IMG/VR virus record: IMGVR_UViG_3300037459_000226
Location: 11,542-75,541 of that record
Length of the DNA: 64,000 nucleotides
From: a virus
Direction: 5' to 3' (one strand)
Shown: piece by piece, positions 1 through 64,000 of the stretch
Position numbering within the stretch: the stretch's first letter is position 1
Layout of the letters: every line of letters starts with the position of its first letter
Translations under genes and position numbers: made by a program
Notes under the pieces: generated by a model
Database searches by the model: none
What the model saw: the letters and a program-made list of their open reading frames with translations, nothing else
What the model was told of the DNA's origin: nothing

Positions 1-2
1 AT

Positions 3-48
3 CAGTTGATTTCGATCTGTGAAACGTGCCACGAGGCAATCGAGTTTG
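3..48 (+). pseudogene. 5' portion (partial) of an HNH-endonuclease-like gene interrupted by an insertion
   Basis: Frame 3 reads QLISICETCHEAIEF, matching the HNH-type L..C..CH motif. It rejoins 1681-1886 in frame once the insert and one TSD copy are removed. Confidence 0.65.
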
Positions 49-378
49 GGTAGTGGGTGCGTTCTGTGTTGATCCAAGCGTTGCCCTTTGACGCGGCGGC
101 CCGCGTGACCGGCACGCCGATTGCTGTTGAGCCGCGAATTCGTGAACACCACCTGAACCGCTCGCGCGAGGCCGGTGTCTGATTTGAAGCGCCTGCTTGC
201 CAGCCGAAGATTTTGACTTCCGGCTTGCAGGCCCACCGCTCATCTGGCCACAATGGTAAAACCGGCTGAGATTGACGATTGTCACGATTTTTCCGATAGT
301 CCCGCCCCACTTGGCGTGAGAGTCCGGTGGATGGCGACAAAACCCCTGACTGACTGAACATCACGGACATCGCATCAA

Positions 379-810
379 ATGCCCATAAGGAAGAAACGCC
401 CGAAGGGGAGGATCGTGAAAAAGGTCGTCAAAAAAAAGCGATCGGCGGCCGGCAACGGGCAGCCGAAACAAGATCCCGATTCAACCAGGGTTCCTCTTGA
501 GTACACATTCAGCGAGAACATTGTCCCCGTGTATTCAAATGGATTTGTTGTTCGGTACGATGCGGGAATGTTTCACCTCTTCTTTTTCAATAGCCGTGGC
601 CCGATCATCCTTGAAACCGATAGTCCGAAAAAGCGACAGGAACAGATTGCGAAAGTCGATGTGGTCAAATCCAACTGTGTGGCTCATCTTGTGGTGACTT
701 TGGATCAGGCCCGAAAGGTCATCTCCGCGCTGACGAGGAATTACGAGAAGTTCGTACAGACGTTACCGGATGATGTGCGAGTGGCGTTGGAATCCGGTGG
801 AGATGAATAG
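379..810 (+). CDS. DUF3467-like protein
   Basis: 143 aa; the PVYSNGFVV...FHLFF...VAHLVVT pattern is typical of DUF3467-like proteins; basic N-terminus. Confidence 0.5.
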   Translation: MPIRKKRPKGRIVKKVVKKKRSAAGNGQPKQDPDSTRVPLEYTFSENIVPVYSNGFVVRYDAGMFHLFFFNSRGPIILETDSPKKRQEQIAKVDVVKSNCVAHLVVTLDQARKVISALTRNYEKFVQTLPDDVRVALESGGDE

Positions 811-1449
811 GTGAGACAAATGGAAAATACCATCAACATCTCAGGCAGGACAGATTCCGCGGGGGGACCGAGGGATGTGAATACGATAGGGCAGGTCGCG
901 TCAACTGGCAGTTCTGTGGTTCCGGCGGGGCAAACCTCTTCAACTGCTGGTGTGTCCGTCGTCAAAACCCAACCGCGCGGCATCAGGTTAATGCGCGACG
1001 TTACGGCAGAGATCGTTGCCGACAGAATTATCGATTTCTGCAACGAGCACGGCGACTGGGTCACGAACCTCAAGCTTCAGAAGCTGTTGTACTACACACA
1101 GGCATGGTATTTGGCGCTGTATGATGGGCCACTTTTTGACGAACCGATCATTGCGACACCTAATGGACCAATCCAAAAAGAGGTGCTTGTCCGGTATCAG
1201 CGCTACGGTCACGGACCGATCGACCAGCCCAGCGGTGGCCAAAAAGTTCCCAAGAAGCTTGACAGTCACATCGTCGATGTGATGGAAGCATACGGCCACC
1301 TCAGCGCATTCGATTTGGAGAATTTGTCGCGTGACGAGGAGCCGTGGAAACTTGCGCAAAACCGCGATGACGGAGAAAAAGTGATTTCCCAGGAGGTGAT
1401 GAAGGCGTTCTATCGGATGCGACTCGATGAAAAGAGGGCGAAGAGGTAA
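811..1449 (+). CDS. Panacea (DUF4065/SocA-like) antitoxin with low-complexity N-terminal extension
   Basis: TNLKLQKLLYYTQAWYLAL...LFDEPIIA..NGPI...YGHLSAFDLENLSRDEEPW is the DUF4065 signature. The true start may be 820 or 991. Confidence 0.85.
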   Translation: MRQMENTINISGRTDSAGGPRDVNTIGQVASTGSSVVPAGQTSSTAGVSVVKTQPRGIRLMRDVTAEIVADRIIDFCNEHGDWVTNLKLQKLLYYTQAWYLALYDGPLFDEPIIATPNGPIQKEVLVRYQRYGHGPIDQPSGGQKVPKKLDSHIVDVMEAYGHLSAFDLENLSRDEEPWKLAQNRDDGEKVISQEVMKAFYRMRLDEKRAKR

Positions 1450-1645
1450 AGTCCCACCCTATCAGGTGGAGGAACGCGGCAAGGTGCCGCGAGCACAGGC
1501 CCCTCCAACCGACGTGGTGTTTTCATTCCGGTTTTTGGATACCACCAGCAATCCGAAGTTCTCTCTCGGCGATTGCGAGGATGGCTATTTTGAGATCTTG
1601 TTGGAGCGGTTGTTGAAGGAATCGGCCCGCGCTACCGCAGCTTAA
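1427..1645 (+). pseudogene. Truncated putative toxin partner of the Panacea antitoxin
   Basis: Overlaps the antitoxin 3' end. FSFRFLD...PKFSL..C..GYF..LLERL resembles the N-terminal half of toxins found downstream of DUF4065 genes. It ends 2 nt before the right IR. Confidence 0.5.
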
Positions 1646-1672
1646 ACATCAACACAGAACGCACCCACTACC

Positions 1673-1886
1673 CGAGTTTGCGAATGGGAAAAAGGTGAGC
1701 TTCCACGAGACGGCGGAACGCCTCGAAGCCCGCTTAAATCAAATGGTCCGGAGGAACGGCCAGCGGAACGGCCGGCGGCGGAAATGTTCGGAGTGCCGGG
1801 CTGTTCGCGTAAACCGCAGGATCACCCCAAACTTCCCCGTGTGCCCGATGTGCACGCGACAAGGTCTTTCAAGGAAATCTGCCTGA
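1673..1886 (+). pseudogene. 3' portion of the interrupted HNH-like/Zn-finger gene
   Basis: EFANGKKVSFHETAERL...CSEC...CPMC is in frame with 3-48 after the insert is removed. Confidence 0.65.
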
Positions 1887-1992
1887 AAAGAAGACTAGCT
1901 CTCACCGGCGAGCATCAATCGGCCGGCCAAGGGGACAGGTCGCCAAGTCCCGTAAGCGAAGAAAAGCACACCAGCACATTGGCGATGGCAAG

Positions 1993-2703
1993 ATGGGGGT
2001 CCCAACAGTTGTCCCCCCGATCTACCTGTGGCGATGGCCCTCCGCGCCCCGCAGCAAAGTATGTGTGCCGTTTCAACAAACAAGACTTGTCCGTGAGGAT
2101 TGGCGTGCGACGGACGTAAAGCTCAACAAAGCGGCAAGGAAGTGGAGTGCACCGCTTATGCCAGACCCACAGCCACTCTCCGAACACCCCAAGGTGCAAT
2201 TCTTCAAGATCTCACCCGAGGGCTTGGGAACGATCGTCGTCGACCCGAGATACCGGCCCAACGGCGCCGATGGCCTGCTCGTGACCTGCCCAATCGGTTC
2301 GATCGTCAAGCTCCAGTTGGCGCACACGATTCAGCCTGGCACGTCGTTAATCTGGCGAGGATATGGCATTTGCAGGCGAACGACGCCGCGACTTGTGACA
2401 CAGCAGCAGTACGATGCCGGCCCTATTGCAAAACCAGAGTCTCCGCTGTACGACGTGACGGCCTTGTTCTGGCCCTGTGACCGTCGGCATCACCTCCAGA
2501 TGACCCTCAATCTGATCACGGGAGTCGAGGTCGTCACGCGGTACGTTCCGCCGGTCGCCTGCACGGCCTGCGACTGGAACGGTTCTCGGCACCAAGCGAA
2601 CATCGACCCGTGCAAATCGCCAGCAGAGGACCGGTGTCCGCTCTGCGGCGAGAAAGTCGTCATCTTTCACCTGTTTCCACCAGGACCAGCGAATGCCGGA
2701 TAA
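1993..2703 (+). CDS. Hypothetical phage protein with C-terminal Zn-ribbon (CTAC...CPLC)
   Basis: 236-aa ORF in the + strand gene block; start uncertain. Confidence 0.55.
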   Translation: MGVPTVVPPIYLWRWPSAPRSKVCVPFQQTRLVREDWRATDVKLNKAARKWSAPLMPDPQPLSEHPKVQFFKISPEGLGTIVVDPRYRPNGADGLLVTCPIGSIVKLQLAHTIQPGTSLIWRGYGICRRTTPRLVTQQQYDAGPIAKPESPLYDVTALFWPCDRRHHLQMTLNLITGVEVVTRYVPPVACTACDWNGSRHQANIDPCKSPAEDRCPLCGEKVVIFHLFPPGPANAG

Positions 2704-3163
2704 CCCCCAGAATCTCATCAACGGCGGCATCACATCCCAGGCAGTCATTACCCTTACGGCGTACGGTGACGGCCAGCACATCATCATGCTGCACGGCGAC
2801 GGAACAGCGCTGAGCTGCTGTTCGCAGTTAGCCCAGATGCTGCAATCGGCGATCGACCTCGCGGGGGCCAGGATTCAGTTGGCACAGCCCCCCCTGCGGT
2901 ACGCCGATACGAGTCAACCGCCGTTCGCGCAGCCTCAGCAAACGCCCATCGTCGAGCATCCTCCCGTCCAGATGACGGAACCATCGCCAGAACCGGTCCC
3001 GGTGCCGCCTGCGGAGCGGGATTCGAATCTCCCAAACCCACCGCGTGAGCGCAAACCGAACCCGATGGACCCGCCGGCGCCGCAAGTGGACGGTCCGTTC
3101 CCGGATGCGGTGGGCGCCGTAAACCGAGCATTCAACCAAGAGCATCCCGGACGCAGGCAGTAG
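2693..3163 (+). CDS. Hypothetical protein, Pro-rich C-terminus
   Basis: 156 aa; AGGA upstream; followed by a hairpin at 3166-3186. Confidence 0.6.
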   Translation: MPDNPQNLINGGITSQAVITLTAYGDGQHIIMLHGDGTALSCCSQLAQMLQSAIDLAGARIQLAQPPLRYADTSQPPFAQPQQTPIVEHPPVQMTEPSPEPVPVPPAERDSNLPNPPRERKPNPMDPPAPQVDGPFPDAVGAVNRAFNQEHPGRRQ

Positions 3164-3217
3164 CCCCGCTAGCCACGTGGCAGCGGAACCCCACCCCTCC
3201 CGAAAGGAGAATAGACC

Positions 3218-3946
3218 GTGCTTGACGACGATTACACCAATTTGACGAAGTGGCTGATCAGTAATCCGGATGACAACCGCAGAGTCTCATTCAGCTTTTT
3301 AACAATGCAGCGGGATGTCCGGATTCAGATGGAGTGCGAAACGTTCGCCGGCGGCCACATAACGTTCTCCGAACTCTGGCCGGCGAACGAGACGTCGCTT
3401 CAGCAGGGCCTCAACGTTATGCTCCAGCGGATCGTGGCGCTCTCGCAACCTGTTGTACAGGATGTGGACGAAACCCTCTTGGATCAGGCAGAGATAGCGC
3501 TTGATCCGCACTCCTACATTGACGGAAAGCTAACGCCGATTGATGCCATCATTCCCCCATCTGAAGACCAGTTGTTCACTGTTTCGATCGCCGGCCGGAC
3601 CTACGAGGTGACTGAGGAAGCGATTCGTTCTGTCGGACGGGAAATCGGCCTTCCGGGTGGCGAGGATCACGCGGTCCCAGACCCGCCTTTGACCGCCGAA
3701 GATGTGACCTCGGGGTACAGCGAAAACCGGCGCTCTGACCCGGTCGAACTCGCTTCGCTGCTCGGCGTCGAGATGCCGGCCGCTCCGTACCAGCCGCCAG
3801 CCGAACAGGCACCGTACACCGCACCGGCGCCACCTCCAGCGTTCGATCCGATCTACCTGGGATCCGAAACGCTAGACAGCCCCCCAGTGCCGCTTCAGTC
3901 TCCCGAACAGCGGATGCCTCCCGCCCCGCCAAAGCAACTGATTTGA
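3218..3946 (+). CDS. Hypothetical acidic/Pro-rich protein
   Basis: 242 aa; AAAGGAG SD before the GTG start. Confidence 0.65.
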   Translation: MLDDDYTNLTKWLISNPDDNRRVSFSFLTMQRDVRIQMECETFAGGHITFSELWPANETSLQQGLNVMLQRIVALSQPVVQDVDETLLDQAEIALDPHSYIDGKLTPIDAIIPPSEDQLFTVSIAGRTYEVTEEAIRSVGREIGLPGGEDHAVPDPPLTAEDVTSGYSENRRSDPVELASLLGVEMPAAPYQPPAEQAPYTAPAPPPAFDPIYLGSETLDSPPVPLQSPEQRMPPAPPKQLI

Positions 3947-4036
3947 GAGGAAACCGACAAACGTCCGGAAGAATCATTCTCGGCCGGCCTATCAGTCAGT
4001 AGGCAAGGTCCCCAGCTCGCAAACGAGGAGAATGAA

Positions 4037-4255
4037 ATGCCTGTTCCCAGCCTGATGCAGTTCACCCTTCTGGAGTCTGGTCTACTTTACGCAGTCCAGG
4101 CCAGTCAAATCGAGTCCGTCACGGCCCTGACTCGCGGCAGTGACCTGAAAGAAAACTGCACAATTCGCACGAAATCCGGAGACGTAAAAAATGTGTTCAC
4201 CCCCGCGGCGAGTGCCGTTCAAGAGGTCATAGACGCTCTCATGCCCGGCGGGTGA
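4037..4255 (+). CDS. Small hypothetical protein
   Basis: 72 aa; GAGGAG SD. Confidence 0.65.
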   Translation: MPVPSLMQFTLLESGLLYAVQASQIESVTALTRGSDLKENCTIRTKSGDVKNVFTPAASAVQEVIDALMPGG

Positions 4256-4899
4256 AGCCGCCCGGGAAAGCGATCGAGCCAGTCCCAAGTAGTGCGTCAA
4301 CTTCGGGTTAGGGGTTGGAACGCGAAAAACAGCACGGTTTGGTGCTGTTTTTGGTGCACGGGTTTGCTCGCTCGCAGGCTGCACAACAGCGAGCGGGAAC
4401 TTGGGGCCTCGACAGGCAGTTGGCTCCTCACGGGGCGGTAGGTGAAGCCGACTTTCTCCCCCAGGACGAACAGGCCCGGGGCGCGCTAAACCGTTCGAGG
4501 CAAACGAGATGATCAAATACATCGGTGAAATCCAGCGGCTGCTGCAAGAGCAGTTCCCGGACACGTTCCCCCACATCCCAGATGGCATCTATCCGCTGAA
4601 GGTCTGCGGTGGGGTTGATCCTGCGTGACGAACTGAAGCTGGGGGAATCTGTAGGATGTGGAAAAAAAGTGTGAGAGGTATGTGAGCTTAGGGTGCGCGA
4701 CCCAAAGGGGACGGCCACCCCCGTTCAGTTTCTCACCGTAAACGCATACCATGCCACGTCTTACGATCCACTGCTGTTGTACTTAATACTGTACACTACG
4801 TAATCTGTGTACTTTATGATGCACATGGGGGCTTAGGTAACACCAATGCATCCCCTCTAACAGCGTGCCAACAAACTCCAAACAGGGAGTGAGCAGCCC

Positions 4900-5073
4900 A
4901 TGACATGGATGACAGACAACCCGGTGAGGGTCGACGCTTCGCATCCTCAGTGCTCGGCATGCGGGAGCACAACGGTGCTGATCAAGGATGATGTGAGGCG
5001 TTGCTGGGAGTGCGGTGCTGTCGTGGAAGTCCCGCCGGGATTCGCAAAGCCGGTCGAGCCGACGGTTCCTTGA
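4900..5073 (+). CDS. Small Zn-ribbon protein (not in ORF track)
   Basis: MTWMTDNPVRVDASHPQCSACGSTTVLIKDDVRRCWECGAVVEVPPG..., 57 aa with two CxxC pairs; GGGAG upstream. Confidence 0.6.
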   Translation: MTWMTDNPVRVDASHPQCSACGSTTVLIKDDVRRCWECGAVVEVPPGFAKPVEPTVP

Positions 5074-5359
5074 CGGTTGTTTCGCCGTTGTTTCCCCCCT
5101 GTTGAGACGGCGTCTGCCGGCCGTACGTCGTCGGTGAGGCGTTTCTTCCCCGTTGGTCGAGTGATAGGGCATTCCCGCGGCTCGGTGGACGTTGAGAGCG
5201 GTCCGGCTGTTCGCGTCGTGCCGATACTTTCCGCTATTCTCCTGCCATTCCGGCCGTAATCGTCACATTGTTGGTGTTCGGCACAACATTCTCACCCTAA
5301 TAGGTTGTAGGCTGTTAAGCCTACGTTGAACTGTTCTTTTCCCTCTGGAGCAAAACGCG

Positions 5360-5704
5360 ATGAAAACACAATTCCACGTCAACGTCGAAACGAACAACGG
5401 CAGCCATACGTCATCCGGGTCTACCCGATCAACACTCGCGGAAGCGCTGGCGGAGGCCTTCCAGATGTCAACGTACTACATTCTCAACTGCGGTTATCCG
5501 CGGCCGACCGTCAAGATCAGCGAAGTGTGCGACGTCTGTTCGGGTTTCGGTAAGGCTGCGCGTTGGCGCGGCTCTAAGCTACGGCCTGGAACGAAGCGCT
5601 GCCCGGAATGCAAGGGCCGACCGTCGCCCGCTCCGATTGAATTCGCGACAGAACTACACGAAAACGTGGAATCCCTCGTGGGTGCGTTGGCCTATTCCGT
5701 CTGA
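5360..5704 (+). CDS. Hypothetical early protein with CxxCxGxG zinc-finger motifs
   Basis: CDVCSGFG and CPECKG motifs; GGAG SD. Confidence 0.65.
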   Translation: MKTQFHVNVETNNGSHTSSGSTRSTLAEALAEAFQMSTYYILNCGYPRPTVKISEVCDVCSGFGKAARWRGSKLRPGTKRCPECKGRPSPAPIEFATELHENVESLVGALAYSV

Positions 5705-5786
5705 ATCCCCCCGCCCCCGGCCGGAACGCAACGGCGCCGACTGGACCCGTGCGGATTCCCACTTTCCCCGATTGGAGGCAATTGCG

Positions 5787-6266
5787 ATGTCACAACCCGT
5801 ATGGAAAGAGATTGCGAATCTCGGAGACGTAGACCCGATTGACCACGACGGTTATTTCGTGTTCGTCGATGAAACCGGGGTCTATCCCGCTGAAGCCGAA
5901 CGGCTGGAATCGCCGCCGGATGATGGCGATATGTGGGACGATGAAACCGGAGATTATTCCAATTCCGCGAGATGGATCGTCCACCGTTTCAGTCTGGACC
6001 GATGCACGTTCACGGATGGCGTCCTGTCGGACAACAGGTTCCATCCAGATCATCCGGCGTGGTTTGCCGATGATCTGGAAAGCGCTGCCAGTTGTATGGA
6101 TTTCGGCGAACCTGATTTGCGGACGGCGTTTTGCTCCGACGATCCAATTCGCCGTGCCAACGCCTACCGGGCTGTCGGCGACTACCACGGCTTCGATAAT
6201 CTCGACAGCTACCCCCTCACGCTTTCGCGGGATGAGGTCAAGTCGCGGTATCCACAATACGTGTAA
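5787..6266 (+). CDS. Hypothetical acidic phage protein
   Basis: Start reassigned to MSQPVWK after the GGAGG SD. Confidence 0.7.
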   Translation: MSQPVWKEIANLGDVDPIDHDGYFVFVDETGVYPAEAERLESPPDDGDMWDDETGDYSNSARWIVHRFSLDRCTFTDGVLSDNRFHPDHPAWFADDLESAASCMDFGEPDLRTAFCSDDPIRRANAYRAVGDYHGFDNLDSYPLTLSRDEVKSRYPQYV

Positions 6267-6379
6267 CAGACTCCCCCCCAGCTCCGCGGACCTCCCGCGG
6301 GGCGACGGGCGCGCCTGTAGACCCCGCCACAACCAGCGCAACGGGTGCCGCCAGAGTTTCCCCAACGGAGAAAAGAGCG

Positions 6380-6541
6380 ATGACACCAATTCAAGTTGCG
6401 CGAATGACTCTTGAATGGAACCCGGTTGACTCGGTGGCGACCGTGAATCATTACGCAAAGGTCTATTGCTTCGACGCGGCAATGACCGCGGAATGTCTGG
6501 TGGAGATCGAGCGACTGAAGCCGGGGACAATCCCAGCATGA
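6380..6541 (+). CDS. Small hypothetical protein (not in ORF track)
   Basis: MTPIQVARMTLEWNPVDSV..., 53 aa; GGAG SD; ATGA overlap with the next gene. Confidence 0.6.
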   Translation: MTPIQVARMTLEWNPVDSVATVNHYAKVYCFDAAMTAECLVEIERLKPGTIPA

Positions 6542-6780
6542 TCACAACCCTGCAAAACCTCCGAGACGGCGCGCCTTTCAGTTGCGACGGTCGGCCCGGC
6601 AGATTGATACGCCTATCGGAAGCGGCTGCCCGCGTTGTGTGGGTGGATGAATGGATTCAGGAGGATTTCCCGACCGCAAAGGGCGAGCGGGTATGTTTTG
6701 CCAAACCACCGAAACCGATCGCAATCGCGCCCGGTGCGGTTGTGGAAGCTGACCCCGTTGACCTGTTGTGGAGGATTTGA
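6538..6780 (+). CDS. Hypothetical protein
   Basis: Start MITTLQNL, translationally coupled via ATGA. Confidence 0.6.
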   Translation: MITTLQNLRDGAPFSCDGRPGRLIRLSEAAARVVWVDEWIQEDFPTAKGERVCFAKPPKPIAIAPGAVVEADPVDLLWRI

Positions 6781-6783
6781 GCG

Positions 6784-6978
6784 ATGTTCAGTCTGCAAAT
6801 CAATACAGACAATGCAGCGTTTCGGGATGGCGGACCAACGCGCGAAATAGCCCGCATTCTGAGATCCATCGCCGATGGTCTGGTGGAACTCGGACCGGAC
6901 AACGCGCGGGTTTTTGACCAGATGCCACTGGTAGATATCAACGGGCACACGGTCGGGAAGATCACCGTTACCGATTGA
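6784..6978 (+). CDS. Small conserved-type phage early protein
   Basis: F.L.I.TDNAAF...E.ARILR.IAD...DING..VG is a common phage hypothetical pattern. Confidence 0.7.
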   Translation: MFSLQINTDNAAFRDGGPTREIARILRSIADGLVELGPDNARVFDQMPLVDINGHTVGKITVTD

Positions 6979-7072
6979 CCCCGACCCGCCCCCAAGCGCC
7001 CGCGCGACCGGGCGCAGACGGGTCGGCCGTGCGGCTGCTGAGTAACTACGGAATCACAAGAGGAGTGAAGAC

Positions 7073-7291
7073 ATGGACAGGGCGGAACACTTGGAATGGT
7101 GCAAAGAGCGTGCTCGTGAATATCTTCCCAGTGAACCTGCGCAAGCGTTCGCGAGCATGATTAGCGACCTGCGACAACATGACGAGTTGTCGTCTCACAG
7201 TGGGATTGGACTGGGGGCGATGTCGATGATGTTTCCCGGATGGATTGACAGCCCGCACGAAGTGGGCCAGTTCGTTGAAGGCTTCAATTAA
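7073..7291 (+). CDS. Small hypothetical phage protein
   Basis: MDRAEHLEWCKERAREY; GAGGAG SD. Confidence 0.7.
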   Translation: MDRAEHLEWCKERAREYLPSEPAQAFASMISDLRQHDELSSHSGIGLGAMSMMFPGWIDSPHEVGQFVEGFN

Positions 7292-7343
7292 CTTTGTGGC
7301 GGCCGTGCGGCTGCCGTTTTTCCCCAAGCTGGAGGTAGAAGCG

Positions 7344-7682
7344 ATGAGCGAGCACACCCCTGGACCGTGGACAATCGAGTACTCCGAGACGTCAGTTCGA
7401 TGGCCGACAGTCATCGCCATCAATGAACCGGGGCACGATGACGGCAGCCCCATAGAGGTGTGTGAGATCAGCGAGTCTTTCGCGATTGACGCACCGCCCG
7501 ATGATCCCGATAGGATGGTTGCCGAAGCCAACGCAAGGCTGATCGCGGCAGCGCCGGAACTGTTCTCCGCTCTTGACAAGCTAATCGACGTCCTTTCGAC
7601 CGGTTGCCCCGATGACGTCACGTGGGCGGACTTCGCCGCCGCTTTAGCCGCCATCGCGAAAGTGAAAGGCGGCGCCGAATGA
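7344..7682 (+). CDS. Phage protein of the HTPGPW...[12 protein letters not shown] type
   Basis: Both characteristic motifs present; GGAGG SD. Confidence 0.75.
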
Positions 7683-8326
7683 CCCCGCTATTCGAGCAGT
7701 ACCGTCCCCGGGACTGGACCGAAGTGATCGGCCAACCCAAAGCCCTGAAACGTCTGGCAGTCCTGCGGAACCGCGGCGGACTCGCGGGCCGTGCCGTCTG
7801 GCTGAGCGGTAAGAGCGGGACCGGTAAGAGCACAATCGCTGAACTGATCGCGGCCGAAGTGGCCGACCCGATCTGTATCGAGCGCTACGTCGGCCGGGAA
7901 CTGAGTGCCACCAGCGTGGACAGGATTGCGCGGTCGAGCGCCACACGGGGCTTTCCTCCGCTTGGCGGACGGGCCGTGATCGTGAATGAGGCACACGGGC
8001 TGTCCAAGCCGTCCATAGAGGTGCTCCTGAACGCCCTGGAGGCCATTCCCGGCCATGCGGTGTGGATCTTCACCACTACCATTGAGGGGCAGGCGAGTCT
8101 CTTCGAGGGGCAGCTAGACGCCTCTCCGTTGATGAGCCGTTGCGTCCAGATCCCGATGGCGCAGCGGGGTCTCGCGGAGGTGTTCGCTGAACGATGCCGC
8201 CAGATTGCGGTCGCGGAAGGGCTGGACGGTCAGCCGATCCGGGCCTACGTCGACCTGGCGAAGCGGCATCGCAACAACTTCCGCGCGATGCTGAATGCCG
8301 TTGAGAGCGGCGAAATGTTGGACTGA
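7679..8326 (+). CDS. Stand-alone clamp-loader/DnaX-like AAA+ ATPase domain protein
   Basis: [14 protein letters not shown], Walker [10 protein letters not shown], Walker B VIVNEAH, IFTTT and SRC motifs; only 215 aa. Confidence 0.8.
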
Positions 8327-8356
8327 GGCTTCACCACTTTTACTGGAGGAAAGAGA

Positions 8357-8632
8357 ATGAACCCCGAACAGATTATGGCCGCCGCTTCGCTGCTGGTCGT
8401 CGAAAAGTTCCCAAACGATGTCTTGAGCGCGGCGCACAACTCCGTCACCGGATTTCCGTCGATGAGCACAAAGTGCATGGCCTACCAGCCATTGCTTGAC
8501 GCCTACCTCATTCGTGAAGGGGGCAGGGCGCATGATCGCCATTCGCTGGAGCGGGTCTTGGGGCACGAAATTACGCGGCGAATGAAGGCCGGGACGTTCC
8601 CCGGTCCGCGTGCCGCCAGTGGAGGAGAATAG
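8357..8632 (+). CDS. Hypothetical protein
   Basis: 91 aa; GGAGG SD. Confidence 0.6.
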   Translation: MNPEQIMAAASLLVVEKFPNDVLSAAHNSVTGFPSMSTKCMAYQPLLDAYLIREGGRAHDRHSLERVLGHEITRRMKAGTFPGPRAASGGE

Positions 8633-8634
8633 CG

Positions 8635-8838
8635 ATGGACGACAAACAGCAAGCAGGTCAGAAACAGTTGGCCGCGTGCGAATCCCTGTCTGCTCAATCG
8701 CGATCATTTATGCGAGATAGACTTGATGACATCGAGCGAATCGCGCGGGATGGGCCTGAAAGTGAAGATGATTTCACATTGATGAAGGCTGTGCTGTTGT
8801 GGGCCTGTGCTGAGGTCATCACCTCGGAATACAGATAG
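8635..8838 (+). CDS. Hypothetical protein
   Basis: 67 aa; GGAGGAG SD. Confidence 0.6.
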   Translation: MDDKQQAGQKQLAACESLSAQSRSFMRDRLDDIERIARDGPESEDDFTLMKAVLLWACAEVITSEYR

Positions 8839-8964
8839 GCGGAATAGCAACACCGTCCGGCACCGGCGGGGAAACCGGGTCAAGCATCGGGTGTCGGGTG
8901 TCATCGCACCCGCCTCCACCCTGGTGTGAGCCGGCCGGCTTTTCCCTAGAAAAAGGAGAAAGAG

Positions 8965-9339
8965 GTGATGGCCAGAAAGACCAAGATTGTGAACACGGCG
9001 ACCAGTGGTATCAATCATAGCTGGCTGGGTGGCGGTGACCCGGATGCGATTGTGGCGCAGGAAGGGGCCGGCCAGGACCAGCTTGTCGAGAGCATGTCCC
9101 TACCGACTGACGTCGAGGTGAAGTGCCGAGAGAGACTGGAGGGACTGGGGGTTGTTTTTGGCGATCAGGTGGAGGGCGACCCGCTGTTCCGCGAGGCCAC
9201 CCTCCCCAAGGGATGGGAGAAGCAGGCTACGGACCACAATCTGTACACGAATCTTGTGGATCAGGACGGGGTGGTTCAGGCGACAATCTTCTACAAGGCG
9301 GCGTTCTACGACCGTGCCGCGTTTATACGGGATGTCTAA
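8965..9339 (+). CDS. Hypothetical phage protein
   Basis: LPKGW..ATDH...IFYKAAFYDR pattern; AGGAG/GAGG SD. Confidence 0.7.
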   Translation: MMARKTKIVNTATSGINHSWLGGGDPDAIVAQEGAGQDQLVESMSLPTDVEVKCRERLEGLGVVFGDQVEGDPLFREATLPKGWEKQATDHNLYTNLVDQDGVVQATIFYKAAFYDRAAFIRDV

Positions 9340-9383
9340 GAGGCGGCTTCCACAACCTGAAACCGAGACGGGAGAAACGTGAT

Positions 9384-9956
9384 ATGAACCAGATTGAATC
9401 ACTCAGGCTACGGCTCGATACAACATCGAACGCCACCGCACTCGAAGAACTCGCCGAAGAACTTCTTGGCCTACTCGAAAGGTCAATCGCGGAAACCAAG
9501 GACGCAGAGGAGCGGATTGAACGCGCCCAGGCCACGCAGGACTCGGGTGCGGGACAACAAGAATCAACGAGAATCGGTTGCCCAAACAGTTCCCTGCGAC
9601 AGTCCGTGTGCGCGCTACGTGCCGGAGAACACATTGAAGCGAAGGCCCACGCGCGAGGCTTGCTGGAGTGGCTGAATGCGGGAGGCAGTGCTCCGGATAT
9701 GCCAAGTAGCGGGCAAGGGGATCTGATAGACGGCCTGCTCGCCAGTCTGATCTTCGGCATGTTCTGTCGGGGCGTGCTGGCCGACGATGTCAAGCCCGGT
9801 CGAACGTGGCAAGCCAGTGTTGACGTCTCGGAGTTTTATAACGACGTGCCGCAAGGCGTCGTGAAGCGGTTCCCAGTCAGGAGCCAGCACTTCCTGTCGA
9901 TTGCCGAAGCTGAATTGTTCGCGCTGCGACTGTCTAAGATCATTCCCGAAAGATAA
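9384..9956 (+). CDS. Hypothetical protein
   Basis: Start reassigned to MNQIESL after GGGAG. Confidence 0.6.
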   Translation: MNQIESLRLRLDTTSNATALEELAEELLGLLERSIAETKDAEERIERAQATQDSGAGQQESTRIGCPNSSLRQSVCALRAGEHIEAKAHARGLLEWLNAGGSAPDMPSSGQGDLIDGLLASLIFGMFCRGVLADDVKPGRTWQASVDVSEFYNDVPQGVVKRFPVRSQHFLSIAEAELFALRLSKIIPER

Positions 9957-10122
9957 CGCGACTGACATCCACGCGGCGGAGCGGCCAGGAACGCGACCGA
10001 GATTGCCATTATGGAGATCGCCCTCCCAGGTCAAGCCTACCGTCTCCGCCGTTTCGATTTACCATTTTATGCTTTTGGGCGAAAGGCATACTTTCTCGTT
10101 TCCCCCTGTTGGAGAGAACAAA

Positions 10123-10410
10123 ATGCTCACAATCTGGAAGTTTCCGTTGGTGCTGACTGATCACCAGGACGTGGAGATGCCGATCAGTGCTCGATTCCTG
10201 CACGTCGCCCTGCAAGAAGCCACGCTCTGTCTGTGGGCGGAGGTTGACCCAAATGCCACGAAAGAACTTCGCACGATCCGAGTCATCGGCACGGGCCATC
10301 CTCTTGAGGACACACCGCGGAAGTTCATCGGCACTGTGGTGATGGGGCCGTTCATGTGGCACGTGTACGACGTCACGTCAGAATCACCCGCGGCATCGGA
10401 ACCCGGCTGA
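10123..10410 (+). CDS. Conserved-type phage hypothetical protein (TIWKFPL...WAEVDP...GTGH...IGTV...WHVY)
   Basis: Motif pattern common in phages; GGAGAG SD. Confidence 0.7.
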   Translation: MLTIWKFPLVLTDHQDVEMPISARFLHVALQEATLCLWAEVDPNATKELRTIRVIGTGHPLEDTPRKFIGTVVMGPFMWHVYDVTSESPAASEPG

Positions 10411-10447
10411 GAGCCGCTACTGGATGCTTTCACTTCAAACAGGGAGA

Positions 10448-10687
10448 ATGATCATGGCGCGAAAAGAGTACGAACTGACTGACGAGCAGTTGGAATCCAT
10501 ACTGAACCTGAACGCCTCTAAGCCGGTGCCGTATATGGTGTTCGGAGGTCGCGAGCCTCGGTCGCCCCAGGAAAATGCGAACGCCAGACGGGCTGCGCTC
10601 GGAACTGAAATGGGCTTCGACTTTCTTACCGTCCAGCCAGTGCAAGGCAAAGGCCAGAAGTTCTTCACGGCAGAGGAGTCCGGCTGA
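10448..10687 (+). CDS. Hypothetical phage protein
   Basis: ASKPVPYMVFGG..PRSPQENAN pattern; GGGAG SD. Confidence 0.65.
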   Translation: MIMARKEYELTDEQLESILNLNASKPVPYMVFGGREPRSPQENANARRAALGTEMGFDFLTVQPVQGKGQKFFTAEESG

Positions 10688-10782
10688 GAGCCGCCAGCCC
10701 GCGCGGTCCGTCAACCTGTCCCCAACCGGCGGGCGGACCGTGCCGCTGGATGCTTTTACAATTTACTAATCGGAGGTGCGAG

Positions 10783-11121
10783 ATGATTCCACGAGTCGCG
10801 GCAATCGACACTCAGTTGGCGGATGTCGACGGCAGGCTGTCGTCGTTGGAGGATCTACAGCGATCACTCACGAGTGAGCGACGCAAGCTGCTTTCGCAGC
10901 AGTTCGTCGAGGTGACCAACGTCACTCTGGCCGACGTCGAGCTGTCCACAGGCGAAGACCGGCCATACTTCACCACGTTCGGAGAATTCGGAAAGTGGCT
11001 TAAGAAAAACAACATCCAAAGGCGGTACGCCGAGTGGAACACCCTGCTCTATTACACGTCGGATGCGATGGCGGGACGGATGGGTGAATCGCTTGCGGAG
11101 CTGGAAGACGTCCCCGCTTAA
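10783..11121 (+). CDS. Hypothetical protein, paralog of 11540-11875
   Basis: Shares VT..VE, WN..Y.T.D..AGRM and LE.VP motifs; GGAGG SD. Confidence 0.7.
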   Translation: MIPRVAAIDTQLADVDGRLSSLEDLQRSLTSERRKLLSQQFVEVTNVTLADVELSTGEDRPYFTTFGEFGKWLKKNNIQRRYAEWNTLLYYTSDAMAGRMGESLAELEDVPA

Positions 11122-11171
11122 ACTTCAGCGATGCCGCTGGATGCTTTTACTCGAACGATGGGAGAAAGACG

Positions 11172-11543
11172 ATGATGACCGCAGAAGAGAAGCAGTGTGC
11201 GTTCAAGGCAGCGTTCGGGAGGCTCGACGAGGAACATCTGGGCAACCTGCTGTTTCACGCCGAGCAGAAGACGCCGGTCTGCTGTGGAAAAGATGCGTGG
11301 CTCTACGCTGACGGTTCAGGCGGGATGTGACCGGCCGCGATGTCGTGCACCCGTGAGGTGTACATGGATCGCACAGTCGGCGGTCTTCGCACGTGCCCTG
11401 AGTGGGAAAGTGCATTTTCCACGCTGATGGGTGCAGCCGGCCACAGCACAATCGCCTACTACGTCGCGTTGAAACAGTCCAACGCCGATGAGGTTCGGCA
11501 AGCCGTGCTGTCAGTCTGCGATCCAGGTGGAGAAACCAAATGA
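11172..11543 (+). CDS. Candidate UGA-readthrough (selenocysteine?) protein 1
   Basis: 52 codons, in-frame TGA at 11328-11330 (context YADGSGGM-*-PAAM), then 70 more in-frame codons; GGGAG SD at the 5' start; hairpin at 11337-11372. Confidence 0.5.
11337..11372 (+). promoter_or_regulatory. SECIS-like stem-loop 1
   Basis: GCGAT-GTC-GTGCACC[CGTGA]GGTGTAC-ATGG-ATCGC; the loop starts 21 nt after the UGA and contains GU at positions 2-3. Confidence 0.45.
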
Positions 11544-11875
11544 GAACACGGCAGTCAATCCAGATTGAGATCACCCACCTGAACATGGAAATCTCACCGC
11601 TCATTCGCAAGAGGAGCGTGCTGAAGCGAGAGTTGAATGAGGTCGAGTCTCGCAACTGGATCGCGGCGAACGGCGTGACGATTGATCAGGTGGAACCCGA
11701 ACCCCCGTTTGGAACATGCGGAACCATCTTCGATGCACCGGCGAGGACGGGAAAGCGGTTCTTGACATGGAACGGTCGTGTGTACTTCACGGCGGACATT
11801 GCTGCCGGCAGGATGCCGAGAGAAAACGGTCTGCTGGAGCACGTCCCACAAACAACGGGAGCACGAGATGCCTAG
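11540..11875 (+). CDS. Hypothetical protein, paralog of 10783-11121
   Basis: ATGA coupling; shared motifs with its paralog. Confidence 0.7.
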   Translation: MRTRQSIQIEITHLNMEISPLIRKRSVLKRELNEVESRNWIAANGVTIDQVEPEPPFGTCGTIFDAPARTGKRFLTWNGRVYFTADIAAGRMPRENGLLEHVPQTTGARDA

Positions 11876-12158
11876 CCCGATTTGCATACCGTGCCGATGT
11901 GAGATGCGGTGCGAGAAGAACGACCAGTTTGTCAACGACGTGAAGTCCGATGTATTCCCGTCAACGTTCTGGTCGTCTGATCTGTGGCGTTGCCCGGTCT
12001 GCGGCAACATTATCGCGACTGGTTTCGGGAGGGGTCAGATTGCGAAACGCGTCACGCCAGGCGAGTCGCTCACGTTCGCCCACGACCCATCCCAACTTAC
12101 CACGTTCGCCGATCAGTTTGAGGAACCAAGCGATGCCAAAGAAGAAAAAACCGAATAA
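11868..12158 (+). CDS. Zn-ribbon hypothetical protein
   Basis: CIPC...DLWRCPVCG. Confidence 0.65.
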   Translation: MPSPICIPCRCEMRCEKNDQFVNDVKSDVFPSTFWSSDLWRCPVCGNIIATGFGRGQIAKRVTPGESLTFAHDPSQLTTFADQFEEPSDAKEEKTE

Positions 12159-12843
12159 GGTCGTAACCGAACAGCAGCGGGAACAACTCATCGCTGATCG
12201 GGTCGCCTGCATCCGCGCGCTGCTCGGGACCGGGGGGACCGTCGCCCGCATCTGCCGCTGTCTCGGCACGTCGCCGGCAGCGTATCACCGGTTCGTGACA
12301 CAGCACGCGCCGGACTGGGAGACGTGGAAGGGTGAAGCGACGGCGACGATGCTAAGGCCCTCTCAATGGCGTGATCTGGAAGCCGGTGACGACCCTCTCA
12401 ATCCACCCTCGACTGAGCCGACGACGCTGGCCGAGACCACGATTCCCTCGGTCAACCGGCAACGCGAAGAGGAGTTTGAAGTAGTCGGTTGCCTGGATTG
12501 TCACAACTTTATCGGATACGCCGATGTGACAGGCGGGGAACGAGTTCCGACGTTCTACTGTTCCTCGTGCGGGGCCAAGCGGATCGAAAGCGGGGATGCC
12601 GTGTTAGCGCCGGACCACTCGCCGATGCCGCCAGCCGATGGGGGCGAGCCGGTTGTCTACATCGATACCATCATTCCCGGAGTCGCTGTAGGGGAGCCGT
12701 ACGTGGACGGCACGGTTCAGAATCCCCTCCACACCTTCGAAGACGCAAAGAAGCTCGCGGAGGATGTCGCAAAGCAACAGGCTGGCACATTCCCGCCCGT
12801 CGATCCGCCCGAAACAGACGACCGTTCCTCAATCCCATACTGA
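12133..12843 (+). CDS. Hypothetical protein with HTH-like N-terminus and Zn-ribbon
   Basis: GGTVARICRCLGTSPAAYHR (HTH-like), CLDC...CSSC. Confidence 0.6.
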   Translation: MPKKKKPNKVVTEQQREQLIADRVACIRALLGTGGTVARICRCLGTSPAAYHRFVTQHAPDWETWKGEATATMLRPSQWRDLEAGDDPLNPPSTEPTTLAETTIPSVNRQREEEFEVVGCLDCHNFIGYADVTGGERVPTFYCSSCGAKRIESGDAVLAPDHSPMPPADGGEPVVYIDTIIPGVAVGEPYVDGTVQNPLHTFEDAKKLAEDVAKQQAGTFPPVDPPETDDRSSIPY

Positions 12844-12857
12844 CGGAGACTGACCGA

Positions 12858-13277
12858 ATGAATAATCGGCAACGATACGCACTCAGGAAACCGTGTTCGC
12901 GAGCACCTGACGTACTACGCGACCGCCGTTATTTTGCATGGCGGGGAAGCTGGTCAACGATTCTGAGTGTTAATAAATGACTCAGCTTCTGTAGTGGTAT
13001 GCCCGTGTGGCACGCCTCAGTCGCTCTCCAATCCCGAAATGGTCCAAGACCAGTCGAAGCACTCAAACGCCAGCAAATTCACAAGGGGATCAAAATAGCC
13101 AGCGCCTTGCTGGTAGGTGTCGGCGGAGATCGAATTGTTTTCACCACGGATCCACCTAGAGACGCAATCCACGTTCAAAAGCCGCTGACAGTGGAAGAAA
13201 TTGAGGGTTTACCCGATGGATGGATGCAGATCGCAGCCATAGACGAACGTGGGACGTACAGAATTTTAAGGGTGTGA
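12858..13277 (+). CDS. Candidate UGA-readthrough (selenocysteine?) protein 2
   Basis: 40 codons, in-frame TGA at 12978-12980 (context ILSVNK-*-LSFCSGMPVWHASV), then 98 more in-frame codons; GGAG SD only at the 5' start; hairpin at 12996-13016. Confidence 0.5.
12988..13020 (+). promoter_or_regulatory. SECIS-like stem-loop 2
   Basis: GGTATGCC[CGTGT]GGCACGCC, extendable by CTG/CAG; the loop starts 23 nt after the UGA and has the same CGTG core as hairpin 1. Confidence 0.4.
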
Positions 13278-13795
13278 TGAGTCGGGAGCCTGAAGCCTCC
13301 GAAGCGGGACAAACTATGACCGATACGATCCACAAACCCTGCGACAACTGCCCGTGGAGAGTCTGTAACCACGGCAAGCGGACCAAATGGGGATTCTACA
13401 CCAAGTCCAACCTCAAGCGTCTCTGGGGACAAATCCGGAGAGCTGCTCGCGGAGGGATTGCCCAAAGCTGCCACCCCACCGACCCCAGTCATCCAGACCA
13501 CAGGGAAGCCGGAGCTAAAACGGGCAGCACACCCGTAGAATGTGCCGGGAGCGTCATCCTCGTCTACAGGGAACTCCAAAAGCTCAAAGACGCCGCCCCT
13601 GGCGACATCGTCGATGGAACCCACATAGACGCCTACCTCGCCCAGAACAAACAGCACGGACTCACCAAAAAGGGACTCCTGCACTGGCTCATAGGTCGCC
13701 ACCAAATGGGCGGAACATTCTTCGGGACAGGCCCCAAGCTCCCAAACGTGGACATCGACGAACCCGGCGTCGGAAGAATATGTGACGCACCGTGA
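13277..13795 (+). CDS. Cys/His-containing hypothetical protein (PC..CPWR, SCH, CAG; DUF6283-like)
   Basis: KPCDNCPWR...SCHPT...ECAGS motifs; alternative start at 13316. Confidence 0.6.
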   Translation: MSREPEASEAGQTMTDTIHKPCDNCPWRVCNHGKRTKWGFYTKSNLKRLWGQIRRAARGGIAQSCHPTDPSHPDHREAGAKTGSTPVECAGSVILVYRELQKLKDAAPGDIVDGTHIDAYLAQNKQHGLTKKGLLHWLIGRHQMGGTFFGTGPKLPNVDIDEPGVGRICDAP

Positions 13796-13796
13796 C

Positions 13797-14042
13797 TCAG
13801 ACCGCGTCGGGCGCCCGCTTGCGACGTGAGTCCGCCACTGCGGGCGCTCGGGCGCGCAGGCTGTCGGCAACCGCAGGCGCTCGTGCCCGAAGAGAGTCCG
13901 CCACTGCCGGGGCGCGAAGAGGACGGTAGGGCACGGGAGGGGCCTCAGTCGCCTCGGTCTGGAGGCCGAACGTCAGGAACTCCGGAATCGCCCCAGGAGT
14001 CCCGATTCCCAAGGTGATGACTTGGTTGATGTCGGCCATCAC
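13797..14042 (-). CDS. Small protein with RARAPAVADS tandem repeats
   Basis: Coupled to the large fibre-like gene; about three 33-bp repeat units at 13828-13920. Confidence 0.65.
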   Translation of the reverse strand: MMADINQVITLGIGTPGAIPEFLTFGLQTEATEAPPVPYRPLRAPAVADSLRARAPAVADSLRARAPAVADSRRKRAPDAV

Positions 14043-17000
14043 GAAGCCCTTGTGATGGACGTCGGGGTCACGGCGTCATCCAGGGTGAACGTCATCAGGC
14101 TGGTCGAGCCGTCAACTTTCTTCACCGTTACGGTCGTGCTGCTGACGGCCCGTTCGAACAGGAACTGGGTGATCATGTACATCGCCTGTCGCATAGTCGG
14201 GATTGATCCGTCGGCGACCACAGAGTCCGCCATCGTGGTGTCCAGCGCTCCGTCCACCTCGACGTTGATCTCAGCCTTCATTCCTGTGCTCATCCCGCCG
14301 AGATCGCTCAAACCGGCGCCATTGGCGCCGATGCGTGGGAAGCTGTCACCTGTCTGGGCCGTGTGACCGGTGAGTGTCGTGACCGTCGCGACCAACGTGA
14401 CGTTCGCGACCGCGTCCGCCGCCGGATCAAAGTAATTTGCCGACACGATCGTGCGAGCATTGAACTCCGCAACTGTCGGGATGTCAGCAATCGCAGCCGT
14501 GTGATCGGCCGTCTGGGCAGTGTGGCCGGTCAGTGTCGTGACCGTCGCGACCAGCGCCACCGTGTCGGCTGCCGGATCGAAGTAAGCCGTCGCCAGTATC
14601 GTGCGGGCCACCATTTCGGCATTCGTTGGCCCATCGTAATCGCTGAGAGCCGTATCGGCTTCGGCATTCACCTCCGCCTTCATGCCGGTGCTCATACCGC
14701 CAAGATCGCTCAGGCCAGCGCCGGCAGTGCCGATTTCGGCCGTGTCTGTGAGGGTCGAACTGACGTCGTTCTCGATGTCCGACTTGTTCTCGGTGACGTT
14801 CCCGCCGGCGTCCGTGTACTGGAACTCGCCGTCGTGGTCGATCGTGCCGCCCGTGCAGGTCGCAGTCGTGATCTGGCCGCGGCCCGTGATGAACGACACG
14901 TCTCCGGTGGCCATGTTGGTCGGGGCGATTTTACCGTCAAAGCTCAGTAGATTAACGGTCGTCGCGCCGAGTGCTCCGAAGTTCAGCGTGATAGAGCCAG
15001 CCACTTCAGTGAAGCATTGATGGAACGTAAAGTTCCCGGCCTGCCCCACGGTGAACGTGCCTTCCAGGCCACACCGTTCAAAGTGGCCGTCATTATCCAG
15101 CGTTACGGCCCCCAGGGCGCACTCCTCAAACTCATACTTGCCGGTGGCAGTCGCGATGCCACTGACGTCCGCACCGGAGATGAACGCCCCTGTGATATCT
15201 TGGCCGCCCAGTGCCAACGTCCAGTTGTTCCCGAAATACGATTCGTCGACGGTGGAAGCGACCAGCGTGATCGAGGACCCATTGACGATGTGGAAGTCGC
15301 TCAGGCCCAATGATGCGGCAAGCGTCTTCGCATCAGCGAGGGAATCTACCGGGTGATCGGCCACGCCGTTTTCGTGGTCTTGCGTCCCCGCCACACCGTT
15401 GACCGTGTCGATGTAGACGCGTCCGTTTTGGTAGCCCGCCGATACGGTGATGTCGAGGTTTATCGTCTGGCCTGTTCCACTGTCGGTCAGTTCCCACGCA
15501 CCACGCCGATTGACCGTACCGCCGATGCAGTTCGAGCTCGTGACTAGCCTCCCATTGCCATCCAGGTGCAGGATGTCCGTCCCGCTTTGCCCCATATTCT
15601 GGAGCTCGACGCCTCCCGCGTAGTGGTGTAGGTGCAGGGTCGTGTTCAGCACCGCTCCGCCAAAGTCAAAGATGGCCGGAGAAACTGCGTGGTGGTAGCA
15701 CTGATCAGCGTGAAGTGTTCCAGCCGGCAGGGTGACTGTTCCGTTAATCCCGCAAAAGAGCATGTGGCAGTCGTCGCCCACCGTGACGGCACCGATTTCG
15801 CAACCGAGGAAAGTCGTCCCAGATCCCGTGCAGATACCCGAGACGGCAGCACCCGACACAAGCGTCGCAGCCATGCTCACGCCGCCGAGCGCCAGCGTCC
15901 AATTGTCACCAAAGTATGAATGATTGTCAGAATTCGCCGTCAGGGTGATGCTTGACCCGTTGACCAGTTGAAAGTCTGTCACGCCAAGCGAGGCGGACAG
16001 CGTCAGTGCATCGGCAAGAGTCAGGACGGCGTTGTCCCCCGTACCGTTCACGTGCGGCTCGGTCCCTGCCGTTCCGTTGACCGTGTCGATCCAGATGCGG
16101 CCCAACGCATAGCCGATCGTCTGCCCGATATTCACGGCCTCCACATTCAGGAGTTTGACAGACAGGTCAGAGGGGGTGGTGGATGCGGTGGCGAATCGAA
16201 GGTAGACGTTGCCGAGTTCCGACCCCGTGCCCGTGTGCTTTTGGAACAGGGCGGGCGTACCCGAGATGGTCGCAGTGCCGCCGGTGCCTTCGAGGACCGC
16301 AACGGTCTCCCAATCAGCACCAACGTGGTCCCACGCCTGGAGGACCATCTCGTCGTTGTTGCCGTCGATGTTGACCTTGAAGACGCAGTTGACCGCTTGC
16401 CTCGCACCACCGACGACAAACCCGTAGACGTGGTCGATGACGTCCGTGGTGTCCGTGAAGTCATGGGACGACCCTGCGTCGTTCTCGACGTCAGCGAATG
16501 TACCGGAAACGGTCGCCCACACTTTTGTCGTGCTGCCGGGGTCGATCGCCCCGCTCGTGTTGTCACTCGACGGCGCGAACGAGAGGGCACCACCAGACGC
16601 TGCACCGATGTTGTCCACCTGTTGGCTCACGGCTGCAATGTCGGCGCTCACAGAAGCTGCCGCCGGAGCGCCCAATCTCGCGAAGTTGTCGCCTGTCTGG
16701 ACGGTATGGCCGGTAAGGGTCGTGACAGTGTCGCAAAGTTGAATGTCGGTCCCGCTGAGATCGTTCGCCGTCGCCTTATTCTCAATGTTGCCCCAGTCGA
16801 TCCCGGCGGCCCCAGTTGCGGTGACGTCCAGCTTGCGGCCGGCAGTGGTCGACTGGAGTGGTCCGGCAGCGGAGGCCCCGAACATCGCGTCGTAGACGGC
16901 TTCCTCGACGACCTGATACTCGTGCCGCACCGGCAGGCTGACAGCGCTCCCCACAACCGTCAGGACGAGAGTCCCTACCGTGCCGGTGTCGGTCGCGTCC

Positions 17001-17191
17001 AACTCGCAGTTGTAGTAGCCGTCCGCATCGCTGACCGGCACCGTGACATCACTCTTGGCCCCGAGCGCCTGCCCGTTCTTCGACAGCTTGACCGCAGGAC
17101 TGACGCCCGTTTCGGCAGTCCACCCGTCGTCGCTATCGACGAACGGTCCAATGAGCACGTCATCGGCTGTAGATTGCCGCAGGTAGTGCAT
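14039..17191 (-). CDS. Large fibre/receptor-binding-like structural protein with internal duplications
   Basis: 1050 aa, rich in T/G/A/D; Ig-like N-terminus; duplicated GY..GR..IDTVNG.AGT...GDNWTLALGG domain; repeated YFDPAAD.VA...TVTTLTGHTAQT units. Confidence 0.65.
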   Translation of the reverse strand: MHYLRQSTADDVLIGPFVDSDDGWTAETGVSPAVKLSKNGQALGAKSDVTVPVSDADGYYNCELDATDTGTVGTLVLTVVGSAVSLPVRHEYQVVEEAVYDAMFGASAAGPLQSTTAGRKLDVTATGAAGIDWGNIENKATANDLSGTDIQLCDTVTTLTGHTVQTGDNFARLGAPAAASVSADIAAVSQQVDNIGAASGGALSFAPSSDNTSGAIDPGSTTKVWATVSGTFADVENDAGSSHDFTDTTDVIDHVYGFVVGGARQAVNCVFKVNIDGNNDEMVLQAWDHVGADWETVAVLEGTGGTATISGTPALFQKHTGTGSELGNVYLRFATASTTPSDLSVKLLNVEAVNIGQTIGYALGRIWIDTVNGTAGTEPHVNGTGDNAVLTLADALTLSASLGVTDFQLVNGSSITLTANSDNHSYFGDNWTLALGGVSMAATLVSGAAVSGICTGSGTTFLGCEIGAVTVGDDCHMLFCGINGTVTLPAGTLHADQCYHHAVSPAIFDFGGAVLNTTLHLHHYAGGVELQNMGQSGTDILHLDGNGRLVTSSNCIGGTVNRRGAWELTDSGTGQTINLDITVSAGYQNGRVYIDTVNGVAGTQDHENGVADHPVDSLADAKTLAASLGLSDFHIVNGSSITLVASTVDESYFGNNWTLALGGQDITGAFISGADVSGIATATGKYEFEECALGAVTLDNDGHFERCGLEGTFTVGQAGNFTFHQCFTEVAGSITLNFGALGATTVNLLSFDGKIAPTNMATGDVSFITGRGQITTATCTGGTIDHDGEFQYTDAGGNVTENKSDIENDVSSTLTDTAEIGTAGAGLSDLGGMSTGMKAEVNAEADTALSDYDGPTNAEMVARTILATAYFDPAADTVALVATVTTLTGHTAQTADHTAAIADIPTVAEFNARTIVSANYFDPAADAVANVTLVATVTTLTGHTAQTGDSFPRIGANGAGLSDLGGMSTGMKAEINVEVDGALDTTMADSVVADGSIPTMRQAMYMITQFLFERAVSSTTVTVKKVDGSTSLMTFTLDDAVTPTSITRAS

Positions 17192-17194
17192 CTG

Positions 17195-17806
17195 TCATCC
17201 CGCCATGTTATGAAATCTGTGATGGTAACTCAGCGGCGGAACTCCTCCAGCGTCGGCGACTAAAATATTGAAGTTGTCGAAGAAACCGGCAACTGTCTCC
17301 GAAATGACAAATACACGCATGCCGTGAATTGTCTTGGTGTTAAACAACGAGGACGTAAAACTTAACGATGCTCCGGTGACGGTTTCTGAACTAACAATTG
17401 AGTCGCCATTTACCGTAGAAGTGAAAGCTACGGTGTCGCCTGGTGCCCACGACTGACTGGCGTCTGTGTCGCGGGTTGTGACTCCGGTGTCAATTTCCTG
17501 CAATATCATAAGGTCGGACGTGGTGTTCATGGTGGCCTGCCAGAAGTGGGACGAATCCTGCCAGCGAAGCACGTGTCCCATTCCCGCCTCTGTACCACTG
17601 TGAAGTGTGCCGTCGTTTGTTACAACCGCGTCGGCAAGGCCAGAGTCGATAAAGCAGCGCCCATCACCTTCACATACATCAGTCGATGCAATAACCGTGA
17701 ACGAGCCAGACTGCACCGTCCAGCCGCCGCCAACGGTATCGACGTCGGGCGTGTGTGACGCGAGCGCCGTATCTGACGCCTCTGTGAACGTGTCGGTGAC
17801 GGACAT
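17195..17806 (-). CDS. Beta-rich lectin-like structural protein
   Basis: DTFTEASDTALASHTPD...GGGW...FDNF pattern, rich in S/T/D. Confidence 0.55.
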   Translation of the reverse strand: MSVTDTFTEASDTALASHTPDVDTVGGGWTVQSGSFTVIASTDVCEGDGRCFIDSGLADAVVTNDGTLHSGTEAGMGHVLRWQDSSHFWQATMNTTSDLMILQEIDTGVTTRDTDASQSWAPGDTVAFTSTVNGDSIVSSETVTGASLSFTSSLFNTKTIHGMRVFVISETVAGFFDNFNILVADAGGVPPLSYHHRFHNMAG

Positions 17807-17809
17807 GAT

Positions 17810-18316
17810 TCAATTATCGCTCCGCTGTCGCTCCGCAAACTTCCGCACGACTCGTTCACCGAATTCCTTTTCAAACCTCCCGTCCGCATCACCGCCCAGG
17901 CTGTCCGCGTCGTCAACTGTCGCCCCGTGGCTGCGGAGGTATGACTTGAAATCACGGACGCGCTGTGCGTTCATTGCCCGGTCGTCAGGCGGGCCGTCGA
18001 TCCCGTGTGACCAGATCGTGAACGCCCGGCCGTCGGCCTCGACCAATTGTTCCATCGCCGCATCGCAGTGGAGCAAGCAGGAACAAACGGTGACGCGGTC
18101 GGCCGGATTCCCACGGACGTTGCGAACCCGGAACGGGCGGTTGCGCCTGTCGCCGTCGCGGTACTGGACAAGGATACCAAGTGCACCACTCTCGTTGACA
18201 AAACGGCTTTCCGGTGGCGTTCCCATCGTATCGAATAGTTCGATTTCCGAAGCGGACAATTCGGTTCGCTTGGTCCAAGGAATCAGGATTAAGCATCGGC
18301 GGTTCATATTGATCAT
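17810..18316 (-). CDS. Hypothetical protein
   Basis: 168-aa ORF in operon context. Confidence 0.55.
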   Translation of the reverse strand: MINMNRRCLILIPWTKRTELSASEIELFDTMGTPPESRFVNESGALGILVQYRDGDRRNRPFRVRNVRGNPADRVTVCSCLLHCDAAMEQLVEADGRAFTIWSHGIDGPPDDRAMNAQRVRDFKSYLRSHGATVDDADSLGGDADGRFEKEFGERVVRKFAERQRSDN

Positions 18317-18341
18317 CAGCCGTGGCTACTCGACTGTCTGG

Positions 18342-19655
18342 TTATTTGTCAGGCGTGGCCGTGTCATCGTCCTTGCGCCTGAGCCTGCTCGTCAGTGGCC
18401 CGCGCAGCATCCCGGCGACCAAAACCAACGCGCTGGCCGGTATACCAACCTTGGCCGCAACCACGGCTAGTCCCGCTTCTGCGCCCTTCACTGCTACCGC
18501 CTTGCCGATGGACCGGATGGAAGGGTGGCTGTCGACCTCGTCGCTGACTTGGCCTGTTACGAAATCCTCAAGGTGATCCCTCGTCTCTCTTCCAGCGGAT
18601 TTGAGGCGAGCATCAACGGGACCGTCTGCCGCGAGAAAGTTCTTCCCGAACGTCACCAGTTCACCCACGATAAACGGCTTCGCCACCGCAACCACGCGGC
18701 CCGGCAGGCTGGCTTTCGATTCGGCAACATCCGCTTTTGTCTCTTCGGTGATCTGCCGGTAGCGCTCGAGTTGTTCCTCTGTCGCGTACTGGGCGAGGTC
18801 TTGCAGCTTGACGTAGCCGAGTGCCCGCATCTGTGAGTCCAAGCCAGCACCTGATACCGACGCCATCTGCTGGGGTTGCTGTTGGGGATACCGTTGACGC
18901 GGCGCAACATTCAAGATTCCAAGCGTCAAGCCCTGCGCCTGTGTCTTTGGCGGGACGCGTTCGCACCACCCGTTCTGGCAGTTGAGCTGTGCTGCCTGTT
19001 CCCGCCAGCCAGATTCGGCTATGCGGATGCTCATTGCAAAACCGATGTTGGCCTGTGGTGCAGTGTCAATCGTTGTCCACGCCAGTAGGCCGCACGCTTC
19101 GTACCCTTCGCCGCGGTCCACAAGAATCGCCGATCCGCTACGGCCGTTGGCGGGGGCAGGCGTAAACGTCAACTCCCCATCTTTGCCCATGTTGATGATC
19201 CGCCCCTTAAACGCTGTCGGCGGCGGCTTCATATTGCGAAAGCCGACTGAAATCATGTCGACTCCCCTGCCGACTAAGGGAGACGTCAATCCAACGAACG
19301 GAATCACGGGAATCGACCGCGATGGCTTGCGGAACTCGACGACCGCAGCATCAAACGTAGGCGTCTCCCTCTTCCACAGCACCACACCCTCGACCCTCCG
19401 CTGTGGCTGTCCGCCGGGGAAGAACTGCAGGCTGACACGCGCATTTTTCTGGACGACGTGCCCGTTCGTGAGGACGCGGTAGTGCGTGTCGGTTTCCTCG
19501 AAGACGAACCCGGTGCCTCCGTGGCCGTGGGCGACGTCGGTCAACTGTTCGATGTAGCAGGTCGCGTCCCGGGCCTCCTCTAGAGTGACACCGGCATCGC
19601 ACCAGCCGGACAGCAGCCCGACGACCATGATTGCAGCAGCGATTGTGTGTTTCAT
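18342..19655 (-). CDS. Trypsin-like serine protease with signal peptide and C-terminal hydrophobic segment
   Basis: GTGF, LTNGHVV (His), FDAAVV (Asp), NGRSGS (Ser); N-terminal signal peptide. Confidence 0.8.
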   Translation of the reverse strand: MKHTIAAAIMVVGLLSGWCDAGVTLEEARDATCYIEQLTDVAHGHGGTGFVFEETDTHYRVLTNGHVVQKNARVSLQFFPGGQPQRRVEGVVLWKRETPTFDAAVVEFRKPSRSIPVIPFVGLTSPLVGRGVDMISVGFRNMKPPPTAFKGRIINMGKDGELTFTPAPANGRSGSAILVDRGEGYEACGLLAWTTIDTAPQANIGFAMSIRIAESGWREQAAQLNCQNGWCERVPPKTQAQGLTLGILNVAPRQRYPQQQPQQMASVSGAGLDSQMRALGYVKLQDLAQYATEEQLERYRQITEETKADVAESKASLPGRVVAVAKPFIVGELVTFGKNFLAADGPVDARLKSAGRETRDHLEDFVTGQVSDEVDSHPSIRSIGKAVAVKGAEAGLAVVAAKVGIPASALVLVAGMLRGPLTSRLRRKDDDTATPDK

Positions 19656-19714
19656 TTCAGCGTCTCCGTTTCATGTTTCTTGTTCCATTTGGCCTATCGA
19701 CATTTCTCGTCATC

Positions 19715-20314
19715 CTACGGGTTGACCATCGCGTATGCCACCTCAAGACACTTATCGTGCCATTCCGACTGGTTGTCCATCTCGCTGTGCTTGGCGTTCA
19801 ATTTCACCGGCGTCTGCATGATGGTGAACCGCGACGTTCGCTTCAGTTTGTGGCCGCGTGGCATGTTCTTTGTCTGGTAAAACTTCCAGACCTCGTCGAC
19901 GTTCGACGGTATCCAGATGGGCCTCCACGGCATGAACGCTCGCCACTTCATGAACCCGTGGTGAAGGACCGGGTCGCACAACACCGCCGACTTGACGTCG
20001 ATCCCGAGCCGTTGCAGCGACTTCGCGAGTTGTACGAAACCGAAGCCGCAGCCCCAAGAGTATCCGAAGATCGCTACATTCGGCGGCGGTCCCTTGCGCC
20101 CAAGCCGATAGACGAACTCGGCAGTGTGGTCAGTGTTTCCCTTCCACGGTTCCAGCATAACGAGAGTCTGTTGGCCGCTGAATTCGTATCTGAGTTTCGC
20201 GTAAAGACCCGTGCAACCGCTGCCGGCACTGCCCTTGTGCTGAGTGAAACCCGAGCGCACGATCAGCACGTTTGTGACCTGGTGGTCTTTGTTGGTGTGG
20301 TCGAACCCAGACAT
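19715..20314 (-). CDS. Alpha/beta-hydrolase-fold protein
   Basis: Nucleophile elbow GYSWG, LCDPV and a C-terminal His (KHSEMD). Confidence 0.65.
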   Translation of the reverse strand: MSGFDHTNKDHQVTNVLIVRSGFTQHKGSAGSGCTGLYAKLRYEFSGQQTLVMLEPWKGNTDHTAEFVYRLGRKGPPPNVAIFGYSWGCGFGFVQLAKSLQRLGIDVKSAVLCDPVLHHGFMKWRAFMPWRPIWIPSNVDEVWKFYQTKNMPRGHKLKRTSRFTIMQTPVKLNAKHSEMDNQSEWHDKCLEVAYAMVNP

Positions 20315-20550
20315 CAGTGCCCCTCTACAAAGTGGTTCACCAAGATCGGGGCGATCACGCTGACAGCCGCGATCGCTGCCATTCCCCACGCCAGCAGCCG
20401 CACGACCTTTTTGTCGAGCACGTGAATCTTGCCGTTGACCGCCTCGAACCTCGCGTCGTCTTCTCCAGCGCGCTCAAGGAGCCTGTCCATCTTGGCGGTC
20501 ATCGCGCCGCGCCACACGTTCCAGTCGTCGCCGCTGGGTGGATCGCTCAT
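20314..20550 (-). CDS. Small coiled-coil plus single-TM membrane protein (holin/hemolysin-like)
   Basis: WRGAMTAKMDRLL coiled coil followed by the hydrophobic LLAWGMAAIAAVSVIAPILV. Confidence 0.55.
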   Translation of the reverse strand: MSDPPSGDDWNVWRGAMTAKMDRLLERAGEDDARFEAVNGKIHVLDKKVVRLLAWGMAAIAAVSVIAPILVNHFVEGH

Positions 20551-20591
20551 GTCAGACGATTGTGGGGGATGCTGGGCGATCCGTCAACACG

Positions 20592-21101
20592 TCACACAAA
20601 TCCCTCAATTCGATTGCGGGGAGGTGGCTCGCTGTCGCTCACCTCGGAGCGATCCAGTCGGTAGCACATCACGTAGGCGTCTTCGGCGGTATCGTCGTAG
20701 TGGTGGCGCAAGACGTGGACCGACATGAAGCCATGCTCGCGGAAGAAGAGCTGTGCCGTCAGGTTCGATTCCCGGACTTCGAGCACAATATCCTTGCGGC
20801 GTTGCTGCTGGAGCTTCGTAATCAGCCGGTCGATCATCTGCCGGCCGACGGTCGAGCGCCGGAACAGTACGCCGACTGCGAAGTTGAGGATCTGGAGCCT
20901 GGACTTGTGCAGCTCGTAGATCATGAAGCCGACAATTCGTCCGTCGTGCTCGGCGACCATTCCGCTGCAGTTCCGCTGCTTGAGGCAGCAGAGGAAGTCG
21001 TCTTCGGTCCAGGAGAACTCGAAGCTTTCGCGTTCGATTTCGAGGACGTCCGGCATGTCGAGCAGGAGAATCCAGCGGATCTGGACTGTTATTGTGGTCA
21101 T
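20592..21101 (-). CDS. rimI: RimI-like ribosomal-protein-alanine N-acetyltransferase (GNAT)
   Basis: IRW...DMPDVLEIERESF..SW...VGFMIYEL...ILNFAV...RR..VGRQM...LEVRESN..AQLFF...GF...HY..EDAYVM. Confidence 0.85.
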   Translation of the reverse strand: MTTITVQIRWILLLDMPDVLEIERESFEFSWTEDDFLCCLKQRNCSGMVAEHDGRIVGFMIYELHKSRLQILNFAVGVLFRRSTVGRQMIDRLITKLQQQRRKDIVLEVRESNLTAQLFFREHGFMSVHVLRHHYDDTAEDAYVMCYRLDRSEVSDSEPPPRNRIEGFV

Positions 21102-21274
21102 TCCAGCTCCCTTTCCTTTTCCACCAATTCTTCCACATCCGACCGAATGTACCGGCGAATGAGTTCGCTACTGCTGATCCTCTGCCGGATCGCCTCGTGT
21201 TGAATTGCCACGTACTCATGCTGCGGCATCGTGATTGACAACTGTTTCTTTTGTCCGAGTGGGCTTATGGGCAT
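21098..21274 (-). CDS. Small ribbon-helix-helix-like protein (not in ORF track)
   Basis: MPISPLGQKKQLSITMPQHEYVAIQHEAIRQRISSSELIRRYI..., 58 aa; ATGA overlap with rimI. Confidence 0.6.
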   Translation of the reverse strand: MPISPLGQKKQLSITMPQHEYVAIQHEAIRQRISSSELIRRYIRSDVEELVEKERELE

Positions 21275-21456
21275 GGGGTGCTCAACCTCTCCACCTTTGG
21301 GAACTCCCTGATCTGCAACTTGGTCGGGAATTTGTCGAGGTCATGCTGCACCCGACCGTTGACGGTCACCTGTTTCACAAAACAGGCCACGCCGGCAGCG
21401 CGGCACTGATCCACGATGCTGACTGCCCACTCGTCTTCCATCGGGCCAGCAGGCAT
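21265..21456 (-). pseudogene. C-terminal fragment of DUF5131 (Gp37/Gp68-like) protein
   Basis: PM..EW..SI.DQCRAAGVACFVKQ...L.IREFP is the C-terminal DUF5131 signature; only 63 aa. Confidence 0.65.
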
Positions 21457-21459
21457 TGA

Positions 21460-21966
21460 TCAACCCTCCCTTGGCAGGGGATCAAATTGCCAAATTATAA
21501 CTTCGACGCCTACCCTGTCCGAGTAGATTTTGTGTTGCCTCCCCGACACGATCTGTGCGTCGTCGTAGTAGATCACCTTTGTCAGCGCGTCCTCAACACC
21601 TCTCGCAAATTTCAGGGCATCAGGCGCCATCGTGGGGTAGTCTGGGGCCGCTTTTGTCAAGAGGTGCGAGGTCGACCGGCCGCTTCGGTAGTGAGACTTC
21701 GGACGAATTGCATGAAACACCATCTCGACCACCACCGCTCCGGTGACGAGGTCCTTTCCGCCCCACACCTTTCTCGCCACGGCTTTCACTTGTTTCTTCC
21801 ACGCATCAACTTTCTTGTTCGCATCGACGACCGACACCCCGATCTTTCCCATGTTCCTATCACAACTCGGGCAGCGATCGCCGTCCACCCGCAGATACCC
21901 AAAGCCGACCTTGCTGCCGGCGGGCTCCGGTTTGGCGTGCACGAAAAACCTTGCGATCTCTTTCAC
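21460..21966 (-). CDS. rusA: RusA-like Holliday junction resolvase
   Basis: P.PAGSK, RPKSHY, PD..K..R.VEDALT..IY.DDAQIV; GTG start after GGGAG. Confidence 0.85.
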   Translation of the reverse strand: MKEIARFFVHAKPEPAGSKVGFGYLRVDGDRCPSCDRNMGKIGVSVVDANKKVDAWKKQVKAVARKVWGGKDLVTGAVVVEMVFHAIRPKSHYRSGRSTSHLLTKAAPDYPTMAPDALKFARGVEDALTKVIYYDDAQIVSGRQHKIYSDRVGVEVIIWQFDPLPREG

Positions 21967-21976
21967 GATGCGCTCC

Positions 21977-23755
21977 CTACAACTCTTCCGGAAACAGGAG
22001 TTTCTTGTCCGCGAGAACCAATCCGTGCGATGGGTATTCGACAAGACCGATCTTTTTCAGTAGTCGTATATTTCCGTCGAACGCGCTGGATGCAACGGAG
22101 ACTTCGGCTGCATCAGCCAAATCCTGTCGCCCAATTTCTCGCGGGTATCTCGCGATCAATACGTCGAGCAGCTTAACGTGGGCCGGCTTCAAGGCTGGGC
22201 ACCGCCTCCATGCCTCATGAAGATCGTCGGTCGTCAACAAGCGATCGGTCGCCCTTGCACGCTCGCGACCTGCATCCGTAATCGCAAGAACGCCAGCGTT
22301 GGGGTACGACAACAACTCCTCTGCCTTCAGGCATCTGACGTTTCCATCGAAAGCGCTGCTTTTCGGCGACACTCCAGCGACGGCCGCCACGACGGCTCGC
22401 TCTGGTGCCAACACACCCATCGCCTCCAGCGAAGCGAGTGAGTCGAGCAGCTTTTGGTACTTCTTATGGAGAGGCTCTCCGTCGTAGGTCGCCTGTGTCG
22501 ATTGAGTAGCTCGCTGGACGTCCTCCCGGCGGATGACCGACTTCGATCGAAGCGGCGGATTCAACACAACCGGTGACGCTGGCGGCTCGGATATCTGAGG
22601 CACCGCTTCGCCGTTGGAGGCGCTCTCCTGATGGATCTTGGCGAGACTCGCAGCGAGATTGTCGTGAGCCCGGTGCAACGTGGCGATTTGGCCCCTCCAG
22701 TGAAGGTTGCTTTTCGCCTCGGCCACGGTGACGGCTCGACTGATGGATTCTTTGTCGGCAACCGGCACCTGGCCATCACGCTGTTTTTCCAGCTTTGTGA
22801 TATCCCGCTTCAACGCAGCAACGACTTTCTTGAGTTCCGCCGGGTCGTTGTCCTGATGACGTTTAATCGTGTCGGCCATTGAGTCCCGCAGCGCGCCAAG
22901 ATCCAGGTCGGACCGCTTGGTTGGTTGCCGGCGGCGCTGGCCGGGTTTTGGCGTGGCAGCAGAATCGAAAGTCGAGCGCCGGCGAATTTGGTAGCGGCCG
23001 AAGAGGTCCAGCCAAGCCGGAGACCACACCCATGCCTCACCGTCCTTTAGCTTCGCGATGCTGCCGAGAAGCGCCGCCTTCTGTTCGTCAGTCCCGTGGG
23101 CGTCGGTCCAAAGTTTAACGGCCTTGATGTCCGTCGCGCCTGTGCAACGGTGGGCGATCAGCACCTCCAACTGCGTCGGGAGATCCTTGTTGACCTTGGC
23201 GGTCCGCTGAACGATCGCCGTGACTCCGAGACCGCTTGATCTGCCACGTAGCGCGATATGGCTGATCGCCGCGACCATCTTCGCGTCTTCTGCGCGCACA
23301 GTTTGCGGTGCAAACAACTCAGCTTCTTCGAGTATCAGATGCAACGGGTCCTGGTTCTTGCGGTAGAGTTGCAATGCGAATTCTGTGACAAATCTCTTGA
23401 TGCCGGACTGGCTGAGATGTTTCACGCTTAAGATCGCGGACATCCCTTCTTTCATCAGCAGATCCGCGATGAACTTTCCCGAAGTGTCTTCCAGCGGCAC
23501 GTCGGCTTTATGGCCTCCGAAGATCACCACCTCCAGCCCGGCTTGTTTACCGTCGAACGACGATACCGCCCCCCACCAGTTGTCCATCGGGTCGACCACG
23601 ACCGCAGGCAAGCCCGCCCGTACCAACTCCTCAAACATCACCACGCCGGTGTTCGACTTCCCACTGCCCCGCTTTCCGAGAATGACGAACGTCTGCGTCA
23701 CCGTCTCGTGGGGCAGAAACAGTTTCGGCGCCAGCTTTAACCTATTGGCCATCAA
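21977..23755 (-). CDS. HerA/FtsK-like ATPase (DUF87-type) with C-terminal winged-helix repeats
   Basis: Walker A GKRGSGKS, VVVDP, Walker B LILEEAELFAPQ, RGRSSG, QR; two similar C-terminal units (..SSAFDGN.R.LK...L..YP). Confidence 0.8.
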   Translation of the reverse strand: MMANRLKLAPKLFLPHETVTQTFVILGKRGSGKSNTGVVMFEELVRAGLPAVVVDPMDNWWGAVSSFDGKQAGLEVVIFGGHKADVPLEDTSGKFIADLLMKEGMSAILSVKHLSQSGIKRFVTEFALQLYRKNQDPLHLILEEAELFAPQTVRAEDAKMVAAISHIALRGRSSGLGVTAIVQRTAKVNKDLPTQLEVLIAHRCTGATDIKAVKLWTDAHGTDEQKAALLGSIAKLKDGEAWVWSPAWLDLFGRYQIRRRSTFDSAATPKPGQRRRQPTKRSDLDLGALRDSMADTIKRHQDNDPAELKKVVAALKRDITKLEKQRDGQVPVADKESISRAVTVAEAKSNLHWRGQIATLHRAHDNLAASLAKIHQESASNGEAVPQISEPPASPVVLNPPLRSKSVIRREDVQRATQSTQATYDGEPLHKKYQKLLDSLASLEAMGVLAPERAVVAAVAGVSPKSSAFDGNVRCLKAEELLSYPNAGVLAITDAGRERARATDRLLTTDDLHEAWRRCPALKPAHVKLLDVLIARYPREIGRQDLADAAEVSVASSAFDGNIRLLKKIGLVEYPSHGLVLADKKLLFPEEL

Positions 23756-23769
23756 TGCCTCCCAACTGA

Positions 23770-24132
23770 TTACAAGTCATCAATGCGTTGTTCGATGAGA
23801 TCGGCGAGTTCCCGGAATGACACACCGTCGTCGTTTTGGTTTGCGAGACACTGTCGGTATCCGGACCCAAAGTGCCCAAAGGTATCACGGAAGCCGAACC
23901 AATCCCTTACGGCCAACGACATATTCTCCTGATGACCCATAAACCGGTAGTACCCGTAGGGAGTCGCTTCCCATTTTTCGTAGGGATGTGATTTCTGATA
24001 GATATCGCACGCAACACCGAGGACGCAGAATGATGATCCTTCTCGAATATGAGATCCGTAGCACTGCGTGTACTTTCCGCCCCGCAGCGCTGCAACGAGT
24101 AATCTAACTGGCGCGGTCATGTTTGCCATCAC
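23770..24132 (-). CDS. Conserved-type phage hypothetical protein
   Basis: ALRGG.Y.Q...CVLGVACD...ND.G.SF.E.AD.IE. Confidence 0.7.
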   Translation of the reverse strand: MMANMTAPVRLLVAALRGGKYTQCYGSHIREGSSFCVLGVACDIYQKSHPYEKWEATPYGYYRFMGHQENMSLAVRDWFGFRDTFGHFGSGYRQCLANQNDDGVSFRELADLIEQRIDDL

Positions 24133-24225
24133 ACTCTCCTCTTATGAAACGCCGGCCTCCCACCGGACTCGGGCTTGATGACGCGGCCTTGCGGTCGGCG
24201 CGGAACCGACAACTGCGAAGCTGAA

Positions 24226-24507
24226 TCACTCTTCTTCTTCCGTCGCCGCCGTGTCCTTCGGTTTTTCGTACTTCACCTTGTCCTCGTTGGTGAGAACCAG
24301 ATTCTTTGTACCTTCTCTCACGGGGCAGCGCGCAACTTGGTGCTTTCGCATCAACTCCTTCAGATTGTCGTCTGCTGTGTTGAACCTCTTGGTTGCGGCC
24401 GATTTGGCGCGGTGCATCTTGTCGTAGACGTCCGCCGCATCTTTCACCGGTTTCGGCGGAGGCTTGTCCCGCCAGTCCGCCATCGAGCCTGTTTCCTGAT
24501 CTGCCAT
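24226..24507 (-). CDS. Hypothetical protein
   Basis: Start MADQETGS after GGGAGG. Confidence 0.6.
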   Translation of the reverse strand: MADQETGSMADWRDKPPPKPVKDAADVYDKMHRAKSAATKRFNTADDNLKELMRKHQVARCPVREGTKNLVLTNEDKVKYEKPKDTAATEEEE

Positions 24508-24520
24508 CCGAGCCTCCCTT

Positions 24521-25879
24521 TCAAAAACCAAGGTCCTGTTGTGAGAAGTCGCTATGCGGATCATCGAACCGCATTACGCTTCCCGAAAACTCAAGATTCA
24601 CCGGGCCGGTTTGCCCATTTCTATGCTTTTTCACCCATAGCACCGCCCGCTTGTCATCATCCTCGACTGGCTCGGCGGGATCTCTGCCCACCCACTTCGC
24701 CGGTCGCTGGATCATCCACACGAGATCCGCGTCCTGTTCGATGGCACCACTCTCTCGGAGATCCGACAGCCTGGGCTCACTGTTGGGACGCTTTTCAATT
24801 TCTCGGTTCAACTGAGCCAGCACAATGATGACCACGTTCAGCGAGCGGGCGAGGTGTTTGATGCCCTGACTGATCTCCGCAACCTGCACTTCTCGTGGGT
24901 CGCGCCTGGTGCGCGGGGCGATCAGTTGTATGTAATCTATGATGATGAGCTTGACCCCGTCCCGGCGCACTTTCAATCGAGCGTATCCGGCGATCTGCTG
25001 CATGTTTCTCGGAACGCGGTCGTCGACGAATATGTTGGCGTCCGAAAGCTCTGAGGATTTTTCCAGCAGTAACGTCCGGTCCTCTTCGCGTAGATTATTG
25101 GTCTTAATGTCGCGAAACGGGAGTTTCGACTTGATCGACAGCATCCTCTCGGCAATTTCCAGGGCCGATTGTTCAAGGCTGACAAACAGAACTCCCGTGC
25201 CGTTGTCGGCGCAATTGATTGCCATACTGAGGGCCAATGCCGTCTTCCCGACCGATACCCGAGCGGCGAGCACGATCACATTTCCGCCCTCCAGGCCAGC
25301 CGTAAGATCGTCGAGTGCCTTGTAGCCGGTGAACACGAGGTCCCTTCGCTCTCGGCTCCGCTCGTCGAAAACCTGGAAGAGTACCTCGGTCAGATCCACT
25401 GCGTCTGCCCCGATGTCCCTTTCGATCTGGCGGTGAATCGCTGACTCGGCTTCAGCGACAATGTCCTTGTAGTCCTTCCCCTCGTCGAAGGCTTCCCGGA
25501 TCATTTCGGACCCGGTGTCGATCAGTTGGCGGCGCTGCGAACGATCCTGCACGATCTCCGCGTAGTATTTCGCGTGCGATGGGTGTGCCACGGCTTCAAG
25601 AAGCTCCGCCAGATACTTCGCGCCGCCGACGTCCGAGAGTGCTTTCTTCTGTCCCAGTTCAGCAAACACCGTCACCGGATCGATCCCGTGGACGCCTTCC
25701 CCGTGCATCCGCAACATCGTCGCGTAGATCCGTTGGTTCGCGTCGTTGTAGAAGTCGGCGTCATCGAGAAGTTCAGCCACCACGTCGATCGCGTCCCGCG
25801 CCATCAGCATCGAACCCAGAACGGCCCGTTCCGCCTCCAAGGCGTGCGGCGGCACTTTCGTGAATGGATTATCCGTCAC
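24521..25879 (-). CDS. dnaB: Replicative DNA helicase DnaB
   Basis: PPH..EAE.AVLG, AARVSVGKT, SLEQ, IIDYIQL, AQLNR, LSDLRESGAIEQDAD, K.RNG.TG. Confidence 0.95.
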   Translation of the reverse strand: MTDNPFTKVPPHALEAERAVLGSMLMARDAIDVVAELLDDADFYNDANQRIYATMLRMHGEGVHGIDPVTVFAELGQKKALSDVGGAKYLAELLEAVAHPSHAKYYAEIVQDRSQRRQLIDTGSEMIREAFDEGKDYKDIVAEAESAIHRQIERDIGADAVDLTEVLFQVFDERSRERRDLVFTGYKALDDLTAGLEGGNVIVLAARVSVGKTALALSMAINCADNGTGVLFVSLEQSALEIAERMLSIKSKLPFRDIKTNNLREEDRTLLLEKSSELSDANIFVDDRVPRNMQQIAGYARLKVRRDGVKLIIIDYIQLIAPRTRRDPREVQVAEISQGIKHLARSLNVVIIVLAQLNREIEKRPNSEPRLSDLRESGAIEQDADLVWMIQRPAKWVGRDPAEPVEDDDKRAVLWVKKHRNGQTGPVNLEFSGSVMRFDDPHSDFSQQDLGF

Positions 25880-26159
25880 CTAACGCTCCTTTGGACGCTA
25901 ACCAGAGATTCAAGTCCTCTGCCAACTCCGGTTTTTCTTGTTCGCACGAGAGGACGTACGCTGCGATTGCTGCGACTGCGTGCCGGTCGTGCGTCAGGTC
26001 GAGCACGAAGTAATCGCAGCCGTGATGCTTCTTTCCCGGACGGGAACCCCCGTCTGTTCTCTGGACTACGAACTTCCCGTAGATTCCAGGGTTGGGTTTG
26101 CATGGCATTTCCGCGAAGAACGGTCCGCCGTGTGTGCTGTCGTCAATTCCACCGGGCAT
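25869..26159 (-). CDS. Conserved-type phage hypothetical protein
   Basis: G.YGKF.V.RTDG...KH..C.YFVLDLTHD.HA..A..AY. Confidence 0.7.
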   Translation of the reverse strand: MPGGIDDSTHGGPFFAEMPCKPNPGIYGKFVVQRTDGGSRPGKKHHGCDYFVLDLTHDRHAVAAIAAYVLSCEQEKPELAEDLNLWLASKGALGDG

Positions 26160-26297
26160 TTTATCGCTCCTTTGGCGCAACCTGGATTCGTCCGTTGTGA
26201 AGCAACTGCTTGACCGCCTTGTTGCGATCGCGTGTGGACCGATACCACTGAAGGTGGCGACGGCGGCCGTGAGTGACTTGGTCGAGTCCGAACTGTT

Positions 26298-26597
26298 TCA
26301 TTTTCCGTCTCCTGCAAGATCCGCGTCGATTTTTGGTTGGCTGACAGGCTCGTCCCGGCATGCCTGTACGATATTGGTCACTAAGCCCTCCGGGGCTACT
26401 AAAATTCCAAGCCACGCGATGAACGCCCCCAGCATGGCGGCAAGGACAAGCACAACGGTGGCGAGAACGAAGACAGCCGACAACACGCCGAAGGCGATCA
26501 CCGCCGGGAGGAGAAACGCGATGGCCGCAAAGATTATCAGGATGTGAGTGATCCATAATCGAACAACGGCGAGTACACGAAACAGCAGACGTTTCAT
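26298..26597 (-). CDS. Small membrane protein
   Basis: Long hydrophobic stretch, about 2 TM segments. Confidence 0.55.
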   Translation of the reverse strand: MKRLLFRVLAVVRLWITHILIIFAAIAFLLPAVIAFGVLSAVFVLATVVLVLAAMLGAFIAWLGILVAPEGLVTNIVQACRDEPVSQPKIDADLAGDGK

Positions 26598-27025
26598 TTT
26601 GACTTCTCCGCGACAAACTTCAGGATGGCCCCGCAGATTGCCAGCGGGCCTGTTTCATGGATGTCGGCGAGCTTGCCATGTTCAAGGATGTCGCAATTGT
26701 CATCGCCAACACGAGTCCGCCAGAGCGCCCAGTCGGGACCTACATCTAAGGTCCCAATAACATGGTTCGTTGCGAGTTCAGGGCTGAGGATGAAGGCCGC
26801 CATCGCGTAATTCCAGTCCGTCGAGTAGGGCGGGATGCAGGGGCCGGGATCCGCGTCCCCTGCACTCTCGGAGAGATCGTATTCGCCGCAATGCTTGCAA
26901 CGGTACAGGTTCACGTAGAAGCTGCATTCCCCCGTCGGATGCCAGCCGTGCTCCTCCCGCACCGTCCCCAGCGCTTCGGCGACCTTCCTGTCTGTTTCTG
27001 GACCGGCTTCGATTTCTTCTGTCAT
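26594..27025 (-). CDS. Phage ABA-sandwich/BC1872-like protein
   Basis: D.KVAEALG...PPYSTDW..A...PLAIC.A.L. Confidence 0.6.
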   Translation of the reverse strand: MTEEIEAGPETDRKVAEALGTVREEHGWHPTGECSFYVNLYRCKHCGEYDLSESAGDADPGPCIPPYSTDWNYAMAAFILSPELATNHVIGTLDVGPDWALWRTRVGDDNCDILEHGKLADIHETGPLAICGAILKFVAEKSK

Positions 27026-27576
27026 GTCAGAAATCCTTTCACGTTGCCGTCAACCTCGTCACCACACTGCGTCCAGCCCTTGCGGTGGAATCGGGCGAAC
27101 ATTTCGAGACGCGGCCCTGGGCTGCACGCTTCGATGATGTCGTACATCTCGTCCGGCTTCCGCGAATGCTCTCTCTTCCGCGTGGCCAACAGGTTGACCT
27201 GCCGACGTCCGGGGGCGAGTGTCCGCATCTTTCCGCGAACTCCGAACAACAGCAACTCGGTGACGTTCCGAAAGTAGAACCCGACGCCGCGGCCGTCCGG
27301 GCCTCCGTCCTTGCGGATCTTGTACCAGACGAGATTCGATACGTATCGGAAACCCCAGGCTTCCATCACGGCCAGTCCGTCGGGCAACATCGCGTTCGGA
27401 ACCCACAGGTAGAGGTGGCTCTTGTCGGCGGCGTGTTCGGCGACGTTCAGGGCACAGATATCGTCGAGTTTCATCGTCTCGTACCGCTTCAACCGCCTGT
27501 GCTCGGGCGCAACTTTGCCGGTTCGGTTTCGGAACCGCCACGGTGGATCGGCGAGGATCGTTCTGAACTTCTTCAT
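27022..27576 (-). CDS. MT-A70 family adenine methyltransferase
   Basis: ILADPPW, HLYLWVPN, WGF.Y, FRNVTELLLFG, REHSRKP, LEMFAR. Confidence 0.92.
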   Translation of the reverse strand: MKKFRTILADPPWRFRNRTGKVAPEHRRLKRYETMKLDDICALNVAEHAADKSHLYLWVPNAMLPDGLAVMEAWGFRYVSNLVWYKIRKDGGPDGRGVGFYFRNVTELLLFGVRGKMRTLAPGRRQVNLLATRKREHSRKPDEMYDIIEACSPGPRLEMFARFHRKGWTQCGDEVDGNVKGFLT

Positions 27577-27872
27577 CGTGCCGTGCTCCACGCAATCGCG
27601 AACAGTGCCGTCGCCAGGGCCAAGAGGAACAACGTCAGGTAGTTGCTGGCGGGTCGGGCCTGCGAGTCACTCGGAGGAAGTAGGATGTACGGATGCTGAT
27701 AAACAAGGCGTGGCTCGAATAGGGCGCGCATCTCAAACACCATTCTCCTGTTGATCTTCCAGTCCGGCTTGATGATTGGCACACCGTGCGTTGAGCGAAC
27801 GCCGGGGATGACCTGACCGTACAGAATCTCGTTGATTCCGGTGACGTGACTCTCGTGTTGATCAGTCATCAA
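27573..27872 (-). CDS. Hypothetical protein with C-terminal TM segment
   Basis: Coupled by overlaps on both sides; hydrophobic C-terminus. Confidence 0.5.
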   Translation of the reverse strand: MMTDQHESHVTGINEILYGQVIPGVRSTHGVPIIKPDWKINRRMVFEMRALFEPRLVYQHPYILLPPSDSQARPASNYLTLFLLALATALFAIAWSTAR

Positions 27873-28672
27873 TTTCCCTTTGCCTCACAGGACCAGCACA
27901 GCGGTAATTCCATTTGCCGTGGGTCTGGTTTGTTCCGTGTTCCCGGTGGTCGCGTTCCCCATACGCAGTGCTTGCCGGCCGCTTTCACATTCACAGCAAT
28001 CCGGTCAATCTCCTCAGCAGCGGCCGGGTAAAAACTTCGGATCATTTCCAGTTCTCCCGGCTGGGCAAACGCCCCACACAGACACTCGCCACTCATACAG
28101 AGCAACTCGACGACACGGTTGTGTGGAAGATCATTAGCGTCCATGTACCGTCGCTTGTCGTCTCCATCCCAGTCGATCAGTGGATTGGCCCACACGATTC
28201 GCGGCGACGGATTCTTCAACCCAGTCGTTATCGGGTTGATACCGATGTTGATCATTCGCCTGACACTTTCCTTTCGTCTCACGCCGGACACGAACGCAAT
28301 CTTTCTCCGCCTGTCGGTCGGGTCGCGACACTCCCGCAACACATGCCGAAGGCAACGTTCCTTGAGTCGGTCATACATCTTCCAGTGCATTCCAGGACCG
28401 GGGAATCCTTGATCTATCACCAAGTCTTCGTAGGAGTCCATCGGGTGGTACACGTGCAGCGGCCAGCCGAACCGTTTACACGTGTCTTGGACGAACTCTC
28501 GTGTTTCCTTAATTCCGATCCCCGTCTTGATGTGGATGCAACCGTCAAACCGAGGGTGCTGACTCGCGACGTGGCAGGCGCACAACGAGTCGTGCCCACC
28601 GCTGAACAGCCCGAAGACATGCGACGGGTTGTACCGCTCGATTGCTTCAGAAATTATCTCACTGGCTTCCAT
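27869..28672 (-). CDS. PAPS-reductase/CysH-like PP-loop protein
   Basis: FSGGHDS PP-loop, LKER, SGVRRKES.RR, NPLIDW, SGECLCG. Confidence 0.85.
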   Translation of the reverse strand: MEASEIISEAIERYNPSHVFGLFSGGHDSLCACHVASQHPRFDGCIHIKTGIGIKETREFVQDTCKRFGWPLHVYHPMDSYEDLVIDQGFPGPGMHWKMYDRLKERCLRHVLRECRDPTDRRRKIAFVSGVRRKESVRRMINIGINPITTGLKNPSPRIVWANPLIDWDGDDKRRYMDANDLPHNRVVELLCMSGECLCGAFAQPGELEMIRSFYPAAAEEIDRIAVNVKAAGKHCVWGTRPPGTRNKPDPRQMELPLCWSCEAKGN

Positions 28673-28727
28673 CAGTTCCTCACCAACAAAACCTCCGGAC
28701 CGGGAGCGTTCGATTGCTTCCGGCCGG

Positions 28728-29660
28728 TCAATGATTCACCGCAGATAACAGGTCTCGCTGAATGTTCGTCGTCCGTCGCCGAGTCAACTCGCATTGTGAG
28801 AACCGAAGGTCTGCCGCGATGAAGTTCCGGCCGTGCACCTTGGCTACTTTCGCCGTCGTTCCGGAGCCGCTGAACGGGTCGAGCACCGTGCCGCCAGGTG
28901 GGCAGAGCGACAGAATGAACCACTCCGGCAGCTTCTCGGGGAATGGGGCTTCGTTTTCGTGGGCCATCCTGTCGCCGATTCTTCCGCCACCGGTGTTTGT
29001 GCGAATCAGGTTTCCGGGATTGGCGATAACAGGCGGCACGTACTCTTGGACCTCCATGTCTCCATTGGCCTTACCTTTCGTGTGCTGTCGTTTCTGCGCT
29101 GAGAACATTTTGCGGCGATTGCCGTTGGCCCGCCGACTGCCGCCGGACTCTGCTGACTCTCCGCGGCCCCAATAGTTCACCCTATCTCCGTCCGAAAGCC
29201 GATAGCTCATCTCACCGCCTGGTGCCCACTTTGGCGGATGCCCCATCACCGTGTTGTCGGCCCAGGGAAGTTTGCCGGGTCGCTTGAAACACAGGCAGTA
29301 TTCCACGTCTGCCCTAAACCACTGGTCTCCCCCGCTTCCAGGAATCCCAGACCGATACCAATACACCGGCCGATAACTCGACCCTCCCCGCTTCCACCAT
29401 TCCCACAGGAGACCCTCACAGGCCGGCCAGTACGTCCTGTCTCGCGTCACGCCGGCACAAACCCATATCACGGGGCCGCGGCAGACGCGGAGGGCCTCAT
29501 TCGTCACCTCAAGCATCCACTCGACCCATTCCAGACAGCCGCGGGCGTGAGCGTCCTTGTCGCCGTACCAGCGGGCGTCGCAATACGGAGGACTCCCCAC
29601 CACCAAGTCAACGACCTGATCGGCTAGCGGGAGTCGCGTTGCGTCAGCCTGCAAGATCAT
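28728..29660 (-). CDS. Beta-class DNA methyltransferase (N4-C or N6-A)
   Basis: SPPY motif IV near the N-terminus; H.APFP..L and VLDPFSGSGTT motif I near the C-terminus. Confidence 0.92.
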   Translation of the reverse strand: MILQADATRLPLADQVVDLVVGSPPYCDARWYGDKDAHARGCLEWVEWMLEVTNEALRVCRGPVIWVCAGVTRDRTYWPACEGLLWEWWKRGGSSYRPVYWYRSGIPGSGGDQWFRADVEYCLCFKRPGKLPWADNTVMGHPPKWAPGGEMSYRLSDGDRVNYWGRGESAESGGSRRANGNRRKMFSAQKRQHTKGKANGDMEVQEYVPPVIANPGNLIRTNTGGGRIGDRMAHENEAPFPEKLPEWFILSLCPPGGTVLDPFSGSGTTAKVAKVHGRNFIAADLRFSQCELTRRRTTNIQRDLLSAVNH

Positions 29661-29740
29661 GTCGCTTCTCCGACGTGCTTCGCGAGCATTCGATTACTCC
29701 CGTACCAGGCGGCCAGGGCGGTTATTTTCTTCCGCGTCAT
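29657..29740 (-). pseudogene. N-terminal remnant of a Dam-like (D12-class) adenine methyltransferase
   Basis: MTRKKITALAAWYGSNRMLAKHVGEAT resembles the W/Y-x-G-x-K/R motif X at the start of Dam-like enzymes; 27 aa; ATGA-coupled on both sides. Confidence 0.45.
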
Positions 29741-29928
29741 TTCAGAATCCACGCAACAACAACAGCCGCGATTACCGCAATGATTCCGCACCCGCACTGG
29801 TAGGACCGTCGTCTGAAGTTCTCGACGCTCTTGTCATAGGGGACCCTCAATACCTCACAGCCGGTCATGAAGATGATGCAAACCGGGATTCCGATGAACG
29901 TCACCAAATTGGTGGATAGCTTAGGCAT
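29737..29928 (-). CDS. Small two-TM membrane protein
   Basis: Two hydrophobic segments. Confidence 0.5.
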   Translation of the reverse strand: MPKLSTNLVTFIGIPVCIIFMTGCEVLRVPYDKSVENFRRRSYQCGCGIIAVIAAVVVAWILK

Positions 29929-29931
29929 GAC

Positions 29932-30183
29932 TCATCTCCTCAACCGCCGCCCGCACGATCGCGATACGTCGTTTCCCAAGTTCTCAGGAAGCAGTTTCTG
30001 GCCGAGTGTCACGATCAGTTTTCCGATGACGGTGGTGAGGACCTCCGCCAACTGTTCAACGACAGCGGCCTCACTTCCCATCCCGACCAGCCTCAGATCC
30101 CTCGCCAACACGATTAAATCACTTTGACCGTCCACCAGGTGTGTCTTGGCGACAGCTCGATAGTGGTTGCAATTTGTGGGCAT
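29932..30183 (-). CDS. Hypothetical protein
   Basis: Start MPTNCNHY, coupled (TAATG) to the upstream gene. Confidence 0.5.
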   Translation of the reverse strand: MPTNCNHYRAVAKTHLVDGQSDLIVLARDLRLVGMGSEAAVVEQLAEVLTTVIGKLIVTLGQKLLPENLGNDVSRSCGRRLRR

Positions 30184-30413
30184 TAGAGATTCACCAGGCT
30201 TTCCAATTCTCTGATCCGGTCCATCAGTCCGATCATTTCCGTGTCCCGCGTGTTGGCCCGGAATTGCAGCAACGAGACCTGAGTCGCCAGTTCCGTCAAC
30301 CGGTCCTCGACGCTGCGACGCTTCAGCCTCAACGGTTTCATGCCGCACTTCTCACAGACGTCGTTGTGGTTGAAGACGTGGTCGCATTCATCTGGTTTTT
30401 CTGGTGGCATCAC
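30183..30413 (-). CDS. Small Zn-finger/coiled-coil protein
   Basis: CDH...CEKCG. Confidence 0.55.
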   Translation of the reverse strand: MMPPEKPDECDHVFNHNDVCEKCGMKPLRLKRRSVEDRLTELATQVSLLQFRANTRDTEMIGLMDRIRELESLVNL

Positions 30414-30416
30414 TTC

Positions 30417-30644
30417 TCACCGTGCAAGACACATGAACGCGAGTCCGGCAAGAAAGCCGAACATAATCCCCGCCGTCATCCCGATTGAGTAGCCAAATTG
30501 TTCGCCCGCGTGATAAGACCGGGGGCTTATCCGAACCACCTTCCCCCACGCCGGATGCTCTCCTGAATCCTCCGTGGTCTCTCGATCACGGCGATACAGA
30601 AACCCGCTACCCGAAACCCGAATTCTCAACCATTCTCTAATCAT
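30417..30644 (-). CDS. Small membrane protein
   Basis: C-terminal Gly-rich TM segment; GGAGGAG SD. Confidence 0.55.
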   Translation of the reverse strand: MIREWLRIRVSGSGFLYRRDRETTEDSGEHPAWGKVVRISPRSYHAGEQFGYSIGMTAGIMFGFLAGLAFMCLAR

Positions 30645-30687
30645 GCTCGAATCTCCTCCACGGCCGCCCGGATCTTCGGGTCAGCCT

Positions 30688-30978
30688 TCAGAGCCACCAT
30701 TTTTTGAGTGATCTCCACAGTACGTCCCTGAATTCCGACTGGGTTATTGCGATGTCATCGCCGTTTTCCATCTTCCACCAGCGTCCGGCGATTCGAACCC
30801 GGTATCGGTTGCTCCCGTATCCCCAGTGTGCGTCCGGGCATGGCTCGCCTCGCGACGTGACGAACCGCTTCTTTGGCCACAGACTGGCGTCGAACAGTTC
30901 TGTTTTGTACGACTTCCATCGACCTTTTGCCTTTCTTTTGAGCAAGAATACAAGGTGTGGTTCTCGTGATTCTGACAT
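30688..30978 (-). CDS. Hypothetical basic protein
   Basis: 96-aa ORF in operon orientation. Confidence 0.55.
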   Translation of the reverse strand: MSESREPHLVFLLKRKAKGRWKSYKTELFDASLWPKKRFVTSRGEPCPDAHWGYGSNRYRVRIAGRWWKMENGDDIAITQSEFRDVLWRSLKKWWL

Positions 30979-31191
30979 GCGTAGTTGAATTTAAGCCTGT
31001 AATGTTGGGCTCGCTTCTCTAAGTCGATCGACTCTCTCGGCTGGTCCGGTCCCGCTGCGGTCGAGAGGGCAAGCTGCTCTGACAGACTCCACTGCCGTGA
31101 CAATAGCCGGATCAGCCCGCAGTTCGCCCACCGGCCGGCGCCAATCCCCAGCCTTACCCAGCCGTTCAGTCGCTATTGGCAGCATGATTTT

Positions 31192-31499
31192 AGTACTGAT
31201 ATACTTGGCTCATCAGAGCGACTGGCGTGCTCTTTCAATCGCGAATCGGAGCAACCGCCACTCCCGTTCGGTTAGCCCTCCCCCTGCGACGATGAAGCTA
31301 TCCAGTTTGGCGTCGACGAGATCGAGGATGTTCATCGGTGGCTTGTTCCCGAGGATGACTGTGAGGCGGTCGTAGACGGCTCTGAGGGCGCCATCAATGT
31401 CGTCGGCGACTTCTCGTGTTCCGAACTCCGGGTCGTAGGAGTCTGAGACTGGTCCGGGCATCACGCCCTCCTTTTTGATGAGTCAAGTATGTCAATGCC
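31192..31499. mobile_element. IR-flanked single-gene cassette A
   Basis: Left end AGTACTGATATACTTGGCTCATCA (31192-31215) versus reverse complement of right end GGCATTGACATACTTGACTCATCA (31476-31499); encloses one ORF. Confidence 0.6.
31213..31464 (-). CDS. Hypothetical passenger protein of cassette A
   Basis: 83 aa; AAGGAGG SD directly inside the right IR; stop codon within the left IR. Confidence 0.65.
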   Translation of the reverse strand: MMPGPVSDSYDPEFGTREVADDIDGALRAVYDRLTVILGNKPPMNILDLVDAKLDSFIVAGGGLTEREWRLLRFAIERARQSL

Positions 31500-31549
31500 A
31501 AAGGTTTTCTCTCCTTCAGGATTCGCATTGCAACTCCAAATCCGTTCGA

Positions 31550-32581
31550 TCATTTCGTCACCCCAAATTCAGACCGTAAGGTTGCGATTGGCTCACGAAG
31601 CCCCATGCCGCTCAACTCCTCAGCGGGAAGCCTCCAGTCCGCCAGCGACATCAGGCACTCGGAGAACTCGCGGGCTGATTTGATAGACCTAAACTCCCTC
31701 GCTATCGGGATTGCCGTTTCGTACCCATCCTCAATCTTCCCAACCGCCCATCTTACGCCGCCTGTCGCGTCCACCGGATAGATCCTTAGACCATGCTGCT
31801 TGAACTCGGCTGCGGCGTCGAGGGCGTCACGCCTGACGCCTTCAGCGGCCACTACAGCGTCTCGGGACTCGTCGGTGGGCCAACCCTCGCCCGGAGGAAC
31901 TTCAGGCCCGTAGGCGGCGAATCTCACCGAGACCAGATAGCCGGCGCCGACGTTCGGCCGCTTCGAGAATTCATCCAAGATCGCCCGGAATTGCCCGATC
32001 GTGAAGCCCCGCGAGTAGGCTGAACGCGCTAAGGTCTTGGAAGCGTTGATCTTGCGGAGCTTTGCTTCACTTTCCATCTCAGCCACCACCTCGTCCCGGT
32101 GCAGGTCTGGGGAATGGGTCTTTGTGGTGGTAGGTGGTGGGGAGGAAGAACTGTTCGGGTAAGGATGCGGGTCAATCTGATGCGCGCAGCCTTTCCGATC
32201 TGATGCGCGTAACGCCTCGCGCGTCGGCTGCGCGTCGGCTGCGCGTGGTTTGCCACGGCCCCCGGGAATTACCCAATATACGCCCGGCGCCTTCCGCCGT
32301 GAGTTGCTCCCAGACTCGTATTTCAGCAGCCCTGCCGACACGAGCAGCTTCCGGACTCGACAGACCGTGGTCTTGGACATCCCGGTAGCTGAGACAAGCT
32401 GGGAAAGCCAGAACGTCGGGGCGGCTTCGTACCGCTTGGCGTCCTCCATCAGCACGACGGCAGCGAGCAGCGTCATGCCGTTCGGGCCGATCCGCCGGGC
32501 AGCCCCGGATGAGATCAGCCACCGCTGGAACGAGAGGGCGAAGAACTTAGGGCGAGAGGGGTATTGGGATGTGGCAATCAC
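31550..32581 (-). CDS. Putative replication initiator with N-terminal winged helix
   Basis: LSQLVSATGMSKTTVCRVRKLLVSAGLL.Y wHTH, low-complexity linker; lies upstream of the DnaB module. Confidence 0.6.
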   Translation of the reverse strand: MIATSQYPSRPKFFALSFQRWLISSGAARRIGPNGMTLLAAVVLMEDAKRYEAAPTFWLSQLVSATGMSKTTVCRVRKLLVSAGLLKYESGSNSRRKAPGVYWVIPGGRGKPRAADAQPTREALRASDRKGCAHQIDPHPYPNSSSSPPPTTTKTHSPDLHRDEVVAEMESEAKLRKINASKTLARSAYSRGFTIGQFRAILDEFSKRPNVGAGYLVSVRFAAYGPEVPPGEGWPTDESRDAVVAAEGVRRDALDAAAEFKQHGLRIYPVDATGGVRWAVGKIEDGYETAIPIAREFRSIKSAREFSECLMSLADWRLPAEELSGMGLREPIATLRSEFGVTK

Positions 32582-32600
32582 AGCGCTCTCCTTGCGCAAA

Positions 32601-32687
32601 GAAAACCCCAATTCGCGACCGGGTCTTTACGCCACGGAGACAGCGCTCCCAGTTTTTCACCGGGCCGACCGCGAATTGAGGTTCTCT
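32601..32687 (-). promoter_or_regulatory. Long leader hairpin upstream of the replication initiator
   Basis: GAAAACCCCAATTCGCG / CGCGAATTGAGGTTCTC inverted repeat; TATAAT at 32690-32695 on the - strand just upstream. Confidence 0.55.
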
Positions 32688-32765
32688 GATTATACGGGGC
32701 ATCATGTCCCGTTCTCCGTTTACAAAGACACGCCGAGCCTACCGGGATCTCAGGAATTGTCAACG

Positions 32766-33944
32766 TCAGTCCAAGGCGTCGGTTGCAAACTCCCACACGC
32801 CATCCGGGTAGAATGCGTGCGCCCCCTCGTTTACCGACAGGATGCAGTCAGCCCTGTTGTGGTAGACGGCCCGCGTGATCGCGAACCCCTCCCGAATGGA
32901 ATCAACCGGCGCGACATCCCTGTCGCCCACGATCACCATCAGTGAACGCGGCGCAATCAAGGCCGCGATGTCAGGAAGATCGAAGTGCTCCCGCAAGCCG
33001 TGCGGCAAACAGGCCGGGCACGAGTGGTAGTTGTGGTCGAGACAGGAGTCCGCCATTGGTGCGAAGAATCCCGACGTGATGACGCACCTGATCCGCTCGT
33101 CACACGCGCCCGCATAGAGTGCGACCGCACCTCCGAGAGACTGGCCGACGATTCCGATGCGGCTGCCGTCGAAATCCGGCATGGTGTCCAGCCAACTCAC
33201 AACCGAGGACACGTCGTTCACCCACTGCCCGGCAAGCGGCTTCCCGACCGCCTCCCACTGGGCTGCCGTCTTGGTGCAGTCGAAGCTCATGCCAGAGGCG
33301 GCGCCCTTCCCCGCGATGCGCAGAGAACCCTGCCCCCGCATCTCGATAACCGCTACCGCGAATCCAGCGCGGAGTGCCTGAAGGCCGTAGTCGCGGTTCC
33401 CCTCTGCCCGAACCCCCAACGCGATCGGCTTGACTCGCCCAGGACCGTGTCCGGGAATGCAGATCATCACGGGCCAGCCGTCAGCAGGCTGCGTTCCGCC
33501 GGGGCTGCCGACGAACACAGGGACTCGGACCCCGTCCGGCATGCGGAACACGTAGTCTTGAAACCGGAATCCGTGGTGGTGGAACTCCGCGAAAATCTGG
33601 ACGTCCGACGGGGCCGCTGGCTCGTCAACCCCCAGGATCTCGACCAGCTTTTCACGACCGTGCGTACTCCCGCGAAAGAGCGGCGGCCGCTCAGAGAGTT
33701 CGCGCAGACGATCCCGAAGGCTCTCCCCGCCATTCGCCTGAGACCTGTAGTTAGCGTAGCGAGACGCCCGGTGGGGAATACGATCCAAGAGACGCGACAT
33801 TAGGCGATCATTCTCGCGATCATTCTCTTCATCGCTTAAAACAATTGTCTCGTTGCTGGTGCCGCGGCCGGTAGCCCACAGGAACGCGACATCCGACACG
33901 CAGCCGATCACGATCCCCGCAATCAACGCATAAAGAATCTTCAT
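32766..33944 (-). CDS. Alpha/beta hydrolase (dienelactone hydrolase/acetylxylan-esterase-like) with N-terminal anchor
   Basis: PVMICIPGHG, GQSLGG nucleophile, DERI, ALIAPR.L, GAH.F. Confidence 0.85.
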   Translation of the reverse strand: MKILYALIAGIVIGCVSDVAFLWATGRGTSNETIVLSDEENDRENDRLMSRLLDRIPHRASRYANYRSQANGGESLRDRLRELSERPPLFRGSTHGREKLVEILGVDEPAAPSDVQIFAEFHHHGFRFQDYVFRMPDGVRVPVFVGSPGGTQPADGWPVMICIPGHGPGRVKPIALGVRAEGNRDYGLQALRAGFAVAVIEMRGQGSLRIAGKGAASGMSFDCTKTAAQWEAVGKPLAGQWVNDVSSVVSWLDTMPDFDGSRIGIVGQSLGGAVALYAGACDERIRCVITSGFFAPMADSCLDHNYHSCPACLPHGLREHFDLPDIAALIAPRSLMVIVGDRDVAPVDSIREGFAITRAVYHNRADCILSVNEGAHAFYPDGVWEFATDALD

Positions 33945-33980
33945 CGCACGCTCCCTACCGGGACTCAGGGGTTGTCAACG

Positions 33981-34616
33981 TCAGACGAAATCCTTGAGTT
34001 TCAGCTTCGTGATTATTCTGTGACCGCCTCTGTCGAACAGCCCTTCTGTGGGGCGCGCTACCAACCCTTCCGCGGGGAAGTCACCCCAGGCGGACGTGAA
34101 CCCTTCTTGGACGATCCGCACCATGTCCTTCAGGGTTCCTGTTCCCACCAAAGGCACGCATTCAAGACCGAGTGTTTCGGCCACCTGTTCGACATCCGCT
34201 CTCCGGAGCCACCAGTCCCCCACCTTGACGTCGAAGAGAACAAAATCTTGGTTGGCACGGTAGTTCCCGCCACTCTGGATGCCAGCGCCGTAGCCCTCCC
34301 CGTAAAGGCACGCGCCGTCTGGGAATTGCTCTTGCAGGGTGTCATCAAAGAAGACCTCGCACAGCCGCGACAGCAGCTTAGGGGGCAATTGGGCGTTGTC
34401 GGACTTCCCCCTGAACTCCACGCGGCAGATCGCGTCAGTGATGACCCGGATGTTGGTCCCGTCCACCTTCTCGGTGAATTCCCATTCACAGTCCTGCAAG
34501 AACTCAAAAGCAGGAAGCGAGTATTCGCCGAGCAAAAGGGTCTTGTGACGGTTGTCCGGGTCCCTCTTGAACACGGTCTGGATCTTGTGGTACGGCTCGC
34601 CGCTGCATTCAGCCAT
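33981..34616 (-). CDS. ATP-dependent RNA ligase (Rnl2-like nucleotidyltransferase domain)
   Basis: Motif I TEKVDGTN, LYGEGYG..IQ, FVLFDV, AEGLV, R.I.KLK. Confidence 0.88.
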   Translation of the reverse strand: MAECSGEPYHKIQTVFKRDPDNRHKTLLLGEYSLPAFEFLQDCEWEFTEKVDGTNIRVITDAICRVEFRGKSDNAQLPPKLLSRLCEVFFDDTLQEQFPDGACLYGEGYGAGIQSGGNYRANQDFVLFDVKVGDWWLRRADVEQVAETLGLECVPLVGTGTLKDMVRIVQEGFTSAWGDFPAEGLVARPTEGLFDRGGHRIITKLKLKDFV

Positions 34617-34654
34617 GTCGGTTCTCCATTCGCCTACTCGATGCTCAGGAATTG

Positions 34655-34867
34655 TCAAGACTCATCTTTCCAAGGACACGTGAGCCAGACCAGCACCGAG
34701 AACATCAGGAACTTCGACTGGTAGTACCCGATCTCTCCGCGAGCAATCTTCCTTTCAACACTGCCGGCGTCAAATCCTTTCAGTTCGGTGTGACCGCCAA
34801 TCGAAAGCACGCCGTACATGAAGGCAAAAAAGCACGCTACCCCAAACAGAAATTTTCTCATGAACAT
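34655..34867 (-). CDS. Small membrane protein
   Basis: Two hydrophobic segments. Confidence 0.5.
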   Translation of the reverse strand: MFMRKFLFGVACFFAFMYGVLSIGGHTELKGFDAGSVERKIARGEIGYYQSKFLMFSVLVWLTCPWKDES

Positions 34868-35121
34868 CCCACATCTCCTCTCACCGGACTCTGGACCAAT
34901 CCGGGTGAACTTGCCGCAATGATGTCAAGACCAGCAGAAGTGCTTTCCAAGAGCGACTCCCATACAACGCGAACATTCGGCGGCTGCGTCAGATCGGCGA
35001 GTCGCGCGGTAGCGACAAGTCTCGCGGCAGAGAGCGCGGCTGCCTGATCGTAGTTACGGCTATCCGTGACCATACCTTCTTCATGGATCACCGGAGTTGA
35101 CGGCTGCTGTGTCGCACCCAT
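34858..35121 (-). CDS. Hypothetical protein
   Basis: GAGGA SD; 87 aa. Confidence 0.5.
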   Translation of the reverse strand: MGATQQPSTPVIHEEGMVTDSRNYDQAAALSAARLVATARLADLTQPPNVRVVWESLLESTSAGLDIIAASSPGLVQSPVRGDVGCS

Positions 35122-35167
35122 TATTGATCTCCTCTAGTTCGCGGATCGTGTGTCGGGTAGGTGGCGA

Positions 35168-35707
35168 TCATGCGGTGACGTCTTCCACGCGAGCGTTCCA
35201 CTGATCGGCGAGATCACAGATCGCCCCTGGAATTTGAACAATGACCCTTGTTCCGATAATGCACTCAGGATTAGGGCCGTCGTGGTGAAGCCCCCAGTTG
35301 TCGAACACGACATTACTGCCGCAGAATGGGCAGGGGAGAAGCTCGGAGGGTGACTCAGCGTGAGACGCAGACTTGATCCCCGTGACCCCCATCTTGACCC
35401 AGTAGCAGCACAAGGCAGGATGGTCGGCGATGTCCATGCAGTCAAGTAAGTTATCTTTCACCAAGCGATCGACCAACCGACAAAGCGCTTCCACGCCAAT
35501 GCCGCCACACGACCTCGCCAAATGCGAGTCGAACATCGTGGGAGCCTTGCCCAGCCTGTCTTCCATGTGGGCGACCGTGACGAGCAGCGCGATGCCGTCC
35601 GGGCCAAGCAGGATGCGCCGATCGGATTCGAGCGACAGCAGCCAGCGGACGTATTCAGCGAGAAAGTCGTCGGGACGGTCAAGGGGAGTCGCAGAAGTGT
35701 CGGGCAT
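35168..35707 (-). CDS. Fusion of an initiator-like wHTH domain and a Lar-like zinc finger
   Basis: N-terminus parallels 31550-32581 (WL.S...R..GP.G..LL..V..MED...APT); C-terminus ELLPCPFCGS...WNAR is Lar-like. Confidence 0.65.
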   Translation of the reverse strand: MPDTSATPLDRPDDFLAEYVRWLLSLESDRRILLGPDGIALLVTVAHMEDRLGKAPTMFDSHLARSCGGIGVEALCRLVDRLVKDNLLDCMDIADHPALCCYWVKMGVTGIKSASHAESPSELLPCPFCGSNVVFDNWGLHHDGPNPECIIGTRVIVQIPGAICDLADQWNARVEDVTA

Positions 35708-35841
35708 TACATTTCCTCCAAACAGTCGTCACAAGTTCTGGGGTGGCCCGGAGGCTCTGCCCCTTCAAGCACGTCGTCGAAGAAGACGCCGCACAACTGG
35801 CACGTGATGCCTTCGTAGATGTCGTCTGCGATTTCGCCCAT
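35707..35841 (-). CDS. Small Zn-finger protein (not in ORF track)
   Basis: MGEIADDIYEGITCQLCG...PGHPRTCDDC, 44 aa; GGGAG SD. Confidence 0.65.
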   Translation of the reverse strand: MGEIADDIYEGITCQLCGVFFDDVLEGAEPPGHPRTCDDCLEEM

Positions 35842-35855
35842 CAGTTTCTCCCGCC

Positions 35856-36965
35856 TCACTCTGCTTTTGGAAACAGGCCGTCTTTTGAATCAGGAGGCTC
35901 GGCAGGCCCCGCCCGCAAGTCGGTAATCTGTTTGAACAGCTCGTTCGCCTGGTCAGCGGTGATGTCGCCGCTTTCGACGCCGTCTGGAATCATCTCCTTC
36001 TCGTAGCGCTCGACTGTCTCCGGCGTTTGCCATTCCGTGAGCATCCGACTGAGGAACTCGAAGACTGGCTCGTCGTCGGGATCGGGCGCTCTCGCCGTTT
36101 TCGTCTGGGGCGCGTCCGCATACACCGGAGGCCCGCCAGCTTCAGTGTCGGTTCCGGGGTCCATAGGAGCGTTATTGGGCTGCTGATACTTTTTGATTGC
36201 CGCCTCCTGGGCAAGACGCTGTGACTTTGTACCACGGGAGTAGGCAAGCGGGTCTTCCTTCTGTGCCCGCTCGGTGGCCTCCAGTACGGCCTCCATCTGG
36301 ACGAACTCATCCGGGGTCAGCGCACTGATGCTGGTGTAGAATCGGGCGGCGTGTCGGTACGACGTGATCAGAAGCATGTGGTTTGGGAGTCCACCCGCCC
36401 CCGTCTTCCACTTCATCTGCCCACTGTTCCAATCCGACATATACGCCTTGAACGCTGACGGGTGCGTGCGATGCTTATTGAAGATCGTGCACGTGATCGC
36501 GACAAGGCGCTCTTTTTCGTCTCGGTGTTCCTCGAATGTGTGACCGTCGTATCCTGGAACCCGCTGACAGCACTTGATCCAGCCGTCCACACCAATGATT
36601 ACGAACACCCGCCCGTCGTTCCCGCGGACGAGGTAGATTTCCTTGGTTACGGGGTCGAGGTTGTAGTTGGCAATCAGGACCATGCCGGCGAAGACTTCGG
36701 CGTTGGTGAATAGCGGGGCGTCAATCCTCCGAGGCTGGCCCTGTCCAGGAAAGTTCGGGTTGTCGATCTGACCCGGCTTGAAAATGCTCCGCCGCATGAA
36801 CTCCACAACACTGTCCGGGCTGATCCCGTACTTATCGCCGCAACGCTTCTTAATCTCCGGAACATCCTCCGTCTGCTGGATGACCTGATCGAGTAGACCC
36901 GACTGCTCCTGCTGTTGTGGTTGGGCCGGAGCGGACTGCGACTGCTTTTGGGTTGCTGATGGCAT
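35856..36965 (-). CDS. Bet/RecT-family single-strand annealing protein
   Basis: YNLDPVTKEIYLV, IIGVDGWIK, TC.I..K.R..P, W...P..ML; lies near the YqaJ exonuclease. Confidence 0.85.
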   Translation of the reverse strand: MPSATQKQSQSAPAQPQQQEQSGLLDQVIQQTEDVPEIKKRCGDKYGISPDSVVEFMRRSIFKPGQIDNPNFPGQGQPRRIDAPLFTNAEVFAGMVLIANYNLDPVTKEIYLVRGNDGRVFVIIGVDGWIKCCQRVPGYDGHTFEEHRDEKERLVAITCTIFNKHRTHPSAFKAYMSDWNSGQMKWKTGAGGLPNHMLLITSYRHAARFYTSISALTPDEFVQMEAVLEATERAQKEDPLAYSRGTKSQRLAQEAAIKKYQQPNNAPMDPGTDTEAGGPPVYADAPQTKTARAPDPDDEPVFEFLSRMLTEWQTPETVERYEKEMIPDGVESGDITADQANELFKQITDLRAGPAEPPDSKDGLFPKAE

Positions 36966-37005
36966 CTGCGTTTCTCCTGTTGTGATTGAAAAAGGGGCCT
37001 GCATC

Positions 37006-37431
37006 TCAGCCCTGCGCCCGCCTCAATTGGGACATCAGGTTCGCTCCCATCTGCTGTCTATCTAACTCCGGTATTGTGTCGATTGCGGCGTCGCCAACCG
37101 TCACCAAGCCCTCGCACGCGACAACCGTTGCTACGCACTCAGCGGATTCGTTGTGGTCGCCGACGTGCACCCGCACCGACAAGCTCGGACACATCCCCAA
37201 GATATCGAGCAGCACTTCGCGGACAGATTCTGCGTCGTAATTTCGCTCTGCCAGATTGCCGACCGCGCTGATTTGTTCTCCCGCCCAGTCCGGCAGACCA
37301 CAGACTCCGGCCGTATACACGAGACAGTGGAAGTTCTCGTAATCATCTCCGGGGTCCAGCATCTCACGCAGCTTCGGGACATCGTGAGCACCGCAGGTTC
37401 CCTCGATTTTGACTCGTCTCCAATCGCCCAT
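37006..37431 (-). CDS. Hypothetical phage protein
   Basis: 141 aa; GNLAER.Y motif. Confidence 0.6.
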   Translation of the reverse strand: MGDWRRVKIEGTCGAHDVPKLREMLDPGDDYENFHCLVYTAGVCGLPDWAGEQISAVGNLAERNYDAESVREVLLDILGMCPSLSVRVHVGDHNESAECVATVVACEGLVTVGDAAIDTIPELDRQQMGANLMSQLRRAQG

Positions 37432-37458
37432 GTCACACCCTTTCTATTTCACTTGGTT

Positions 37459-37677
37459 TCACAGTTCGTTTGAAAAGGCCAGAACGCGGTTTTCGGCGCC
37501 CTCCTCTGGCCGCATGGAAGGAGTAAGTATTCCTGGGGAGGGGTATGCGTTATTGCCGTGGCACTCACGCCTCACCACTTCCCTCGGCTACCGGCGCCAA
37601 ACAGAATCGACTGCTGTCAGACACTTTCGCCCTTAACCGCCGGGAACAGCGGAGTTCAAAGTCTCCTATAACTGTGA
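37459..37677 (-). ncRNA. Candidate ~220-nt structured intergenic RNA
   Basis: Terminal pairings TCACAGTT/AACTGTGA and TTTGAA/TTCAAA; crossing helices GGCCAGA/TCTGGCC and GGCGCC/GGCGCC; no credible ORF. Confidence 0.5.
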
Positions 37678-38625
37678 TCACTTGCCCTTGATCTCCCGCA
37701 TGTCGACGTAGCTCGACGGCTTCACGGTGTACTCTTTCTTGTGGATCTCTTTGCGGCGCACGATCCGACCATCCGGCAACTCGACTCCGAAGTTGTCGCC
37801 GATTTCTTCCTTGCACTTAGCTCGCGTGATGGCTCGCTCGGCCTTGAATCTTTTCTCTTCCTCGTACTGAGTCTTCTGCCATTCCCACATCGCGACGAAC
37901 TCTTCACTCGCCGGAACGATCAGCCCGCTGTCTACATTGTCGTAGATGCGGTTCGTAAGTTCGACAGCCGAGCGGTGCTCGTAGTTGACCTCCGGAGGGT
38001 CGTTGTGCTCCACCCGCTCGATCATCTCTTTCGCCGACGCAATCAGGATGTCGTGGATGCCGGCGTCCGCCTCGACGTGAAACCGCTTCAGCTTCCGGCC
38101 GTCGATCAACACGGCCACGATCGCGACCTCCATGTTCATCACGAGCAACTGTTGCTGCGCCTGAACGAGCCAGTCGGTGGGACACTCGTCCGTCTCTTCG
38201 TCCCCCATCTGGCCAGACTCCATCAGGATCTTCACGTAGAACCCGCACGACGTCTTGAGTTCGCACGGACAGACCTGCATGACCCGCTCGGAGTAGACCA
38301 GCGCGTCGGGAGTTGCTGAGACGTAGGGGTGATCGGCCATGCGGTACATGCCGACCGGATAACGCGGATCTCTGGCCGGCTCATACTTCAGCACGCGGTC
38401 CAGAACGACAGGCTCCAACAGCTTCCCCAACTCGACAGCGTCGTTGTCTGTGAAGTCTTCGGACTTGCCGCACTTCGACCAATACACGTCGGCCGGCTGA
38501 CGGTAGCTGTCCTTCATGCCGGCGGCCGCCGCGGCCTCACTCGCGCCGACGCTCAGCAATCGGGCGTCGTCCCACTCGGGAGTATTTTCGTCGGCTACGA
38601 AGATTGGTTCAGGCGGCGTCTTCAT
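37678..38625 (-). CDS. YqaJ/lambda-exonuclease-like recombination nuclease
   Basis: EW..AR...VGASEAAA, G..LEP, SATPD, ELKT, QAQQQL.V. Confidence 0.9.
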   Translation of the reverse strand: MKTPPEPIFVADENTPEWDDARLLSVGASEAAAAAGMKDSYRQPADVYWSKCGKSEDFTDNDAVELGKLLEPVVLDRVLKYEPARDPRYPVGMYRMADHPYVSATPDALVYSERVMQVCPCELKTSCGFYVKILMESGQMGDEETDECPTDWLVQAQQQLLVMNMEVAIVAVLIDGRKLKRFHVEADAGIHDILIASAKEMIERVEHNDPPEVNYEHRSAVELTNRIYDNVDSGLIVPASEEFVAMWEWQKTQYEEEKRFKAERAITRAKCKEEIGDNFGVELPDGRIVRRKEIHKKEYTVKPSSYVDMREIKGK

Positions 38626-38806
38626 TGACCTGTCCTTTCTTGATCTGCTTTGCACGACCGTGAAGCACATCGTGTTCGGCTCCGCACCGGCAATGATGCA
38701 CCAGGACGGTGTCCCAGTTCTTGCGGGTGTAGTTGGAGAACACGTTCTCCCTCCCGCACGTCTTGCACGTGTAGCCCGTCGGCGGCGGTTTCTTGTTACG
38801 ACCCAT
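38609..38806 (-). CDS. Small Zn-ribbon protein
   Basis: CKTCG...CRCG; GGGAG SD. Confidence 0.6.
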   Translation of the reverse strand: MGRNKKPPPTGYTCKTCGRENVFSNYTRKNWDTVLVHHCRCGAEHDVLHGRAKQIKKGQVNEDAA

Positions 38807-38847
38807 TCAAAAGCTCCCAGAGATGTCCGCCATGCCGATCAACCTTT

Positions 38848-39200
38848 GGCAACGATATACTTGACTCATCACTCTCCGGCCTCTTCGTCGATTACAAACC
38901 ACTCTGCGCCGCCGGCACAACCAGTCGGCCGGATCAGCCCTCGCCGCAGCAGCATCCAGACCACGAAATCAGATGGATCGTTGTTTTTAAGGTCTCCCCA
39001 TCCGAAGTAGTTCAAGATCCCCAGCGACTTCCCGGACTCGTCATAGGCGTCAGTCCGCAGGATCATCAGCTTCTCGCCGGCAGCAATACGGCTAAGGATC
39101 GTTCGATCCTCACGATCCAGACGCCTCGTTTTTGTGCGGTCGAAAAACGGGTTTCTACCTCTCACTGTCGCCCCCTCCGTGAGTCAAGTATGTCGGTGCC
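38848..39200. mobile_element. IR-flanked single-gene cassette B
   Basis: GGCAACGATATACTTGACTCA (38848-38868) versus reverse complement of 39180-39200, GGCACCGACATACTTGACTCA (19/21 identical). Confidence 0.65.
38869..39165 (-). CDS. Hypothetical passenger protein of cassette B
   Basis: 98 aa; GGAGGGGG SD next to the right IR; stop codon abuts the left IR. Confidence 0.6.
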   Translation of the reverse strand: MRGRNPFFDRTKTRRLDREDRTILSRIAAGEKLMILRTDAYDESGKSLGILNYFGWGDLKNNDPSDFVVWMLLRRGLIRPTGCAGGAEWFVIDEEAGE

Positions 39201-39210
39201 TAAGCAAGTC

Positions 39211-40680
39211 TCAAACAATTTCGCTGTGCAGTTCGCGATTGACGTCGTGCGCGTCACGTGACCGCGCCGTGACGATCCAGGTGTTGTGCTCGCGGGCCAT
39301 TGTCCGCATGTTGTCGATCGCCGCGTCGTCGAGACCCTCAAAGAAACCCTGTTCCACCGGGATCAATCCACCCGGCCCGACAGACCGTATCGCGATCTTC
39401 AATGCCAGTGTCGTCCGCTCGCCGTGGGAGAGTTCCGCGATGTAGGTCCGTCCGCGATCCGTGTCGACCACAATGCGAGTCTTGCCGCGCTCGTCCTCCT
39501 TGATCCCCATCTCGGGACACGCCTTTTCCACGGCCGATGTCAGGACGCCCGTGCAACCGTGTGCCGCCGTCCGCATTTCAGCCGCCACTTTCCCTAGCGC
39601 TTCGGCGTTCACATCGTACGCCTCGGCTTCTGTCTTTTTGAGACGCGCTTCGCGCACGACCTTGCAGTTCTGCATCTGCTCGGAGATGGTGGCCTCCGAT
39701 GCGACCAACTCTATGAGCTTCACTTTCGAGGGGCGTATCATTAACGAAAAACATTCGATCGTCTTTTGACACAGGAAGTTTGCAGCGTCTATCCGCTCGG
39801 CGTTTTGTGCGTGTTCGTCGCACTCCAGAATCGCCTGCTCTGCCGCGGCGACCTGCCGGCGCAGGTCAACTAGGTCTTCATTTAGGGCCCTTCTCCGGTG
39901 AACGACGTCGGACACCTTGTTCTTTGGCTGATCCACGATCTGTCTGCGGGCTGTATCCGCCGCGACTTCTGAGTTCGCGTACTGTTCGATCTGCCGGCGC
40001 AACTCTGCCTCTTCGCCAACAACCTTTCGGTACTCAGCCGCAATCACGGTGTCGTCGAACGGCTGATCAAGATCGACACCCTTAATCATCTCAAGGGCCG
40101 CGTCCCGTTTCTGCTCGAAGTTCTTCTGCGCGTCTTCCCGCTTACGGGCGACCGCCTCAATGTCACGCTTCACCGCAGCCGCCATCGCGACAAGGTCTTT
40201 GCCCGCGAGAGCCGACGGAGACACAATTGCCAGTAGGCGAGTCTCGCCACCAACCAGATCGTAGAACTTCCTGGCATCAGCCTCGACGCCAGTGATGCCG
40301 AGAATGGCCTTGATCCTGGCGGAATCGGCAGCGCCGGGATCGTTGAATCCGGGGTCAACCAGTTGGGCGATCGAAAATTTCCCCTCGTCAAGCGAAACCG
40401 CCTCTAGCTCCCCGGAGCGACGAGTAGAATTGCGAAACGTGACCGTGGCACCAAGACCACTCACGGAGGCCACGTCCGCACCATCTCGTTTGTTGAGCTT
40501 CCCCTCGCCCGTTACCCAGGTCCTCACCCCCTTGAGCAGTTCCGTCTTCCCGCTCCCGTTCGGACCTACGAAAGCGACGATTCCGCCGCCCTCCGGAAGC
40601 GGAATGGAAATCAGGGGGACCGGCCCGATCTCCTTAAACTCCAGCGTCTTCGTGCTACTGCTGCTGTTGCTTTCGCTCAC
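39211..40680 (-). CDS. SMC/Rad50-like coiled-coil ABC ATPase
   Basis: Walker A GPNGSGKT, central coiled coil, signature LSHGE, degenerate Walker B/D-loop (EQGFFEGLD). Confidence 0.8.
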   Translation of the reverse strand: MSESNSSSSTKTLEFKEIGPVPLISIPLPEGGGIVAFVGPNGSGKTELLKGVRTWVTGEGKLNKRDGADVASVSGLGATVTFRNSTRRSGELEAVSLDEGKFSIAQLVDPGFNDPGAADSARIKAILGITGVEADARKFYDLVGGETRLLAIVSPSALAGKDLVAMAAAVKRDIEAVARKREDAQKNFEQKRDAALEMIKGVDLDQPFDDTVIAAEYRKVVGEEAELRRQIEQYANSEVAADTARRQIVDQPKNKVSDVVHRRRALNEDLVDLRRQVAAAEQAILECDEHAQNAERIDAANFLCQKTIECFSLMIRPSKVKLIELVASEATISEQMQNCKVVREARLKKTEAEAYDVNAEALGKVAAEMRTAAHGCTGVLTSAVEKACPEMGIKEDERGKTRIVVDTDRGRTYIAELSHGERTTLALKIAIRSVGPGGLIPVEQGFFEGLDDAAIDNMRTMAREHNTWIVTARSRDAHDVNRELHSEIV

Positions 40681-40837
40681 GAGCTATGGCCTCCGCTACT
40701 TCGGACCGATGGACTGGGATCTCACGTGGCGCCTGGATACCCAAACGTACCTTGTCGCCGCGAATCTCGACAACAATGACTTCGATGTTCCCGTCGATGA
40801 TGATCTTTTCGTCTTTTTTTCGTGAAAGTACCAACAT
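40655..40837 (-). CDS. csrA: Carbon storage regulator CsrA/RsmA
   Basis: MLVLSRKKDEKIII..NIEV.VVEIRGDKVRLGIQAPREIPVHRSEV. Confidence 0.95.
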   Translation of the reverse strand: MLVLSRKKDEKIIIDGNIEVIVVEIRGDKVRLGIQAPREIPVHRSEVAEAIARERKQQQQ

Positions 40838-40867
40838 GCCTTCCCCCTTCCGTGGTGAGTGTTTCCG

Positions 40868-41080
40868 TTACGTTCCAATGTCCTCGTTTTGAATCCTCGC
40901 AAAGCGAGCATCCCACCCTGCCGCGTCTCTGATCTCTCGCGTGAGCCGCCCCGGCGTCGGATAGAGGCGCTCGTGAATCGCCCACAAGGCGACGGCGTCC
41001 ATTGTGAACGGACCAGGGTTACGCCGATGGTATTCGTCGACGACCTCCTGAAGTCTCTTCGTCTTCGTCTTACGTGGCAT
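40868..41080 (-). CDS. Small hypothetical protein
   Basis: MPRKTKTKRLQEVVDEY; start uncertain. Confidence 0.5.
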   Translation of the reverse strand: MPRKTKTKRLQEVVDEYHRRNPGPFTMDAVALWAIHERLYPTPGRLTREIRDAAGWDARFARIQNEDIGT

Positions 41081-41100
41081 CACTCTTCGTCTCCGAGGTG

Positions 41101-41478
41101 TCAGAGATAACAGCGGCAACCGGAGTCCACCAACTCGAACTTAGCAGTCGCGATGAACGTTTCAGGTTTATCCGTGCCCACCTCTTTGAACTCCGTGCAC
41201 ACCAGTTGTCCGGCATCCTCCGGCACAAAGTCGGACAACCTCACTGCGTCGCCGACTCGGTACGGAAGGTCCATGCTTAAACCGCTGACTGTGACTCTCG
41301 TCGGCCTAGTGCCAGCAATTCTGATTCCGACCGACTCTGGAGTCCCATATCGGCGACCGCCCGTGCGCATAAACTCTCGTATCGGCCCGCCGGGATAGTG
41401 CCGAACAGTCAACGTGCTGAGGTCCGCTTTCGGCTGGAACTCGACTCCACACTTTCGGCACTTCACGTTGGTAATCAT
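41101..41478 (-). CDS. Hypothetical protein
   Basis: 125 aa; ATGA coupled. Confidence 0.55.
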   Translation of the reverse strand: MITNVKCRKCGVEFQPKADLSTLTVRHYPGGPIREFMRTGGRRYGTPESVGIRIAGTRPTRVTVSGLSMDLPYRVGDAVRLSDFVPEDAGQLVCTEFKEVGTDKPETFIATAKFELVDSGCRCYL

Positions 41479-41720
41479 TCGCCGGCCTCATCGTCATCCA
41501 AAAACATCCACGGCTCGCCGAACTTGATCGCCGGCAACAAGACCGGCCACGGATCGCCTGATTTGAGATTTACCGCACGGAATTTCGAGTACCGATCCGA
41601 ACCCAACCACCACACAAGGATATCGGTATCGTCCAGCCACGTGTCGACAGCGAGATACACTCCGGGACGGTCGGGTAGAACGAGCGGTGGCGGTTTGACG
41701 AACTTTGTTGGGTGAGGCAC
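41475..41720 (-). CDS. Hypothetical protein
   Basis: 81 aa; GGAGG SD. Confidence 0.55.
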   Translation of the reverse strand: MPHPTKFVKPPPLVLPDRPGVYLAVDTWLDDTDILVWWLGSDRYSKFRAVNLKSGDPWPVLLPAIKFGEPWMFLDDDEAGE

Positions 41721-41721
41721 A

Positions 41722-42162
41722 TTATTCCTCCGCGTTCAGTGCGAGGTAAGCACAGTGGCATCCCGCGGGGGAGAATTCGCCGGACACATCGGCAACCGTT
41801 TTTGCCGGCATTCCACGAAGTATGCTGACGTGCCAAATATCGCCGCCGGCAAAGCTGTCGAGCGACATGTGGAAGCCCTTGCCAGTCATCGCCGCGAACA
41901 CCTGCACCGTGGCGGCGGGGTTGGTGGTGTAGCGAGGAACGATGTGTTCATAGACGAATTCCCCGTCGTCGCGCCACGCCGAGAACCCCATCGCGAAGTG
42001 ACGGCAATGCGGTTGCTTTTTCCAGACTCGCTCCGCTTCGATGAGCATTTCCGCTTTGGATGGAAGCTGCTCTCCAAAAACGTTCTCGTGAATCCAGGCA
42101 TCACGCCGCCACGCCGCCACGCCGTCCCAATCGAACACCGGGCTGGTTGCTGTGTCAGGCAT
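41722..42162 (-). CDS. Phage ABA-sandwich/BC1872-like protein (second copy)
   Basis: DAWIHENVFG...VPRYTTNPAA...V...C.CAYLAL. Confidence 0.6.
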   Translation of the reverse strand: MPDTATSPVFDWDGVAAWRRDAWIHENVFGEQLPSKAEMLIEAERVWKKQPHCRHFAMGFSAWRDDGEFVYEHIVPRYTTNPAATVQVFAAMTGKGFHMSLDSFAGGDIWHVSILRGMPAKTVADVSGEFSPAGCHCAYLALNAEE

Positions 42163-42709
42163 CGTCGGCCTCCCGCCTGTGCTTCAGCAACGCTATTTTC
42201 TCGTCTCTCAAAACAGCCACCAACGACTCCAACTCCGTCGCCCGCTTCCGCAGCTTGGCGTTGTCGGATACTGCCAGTTCCAGAGCACCACAAATCTTGT
42301 CGATTGTCTTTACGTTCCTTTCCGCTTCCTGAGCCTGGGCATCCATTGCGATGGACTGCTTTCGCAAATTGCAGGCTATCAAGTCTCTTTTGGACTGGAT
42401 CAACTTCTGCCGGAGCTTGGCGTTGTCGACTCGCAGGGCTTCGTGGCGGCGTATCCACAACTGGCAGTCTTCGCCGTCCATGCGAATCGGGTATCGGTCG
42501 CAGAGATCGTAATACACCACAGCGTCGGCGCTCATGTCGACGGGTGTTGGTGGGGGAATTTCGGGGGCGTCGTCCGTTTTGAAAAACGTTGTCGTCCACA
42601 GCCCCCGGCAATCGTCACAACGGAAGCACGGAACGCCCATGCCGTCGAATTGCAAGACCTTTCCGCATTTCGGACAGTCGGGTGCCTGCTCCGCAATTGT
42701 TGTAGCCAT
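42155..42709 (-). CDS. Zn-ribbon plus coiled-coil protein
   Basis: CPKCG...CDDC.G.W followed by a coiled coil. Confidence 0.6.
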   Translation of the reverse strand: MATTIAEQAPDCPKCGKVLQFDGMGVPCFRCDDCRGLWTTTFFKTDDAPEIPPPTPVDMSADAVVYYDLCDRYPIRMDGEDCQLWIRRHEALRVDNAKLRQKLIQSKRDLIACNLRKQSIAMDAQAQEAERNVKTIDKICGALELAVSDNAKLRKRATELESLVAVLRDEKIALLKHRREADDA

Positions 42710-42736
42710 TCTGACATCCCCCTCTCGTGGTGAGGG

Positions 42737-42765
42737 ATGTTAGTGATGTGGCCTACACTCGTCAA
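42737..42765 (-). promoter_or_regulatory. Sigma70-like promoter for the leftward operon
   Basis: TTGACG-N17-TAACAT on the - strand. Confidence 0.55.
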
Positions 42766-43046
42766 GCCCGCTTTCGGCCGTTTTTCAGAATTGTAGGAAG
42801 TTTCTTTCCGGTCAGATCGGAAATCGAAATCCCCAACTCGTCACAGATTCGACCGACAACTTTGATCGTCGGGGTGATGTGACCCTTCACAATCCGGTTC
42901 AGCACACTGAGATCCACTGCGGAACTGGTGGCGAAAGAACGCTGGCTTGGAGTGTCGGCTCGCGCAAAATAGAGGCTGAGTCGAGTCCGGATTCTTTCGC
43001 AGGCTACTTCGGATTGGGGTTCGGTATCTGTTGGCATGATGACCAA
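42762..43046 (-). CDS. XRE/Cro-CI family HTH regulator
   Basis: SQRSFA..SAVD.S.LNRI.KG...PT......IC..LG.SISDL; probable start at 43037. Confidence 0.85.
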   Translation of the reverse strand: MVIMPTDTEPQSEVACERIRTRLSLYFARADTPSQRSFATSSAVDLSVLNRIVKGHITPTIKVVGRICDELGISISDLTGKKLPTILKNGRKRA

Positions 43047-43051
43047 CGTCT

Positions 43052-46000
43052 TTAACGCCTCCGGGCTGCCGCGTCAAGGGGATTGCTGTCCTTGCGCAGC
43101 TTCGCGTTGTTCCGCAATTGCTTCACGACGGCCTCCAGGCCCTCGGCGATTTGCAGCTTGTCCGGGGTCATTGCGGCCTTTTCGTCGTCCGAGAAGTAGA
43201 CCTTCTCGAAGACGTTGGCGCCGTACTCGCGCATCAACATCTGGGCGGTCTCGCGAATCACCGCGTCCTGGGCGGCCGGACTGAGCGTCGTGAGCCGCAC
43301 GCCCGTGAACAGGTTCATCACCTTTTCGATCGCGTTCTTACGAGTGTCTGTCGCGGTCCGCAGGCTGGTGGTGATCCGGGCGGTCGGGAGGTTGGAGACC
43401 AACTGCTCAAAGCCAGTGCTGATGAACGGCCTCGCTCGGCCGCGTTCCGCCTTCTCTCCGCTGATGATCTGTTTGGCGTTCGAGATGATCCTGCCGATCG
43501 TGGGGTCGAGATCCTCTAACCGACGGCCTCCCATCGGGCCACGCTGGAAGAACGTCTGGCCGGTTGCGAATTCCAGCGGACCCTTGATCAGCGGGTTTGC
43601 GCGGCTGAGCAGTTCAAGTCCAACCGTCTTCGGCGTGCCGGCAAAGGCGATCGGGTCTTCGTGCATGAATCCGAAGCCGCTCAGAAATCTCTGGTCGCCT
43701 TGCGGTGTGGTGCCGAGCGGAATCGCCGCCTGCTGCGAGATGTACTCTGGGAGGATCTGGTTGTCTTCGCCGCGGAGATGGCGTGTCGCGCGGAGCGTCT
43801 GGGCCATCAGGCCGCCGGGACGCTCGAACAGTAGCTTCAGCGTCGGAGGCAAAACGTTTTTTGAAAACTTCCAGAAGGGAAACAGCCGCTGAGCCTTCTC
43901 GCGTTCGAACTGCGTGTACTTTCGGGCCGAATAGTCGATCTGGACGGCCTTGACGCGATCAGCCGCCTCACCCGGCCGAACTCCTCTCTTGAGCTGCTGA
44001 ATGAACGGTGCCAGACGGTTCATTCCCTCGACGTAGACTCCGATTTCATCGCCGGCTGCGCCGAGTGTGAAACGGCTCTCGGGCCGTCCTCCGAAGCCGC
44101 GCATTTCAAGTGGATTGAATGTCGTTCCTGGCTCAAGTCCCGTGGCTTTCCGGAGAATCCGCATCCCGCCGATCGGATGGGCGCCGCCGAGACCGCCCGG
44201 CATCTTCTGAGCCATCTCTTGCAGGCCGGTAGCTCCCTGCTCGACGGCTTGGCCGGCCACGCTGGCAACCTCACCCTGGCCGTGCACCAACTCGTGTTCG
44301 AAGGCCATGCGCCGGATCATGTCGGCCGCGTTGCCTGGAGTCAGCGCGCGCGACTCTTTCATCAGTCGCCAGCGGACTGCGGGGATTGCTTCGAGTCCTG
44401 CGAACGATCTGCCGCGCAAAATCGCGTGTGCCGCCCGGACGGAGTTCGCCGAAAACATCCCGTGCATCGCGTTGGCGACCTGGCCACTGAAGAGGTTGCG
44501 CGTGTGGAATGCCGGCGCGATACCGGTGACGTATCCCTTCCAAAGATTCGTCACGCTGTCGACGACCTGAAGGACTTCGTTCACGCCGTCCGGGGACTGG
44601 TAGAACTTCATCATCCGGCCGATGTCGTCGGCGATGTCCGCGTTCACGCTACGACTGAGGAAGTCGTCTGCCGACATACCGAGACGTTTAGCGGCATCCT
44701 GAACCCCCTGTGAGCCGTGGGCCATGTTGGCGTTTTGGAGAATGTTCCCGATCGTCTTGGTGTTTGCGTTGCGGCTCGTGTAGCCGAGAACGTCCGTGTC
44801 AGTCAGCATCTCCAGGATGGCCTTCCCGGAACGCGCCGCCCCGCCACTCATCTCCAGCTTGGCGAGAAGATCGACCAGTGGGTGATTACCGAACACGCCA
44901 CTCTCGCGAACGTTCTCGCTCAGACCGTGTGCCCACTTGGAGAAATCCTCTTCGAGATGAGCCGGAAGCGAACCACGAAAGCGCGGCGACTGGATGACGG
45001 TTTGTACGTCCTGCCAACGCGCCGCCGCTGCGACTTGCGGATCCTGAAGGATCTGTTTGATGCGAACCGTGCCGCCCTCGACGTTCTTGAGGAATGGTTG
45101 CCGACCCATCTCCGTCGGATCGAACGTCTGGAATCCCTTCTTCCCCTTCCCGCTCACAGCCCGCCGCAAACCGTACATCATCTCGGTCATAAATCGCGGG
45201 AAGTACCGGACCATGTCGTCGTCGAGAATTCCCGAGCGCAGGCCGGCGTAGTCGAGTTCCTGACGAACGCCCTCCAGCCGGCCCCACACATCGTTGACCA
45301 TCTGACCCATCTCGGGCGGAGCGGCCTCCAGCCCCTCGAAGATGTTCCGAAGCTGGTCGGCGTCCTTGGACCCAACCCGTCCCTGTTCGACCAAATCGGC
45401 GATCGCCCGGCCCACCAGCGCTCTGTTCTGCACGCGAGTTCCGGCAATCTCACCGGTGAGTTTCGAGGCAGCGCGCTGAATCGGGAGCGTCGACATATCG
45501 CGGACCGACGACGCAAACAGTCTCGCTCCCTGGCGAACGGGCCAAGTTGCCCGCATCGTTTCGCCGGCCCAATCCATCCCGCGGGCGAGTAGCTGCGCAC
45601 CACTGCCACGTGCAACCGCGACGTTACGGCCGAACGGAACGTGAAGTCCTGCCAGACCGCCGATCGGATCGTCCAGCATTGCGCGACGCCCGGCCTTTGT
45701 TGCCCCCTCCGGTCCAAGCTGCCTTGCCGCACGACTGAAATGTTTGAGTTCGCTTGGGGTCTGAATGACCTGCCGTGGCGTGAGCATCACGCGGCCCATC
45801 GCCTTGCCGTACCCCATGCCGCGGCCGGTCGCGGTAACGGCTCGCATCAGGCCCGCGTTCTTCATCGCAGTGCCGGCTAACTTCGTGACAGCAGACCCGC
45901 CGAGCGTCGCGTATGTTGCGGGATCGAAAAACACTTCCGCACCGAACCCAGCAACGTCACCCCAGTCAAATCCGGGCCTGTTCCTCCCGAGGGCCCCAAA

Positions 46001-46282
46001 ACGCTCCAACATCTCGCGGCCCCCGACTCTGTTTTCAGCAGAGAACGGGGTGAGGAACTGGTCGAATGGGTTTTCTCCGGACACGATGTCGCGAACAGAT
46101 GACGCCCCGGTTGCCAGATCAAGGAAGTTGCCAACGCCCGCCAGTCCCGAGAGACCCTGGCGCATAATCAGATTGCCAACCGACTCTTGATCAGCGGTAT
46201 CGCCCTGCCTCTGAGCACGAGTTGCTGGCTGCTGTCTCCCCGCGCGCGTAAGCAATCGCGCTGCTGCCGGAGAAAGCGCCAT
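43052..46282 (-). CDS. Large internal virion / DNA-ejection-like protein
   Basis: 1076 aa, rich in G/A/R; YFPR, P.FHTRNL, R...F, DYS, FPFW.F motifs typical of podovirus-like internal proteins. Confidence 0.6.
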   Translation of the reverse strand: MALSPAAARLLTRAGRQQPATRAQRQGDTADQESVGNLIMRQGLSGLAGVGNFLDLATGASSVRDIVSGENPFDQFLTPFSAENRVGGREMLERFGALGRNRPGFDWGDVAGFGAEVFFDPATYATLGGSAVTKLAGTAMKNAGLMRAVTATGRGMGYGKAMGRVMLTPRQVIQTPSELKHFSRAARQLGPEGATKAGRRAMLDDPIGGLAGLHVPFGRNVAVARGSGAQLLARGMDWAGETMRATWPVRQGARLFASSVRDMSTLPIQRAASKLTGEIAGTRVQNRALVGRAIADLVEQGRVGSKDADQLRNIFEGLEAAPPEMGQMVNDVWGRLEGVRQELDYAGLRSGILDDDMVRYFPRFMTEMMYGLRRAVSGKGKKGFQTFDPTEMGRQPFLKNVEGGTVRIKQILQDPQVAAAARWQDVQTVIQSPRFRGSLPAHLEEDFSKWAHGLSENVRESGVFGNHPLVDLLAKLEMSGGAARSGKAILEMLTDTDVLGYTSRNANTKTIGNILQNANMAHGSQGVQDAAKRLGMSADDFLSRSVNADIADDIGRMMKFYQSPDGVNEVLQVVDSVTNLWKGYVTGIAPAFHTRNLFSGQVANAMHGMFSANSVRAAHAILRGRSFAGLEAIPAVRWRLMKESRALTPGNAADMIRRMAFEHELVHGQGEVASVAGQAVEQGATGLQEMAQKMPGGLGGAHPIGGMRILRKATGLEPGTTFNPLEMRGFGGRPESRFTLGAAGDEIGVYVEGMNRLAPFIQQLKRGVRPGEAADRVKAVQIDYSARKYTQFEREKAQRLFPFWKFSKNVLPPTLKLLFERPGGLMAQTLRATRHLRGEDNQILPEYISQQAAIPLGTTPQGDQRFLSGFGFMHEDPIAFAGTPKTVGLELLSRANPLIKGPLEFATGQTFFQRGPMGGRRLEDLDPTIGRIISNAKQIISGEKAERGRARPFISTGFEQLVSNLPTARITTSLRTATDTRKNAIEKVMNLFTGVRLTTLSPAAQDAVIRETAQMLMREYGANVFEKVYFSDDEKAAMTPDKLQIAEGLEAVVKQLRNNAKLRKDSNPLDAAARRR

Positions 46283-47706
46283 CAGAATCCTCCGAACGGT
46301 ATGTCATACGAAGGGATGTTGCGGGTCTGCTGTCGGCGTTGCTCTTGACGTGCCGGGAGCGAGCGTTCCATTGCGATGGCCCGAAGTTCATCAATGCTCT
46401 TGCCCTGAGCGATCCCCTGAAGCAACCGGATGGTTCCCGGTTCACCGAATGCGCCGAACCGGCTTCGCTCGGTATTGAAGAACTCCGGATCGGATCCACC
46501 CCTCGCGGAAATCCACGGCTCCAGCAACTCCAGCGACTTCTCATCAATTTCCTGCCCACTCACGAACATGTCTTGCAGTTTTTCCTCCAGAGCCAACTCA
46601 TCAAACCATAGGCCGCCGCTTTCACCCGTGCGGTGTTCCACGCCAAGGAACCCAAGAAACTGATCGACTGAGCCACCTTCCCGATACGAATTTAGAATCT
46701 CCCTTGATTCCGTCAGTGTCGGCGTTGAACCCCCGCGCTGGCTCACACCGCCGTCTGTCTGCGCGGTTTGTGATGTCGGAGGAGTGAAGGGTGCCGCCCC
46801 ACCATCACCAGCGAAGTATCGGCGACGCGATTCCTGCCGGCGCGCCATCTCGTTCGCGCGTGACTGCTGGAACTGCGTGGCGTTCTCCGGAACTTCTCCT
46901 CTTCGCATAAGGCGGTTCGCGAGAGACCGTTGAACCTGTTCCTCATACCGACTCGCCATCGGCCCTCCCGGTCCCGATTCAGGGCCAAGGAGCGAGCCAA
47001 GGCTACGTGCCTCTCGCTTGGCTTCCAGGTTCGCCGTCGCTTCCTCCAAGCGCTGCTCGTGCGTCATCCCCGTCCGGTCGACAGCACGTTGATCAGGCGT
47101 TCTGTTGCGCTCGGCAGCTTCAAATTCTTCCTCTGGCGTCAGACCTGGATACTGCCTTCCAAAAGTATCGCCCTGCATCCCCCAAGACGGAGCACGACCT
47201 CCTTGTCGCTGCCGCCGCCGAAGCTCTTGAGCCGACACGCTGCCACTGAGAACGCTGTCGACGTTCTCGCCTTGGGTTTGCTCAAAATCACTCTCGGCTC
47301 CGAATCCGGCGTACACGTCTGCGTTGCGGGCCGCGAGGCTCTCCCTGGCTGCCCTCTTCAGATTGAAGTAACTCTCCATGCCGGCGACTTCGGGAGGAGC
47401 GTGCTCAGGTTGGCCTTGAAACGGAGAGTCCTCGCCAGTCAGCCGCTGACGGAGGCGAGCGTTCAAGTTCAGGGCCGCTGCGGGTTCACCGCCTGAAGAC
47501 TGGCCAAAGTAGCCCTGTGATTGAAATCCTGTGGAGTCGAGCGTGCTCGGTCCGTGCTCTGCGCCGGGAACGTAGGCGTCCGGCGCAGGAGCAACCGATG
47601 CGAGTGCCTGGCCCGCCAATGACTGCGCAAGGCCCCGCCTGCGAGTTCGACCGCCGCGCCCGCGAGCCATTCCGCCGCGTCGCTTGCGATTCCCGATGTG
47701 TGGCAT
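46282..47706 (-). CDS. Low-complexity putative internal virion protein
   Basis: 474 aa, rich in G/Q/R/E; TGATG-coupled to the 1076-aa gene. Confidence 0.55.
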   Translation of the reverse strand: MPHIGNRKRRGGMARGRGGRTRRRGLAQSLAGQALASVAPAPDAYVPGAEHGPSTLDSTGFQSQGYFGQSSGGEPAAALNLNARLRQRLTGEDSPFQGQPEHAPPEVAGMESYFNLKRAARESLAARNADVYAGFGAESDFEQTQGENVDSVLSGSVSAQELRRRQRQGGRAPSWGMQGDTFGRQYPGLTPEEEFEAAERNRTPDQRAVDRTGMTHEQRLEEATANLEAKREARSLGSLLGPESGPGGPMASRYEEQVQRSLANRLMRRGEVPENATQFQQSRANEMARRQESRRRYFAGDGGAAPFTPPTSQTAQTDGGVSQRGGSTPTLTESREILNSYREGGSVDQFLGFLGVEHRTGESGGLWFDELALEEKLQDMFVSGQEIDEKSLELLEPWISARGGSDPEFFNTERSRFGAFGEPGTIRLLQGIAQGKSIDELRAIAMERSLPARQEQRRQQTRNIPSYDIPFGGF

Positions 47707-47727
47707 GATCTGCCCCTGTTAAGTAAA

Positions 47728-47973
47728 TGAGTCGGGCCGGATTCAAACCGGCTTGGGGCATCAGTAGTAGGCACAGCCCCACCGTCAAACCGTGCTGTTC
47801 CCAGTGGATTCGCTTACGCCACGGCTCCTGCTATCCGTACACGGCAGCCCTTGTCACTTGTCGGTTCCGCCGCTGCTGGTCCGTGCGAGTGGACTGTCGA
47901 GGTCCTGCCACTCTCCCAGCAGACTCCACTGCCGACCCTACACTTCCGGGCGTTTCCCACACGCCGCCGACTC
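47728..47973 (-). ncRNA. 246-nt structured RNA with tRNA-like termini
   Basis: Acceptor-like stem GAGTCGG/CCGACTC-A, D-like arm GCGT-GTGGGAA-ACGC, T-arm GCCGG-TTTGAAT-CCGGC, about 195 nt of helical interior. Confidence 0.7.
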
Positions 47974-47978
47974 GTATT

Positions 47979-48338
47979 TCATTTCACATCGATGCGGATT
48001 CGTTCAACGTACCAATCGGGACGTGGGCACGCCGCCATCGGGTGCTTGCCGACGGTGTACCACGACTCGTCACCGTCAGCGTGCACCACCTTGCACCACC
48101 ACTTTTGCACATCCGGATCGGGGTGATTGACCACACTAACAGATTCGCACTGCCCCGGTATGACCGTCGGGCCCTCAACCATCGTACTCTGCCGCCCGTC
48201 AATCTCAGCCAGCAACTCTTTAATAGTGGGCCTGTCGTCCTCCGCAGCCTTCGCCTTGAATCCGAACCACGCCAGCGGACCAGCCGCCAATGCTGCACAG
48301 AATGTGGATAGCCAGCTACGTCTTGTCAGGTTACGCAT
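47979..48338 (-). CDS. Twin-arginine-signal-like hypothetical protein
   Basis: MRNLTRRSWLSTFCAALAAGP; SD present. Confidence 0.6.
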   Translation of the reverse strand: MRNLTRRSWLSTFCAALAAGPLAWFGFKAKAAEDDRPTIKELLAEIDGRQSTMVEGPTVIPGQCESVSVVNHPDPDVQKWWCKVVHADGDESWYTVGKHPMAACPRPDWYVERIRIDVK

Positions 48339-48406
48339 GTTCTGTTTGCCTTTCTCCCCGAAGATTACGACGGTCATGGTACACGCGAGGGGGCAGTCGC
48401 GAAAGA

Positions 48407-48928
48407 TTAACCGGTGTCCGACATGTTGAACAGGTAAATAATCCTCGCGCGTTTCGCCCCAATGACTTCCGTCGAGACCGGCTTGAACCCAAGAGTCCAA
48501 TCCCTAATGCGATTCCGAGTGATGCCGTGGTGCGATGGATTGTCAGGGCTGTTCCACATCAAGGGGAAGCTGAGCAGTGCGAAGCGGCGGGTGATTCGCA
48601 TGACCTCCGCGAAGGCCTCAGTCTGCCGACCCTCCAGATGCTCCCAGACCTGCAAGGCGATGAACAGGTCGTAAGACGAGTCCTCGATCGGCCACGGGGT
48701 GGTCGTTGCGTCATGCTGGACCGTCGGGCCAATGCCAGCATTCAGATCCATCGTGTCCCCGCCGGACACCAGCGGCAGACGATGCGGTCCAAGTTCAAGC
48801 GAGGATCCGAAGTCGAGGCCTCTCAGCGTCGCGACCGCTGCCGAGTAATAATCCCACCGGCTGGCGTGATAATACGGGTCGTGTCGTGCAGCAGCGTCAA
48901 ACTGCGGCTTTGTCACGTAGCTTGGCAT
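48407..48928 (-). CDS. Class I SAM-dependent methyltransferase-like protein
   Basis: LELGP, D...PWP..D.SYDLFIALQVWEHL...F.EV.R. Confidence 0.75.
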   Translation of the reverse strand: MPSYVTKPQFDAAARHDPYYHASRWDYYSAAVATLRGLDFGSSLELGPHRLPLVSGGDTMDLNAGIGPTVQHDATTTPWPIEDSSYDLFIALQVWEHLEGRQTEAFAEVMRITRRFALLSFPLMWNSPDNPSHHGITRNRIRDWTLGFKPVSTEVIGAKRARIIYLFNMSDTG

Positions 48929-49970
48929 CGACAAATCCCGAATGGAAAACGTCAGTTGCAAGGGCATCCTCGCCAATGAACGTTCGACTGACACGACGGG
49001 AGTTGTCTCCGCTCTGACCGTGCCCCAGCGAGGACTGCGATTTCTCCGGCGCAATATGTTGCGCGAGGCTCGGCAGAACGAAGTAGCAACGCAGACCCCG
49101 TGATTTCATCCAATGGCCGACAAAGACGTCGATCGCCGCCTTTCGAATGTCAGGAAGCACTTCGCCGAGAACCGTAGTCCCAGGCCACGTCTTGGACTCG
49201 CGGCTGTTCACGATCTCCTCAGCGATCTTGCGTGGAAACGCCAAGGCGCAGGCCCCGACCATGAACTTGGCGCTCACACGGTTCATGCCGACGACTGACC
49301 GTCTCCCCTCGTATTGTGTCGGGGAGTAGAGCGAGATTGCTACGGCGCCATCTGGAAACTGGCCGTTGAGTAGTGGTCGGATACCGCGAGAGAACACGAC
49401 GTCGTCTTGAACGATCAGAATCGTGTGGGCATCCGGGTAGAGCGCGATTAGATCGTGAATGCTCTGTCTCCAATTCTTCCACGCGCCGAGTACCCGTTTG
49501 TGCTGGATCGTTCGGTGATTGCCTTTAGGAACGATTGCACCCTTCTCGGCAAAGACGGTCACGTCCACGAACCCCGCCCGTTGCAAGGATGCCAGTGTCT
49601 CTGGCAGGAAGCTGACTGACCGGTAGGCGGTCGTGACACCTACCGCAACCAGTTGGCCAGACTTCTTCGGGAAAAGCTGATTCAAAGCATCCTGGCGCTT
49701 CTGGCACTTCCCGCAATTCTCGGACTTCTCCTCGACGGATCTCCGCAGGAATCCTGGAAGAAACTTCGCAGCCCACTTGATCCAGTTGTGGATGCGATCG
49801 CCGAGACCCCGCGACGGATTGACGTGGCCCTTCTTCTGACCCGGACCGCGGCCCTCTTCCCACATCTGGAAGTACCCTTCATCTGTCTGGCAGAGCAGAT
49901 GTCGGTGCTCGCTTTTCCGGATGCCGTGGCGAGGGCAGTCGCCCGGCTCGCTGCATTCACAATTCGTCAT
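48897..49970 (-). CDS. GT-A fold glycosyltransferase with Cys-rich N-terminal domain
   Basis: AVGVTTA.R...L..TL.SL..AGF, G.W.NW, QDDV (DxD-like), PSLAQH; N-terminal C.C..PG.CPRH and CGKC..RQ..LN. Confidence 0.75.
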   Translation of the reverse strand: MTNCECSEPGDCPRHGIRKSEHRHLLCQTDEGYFQMWEEGRGPGQKKGHVNPSRGLGDRIHNWIKWAAKFLPGFLRRSVEEKSENCGKCQKRQDALNQLFPKKSGQLVAVGVTTAYRSVSFLPETLASLQRAGFVDVTVFAEKGAIVPKGNHRTIQHKRVLGAWKNWRQSIHDLIALYPDAHTILIVQDDVVFSRGIRPLLNGQFPDGAVAISLYSPTQYEGRRSVVGMNRVSAKFMVGACALAFPRKIAEEIVNSRESKTWPGTTVLGEVLPDIRKAAIDVFVGHWMKSRGLRCYFVLPSLAQHIAPEKSQSSLGHGQSGDNSRRVSRTFIGEDALATDVFHSGFVDAKLRDKAAV

Positions 49971-51862
49971 GCGGTGATTTCGACTATGAGCTCGCCCTGG
50001 TTTCCGTTGCAGCAAGGCAGTTGGTCAATCTCGTCGTTGCCCCCGAATGTTAAGAGAAGCGGATCGCAGACGTCATCGCCATTTGACGCCACACTGCCGT
50101 CGTAGCAGAATCCAAGGTCTATGACTATGAACAGCTCCCAAAACCCGCCGATGCACTCAAGGGTGAGTTCGGCAGTTTGGTCGCAGAATGCTCCGCTCCC
50201 GGTCCACTTATCGCCTCCATCCCCGGTCAGTGTGATTTCAACCCCATCACCGCACGGGCAGCCTCCATTATTAACCTGCATGAACGTTGCGGTGAGTGTC
50301 TGGTTTATCCCGGGATCGGGGCAGCAGTCCGTGATCTGTTTCGGAACGCCACCCGATCCAGACGCCAGAGAATCACAGTCACAGTCGCACAGATCGACGG
50401 AATGTAAAGCCGTCTCCGGCAACGAGGTCGTCTGATCTATGATCTCCCCGGCAGCGTTTCGCGTCGTCGTGACGATGGTCTTTTCTTCAGTCAGATGCAG
50501 CACGCACTCAATCAGGTCGAGATCAACACTGGTAACGTTATCAGTGGTGGTCGTGTTGCCCGGAACAGGTACGAGGTCAGCCTTCAGGCCGCATTCACCC
50601 GATGTCGAGAGTCCCGCTCCGGCGAGTTGCGTGTTGTCAACGCTCGGCGAGTTTCCCTTGAATTTCAGGCCGCAAGAACTGCTGAGGTCGATCTCCAGCG
50701 CACAACTATCCTCGCCCGCAGCAACCTTGAGGCCCCCACCGGCCAGCGCGGAAGGGTTGACTTCAAGTCGGCCGGTTTCAGGGTTTTTTTTCAGCCCACA
50801 GCCTGGCTTCGCACCAGCGGAATCAACGGAGTGCAAGTACCATTTGTACTGATGCCAAAAAGCAACACCGTTATCTCCGTCCTCAATTGACCCCAATGGA
50901 GATACGGAGATACGAAATATCCTGGCATCCCACGCTCCAGTGCCGTCGCCTTCCTTCAAGCGAACGAGGACGTCTTCCTCAAGGGTGATATCATCGTCAC
51001 CGCGAAAATCGGAGGTGACGACTCCGTCAATCATCTCGACTCGCAGTATTTCATGCTCTGTTCCTAAGCCATACCAGCGCCCATTGAGCCTGATTCCTTC
51101 AACAATATCTCCAATGTGTTCATTTTGGAGATCAAGAAAAGAAGCTCGTGTTGGCACTCGCTCCGGAAATTCAGCACTTTCAATATCCGGCATCCCAAAT
51201 GCCACGCCTTTGAAAAACGGTCCGGGATGCAGTACCTCGAATTCGCTCCCCGTATCTGGAAAGATGCGAGTAACGACTCCGTTTTTGTCGACGTGCACCT
51301 TATACGCCAGAACGCTTTTACCATGTTCCTGCAAAGTTCGCTTGATGCCGATATTGGGACCGTCCCGGTCAAACTCGCTGCTGTTTTCAATCAGCACCTC
51401 AAACTTCGCAAGCTCGACACCGCCTTTTGGCACAACAAGAAAGATTGGGACGTCATGGTCCGGGTACGGCTCAGAAACAGCAATGAATCCCTCCCCGCCC
51501 CAATCCTTGGCAGGCCGCATCTTTCCTTTCTGCGGTCCCCACTCTTCACCGATCTTCGGTGCTGGAATGTCGGGATCATCGTCGTATCTCACCCAAGTAG
51601 GTCCAATAATCGGCGTGCAGATTCCACTTTTGTCGGCATCAACCTTGGCATACCCCAGGGCGTAGTAAACCGGAGGGGTGATATTTTGGGCCTGCTGATT
51701 GTCCGCCCTAGTCATCGTCAGGAGGACGGGACTGTCATCCTCAACTTCAATCCCTTTAGTGGTTCCTGACGCCACTCTTTCGTGTTCAACAATTGAATGG
51801 CCCGAAAGATCGACTCCGTGATTTTTGAACCTGATCCATCTCCGGAATTCCGGTGTGCTCAT
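49967..51862 (-). CDS. Tail fibre/tip-like protein with Cys-rich C-terminus
   Basis: Repeated (A)G.GL.....C.L units and a Cys-rich acidic C-terminus; lies in the tail module. Confidence 0.55.
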   Translation of the reverse strand: MSTPEFRRWIRFKNHGVDLSGHSIVEHERVASGTTKGIEVEDDSPVLLTMTRADNQQAQNITPPVYYALGYAKVDADKSGICTPIIGPTWVRYDDDPDIPAPKIGEEWGPQKGKMRPAKDWGGEGFIAVSEPYPDHDVPIFLVVPKGGVELAKFEVLIENSSEFDRDGPNIGIKRTLQEHGKSVLAYKVHVDKNGVVTRIFPDTGSEFEVLHPGPFFKGVAFGMPDIESAEFPERVPTRASFLDLQNEHIGDIVEGIRLNGRWYGLGTEHEILRVEMIDGVVTSDFRGDDDITLEEDVLVRLKEGDGTGAWDARIFRISVSPLGSIEDGDNGVAFWHQYKWYLHSVDSAGAKPGCGLKKNPETGRLEVNPSALAGGGLKVAAGEDSCALEIDLSSSCGLKFKGNSPSVDNTQLAGAGLSTSGECGLKADLVPVPGNTTTTDNVTSVDLDLIECVLHLTEEKTIVTTTRNAAGEIIDQTTSLPETALHSVDLCDCDCDSLASGSGGVPKQITDCCPDPGINQTLTATFMQVNNGGCPCGDGVEITLTGDGGDKWTGSGAFCDQTAELTLECIGGFWELFIVIDLGFCYDGSVASNGDDVCDPLLLTFGGNDEIDQLPCCNGNQGELIVEITA

Positions 51863-53475
51863 TTGAGGAGTGCCCTCACTTTCTCGCGGTAGCGAGGCGC
51901 CCCAATTTCCGCCTCCATGTTGCGATAGACCCACGTCTGGCAGCCAGTTTCGATGCTGACTTCCCACGTCACCTGGCGTTGAAGCCCGTCCGGGTCGATC
52001 GCTTGCAGGCCACGGTACACGACGTTCTGTGCGACTTCGGTTGTGGAAAATTCCTTTTGGGCGGCGTCGAGATGCAGACCCAACTCTGTTTCGGTATCGC
52101 CAGTGGTATCTTCGATGGAGTCAGGGACCAACGTGGCGCCTTGCGCGGCGCCAACATCTTCGATCCCGTATCGGCCCACCTTTGTGGCGAAAATGTCGAA
52201 TCGCTTGCTGACAAGCGGCTCAGTGTTGTTGTTGCTGATCTGCCGTTGCAGCGTCACTCTTTCCAGCAGCCCCGTGTCGAAGTCGCTGACCTGAAAACTG
52301 GTGGTCAACCACAACAACGCTTCCTCAATCCCATCCGCATCTTCTGTCCACCTGAATGCCGGACGACTCAGCAGGACGAGACCCGAATCGCCGATCGTCT
52401 GGAACGATCCCTGCCAGATGGTTCCGCGAACGGTGTTTGTGAACGTTTCGGGATCCCCGCCGACAGCGAATTCCCCGTCGATGAATGACGGCAGGGCTTG
52501 GAACGAACCGTCGAGACCTATTGAACCGTCAACGAGTTCGGAGCGGATCGGAAGAATCTGCGACATGCTCGTGAGCGCGCCGAACCCCGGAAGATCGAGG
52601 CTGCCGTCCGCCATCGCGGCGACCTGATACAGCCGGAACACATACTTCTCGGCGAGATGCCGCGCAGTCGGATCGTCGATCTCGGAGAACCGAGCGTCCC
52701 GGTCCAGCATGTTGATCGACTCCCAGCCGTCACTCGGAGCGTAAGACAGATTGTCGATGTTGGTGAGGCTCGCGTCGACGTCCTGTCCAACCGCGACAAG
52801 CGCCAGCTTCATCTGGAAGACTGTTCCTCCAGCGCACACCTTGAGTGACCGGGGTGACTCTGGCTTGTCGAGGCTGTACGACACCGAGCGGATATGCTCG
52901 TCCCGGTTTGGCAGCTCGGCGCCGTGTCCGAACTGAAAGATCGCAGCCCTGTTGTCGCTGATGCGCAGCCCCGGAGCACAGCCGTAGAGACTACACAGCT
53001 TTGTCAACTCTTTTGCCGGGTTGTCACACTCCCAGTCGACTCCGGGAAACTGATCCTCCGGCATGGCATTGACGTCGGCATTCAGTTCACCCATCGCTTC
53101 AAACAGCAGGGCCGCCAGTTCTTTAGCCGTGGCCGAAGCTGAGAGGCGAGCGCCGCGGACGCCCGCCAGGACGCCGTTGTAGTGGCCGCTGATGTCGCCG
53201 AACTTCCACGGCCATCTGCGGTCCAGAATCCGGGCCTCGATGATCTGGCCATTCAACGAAAACCGCAATGACGCGATGTCGACTCGGCAGTCGAATAGCC
53301 GGAATTCGTCCGACCCGAATTTAAGAACAAGCGTTCCGTCAGGCCCAAACAACTCGGTCTGTGGAACAATCGACACGATAGCGGCGTCGGGAAACGTGCC
53401 CAGAGTGCCGGTGTACCGGGCACTCCGTGCCGACTTGATGCCGGGGAATTCGATCGAAAGTGGGATGCCGGCCAT
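51859..53475 (-). CDS. Baseplate hub-like tail protein
   Basis: 538 aa; I.DRRW.W..G.ISG.YN and P.VDW...NP..EL..LC..YG; position in the tail module. Confidence 0.55.
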   Translation of the reverse strand: MAGIPLSIEFPGIKSARSARYTGTLGTFPDAAIVSIVPQTELFGPDGTLVLKFGSDEFRLFDCRVDIASLRFSLNGQIIEARILDRRWPWKFGDISGHYNGVLAGVRGARLSASATAKELAALLFEAMGELNADVNAMPEDQFPGVDWECDNPAKELTKLCSLYGCAPGLRISDNRAAIFQFGHGAELPNRDEHIRSVSYSLDKPESPRSLKVCAGGTVFQMKLALVAVGQDVDASLTNIDNLSYAPSDGWESINMLDRDARFSEIDDPTARHLAEKYVFRLYQVAAMADGSLDLPGFGALTSMSQILPIRSELVDGSIGLDGSFQALPSFIDGEFAVGGDPETFTNTVRGTIWQGSFQTIGDSGLVLLSRPAFRWTEDADGIEEALLWLTTSFQVSDFDTGLLERVTLQRQISNNNTEPLVSKRFDIFATKVGRYGIEDVGAAQGATLVPDSIEDTTGDTETELGLHLDAAQKEFSTTEVAQNVVYRGLQAIDPDGLQRQVTWEVSIETGCQTWVYRNMEAEIGAPRYREKVRALLK

Positions 53476-53478
53476 TCA

Positions 53479-54792
53479 CTAGATCGCGGTCTTGGTCAAT
53501 GTGAAGTGTGTGCCCTTGTCGATTGTCACGTCCGCAAGCGCACACCCGTTGATGTCGATGCCGTTCGATTCTGTGATGCGAGCCTGTGGATCGAGATAGC
53601 TCGCGCCCTTGTTGAGTTCGAGGTTCGTGATCGCCAATGCCAGCGTCCCCTGACGAGCATCGATCACGCCGCCGCGGGCTATCTGTGTCGTGATGGTTCC
53701 GCAGTTGACCAGAAAGACCGTGCCGGAGTGTTCGATCGATGCGTGGGCGCCAGACCGAATTGTGATCGATCCCCCCGTTTGGTCGATCGTGCCGGTTCCC
53801 GTCGCACTGTCGATGGAAAGGCTCCCGCCGGTTTGAACGATCGCCGCGTTCCCGAGATCCACACCACTACCACACACCACGTCCGCATCGCCGGTCTGAT
53901 TCGTCTCCCACCCGACCGTGAGTGTCGCCAGGTGCGCAGACTCCTGCTCGAAGAACGCAACACCGACTTTGCCTTTCGTGACGCGCAACACACTACTGGC
54001 GTGCGTTCCGAGGATCAGCAAGGCCGGCACGTCGGTCTCCAGCGGTGTGCCGTTGTCCGCGATATCCGCCGTGAAGATATTTGAGCCAAAATCGAACTTG
54101 GTCCGACCTGATCCCGTTCCGTCACCCTGCACCAAAACCGTCGTAGCACTGATCTTCAGATAATCGTCCCGGTACTCGTTGTATTTTCGGGATGTGCTAT
54201 CGACATTCAGTTTCGGGAGTCCGATCTTCTTCGTGAACCCGTTGGTTCGTGTCAGGCTCGTGAGCGTGATGGCATTCTGATCCAGAGCGTAGAGCAGGTC
54301 GTCCTGTGCGGTAACGTCGAATAGCAAGTCGTCTGTGCTGACCGGAACACTCCCCTCAAGATAGTTGTCCGCGTTGTCGAAGTGATTCTTGCCCGTCGCC
54401 GCGATACTGGTCGCTTCAACTGAGGTTCCAGTGCCGGCCGTCACCTCAACCACGCTCATCGTGAACGGCTTGCCGAGTGTGTCACCCGTCAACGTCACCA
54501 CGCCGGCAGCAGAAGTGGCGGTGATTTCGGCATATTCCGGGATGCTGCTGGCACCAGCCACGGGAATGATCGACTCGTTCGCCGCGAGCGACGGAGCCGA
54601 AGTTGCGTTCCAGCCGAGGACGAACGCCGCCGCGATCGTCGTCACGTCCGACGTGTCGCCAACGGTGAACGTGAAGTCCTTGCCGTTGATCGTGACCGTG
54701 ACCGTGTCCGCCGTCGCCCAGGTCAGCGCAAAGGTGATCGTGTCGACCTGGGCAATCCCGACAGCCCCGCCCCGCCATGTTCGTTGAGCCAT
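53479..54792 (-). CDS. Beta-rich structural (tail) protein
   Basis: 437 aa, rich in T/G/A; W.GGA...AQVDTIT N-terminus. Confidence 0.6.
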   Translation of the reverse strand: MAQRTWRGGAVGIAQVDTITFALTWATADTVTVTINGKDFTFTVGDTSDVTTIAAAFVLGWNATSAPSLAANESIIPVAGASSIPEYAEITATSAAGVVTLTGDTLGKPFTMSVVEVTAGTGTSVEATSIAATGKNHFDNADNYLEGSVPVSTDDLLFDVTAQDDLLYALDQNAITLTSLTRTNGFTKKIGLPKLNVDSTSRKYNEYRDDYLKISATTVLVQGDGTGSGRTKFDFGSNIFTADIADNGTPLETDVPALLILGTHASSVLRVTKGKVGVAFFEQESAHLATLTVGWETNQTGDADVVCGSGVDLGNAAIVQTGGSLSIDSATGTGTIDQTGGSITIRSGAHASIEHSGTVFLVNCGTITTQIARGGVIDARQGTLALAITNLELNKGASYLDPQARITESNGIDINGCALADVTIDKGTHFTLTKTAI

Positions 54793-54804
54793 TGTTCCGC
54801 TCCA

Positions 54805-55545
54805 TCACAAAACGATCTGCGGTCCGCCAACAAGGGCGGTTGCAGATTCGTGGACGTATTTCCAACTTATGGGGAACACGGTGTTCCTGAACCGCTTGAT
54901 CTCTTTCGGCGTGTCTTCCGAGATGACCGACTTGTCGCGGTGAAGCGCTCCGGGCCACAGAGAAGCCGGGAAGTTCGGATGATCCAGCATTCCAATCGCG
55001 TTGCCCTGCTGAATCGCCACGTAGGGCGTGAATTGCTGAAGCTGCTGTTTCTGCACTGGCCCCTGCAAGGCCCCCATCATCTTGAACCGCGGTCCGCCGT
55101 CTCCAATCTGGGTGATGCGTTCGTGGTAGAATAGCACGTTGATTTCGGTGGTGAGAAGCTCGTATTCGAGCGTGAACCGAAATGTGCGACGTAGAACGTA
55201 CTCACTGCCGCTACCCCAGATGCCGGGATTGCCTTTCAAATACCCGAAGTTGGTGACACGGATCCCGTCGAGAGTGTCACCAGATGCCTGAAAGTGCTGG
55301 CTCTTGATCGTCTTCGCCGTATCGGTCCACAGCGTGATGTCCAGGTTGTCCGCCGCGTAGGCATCTTCCAGCACGGCCAACGCGGTCGTGAGGGCCGCTT
55401 GCGTTGCCGCTTTCTTAACCCCCGTGACCGTCCAGCGGACGCGCGACTTCATCCGCCGGCCGACAGGACTCCAGACAACCGCGGAGTCGAGCACGAGCCA
55501 GATCTCGTTGTCGTCGTGCGAATAGTTTCCGTACTGCAAAATCAT
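54805..55545 (-). CDS. Distal-tail-like structural protein
   Basis: 246 aa, downstream of the tail tube; TGATG coupled. Confidence 0.55.
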   Translation of the reverse strand: MILQYGNYSHDDNEIWLVLDSAVVWSPVGRRMKSRVRWTVTGVKKAATQAALTTALAVLEDAYAADNLDITLWTDTAKTIKSQHFQASGDTLDGIRVTNFGYLKGNPGIWGSGSEYVLRRTFRFTLEYELLTTEINVLFYHERITQIGDGGPRFKMMGALQGPVQKQQLQQFTPYVAIQQGNAIGMLDHPNFPASLWPGALHRDKSVISEDTPKEIKRFRNTVFPISWKYVHESATALVGGPQIVL

Positions 55546-55973
55546 CAGAACGTGTGCCTTCTGTCGAGAACAACGGCCTGCTGGTCGACCATCTCTTTTA
55601 CCTGCGCCAAAATCGTCTCGTGCATCTCCTGAACGATTGGCGCGATCAAGGCAGCGATTTCGTCGGCAACGTTCTCCGCCGGCGAGACCTTCACGGTGAT
55701 CTCGTGCTTTACGACGATCTCCCCCTGTCCTGAACTCGGGTTCGCGTTTTCCGATGGTTGGTCATCGACCACGCTCTCCGTAGTGTCGAGCGGTTTCTGT
55801 TCCGCCCAGAAGCGGTCGATGTCTGCCGTGAAGTCTCGAATCTCCTCCGGCGACTCCCGGTCCACAGGATCATCCGCGAGTTCGTCAATGACCGCCTCAA
55901 ACTCCCGAGTCTCGGCGAGACTGCGAAGCTCTTTGATGATTGAGTCAGTGATGTCATTCGGGTCAGGCGACAT
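55545..55973 (-). CDS. Acidic hypothetical tail-module protein
   Basis: 142 aa, immediately after the tail tube. Confidence 0.55.
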   Translation of the reverse strand: MSPDPNDITDSIIKELRSLAETREFEAVIDELADDPVDRESPEEIRDFTADIDRFWAEQKPLDTTESVVDDQPSENANPSSGQGEIVVKHEITVKVSPAENVADEIAALIAPIVQEMHETILAQVKEMVDQQAVVLDRRHTF

Positions 55974-56859
55974 GCGTCACTTCAAGCTCTTTCGTGTTGG
56001 CAGTCTCGAACGCTTTGTATCGCAACGGCAATCTGATCTGCCGCTTGCCCCGGACGACGGAAGGGGAACGCGGGAACGACTTCAGGTTCGCGAATGTGAA
56101 CGTGGTCGACTGCGCGCCCTTTGTAAATACCAGCGTGCCAGCGGTTCCGGCCACAGACCCAACCGGCGTCGTGTACAGCGTCGTCTCATCCGACGTGTAC
56201 GGCGTCGAGGTCGCCAAAAATATACCGCGGTCCGCGGCGGTGATGTCGGTCGCGGTGAGAGAGTTGTTGAATTCCCTCTCAAGGCGGTTGTCGATGACCA
56301 AAATGAAGCGGTCGAACAGCCGCGTCGCGCTAATGAGGGTCAGCACGCCTTCATTGAAAACGTAGGGCTGTTCGACTGAATCGGTGATTACCGGGAAGGA
56401 TCCGGAAGACGCCTCCGACTCGTCTGTACCGATAATCTGGAGTTGGAGCCGAATCGGTTTTCCCTTACGGCCGCTGAAGATTGCACGGTTCACATAGCAG
56501 GTCGTGTAGGTGTGGACCTTTGCGACCCGGTCGATCATCACCTGAAACGCGGGCACGGTCTCGGCCAGTGAGAAGACGTTTCCGACTGCCGCTGCCCCAA
56601 GTATTCGCGGGAACAGATCGTCGAGTTCCTCCGGCGTGGGGTTCATATTGATAGGTCCGCCGACAAAGACGGGACCATCATTGACTCGATCCTGAAGGTG
56701 CGATCGCGTCCCGCGCAGGTTTTCGTCGCCATCGTCGATCAATTGGCGGTCCGCCACCAGATCTTCCGTGAGGAAGTTGTACGGCTCGCTGCTGGTGTCG
56801 AACGGCAGTACCGCGTCCATCGCGAGTCGACTGAAGGCACCTTGCGATTGTCCCGACAT
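55963..56859 (-). CDS. Tail tube protein
   Basis: 298 aa; LRGTRS, VGG.I...P, DR....TY..C.V, IDN.L pattern of phage tube proteins. Confidence 0.7.
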   Translation of the reverse strand: MSGQSQGAFSRLAMDAVLPFDTSSEPYNFLTEDLVADRQLIDDGDENLRGTRSHLQDRVNDGPVFVGGPINMNPTPEELDDLFPRILGAAAVGNVFSLAETVPAFQVMIDRVAKVHTYTTCYVNRAIFSGRKGKPIRLQLQIIGTDESEASSGSFPVITDSVEQPYVFNEGVLTLISATRLFDRFILVIDNRLEREFNNSLTATDITAADRGIFLATSTPYTSDETTLYTTPVGSVAGTAGTLVFTKGAQSTTFTFANLKSFPRSPSVVRGKRQIRLPLRYKAFETANTKELEVTHVA

Positions 56860-56863
56860 CAGT

Positions 56864-57379
56864 TCACTCCACCGTTACGCCGCCGCGAACCTCACACGAC
56901 CAGAAGGTCACAACTATTCCACCAACGAACCGCTCTGCTCGGACGAAGAGAGTCTCGTCCACCGTGTCCACAACGTTGACCGTAACGAGATAAAGCTCTG
57001 CGATCGACAACGGCTGCTGATTGCGGAAGAACCGTCCGATCTTCTCCTGCCAGTGCAGCCACGTTCGGAGGTTCTCCTCATCGCCACGGTCTCCCAGATC
57101 GGAATCAATGACCTGGAACAGCACCGGGTACTGGATGTAGTCGCGGGCGTTCTCGCCTGCTTGTGGGTCTATATTGATCTTCAGCGACGGTGTGATGATG
57201 ACGCCCGGCGTCGCTTCATTGACGAATCCCGCTTCGAACTGCTTTTGCCTGTGGGACTTTCGGATGACGATGTGGTCATCCGTGATCGCTTTGGTCGAAT
57301 CAGTCCCCTTGATCTCCCACACGAACGTTCGGAGGGCCGTCTGGGACTTGGTCAGGATGTTCCACAGCACCTCGGCCAT
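56864..57379 (-). CDS. Tail terminator/completion-like protein
   Basis: Start MAEVLWNIL; lies between the adaptor and the tube; PGVIITP..D.I.YPV. Confidence 0.5.
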   Translation of the reverse strand: MAEVLWNILTKSQTALRTFVWEIKGTDSTKAITDDHIVIRKSHRQKQFEAGFVNEATPGVIITPSLKINIDPQAGENARDYIQYPVLFQVIDSDLGDRGDEENLRTWLHWQEKIGRFFRNQQPLSIAELYLVTVNVVDTVDETLFVRAERFVGGIVVTFWSCEVRGGVTVE

Positions 57380-57525
57380 CTGCTGAAACCCCGCCGATGT
57401 AGTTCGTGTATTTGTCCAGGAAGTAAGCGTGCCGCTGAACGAAGTCGTGCTCTCCGCTCTCCGTCGCGAAGTACGGCCCCGTTGGACCGGTGAACTCAAA
57501 TCTGTGTCTGTTCATGCGGCCGTAT

Positions 57526-58698
57526 TCAATCCGCAGCAGCGCCGCCGACGATTGTGGGTTTCCGATACGGATCATAATAGTTCGGCTTCGGTGTCGAGCG
57601 AGTCGTCAACTGATCTCGCTCCAATGCCAGCAACAAGGCGTGCCGCGCTTCCACCCACTTTGCTTCGCGATTCTTCATGGTCTGGAGTGTAGCAAACTCG
57701 GCTTCTGCCAAACGCTGTAGCGGAGTCATCATCTGCGACGGGACGATGTCGAGCGGGTCTGAAATGACGTACTTCACGGTGGTCAGGGTCAACGACGAAT
57801 TCTCGTCGAGAGTTGCCGTCACGTCGCCGTCACGACTGATGATCACCCTTTGCTGACGGAACGGGTTGTCGACGTCGTCAATGTCTCCCACCACGCTCGT
57901 CGGCAGATCGGTTCCGTTGGGAGAAAACCTGATGATCGACCCGACACAGTTGTGCGGCAGAACTCCGGCATCAAACGTCACGCTGGCGCTGCCACTGGTT
58001 GCGGTCACCAAGTCGGACGAGTGCTTGTAGATGCCCAGTTCTCGCGGGGCCGCTTGGTAGAGAAACTCGTACGTTCGTTTCGTGGACGGGGGCGGGCCGA
58101 ACTGCAACGAGAACCCGCCGAGATACTCCCCGACGTTCACAATCGTCGCATACCAGGGATTGCCCGGCGAGTCGTAATAGTAAACTCGCTGCGCATGCAA
58201 CTCGTCGGGGTGCGTGAATCCGATCGGGTAGTTCCCGACCAGATCGAAAAGACGACCGAACTTCCTGAAGTTCACCGGGAGCGGATACGTCCCGCGGTAG
58301 ACCGTATAGCTCGATCCGGCGGCCACGTCCGCACCCGGATTACTGTTGACCGTCAGCACGATGTTGGTCGTGTCTGTAGCGGATTCGATGTCGTAGTGCG
58401 TGTCGCCGATGATCAGGTGGTAGAACTCCACGTCGCTCGGCCACGTCGCGCCGGTCAGCAGAACAGTCCGCGTTGACTGCGTGTACGTGATCGTCCCGGT
58501 GGTCTGGGACGCAACCGTGTCGAACGTGAACCGACGGTTTGCAAAGTAGTTCCACGAATGCTCCAGAGTCAGATCGTTGTAGGCATTCAGCACGGCGCGC
58601 CGTGCGTTGCGAACGTTCCGGCCCGTCTTCCGGGCGTCCACGACGTCCAGGACGTGCTCGACCAGATCTTGGTACGTCCAAATGGTCAGTTCTGCCAT
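57526..58698 (-). CDS. Head-tail adaptor protein with inserted beta domains
   Basis: TYQDL..HV...A..AV..AY..L....W, YPLP.NF, G.P.YA, P.P...TY...Y. Confidence 0.65.
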   Translation of the reverse strand: MAELTIWTYQDLVEHVLDVVDARKTGRNVRNARRAVLNAYNDLTLEHSWNYFANRRFTFDTVASQTTGTITYTQSTRTVLLTGATWPSDVEFYHLIIGDTHYDIESATDTTNIVLTVNSNPGADVAAGSSYTVYRGTYPLPVNFRKFGRLFDLVGNYPIGFTHPDELHAQRVYYYDSPGNPWYATIVNVGEYLGGFSLQFGPPPSTKRTYEFLYQAAPRELGIYKHSSDLVTATSGSASVTFDAGVLPHNCVGSIIRFSPNGTDLPTSVVGDIDDVDNPFRQQRVIISRDGDVTATLDENSSLTLTTVKYVISDPLDIVPSQMMTPLQRLAEAEFATLQTMKNREAKWVEARHALLLALERDQLTTRSTPKPNYYDPYRKPTIVGGAAAD

Positions 58699-58703
58699 TG
58701 CGC

Positions 58704-58738
58704 TTGTCTCGCCGTGAGTGTTGGCGTATACTCAACAC
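58704..58738 (+). promoter_or_regulatory. Sigma70-like promoter of the recombinase, overlapped by an inverted repeat
   Basis: TTGTCT-N17-TATACT; GTGTTG...CAACAC palindrome surrounds the -10 box. Confidence 0.6.
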
Positions 58739-58752
58739 CCGGAGGGAAAGTC

Positions 58753-59715
58753 ATGCCGCTTGACGTTACGAGATTCATCGAATCCTACCGGCCGGTTGTG
58801 TTCGGATACGGGCGGATGAGCACCGACAAACAGCAGCTTTCCGTACCGCTCCAGATGAAAAAGACGGAGGCCTACTTCGTTGACTTTCAGAATTCAGGGA
58901 GGTTCGGTGTGGACCCGGCGTGGGGAGGGTGGTATGCGGACAAGGCCGTCTCCGCCAGCACGACCCCGCTGACGGAACGCCCTTACGGTCAGGCGATGAT
59001 GTCCCGCCTGCGGCCGGGGGATCATATCATTACTGACCACTCGGATCGAATGTTCCGGTCTCTTCTGGACCTGTGCAGCAACTTCGAGAAGCTCAAGGAA
59101 ATGAACATCAGCCTGCACATCGTTACGTTCCCAATCGACATCAGCACGGCGGAGGGGGAAGCATTCTTCAAAACGATGGGTGTGTTCGCCGAGCTGTTTT
59201 CGAAGATGGCTGGCCGGCGTGTTCGGGAGAGCAGGGCGTATCGGAGAGAGCAAGGCTTGCCCTGCGGAGTAGCGCCTGTTGGCTGGAGTGTCAAGAAAAA
59301 CGGGCACGGAAAAAGGGGGTTCGTAAAGGACGAGCGAGCTGTGCAGATTGCCTACCGGGCAGCACGCTACTACGTGGAGCATGCCGACTGCAATCTTTGT
59401 GAGACGGTGCGGTGGATGTCCGACAACATTCGCGAGCCCACCGGGAAGCCCCGATGGGGAGAAATGCGAGTCAGGTGTCTGGTTGCCGCGTTCAGGCATC
59501 GGTTTCCGCTCCCCAACTTCACGACACCGATGAAAGAGATTGACCAGCTCTACGAGGGTTGGTACTACCGGGCGATAGAGTTCGAGACGGTCTCGATGCA
59601 GGTGTCAAAGCGCCGCGCCGCCATCGCCGCGGACGCAGCCGCCGCTATTACGGATCCGGATAGTGAGTCCCGTGTTCTGCTACCACCTTCTCACGTAGTT
59701 CGCCGAGCTTCTTAG
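58753..59715 (+). CDS. Serine recombinase (resolvase/invertase catalytic domain plus short recombinase-like region)
   Basis: YGRMST.KQ, D.AVSA, RP.G, DRMFRS, FAEL, G.AP.GW; start reassigned to MPLDVTRF after GGAGGG. Confidence 0.9.
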   Translation: MPLDVTRFIESYRPVVFGYGRMSTDKQQLSVPLQMKKTEAYFVDFQNSGRFGVDPAWGGWYADKAVSASTTPLTERPYGQAMMSRLRPGDHIITDHSDRMFRSLLDLCSNFEKLKEMNISLHIVTFPIDISTAEGEAFFKTMGVFAELFSKMAGRRVRESRAYRREQGLPCGVAPVGWSVKKNGHGKRGFVKDERAVQIAYRAARYYVEHADCNLCETVRWMSDNIREPTGKPRWGEMRVRCLVAAFRHRFPLPNFTTPMKEIDQLYEGWYYRAIEFETVSMQVSKRRAAIAADAAAAITDPDSESRVLLPPSHVVRRAS

Positions 59716-60229
59716 GATCCGCTTTGCATTTGGCGGCCGTGTCGGGATCGGCTGCCAGCGATCTCCGCATCATCTCATTCTGAAGATCTGTTGCCAGGGC
59801 AACTCTCTTCACCGGCGGCAACGGTTTGTCGGCTTTGCGGTGCAGCGCGCCGTCCATCGTCAGATCCTTGGCCTTGCAAATCGTGTTGACGTCTTCAGCA
59901 CACGTCACCCACGCATCTGGCTTGTCGTACCCTCCGAGACCGGAGACGTGAGTCTTTCCGTTGGTGCTGATGCCGGCCCGAGCGGCGATCGACTGCATCT
60001 TGAGCCGGTTGTAGTCGCTCATGCCGTTCATCTTCCGCGTCAGACCCTCTTCGTAGGTCCGGTGCGAGTTCATCATCTGCGGCGCCTGGCGCATGGCAAT
60101 CATCTCAGCGAAGACCGGACCGCCGCCTTTCTGAAGACTTTCGAGGTAGAGGGCCTGCGTTTCCGGCGGCTGTCGGGCCATCTGCTGCTCGATGAATTCG
60201 ATCCGACGTTCTTCTGAGATTCCGGCCAT
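59648..60229 (-). CDS. Hypothetical head-module protein
   Basis: 193 aa; AGGAG SD; 3' end overlaps the recombinase by 68 nt. Confidence 0.7.
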   Translation of the reverse strand: MAGISEERRIEFIEQQMARQPPETQALYLESLQKGGGPVFAEMIAMRQAPQMMNSHRTYEEGLTRKMNGMSDYNRLKMQSIAARAGISTNGKTHVSGLGGYDKPDAWVTCAEDVNTICKAKDLTMDGALHRKADKPLPPVKRVALATDLQNEMMRRSLAADPDTAAKCKADPKKLGELREKVVAEHGTHYPDP

Positions 60230-60241
60230 CTGTGACTCCTG

Positions 60242-60397
60242 TTAGCCGAACACCTTTACGATGACATGAGTAAGCGTAAATCCCGCAAACAGCGAAAACA
60301 GTCCAAAGATGGCGATAAGACGACATCCGTTGTTCCACAATGCGAGGGTCACGAACCCAAACACGCCTATCAGCACGCCTAACAGAGCGTCATTCAT
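60242..60397 (-). CDS. Small two-TM membrane protein (not in ORF track)
   Basis: MNDALLGVLIGVFGFVTLALWNNGCRLIAIFGLFSLFAGFTLTHVIVKVFG, 51 aa. Confidence 0.55.
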   Translation of the reverse strand: MNDALLGVLIGVFGFVTLALWNNGCRLIAIFGLFSLFAGFTLTHVIVKVFG

Positions 60398-60429
60398 CAG
60401 ATTATCCCGCAACCCCGTTGAGTTTTACG

Positions 60430-60615
60430 TCACGCCGCCTGTCGTCTTGTCCCAAGAGTGAGTTCTGCCGCTGGGTGGTCGTCGTCCCTCCAGTGATCGG
60501 CGTAGTAATCCTCGACATCTCGGTTCAGTAAGCGGATGTGATATTCAAGATTGCGCTTTGCAACCTTCACCCGCCGGATTCGGGCAACGATAAAGTTCTC
60601 GTCGACATGCCCCAT
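60430..60615 (-). CDS. Small hypothetical protein
   Basis: 61 aa, directly after the portal. Confidence 0.5.
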   Translation of the reverse strand: MGHVDENFIVARIRRVKVAKRNLEYHIRLLNRDVEDYYADHWRDDDHPAAELTLGTRRQAA

Positions 60616-60616
60616 G

Positions 60617-62680
60617 TTACGCCGCCTGTCGTTGTCGTTGACCGTTCATTCGGGTTCGCTGCTGGTGGGCCTCTTGCGCGATGCGCATCTGCTGGCCGCG
60701 CTGCATCATCTGCATCTCGTGCGATTCAGCCTGCTGCATCATCTTGGCCTGATCGGATTCCCCGTTGCCCCCCTCCTGTCCCTGCCCCGGCTGCTGCTCC
60801 GGCAATTGGATTTGGGCGCCGGTGGTGTCGAGCTGCATCGCATCGCCCCAAGCGTTGATGAACCAGTTCCACGGCTTCGCGTACCCGCCCATCAACATCT
60901 CCTGCATGACCGGCAGCGCGTACTGTCCCAGCTGCACGAGGTTCTCGATCCGCGTCGCCAAGTTAGGCTTGCGCGCACTCCCGGCTTCGATGCGGAAATC
61001 GAAGTCCCGCACGATCACAGCCGGATCGTCCGTTCTGATCTGAGAATCCCAGACGTACGCCGCCTCCGGACCCACTACCGGCTCCAGATCCTTTCCCGAA
61101 CAAATCCACCGCGCGGCTTGGATCTCCTTGGTGACGGTTCGGCTCAGGCATTCCTCCGTCTGGTTGGCCATGTCGTCCGGACGGACGCTGATGTTGGAGT
61201 TGCGCATATTGGCTTCGGTCGCGCTCCGGATCTGCGTATCGGTCATCCCGTACATCAATGGTGTCAGGCCGAGACCCTTGTCGATCTGATCTGTGACCTG
61301 GGCGACCATCTCCCAAATCGAGGAGTTGAATTCCGGTGACGAGATGAAGCTGACGACGTCCGTGATCGTTTTCCCGAACAGATCGGAGATCTCGATAATT
61401 GTGTACGGCCCGTAACCGCTGACGATCTGTTCCTGAATGTCCTTCCCGGCCGCCTTCACGATCCCGATGTAGTCGTGGCAGGACGCGGCCACCTTGTCGG
61501 CAAGGAAACTCATGCACCAGTTGACGAATCGCATCTGCCCGATGACCGGCTTGACGAGGCTGATCGGCCAGACCGTCTTCGCCTTCTCGTAGAAGTACAA
61601 CGCTTCGAACGGCCAGCCGCCCTCGATCGAGAACAGCGGGATGGGCCACTGAGCGCGCAGGAAGAGATCGTCGAATGATTCGGTCATGAACGCTTCGGTT
61701 GGCATGTTGAGCGGGAACGGAATGTCCTTCCCCACCGCGAGGTAACAGACGTCGCCGAACATCTGGAAGTTGGCGTTCGCGCGGATATGGGCGGTGTGGT
61801 CGCCCTTGAGCCGCTGCCCGAATCCATTCTTCGAGTAGATCTCCCAGTATTCGATTATGTCGTGGCTGAGGCCGGATGCGGTTCTCTCGACCATGTCGGG
61901 AGTGTGGCCGTAGACCTGTGCCTGCGCCTGAATCGACGTGTAGTGGCCGTACTGTTTCAGCGCGTCCTCTCCGAGCTGGAATTTATCCTCGACCACATTC
62001 CGAGGTTGCCGACGTCTCCTCGCGACCCATTGCACGTCTTCCCAGTATTCGGCATCGGGGTCGACGACAACGTCCTGCTCGCTGACGAACCGGCTGATCG
62101 GACGACGGATACCGAGTTTCGGCATCTCCTCAATTTCCGTCCAGAAGAACGAGAGTCCCGTGATCACCGCTTCTCCGATCACACGCCGGCCGTGCTTCCG
62201 TTTTTCGGTGTCGTACTGGATCCAGTTCGAGTAGTCCTGAATGATCTGGGCGTGTGCCTCCTTGGCCCGCCGCTGGTACTCCTTGCGAATCGTGTAGTTG
62301 TAATGCTGCTGCACGTCCATCGGGTTGGTCGGGTTCAGGCCGAGCGCTTCCAGGGGCAGCGTGCGATGTTGACGAGCTGTTGCCAGCACGGTTGGATTCT
62401 GGTGGTAGAGTGCCGGCCCGTAGAGCGCGACCGCTTCGAAGATCCTGTTGACCGTCATCTTGAAGTTCGGCTCGATGTTGCCGACTTCTTTGTTGAGGAA
62501 GCCGCCCTCACCCGATGCGTACTCCGGCTCCCACATGAAGTTGTGATTGCCGTCGAAGAACTTCCGTGCCTCCAGCGCGTACTTACCGAACTTGTCGAAT
62601 TTGACGTCTCCGGCAAGTTTGATCGCGTGTAGCCACTGCTGGCACAGTCCCATCATGGGGTGTTCGTGCATGCTCTCCAT
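60617..62680 (-). CDS. Portal protein (podovirus/P22-like)
   Basis: 687 aa, downstream of the terminase; VVVDPDA..W....WVA, G......G..RSATEA, DF.IEAGS and Q-rich tail. Confidence 0.8.
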   Translation of the reverse strand: MESMHEHPMMGLCQQWLHAIKLAGDVKFDKFGKYALEARKFFDGNHNFMWEPEYASGEGGFLNKEVGNIEPNFKMTVNRIFEAVALYGPALYHQNPTVLATARQHRTLPLEALGLNPTNPMDVQQHYNYTIRKEYQRRAKEAHAQIIQDYSNWIQYDTEKRKHGRRVIGEAVITGLSFFWTEIEEMPKLGIRRPISRFVSEQDVVVDPDAEYWEDVQWVARRRRQPRNVVEDKFQLGEDALKQYGHYTSIQAQAQVYGHTPDMVERTASGLSHDIIEYWEIYSKNGFGQRLKGDHTAHIRANANFQMFGDVCYLAVGKDIPFPLNMPTEAFMTESFDDLFLRAQWPIPLFSIEGGWPFEALYFYEKAKTVWPISLVKPVIGQMRFVNWCMSFLADKVAASCHDYIGIVKAAGKDIQEQIVSGYGPYTIIEISDLFGKTITDVVSFISSPEFNSSIWEMVAQVTDQIDKGLGLTPLMYGMTDTQIRSATEANMRNSNISVRPDDMANQTEECLSRTVTKEIQAARWICSGKDLEPVVGPEAAYVWDSQIRTDDPAVIVRDFDFRIEAGSARKPNLATRIENLVQLGQYALPVMQEMLMGGYAKPWNWFINAWGDAMQLDTTGAQIQLPEQQPGQGQEGGNGESDQAKMMQQAESHEMQMMQRGQQMRIAQEAHQQRTRMNGQRQRQAA

Positions 62681-62698
62681 CCTCGATACGGCTGGCGA

Positions 62699-63082
62699 TC
62701 ACCAGTTTGTCCAGAACTCAGCGTCGTCCCCGAACTCGTCGATGAATTTCTGCGTGATCTCGTTCTGCCACGGCTCTCCCTGTTCCAGCAGACCGCTGCC
62801 GATGTAGGTTGACCCGCCGTTGTGGATTTCTTGGTGATCGCAAAGGAAGTGCCACCAATCTCGATACTCCGGACAAGCCCGAAGTCCATCTTCCGAAGGC
62901 TTGTATCTGTTGTACTGCTCTCGACTGTTATCGTTAATTTCACCGTGCTTCCTGCACCAGTCATCGTAATGATCTCTTGTGTTCTGAGTGTCGCGAATGT
63001 CGTAGCCGAGAAGGCTCTCGACCCACTTCCGCGCATCAACCCAGTCAACGCAAGACATTGTCGTTGTGGCTGGCTTCATCAT
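62699..63082 (-). CDS. Hypothetical protein
   Basis: 127 aa; ATGA coupled. Confidence 0.6.
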   Translation of the reverse strand: MMKPATTTMSCVDWVDARKWVESLLGYDIRDTQNTRDHYDDWCRKHGEINDNSREQYNRYKPSEDGLRACPEYRDWWHFLCDHQEIHNGGSTYIGSGLLEQGEPWQNEITQKFIDEFGDDAEFWTNW

Positions 63083-63612
63083 TCGGCCACCGCCTCTTGG
63101 TCACCGTTCGACTTCGCGGCCTCCGCAGCATCGGCCTTGGCTTTCTCGAATTCGTCCTTCACTGCGGCGTCGACGTCCTGCTGTGCATACTTCTCGGCGG
63201 CTTGTGTCAGGGTCAGGCCAGTTGCCTCCTGAACGACGCGCTCCAGCAGGGCAACCTTTGCCGCAAGCTCGATGACGAACTTCGTGCCTTCCGTGAAATC
63301 CCAGCCGCCGTTGTCACGGTAGCCTTTCTTGTAGATCACCTTCGGGTCGTCGCAGTGAGGAACCCCTTCCTGCAAGGTGCGCAGTTGCGGCATCCAGACG
63401 TCAATTGTACGAGAGCCGATGCGAGTGACGAACCCGAGTTCCACTCTCGTGGACATCGTGCCTGCCCTTCGCCTCTCTTTCTCGACGCGGATCCCGTTGG
63501 GATGCCACTCGACAGTCTGGCAGACGGTCGGTCTCGGCATTTTGAACTGTTGAATCAATTGCGACAATTCGGGGCTGTTAATGTCCGGCTGTTGCGTTGC
63601 TACCGTGCTCAT
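63079..63612 (-). CDS. Hypothetical protein
   Basis: 177 aa; GGGAGG SD. Confidence 0.65.
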   Translation of the reverse strand: MSTVATQQPDINSPELSQLIQQFKMPRPTVCQTVEWHPNGIRVEKERRRAGTMSTRVELGFVTRIGSRTIDVWMPQLRTLQEGVPHCDDPKVIYKKGYRDNGGWDFTEGTKFVIELAAKVALLERVVQEATGLTLTQAAEKYAQQDVDAAVKDEFEKAKADAAEAAKSNGDQEAVAE

Positions 63613-63615
63613 CGT

Positions 63616-63999
63616 TTACCTCCCGGTCGGGCCTAAAGTGAATCTGTCTGAGGGCGCACCCGCCAGACTTGAACGCATCTGTTGCCGCATCTGATCGCGG
63701 GATTTGATCACGCGGTCCACGAACGTCTCCTGAACGACGCGCCTTGGAGGTTTTACGTATGCGCACCCGTGGGCCGCAAGGTACTCCAGGCATTCCATCA
63801 GGTGCACGTTGGCCTTTCGGTTGATTTCGTCCGTCACGACATCCATGCCCGTCATTCGGACCACCTTCTTCCTGGCCCGCTTCATCTCGGTACACAAGTT
63901 GGGACATCGCTCAACCACGACCAGCAGGATTGGCAAACCATTTTCAGGTCGGATCTCAATCCAGCGACGAAGCGCAAGTTCCCGACCCTTAATGTCGTC
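63616..63999 (-). CDS. Terminase large subunit, C-terminal part (runs off the window)
   Basis: Open frame from the window edge DDIKGRELALRRWI...P.L.V..RCPNL..E...H.MECLEY resembles the terminase nuclease C-terminus; lies upstream of the portal. Confidence 0.7.
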   Translation of the reverse strand, partial: DDIKGRELALRRWIEIRPENGLPILLVVVERCPNLCTEMKRARKKVVRMTGMDVVTDEINRKANVHLMECLEYLAAHGCAYVKPPRRVVQETFVDRVIKSRDQMRQQMRSSLAGAPSDRFTLGPTGR

Positions 64000-64000
64000 G

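Follow-up and report, generated by a model that had tools for sequence, protein, structure and literature searches.

A stretch of 123 codons at positions 11172 to 11543 (+) of a phage genome is read here as a single gene for a protein of 123 amino acids, in which an in-frame UGA, codon 53, is decoded as selenocysteine (Sec). The probability of this reading is put at roughly 0.8, and the insertion of selenium is inferred. The unity of the gene, the alignment column occupied by Sec or Cys, the conservation of the TGA and of a hairpin behind it, and the single-domain fold obtained by prediction are results of the analysis, whereas selenium insertion, the use of SelB, and the redox chemistry are inferences, as data from selenium labelling, proteomics, or RNA are lacking. 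It is also considered rather likely that the gene represents a selenoprotein family met so far only in uncultured phages and metagenome contigs (sediment, soil, and groundwater), with a previously unseen small helical fold, a SECIS core of its own, CACC-CGUGN-GGUG, and a UGA kept over deep divergence and, in one phage, in three copies. Judging from the sequences recovered, the family is so far confined to uncultured phage and unclassified metagenome contigs.

Phage Genome and Genetic Code

The window, that is, the whole stretch of 64,000 nucleotides that was analysed, comprises bases 11542 to 75541 of an IMG/VR virus record of 75,541 bp. The record bears an exact direct terminal repeat of 127 bp, and the GC content of the window is about 58%. 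The sole sequencing run containing the phage DNA is a marine sediment metagenome. An independent assembly of this source run, available from Logan, is identical to the window from 11000 to 11700; the sequencing error that the first-pass annotation had named as a possible refutation was checked in this way, and the in-frame TGA is not an error of assembly.

No tRNA was detected by ARAGORN in the phage DNA, and a suppressor tRNA is likewise missing. Rfam reported no family at threshold in the window and nothing near the gene, and selA, selB, selD, and a tRNA-Sec, looked for across the phage record, are all absent. A tRNA-shaped element of 246 nt at 47728-47973 (−) was considered as a phage tRNA-Sec and ruled out: ARAGORN found nothing in it, Rfam had no family at threshold, and the tRNA-Sec model gave no match at E ≤ 1.

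It could be supposed that TGA is a sense codon everywhere in the phage or in its host, standing for Trp (code 4) or Gly (code 25). Reading TGA as coding does lengthen the ORFs of the phage, although any GC-rich DNA would be expected to show this effect. The supposition is contradicted by the fact that TGA terminates 21 of the 32 long ORFs in addition to the gene under study. A terminal TGA beside the start of the following gene is found in this gene and in 8 of the 11 relatives that contain the in-frame TGA. DnaB and other long phage genes are intact under code 11, and the lack of a suppressor tRNA points the same way. TGA is the main stop codon of the phage and is not reassigned genome-wide, and a general change of code has next to no chance of being correct.

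Structure of the Gene

The gene begins at ATG 11172, 8 nt after a Shine-Dalgarno sequence GGGAG read directly at 11159-11163 (+). Its UGA lies at 11328-11330 (+) in the context ...YADGSGGM-UGA-PAAMSC and is followed by C, which makes the stop context UGA-C. The frame then stays open for 70 codons (11331-11540, +), which would be translated only if the UGA is decoded, and the terminal TGA at 11541-11543 overlaps the ATG (11540) of the next gene. These elements had been pointed out in the first-pass annotation, from the Shine-Dalgarno sequence, the start, and the TGA at codon 53 to the 70 further open codons and the stop overlapping the next ATG, and all of them are present in the sequence. Both halves of the gene obtain their best codon-usage score in the frame that they share, which marks them as coding. 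The C-terminal 70 codons are conserved in Cys and TGA forms; they carry PAAMS right after the Sec position and a conserved helix of the pattern Y..AL...(x)..VR.A. Upstream of the UGA are found the codons for His29 (11256-11258, +), an invariant column of the family alignments, and for Cys37-Cys38-Gly39 (TGC TGT GGA, 11280-11288, +), in which Cys38 and Gly39 are invariant as well.

The genes on the two sides, 10750-11121 and 11540-11875 (both +), are paralogues of each other, with 27% identity and E = 4e-10. In both, the N-terminal part is a coiled coil and the C-terminal part bears the common motif ...Y(Y/F)T(S/A)D..AGRM...E.VP, and no match to any known family was obtained for them.

A second selenoprotein candidate at 12858-13277 (+), in which TGA is codon 41 and is followed by UGCC-CGUGU-GGCA, is not supported. 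Homologues of its downstream ORF start at the internal ATG, without an N-terminal extension, and are proteins of 84-93 aa in their own right. The upstream 40 codons look non-coding, even though the loop resembles CGUGN.

Relatives of the Protein and the Cys/UGA Column

With phmmer, run exhaustively against 1.84 billion representative proteins, 30 hits were obtained. Full-length relatives of 111-230 aa span both halves of the gene, and more than 10 proteins of 111-145 aa align to query residues 2 to 119 or thereabouts. The proposal that the two halves form one protein of 123 aa is borne out by these homologues, as well as by the one domain that AlphaFold returns for the full length. Word-based protein searching and a peptide-pattern scan with the single protein retrieved no relatives. 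The long proteins with Ig repeats among the phmmer hits (P0005, P0007, and P0027) are matches by chance summed over repeats and were discarded.

In the alignments, the column of the UGA holds Cys in at least 12 homologues, within the motif DGxGG-[C/U]-PAxLA, as had been anticipated when a Cys was suggested for this site in homologues. Had the column carried varied residues other than Cys, the Sec reading would have been refuted; with Cys in at least 12 homologues, it is not such a position. The departures are Trp in two homologues (P0022 and P0032) and Ser, Ala, or a gap in three, so that, as far as the alignments can tell, Cys or Sec at this column would not be absolutely required. The Trp form P0022 (175 aa) is peculiar: Trp recurs at several other places, and after one such Trp, near the usual C-terminus, comes an implausible 50-residue stretch of hydrophobic character. 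Possibly a gene caller applied code 4 to a gene that contains TGA, an inference made without its DNA.

The same column is also the point at which many annotated proteins end. Thirteen database proteins of 48-54 aa, eight of them phmmer hits and five from a profile search among short proteins, stop exactly one residue short of it, and all IMG/VR copies of the family are annotated as fragments of 48-59 aa or missed. The splitting of the gene by the ORF track, noticed from the outset, is visible in the window's own ORF-call fragment, P0004, which covers only the C-terminal half.

Such fragments could be taken at face value, as two small in-frame genes of 52 aa and 59-67 aa that make a split protein, the second being translated by termination-reinitiation at ATG 11340. 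This ATG does lie 9 nt past the TGA in the window, and gene callers annotate nothing but fragments, P0004 being an example. Still, ATG 11340 has no good Shine-Dalgarno sequence and lies within the hairpin, and no start codon occurs past the TGA in L001 and in most of the other copies. The residues just past the TGA, P-A-x-L/M-A/S, are conserved and align with those of the unsplit Cys forms; the break falls always exactly at the Cys codon, and AlphaFold gives one domain. The occurrence of the two halves as independent genes had been named as a refuting observation; the only protein limited to the C-terminal half is P0004, the window's own fragment, and no independent gene homologous to that half came to light. 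A split gene is thus judged very unlikely, and the reading as one gene with Sec at codon 53 is retained.

Outside phage and metagenome sequences, the family was not encountered. No member was found among cultured phages, and no prophage copy in 185,579 species genomes, which were scanned with a restrictive motif pattern. That scan returned 99 loci, and all 80 that were examined proved to be out of frame or due to chance, mostly from one actinobacterial gene. The artefact has its source in an out-of-frame ...TTRTPICCGSS...; the actinobacterial gene concerned is conserved and lies upstream of that for ribosomal protein L9. The loci L007, L019-L021, L027, L029, L030, L033, and most of L037-L116 are not family members. 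No match to the Cys form P0006 was found in IMG/VR.

DNA Copies with TGA at the Same Codon

TGA occupies the same codon in 11 further DNA copies from eight other phage or metagenome contigs, which brings the total with the window to 12 copies on nine contigs. These TGA forms are L001, L002, L011/L012, L014, L015, L025, the three paralogues of L139, L141/L142, and L143. Each of the other copies has 58-95 open codons past the TGA with the PAxLA and AL..VR.A motifs, so the homologues with UGA at this column that had been proposed as supporting evidence do exist, with the frame continuing in all 11.

The searches differed in how far they predetermined this codon. The peptide pattern KTPICCG together with tblastn in IMG/VR left the column unspecified and returned two contigs, both with TGA at the column, then an in-frame P-A-x-L-A and the conserved C-terminal helix. 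Two DNA patterns with the codon written as TNN, also run on IMG/VR, retrieved L139, L141/L142, and L143 besides chance hits. In these codon-unbiased searches, TGA was present in 7/7 copies, the window and an extra L139 paralogue included. Conversely, the pattern of the metagenome scan required TGA-CC, and its five hits (L011/L012, L014, L015, and L025) are a biased sample. The UGA-C context is common to 12/12 copies, with the C imposed by most search patterns.

L139 is an IMG/VR phage contig of 85,328 bp, in which an HMM scan of six-frame translations located three paralogues, two in tandem and a third about 2.6 kb upstream (L139:1800-5350, +). Their UGA codons are at 1947, 4755, and 5142, and each is followed by a CACC-CGUGN-GGUG hairpin. 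At the loci examined, the first ATG is preceded by a Shine-Dalgarno sequence (GGAG or AGGAG, at the same distance), and past the TGA no ribosome-binding site accompanies any start codon. Most copies whose flanks were examined end beside the start of the following gene. The neighbourhoods consist of early or replication-type genes, with no informative partner common to the loci.

Deep divergence among the TGA forms is evident from a maximum-likelihood tree, where their terminal branches measure 0.35-1.3 substitutions per site. The TGA forms are interspersed among the Cys forms, but the tree is poorly resolved.

These copies bear on the possibility that the gene is simply broken, either by a nonsense mutation or by an error of sequencing or assembly. 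A lone in-frame stop in an otherwise intact ORF does resemble a recent nonsense mutation. However, the same TGA recurs throughout the 12 copies, including three paralogues of one phage, the reading frames behind it have stayed intact and conserved across deeply diverged lineages, and the independent assembly is identical. A broken gene can be set aside for practical purposes. More generally, the conserved TGA, the open frames, and the deep divergence taken together either exclude or make very unlikely a recent nonsense mutation, an error of assembly, and the splitting of the gene.

Some other elements were seen on the contigs that carry these copies. L139:561-628 (+) scores 44.2 bits with the Rfam model of the type II hammerhead ribozyme, whose gathering score is 37. 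A 72-nt tRNA with the anticodon UAA lies directly upstream of the family gene in L141 (8937-9008, −); it is unusually short for a tRNA-Leu, and L143 has a similar sequence ahead of its gene. A tRNA-Cys(GCA) is located about 3.5 kb downstream of the gene in two further contigs (L001:5207-5280 and L002:5321-5392, both +). None of these elements reads UGA.

The Hairpin behind the UGA

A bacterial SECIS element is a stem-loop on the 3′ side of the UGA; its apical loop, some 16-37 nt away, has a G or GU near its beginning. Immediately after the UGA of the phage gene, a SECIS-like hairpin extends over 11337-11372 (+); it is supported by folding and by a core common to L015, L139 (all three paralogues), L141, and L143. 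Its outer arms are GCGAT (11337-11341) and ATCGC (11368-11372), and the upper stem is formed by GUGCACC (11345-11351) pairing with GGUGUAC (11357-11363). The apical loop, CGUGA (11352-11356), starts 21 nt past the UGA, and ATG 11340 is enclosed by the hairpin. The structure, with its loop at 21 nt and the buried ATG, had been described in the first-pass annotation and is confirmed in the sequence. The conserved part is the 13-mer CACCCGUGAGGUG at 11348-11360. A variant of it, CACCCGTGCGGTG, with the loop CGUGC, occurs at 46623-46635 (+), antisense to an ORF of 474 aa (46282-47706) and without an upstream UGA; this copy is probably due to chance.

The folding energy is modest evidence when taken by itself. 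For the hairpin folded alone (38 nt), the minimum free energy is −17.3 kcal/mol (z = −2.5), a value matched by 4 of 200 shuffled sequences. In a context of 81 nt, it is unexceptional (z = −0.06). Each copy was also scored by its best single hairpin with an apical loop starting 14-24 nt past the UGA, against 150 random positions in its own DNA. By this position-restricted measure, the window hairpin has p of about 0.013. Among the first nine copies, most beat the majority of their background and two or three did not, giving a Fisher p of 0.02. The energy statistic is only modestly significant, as expected in GC-rich DNA.

Position and sequence are more regular. The apical loop begins 17-21 nt past the UGA in 11 of the 12 copies, and a G is found within the first two loop positions in 10/12, so that the bacterial SECIS pattern of a stem-loop (11/12) with an early loop G or GU (10/12 with the G) is largely met. 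Seven copies, namely, those of the window, L015, the three L139 paralogues, L141, and L143, share C-ACC-CGU-GNG-GUG, which corresponds to the stem CACC/GGUG and the loop CGUGN, 21 nt after the UGA. Across this core, the third codon positions are invariant in the seven copies, whereas the neighbouring codons vary freely. The codon preceding the core always ends in C, though it encodes Cys, Ser, Tyr, or Phe, and the five codons before the core show free variation at their synonymous sites. On the basis of each genome's own codon usage, the joint chance that four genomes share the choice of ACC/CGT/GTG is about 5e-9, a figure that overstates the independence of these lineages, which are related. 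L015 is AT-rich, and ACC and GTG are rare codons there.

The other five copies fall in the other half of the tree and have different hairpins at the same place. The loops in these copies are UGUAA, AGUUAA, CGGGC, and GACC, starting 17-21 nt past the UGA; for L025, no convincing hairpin was found. As the hairpins occur in two registers, RNAalifold detected no structure common to six copies. The expectation of a hairpin kept behind the UGA is borne out, with a core conserved at its synonymous sites in seven copies, though without a single RNAalifold consensus.

A UGA may also be passed without any SECIS element. UGA-C is the leakiest, that is, the weakest, bacterial stop context, and a near-cognate tRNA, typically tRNA-Trp, could read it at low frequency. 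Leaky termination of this kind predicts a product of 52 aa plus some full-length protein with Trp, not Sec, at position 53. Besides the leaky context, it can appeal to the two homologues with Trp at the column (P0022 and P0032), Trp being the near-cognate insertion at UGA, and to the fact that Sec machinery in the host has not been demonstrated. On the other hand, the residue found at the column in at least 12 homologues is Cys, the specific partner of Sec, and a hairpin with conserved synonymous sites is located at SECIS distance. The Trp of P0022, moreover, may be nothing else than a TGA translated with code 4, an inference that is unverified. Leaky readthrough is accordingly regarded as improbable, and decoding of the UGA as Sec remains the preferred reading.

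Predicted Fold and Proposed Redox Centre

AlphaFold2 was run on the full length across the UGA with an alignment of 24 sequences. One compact domain was obtained, with a pLDDT of 91.2 and a pTM of 0.85. The predicted helices comprise residues 4-15, 20-31, 54-59, 76-87, 95-101, and 105-121; there are also a short strand at 44-47 and single-residue beta-bridges at 36 and 52. Residue 53 would form the N-terminus of helix 54-59. The model suggests that the Cys37-Cys38 dyad adjoins residue 53, the pairing of bridges 36 and 52 being inferred without coordinates.

Pfam and PHROGs gave no hit for the 123-aa protein, and a PDB profile search gave none below E = 0.5 (E ≥ 0.5). Foldseek against PDB and BFVD returned only E > 1, VIA-align a best Z of 3.9, and the structural neighbours of the Cys form P0006 were weak only. 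As modelled, the protein is small, mostly helical, and without detectable similarity to solved structures. The lack of a database match is not proof of a previously unseen fold.

The location of Sec or Cys beside an invariant Cys in the CCG turn and an invariant His leads to the inference of a redox-active selenol/thiol centre. Sec53 could possibly form a selenenyl-sulfide with Cys37 or Cys38, a redox chemistry that is inferred from the predicted geometry.

Proposed Decoding and Biological Meaning

As a ribosome nears the UGA, the downstream hairpin is proposed to act as a SECIS element of the bacterial type. It would recruit the host SelB-GTP-Sec-tRNA(Sec), and this complex would compete with RF2 at the weak UGA-C stop. 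The phage would thus contribute the gene and the RNA signal only, while SelA, SelB, SelD, and tRNA-Sec would come from the host. The marine sediment source suggests that the host may be a Sec-using anaerobe, but Sec competence of the host is an assumption, as no host has been identified. DnaB offers no clue in this respect, its best identity being at most 37%, and no cultured relative was found.

If the reading is true, phages routinely hijack the SelB pathway of their hosts, and the full-length form of an early protein is conditional on the Sec competence of the host and on the supply of selenium. Confirmation would establish that phages are able to exploit the host SelB/SECIS pathway and would add a selenoprotein family of unknown fold together with a compact, testable SECIS core of 13 nt. 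It would also mean that gene callers systematically split such phage genes. The gene could then serve as a host-range marker, since the host must be Sec-competent, and the protein as a small model for Sec/Cys redox chemistry.

Comparison with Known Systems

Recoding of UGA to selenocysteine is well documented for cells as well as for two poxviruses, and a phage case was not found in the literature searched: no bacteriophage-encoded selenoprotein was met with, and phages are not mentioned in the paper on the bacterial selenoprotein database BSepDB. Three criteria are applied in the field: Sec must pair with Cys between conserved flanks, homologues with TGA must exist, and a stem-loop must follow downstream (PMC12013277, PMC13326102). 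The family meets them with its Cys forms, numbering at least 12, its 11 further TGA copies, and its downstream hairpin. Neither the family nor its predicted fold matches any known selenoprotein family, Pfam model, or solved structure searched.

The viral selenoproteins reviewed are only the glutathione peroxidases of poxviruses, namely, molluscum contagiosum virus and fowlpox virus (PMC8310308). Like these, the phage protein would be a virus-encoded selenoprotein dependent on the Sec machinery of the host, and in fowlpox virus the SECIS is within the coding region, as in the phage gene. The poxvirus enzymes, however, belong to eukaryotic viruses, are captured cellular genes, and use a SECIS of eukaryotic type, whereas the present gene is from a bacteriophage, carries a hairpin of bacterial type directly behind the UGA, and belongs to a family for which no cellular counterpart has yet been found.

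The closest likeness is to the genes with an in-ORF SECIS read by SelB, whose prototype is E. coli fdhF. Unlike these cellular genes, the family is carried by phages, and the element itself does not encode the trans-acting machinery, which has to be borrowed. As in the fdhF type, an in-frame UGA aligns with the Cys of homologues, a stem-loop lies immediately 3′ of it, and homologues with TGA exist in other genomes. Counting from the U of the UGA, the loop GU of the phage hairpin is at nucleotides 26-27, and that of E. coli fdhF is at 23-24.

Follow-up and report, generated by a model that had tools for sequence, protein, structure and literature searches.

The gene at positions 12858-13277 of the window, by which we mean the whole 64,000-nucleotide stretch of viral DNA analyzed here, has 139 codons and carries an in-frame UGA at codon 41. 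Comparison with its relatives indicates that this UGA-interrupted gene is a single read-through gene and not a product of decay. We consider it probable that the UGA is decoded as selenocysteine (Sec) via the SelB protein of the host, and that the gene represents a new family of phage selenoproteins. The source virus record spans 75.5 kb, has direct terminal repeats and a G+C content of 58.6%, and the following features define the gene.

12845-12848, plus strand: Shine-Dalgarno-like GGAG, 9 nt 5' of the ATG at 12858, read directly from the sequence
12858-12977, plus strand: codons 1-40, the N-terminal part, comprising 40 sense codons, MNNRQRYALRKPCSRAPDVLRDRRYFAWRGSWSTILSVNK
12978-12980, plus strand: in-frame UGA, codon 41, the proposed selenocysteine codon, TGA in 84 of 84 distinct homologous loci
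12981-12998, plus strand: six-codon linker LSFCSG from the UGA to the hairpin core, translated solely on UGA read-through
12996-13016, plus strand: SECIS-like hairpin with 5' arm GGTATGCC (12996-13003), loop CGUGU (13004-13008) and 3' arm GGCACGCC (13009-13016)
12999-13274, plus strand: codons 48-139, the C-terminal part, a 92-aa ORF that gene callers report alone and for which homologues were found
13275-13277, plus strand: terminal stop TGA, which closes the frame 98 codons after codon 41 (LSFCSG-MPVWHASV...)

The first-pass annotation of this DNA had described a GGAG Shine-Dalgarno (SD) motif, the ATG at 12858, a TGA at codon 41 with a 98-codon continuation, a hairpin with its loop 23 nt past the UGA, an ATG at 12999 within the 5' arm of that hairpin and a Cys at +4, and all of these are present in the sequence. 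In the window, the hairpin overlaps the codons G-M-P-V-W-H-A. The equivalent start was checked in 14 loci and is mostly preceded by GGAG, GAGG or AGGA, with four loci showing no SD-like motif. The N-terminal part contains a motif of the form M..RQ..AL..P and strands at residues 26-29 and 32-40, and both its sequence and its start position are kept across loci.

With the downstream 92-aa ORF as a query, the proteins recovered were all of ~90 aa and all started with MPVWH. The DNA upstream of six of these relatives contained the same in-frame stop, in the context ..WSTILTINK-stop-LSFCxG-MPVWH.., preceded by a conserved ~40-codon ORF with its own SD. In total, 84 distinct homologous loci were taken from viral and metagenomic contigs using DNA search patterns that were made stepwise less biased: the earliest specified TGA and ATG, the following ones an ATG at +4 with the stop unspecified, later ones named neither the stop nor codon +7, and the last relied on a motif of the C-terminal protein part only. 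With every pattern, essentially all true relatives had TGA in the same column. Across the 84 loci, which span 25-78% protein identity, neither TAA nor TAG was found in this column, while the same genes end with TGA in 57 cases, TAG in 16 and TAA in 6. The codons at -1 and +1 are highly variable, leaving the TGA as a fixed point between them, and the base 3' of the UGA is C in 40 loci (including those of the subfamily to which the window belongs), A in 25, G in 17 and T in 2.

The TGA is followed by a hairpin at a distance that is fixed at six codons in every locus. Numbering the U of the UGA as nucleotide 1, the family stem pairs nt 19/20-26 with nt 32-38/39 and encloses a loop N27-G28-U29-N30-U31, in which G28 and U29 (13005-13006 in the window) are invariant in all aligned sequences. 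Positions N27 and N30 (13004 and 13007 in the window) are the wobble positions of a Pro (CCN) and a Val (GUN) codon, and they form a Watson-Crick pair in 71 of 76 distinct sequences, compared to 29.7 expected from base frequencies (C:G 39, G:C 21, A:U 9, U:A 2). Pairs 22:36, 23:35 and 24:34 co-vary too, and in the lower stem synonymous codon choices track those of the pairing partner (Arg CGA with Leu UUG, CGG with CUG, Gln CAG with CUG, Lys AAG with CUU, and Glu GAG with CUC). The covariation score of the whole structure is 0.267, compared to 0.110 +/- 0.010 for shuffled alignments, with 0 of 500 shuffles reaching the observed value and a score of at most 0.119 when the register was slid. Synonymous resampling that kept the peptide gave a z that averaged -1.05 and was below 0 in 83% of loci, compared to +0.1 for a control region of the same genes. 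As judged by these comparisons, the predicted RNA structure is shown to be under selection at synonymous sites. The window's own hairpin has an A:C mismatch at 22:36 and a z of +0.16, and is no stabler than synonymous recodings of its peptide, so that the structural evidence belongs to the family and not to the window copy.

The GUN Val codon that supplies the loop GU is found in all 54 split proteins taken from the databases, as compared at the level of protein sequence, versus 17 of 45 unsplit ones, indicating that the GU is tied to the TGA and not to the protein. Given that the N27:N30 Watson-Crick pair encloses only two nucleotides, extrusion of the GU is implied, and pairs of this type may be common to SelB-binding loops in general, although little noticed (cf. 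G22:C25 of the fdhF GGUC). By itself, the hairpin is not long enough to be specific, and a search of window positions 10000-14000 against Rfam returned no match, even at E <= 10.

Bacterial SECIS elements have been described as having an unpaired adjacent G and U in the loop together with a bulged U (PMC8704476), with their identity residing in a GGUC hairpin (PMC4489274), and the E. coli element is characterized by G23, U24, U17 and an 11-nt spacer (PMC8659212). In general, a SECIS consists of a 6-8 bp stem with a conserved G ~20 nt past the UGA, with differences in spacing tolerated by a flexible SelB hinge (PMC4605307), and elements outside E. coli vary (PMC9312934, PMC4605307). The phage family has in common with E. 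coli fdhF, fdnG and fdoG a UGA followed by an intragenic hairpin of 6-8 bp whose loop holds an unpaired G-U. When compared to the E. coli loops extracted from NC_000913 (GCA-GGUCU-GC for fdhF, GCA-AGUCU-UGC for fdnG and fdoG), the family loop is GGUCU, identical to that of fdhF, in 21 loci, and AGUCU, identical to that of fdnG and fdoG, in 2. In contrast with the E. coli SECIS, which has a bulged U in the upper 5' arm, the window hairpin has no bulged U, and the GU of the family lies at nt 28-29 compared to 23-24 in fdhF, 5 nt farther from the UGA, with a spacer of 15-16 nt versus 11-nt. The family also differs from fdhF, fdnG and fdoG in that it is phage-encoded, has no Pfam or PHROG match, and has a 5-nt loop with a co-varying N:N' pair. 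Thus, the predicted hairpin fits the general description of a SECIS, but not the E. coli specifics.

Searching 1.84 billion representative proteins with a profile returned 447 relatives. About a third of the best 150 of these 447 are unsplit, and the rest start just past the UGA column. To align the two forms, BLASTP queries carried X at the TGA, so that the alignment was unbiased there. Cys was found opposite the TGA in the comparisons of L081 and L106 with P0058 (43-46% identity), L083 with P0101 and P0140 (41%), L006 with P0027 (48%), L065 with P0031 (45%) and L013 with P0039 (34%), and these unsplit homologues fall in four subfamilies other than the window's. The nearest unsplit relative of the window protein, P0032, has Trp opposite the TGA, and the comparison of L076 with P0038 gave Ser. 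Across the ~47 unsplit proteins, Cys is the commonest residue of the column, with 7 cases by fixed offset and up to 13 by hmmalign, the latter count being biased upward because the profile carried Cys in that column; Trp accounts for 1-3, and Gly, Ser, Phe, Asp and Tyr are found as well. A tree built from the C-terminal part only requires 14 changes between TGA and a sense codon, no fewer than 5 of which are imposed by branches with good support, and it places Cys forms within TGA clades. Repeated exchange of UGA and Cys is the basis of SECIS-independent selenoprotein discovery (PMC9312934). The family thus resembles bacterial selenoproteins in having Cys homologues and repeated UGA/Cys switching, although the residue of the unsplit forms is not universally Cys. 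The UxxxC motif noted at first was found to be confined to the window's own subfamily, and is not a feature of the family. Alignment of homologues across the UGA, the comparison by which the first-pass annotation had proposed to judge its own reading, therefore shows a UGA that is kept throughout and unsplit forms that are enriched in Cys; taken together with a hairpin that co-varies at synonymous sites, this favors programmed recoding, possibly in a selenoprotein, over decay, as had been suggested.

We infer that the inserted residue is Sec, that the factor responsible is SelB, and that the hosts possess the Sec machinery. In the mechanism that we propose, ribosomes starting at the ATG at 12858 would read the codon-41 UGA as an amino acid, likeliest selenocysteine, with the mRNA hairpin at 12996-13016 recruiting host SelB together with Sec-tRNA(Sec) through a loop that would present the unpaired G and U 28-29 nt past the U of the UGA. 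The read-through product would have residue 41 after Lys40 and continue with LSFCSGMPVWHASVALQSR, while termination at the UGA would instead yield the 40-residue N-terminal peptide. In this phage, the ATG at 12999 could also give rise to a 92-residue product, which would not be a feature of the family. No tRNA-Sec was found in the source record (G000) or in 50 related records, where the sub-threshold matches are ordinary tRNAs; the Sec machinery would therefore be that of the host.

A possible, if rather unlikely, alternative is that the UGA is read through independently of SelB, with the hairpin slowing or remodeling the ribosome or binding some other host or phage factor, and a near-cognate tRNA (Trp, Cys or Arg) inserted at a set low frequency to give a fixed ratio of the 40-aa to the full-length product, in the manner of Q-beta A1. 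Such a mechanism would explain the invariant UGA, as the leakiest stop, the translation across it, and the hairpin at a fixed distance equally well. In E. coli, UGA followed by C is a weak termination context, and C is the base found in the window's subfamily; across the family, however, this base varies. The Trp of the window's nearest unsplit homologue is also in line with this reading, but the unsplit column as a whole favors Cys over Trp. The lack of a bulged U and the spacing unlike that of E. coli are also in keeping with a hairpin that does not serve SelB, but its loop keeps the G-U that SelB requires, flanked by a co-varying pair, and is identical to E. coli SECIS loops in 23 loci, whereas an invariant GU would be needless for a purely mechanical roadblock. 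To our knowledge, no hairpin-stimulated readthrough signal has been established in bacteria. In the RNA phage Q-beta, the UGA of the coat gene is read by tRNA-Trp at a few per cent to produce A1, and this requires no specific downstream hairpin with a conserved GU. The phage gene described here is like A1 in that a phage UGA is read through and a short product extended to a longer functional one, but differs from it in that the part past the UGA forms a single domain with the upstream part in the AlphaFold model, and in that Cys, not Trp, replaces the UGA in relatives.

Both selenocysteine insertion and readthrough without SelB entail that ribosomes continue past the UGA, and several lines of evidence bear on this. 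The changes flanking the TGA, including those within the six codons of the linker, are almost only third-position or otherwise synonymous (e.g., Arg CGG/CGT/CGA/CGC, Leu CTG/CTC, Asn AAC/AAT, and Ser AGC to TCG). The linker is of constant length in all loci and retains a family-wide motif (hydrophobic residue, Asn, x, Gly) that the unsplit homologues have as well. Moreover, in 36 of the 84 loci none of the codons from +1 to +7 after the TGA is ATG, GTG or TTG, and the 90-100 downstream residues of these loci therefore require read-through from the upstream start. Judging from these substitution patterns, translation across the UGA is shown to be under selection at the protein level. All TGA forms are present in protein databases as ~90-aa fragments, and for 23 database proteins the only codon from which they could be called is the Val codon of PVW. 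An AlphaFold2 model built with 57 family members and with Cys at the UGA position predicts that the 139 residues form one compact domain (pLDDT 94.1, pTM 0.88; a run with 13 sequences gave a pLDDT of 80.9), in which residues 1-40 have a pLDDT of 91-98 and the strand at 32-40 pairs with a strand at 49-59 across the UGA position.

It is improbable, in light of these results, that the gene is instead truly split, with termination at the UGA and re-initiation at a nearby AUG (12999 in the window) that the hairpin would otherwise hide, and with the 40-aa and 92-aa chains assembling non-covalently. The packing of the two parts against each other in the AlphaFold model would be consistent with such an assembly, and the window has an ATG at +7 within the hairpin arm. 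Many members have an ATG at +1, +4 or +7, and those with an ATG at +1 often have Leu or Val, not Met, at +7. However, part of the Met excess is a product of the early search patterns, which required ATG, and, as the 36 loci above demonstrate, a start is not near the stop in every member; nor would re-initiation account for the database proteins that can be called from the PVW Val codon only. Selection at the amino-acid level acts on the linker codons even in loci that lack a start ahead of them, and a codon that served simply as a stop would be expected to vary among TGA, TAG and TAA in the way that the terminal stops do. The internal ATG buried in the hairpin, which had been highlighted at first, is likewise not a family feature.

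Decay, sequencing error or a phage-wide code in which TGA is a sense codon (code 4 or 25) can be set aside with near certainty: a lone in-frame TGA in one genome would resemble a nonsense mutation, and TGA-recoded phages are known, with alternative coding in phages discussed in PMC9523058, but the same TGA is present in 84 independent assemblies, and TGA is an ordinary stop in this phage, with a genome of 58.6% G+C, ending 14 of the 21 window ORFs of 300 aa or more. Since TGA closes long ORFs and the gene itself, and no tRNA is encoded within the 64-kb window, a reassigned code is excluded. An explanation based on an antisense ORF was also rejected, given that the protein of 139 residues encoded in the sense frame has 447 relatives in the databases and a fold predicted with a pLDDT of 94.

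The first-pass annotation had also drawn support from a second interrupted gene with a similar hairpin nearby in the window.

11172-11543: candidate 1 ORF, with an in-frame TGA at 11328-11330 and a hairpin GUGCACC-CGUGA-GGUGUAC at 11345-11363, in which the GU lies at nt 26-27

Candidate 1 is an orphan, with self matches only among 5.8 billion proteins and no match among the collected loci. Hairpins of this type follow, by chance, 0.3-0.6% of any in-frame stop in the collected phage DNA. The argument from two independent split genes thus did not hold, because candidate 1 is an orphan and because such a hairpin arises after this proportion of in-frame stops, and candidate 1 neither supports nor weakens the selenoprotein case. 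The loop core CCCGTGWGG said to be shared by the two genes is indeed present at 11350 and 13002; however, the window contains 4 matches compared to 1.64 expected, and 8 of 100 shuffles reach 4, so that the shared core by itself lacks significance. The recurrence of TGA, spacing and hairpin in 84 of 84 loci, by contrast, greatly exceeds chance. A scan of phage DNA for UGA plus hairpin, which had been suggested as a follow-up, gave no enrichment beyond the family: outside it, a stop followed by the hairpin was found for 8 of 3013 TGA, 7 of 1147 TAG and 3 of 683 TAA codons. In the absence of any TGA excess, a general recoding system acting on multiple genes of these phages was rejected.

Selenoproteins have been described in cellular organisms and in a small number of eukaryotic viruses. 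Our searches of the literature found no bacteriophage selenoprotein, and in a marine metagenome survey the selenoprotein families examined were reported to contain few viral sequences or none (PMC9402790). Among the viral selenoproteins that have been discussed (PMC1802603, PMC6769590), the glutathione peroxidase homologues of molluscum contagiosum and fowlpox virus are like the family described here in being encoded by a virus and in that the phage gene, too, would depend on the Sec machinery of the host. They differ from it in being captured host glutathione peroxidase genes with a eukaryotic-type SECIS, whereas the present family is specific to phages and would have a bacterial-type SECIS inside the coding region. 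We tentatively suggest that this is the first bacteriophage selenoprotein family, carried as an early gene by hundreds of uncultured phages, whose full-length product would require host SelB, tRNA-Sec and selenium, and through which the phage would read the Sec competence or selenium status of its host. If this is true, the full-length protein would be made in Sec-competent cells and the 40-residue peptide only elsewhere, and the TGA-or-Cys state of a phage could mark or predict the Sec trait of its host. If Sec is used, these phages would be exploiting a recoding machinery that a minority of bacteria own, gene callers would systematically split the TGA forms in two, and the family would provide ~80 natural SECIS variants with clear covariation, including the N27:N30 loop pair around an extruded GU. 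If Sec is not used, the gene would exemplify a type of hairpin-dependent readthrough for which no bacterial case has been established, and it would be no less interesting.

With regard to distribution, the family is absent, at both the DNA and the protein level, from 50,697 GenBank phage records. No member was found in two scans of one genome each from 185,579 bacterial and archaeal species; the patterns of both scans required Met at +7, and prophage copies belonging to other subfamilies may therefore be missed. A single contig flagged as a provirus showed no host marker, and one Cys form derives from a Mycobacteriales MAG, which is a host hint only.

The immediate surroundings of the gene are a run of small early ORFs without family matches (window 10400-13800). 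The upstream gene at 11950-12843 (297 aa) has only weak helix-turn-helix and zinc-ribbon matches, and the next gene downstream, at 13316-13795 (159 aa, with a weak match to phrog_5443), has a 34%-identical relative at 5773-6159 of L081. No other gene neighbor is common to the loci, and since no neighbor is conserved across them, the context gives no function.

The gene is a member of a large family of small alpha+beta phage proteins that has lacked annotation. Neither the window protein nor 57 family members matched any entry in Pfam or PHROGs, a sequence-profile search of the PDB gave no match, and Foldseek searches against the PDB and BFVD returned nothing at E <= 0.001. For both models, the highest-ranking structural matches are nearly all members of the HIT superfamily, with aprataxin (4ndf_A) at a Z of 5.7-5.9 over ~100 aligned residues and HINT2, Fhit and DcpS at a Z of 4-5, values that, at Z < 8, are within the range of chance arrangements. 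The family has no His-x-His-x-His motif, and only one conserved His lies in the matching strand. The predicted fold resembles the HIT superfamily weakly, if consistently.

Four proteins of 254-271 aa (P0050, P0074, P0088 and P0090) have two stretches that match the family profile, which suggests a tandem duplication of the domain in some phages. A branch that includes L006:2980-3429, L024, L033, L038, L040, L054, L065 and others has a Cys-rich C-terminal tail of the form ..PSxxPCxxP..W[IL]PxDCGxCxxCxAR, which looks like a small zinc-binding module. Members of this same branch usually have Leu, not His, after PVW, and the hairpin changes to match.
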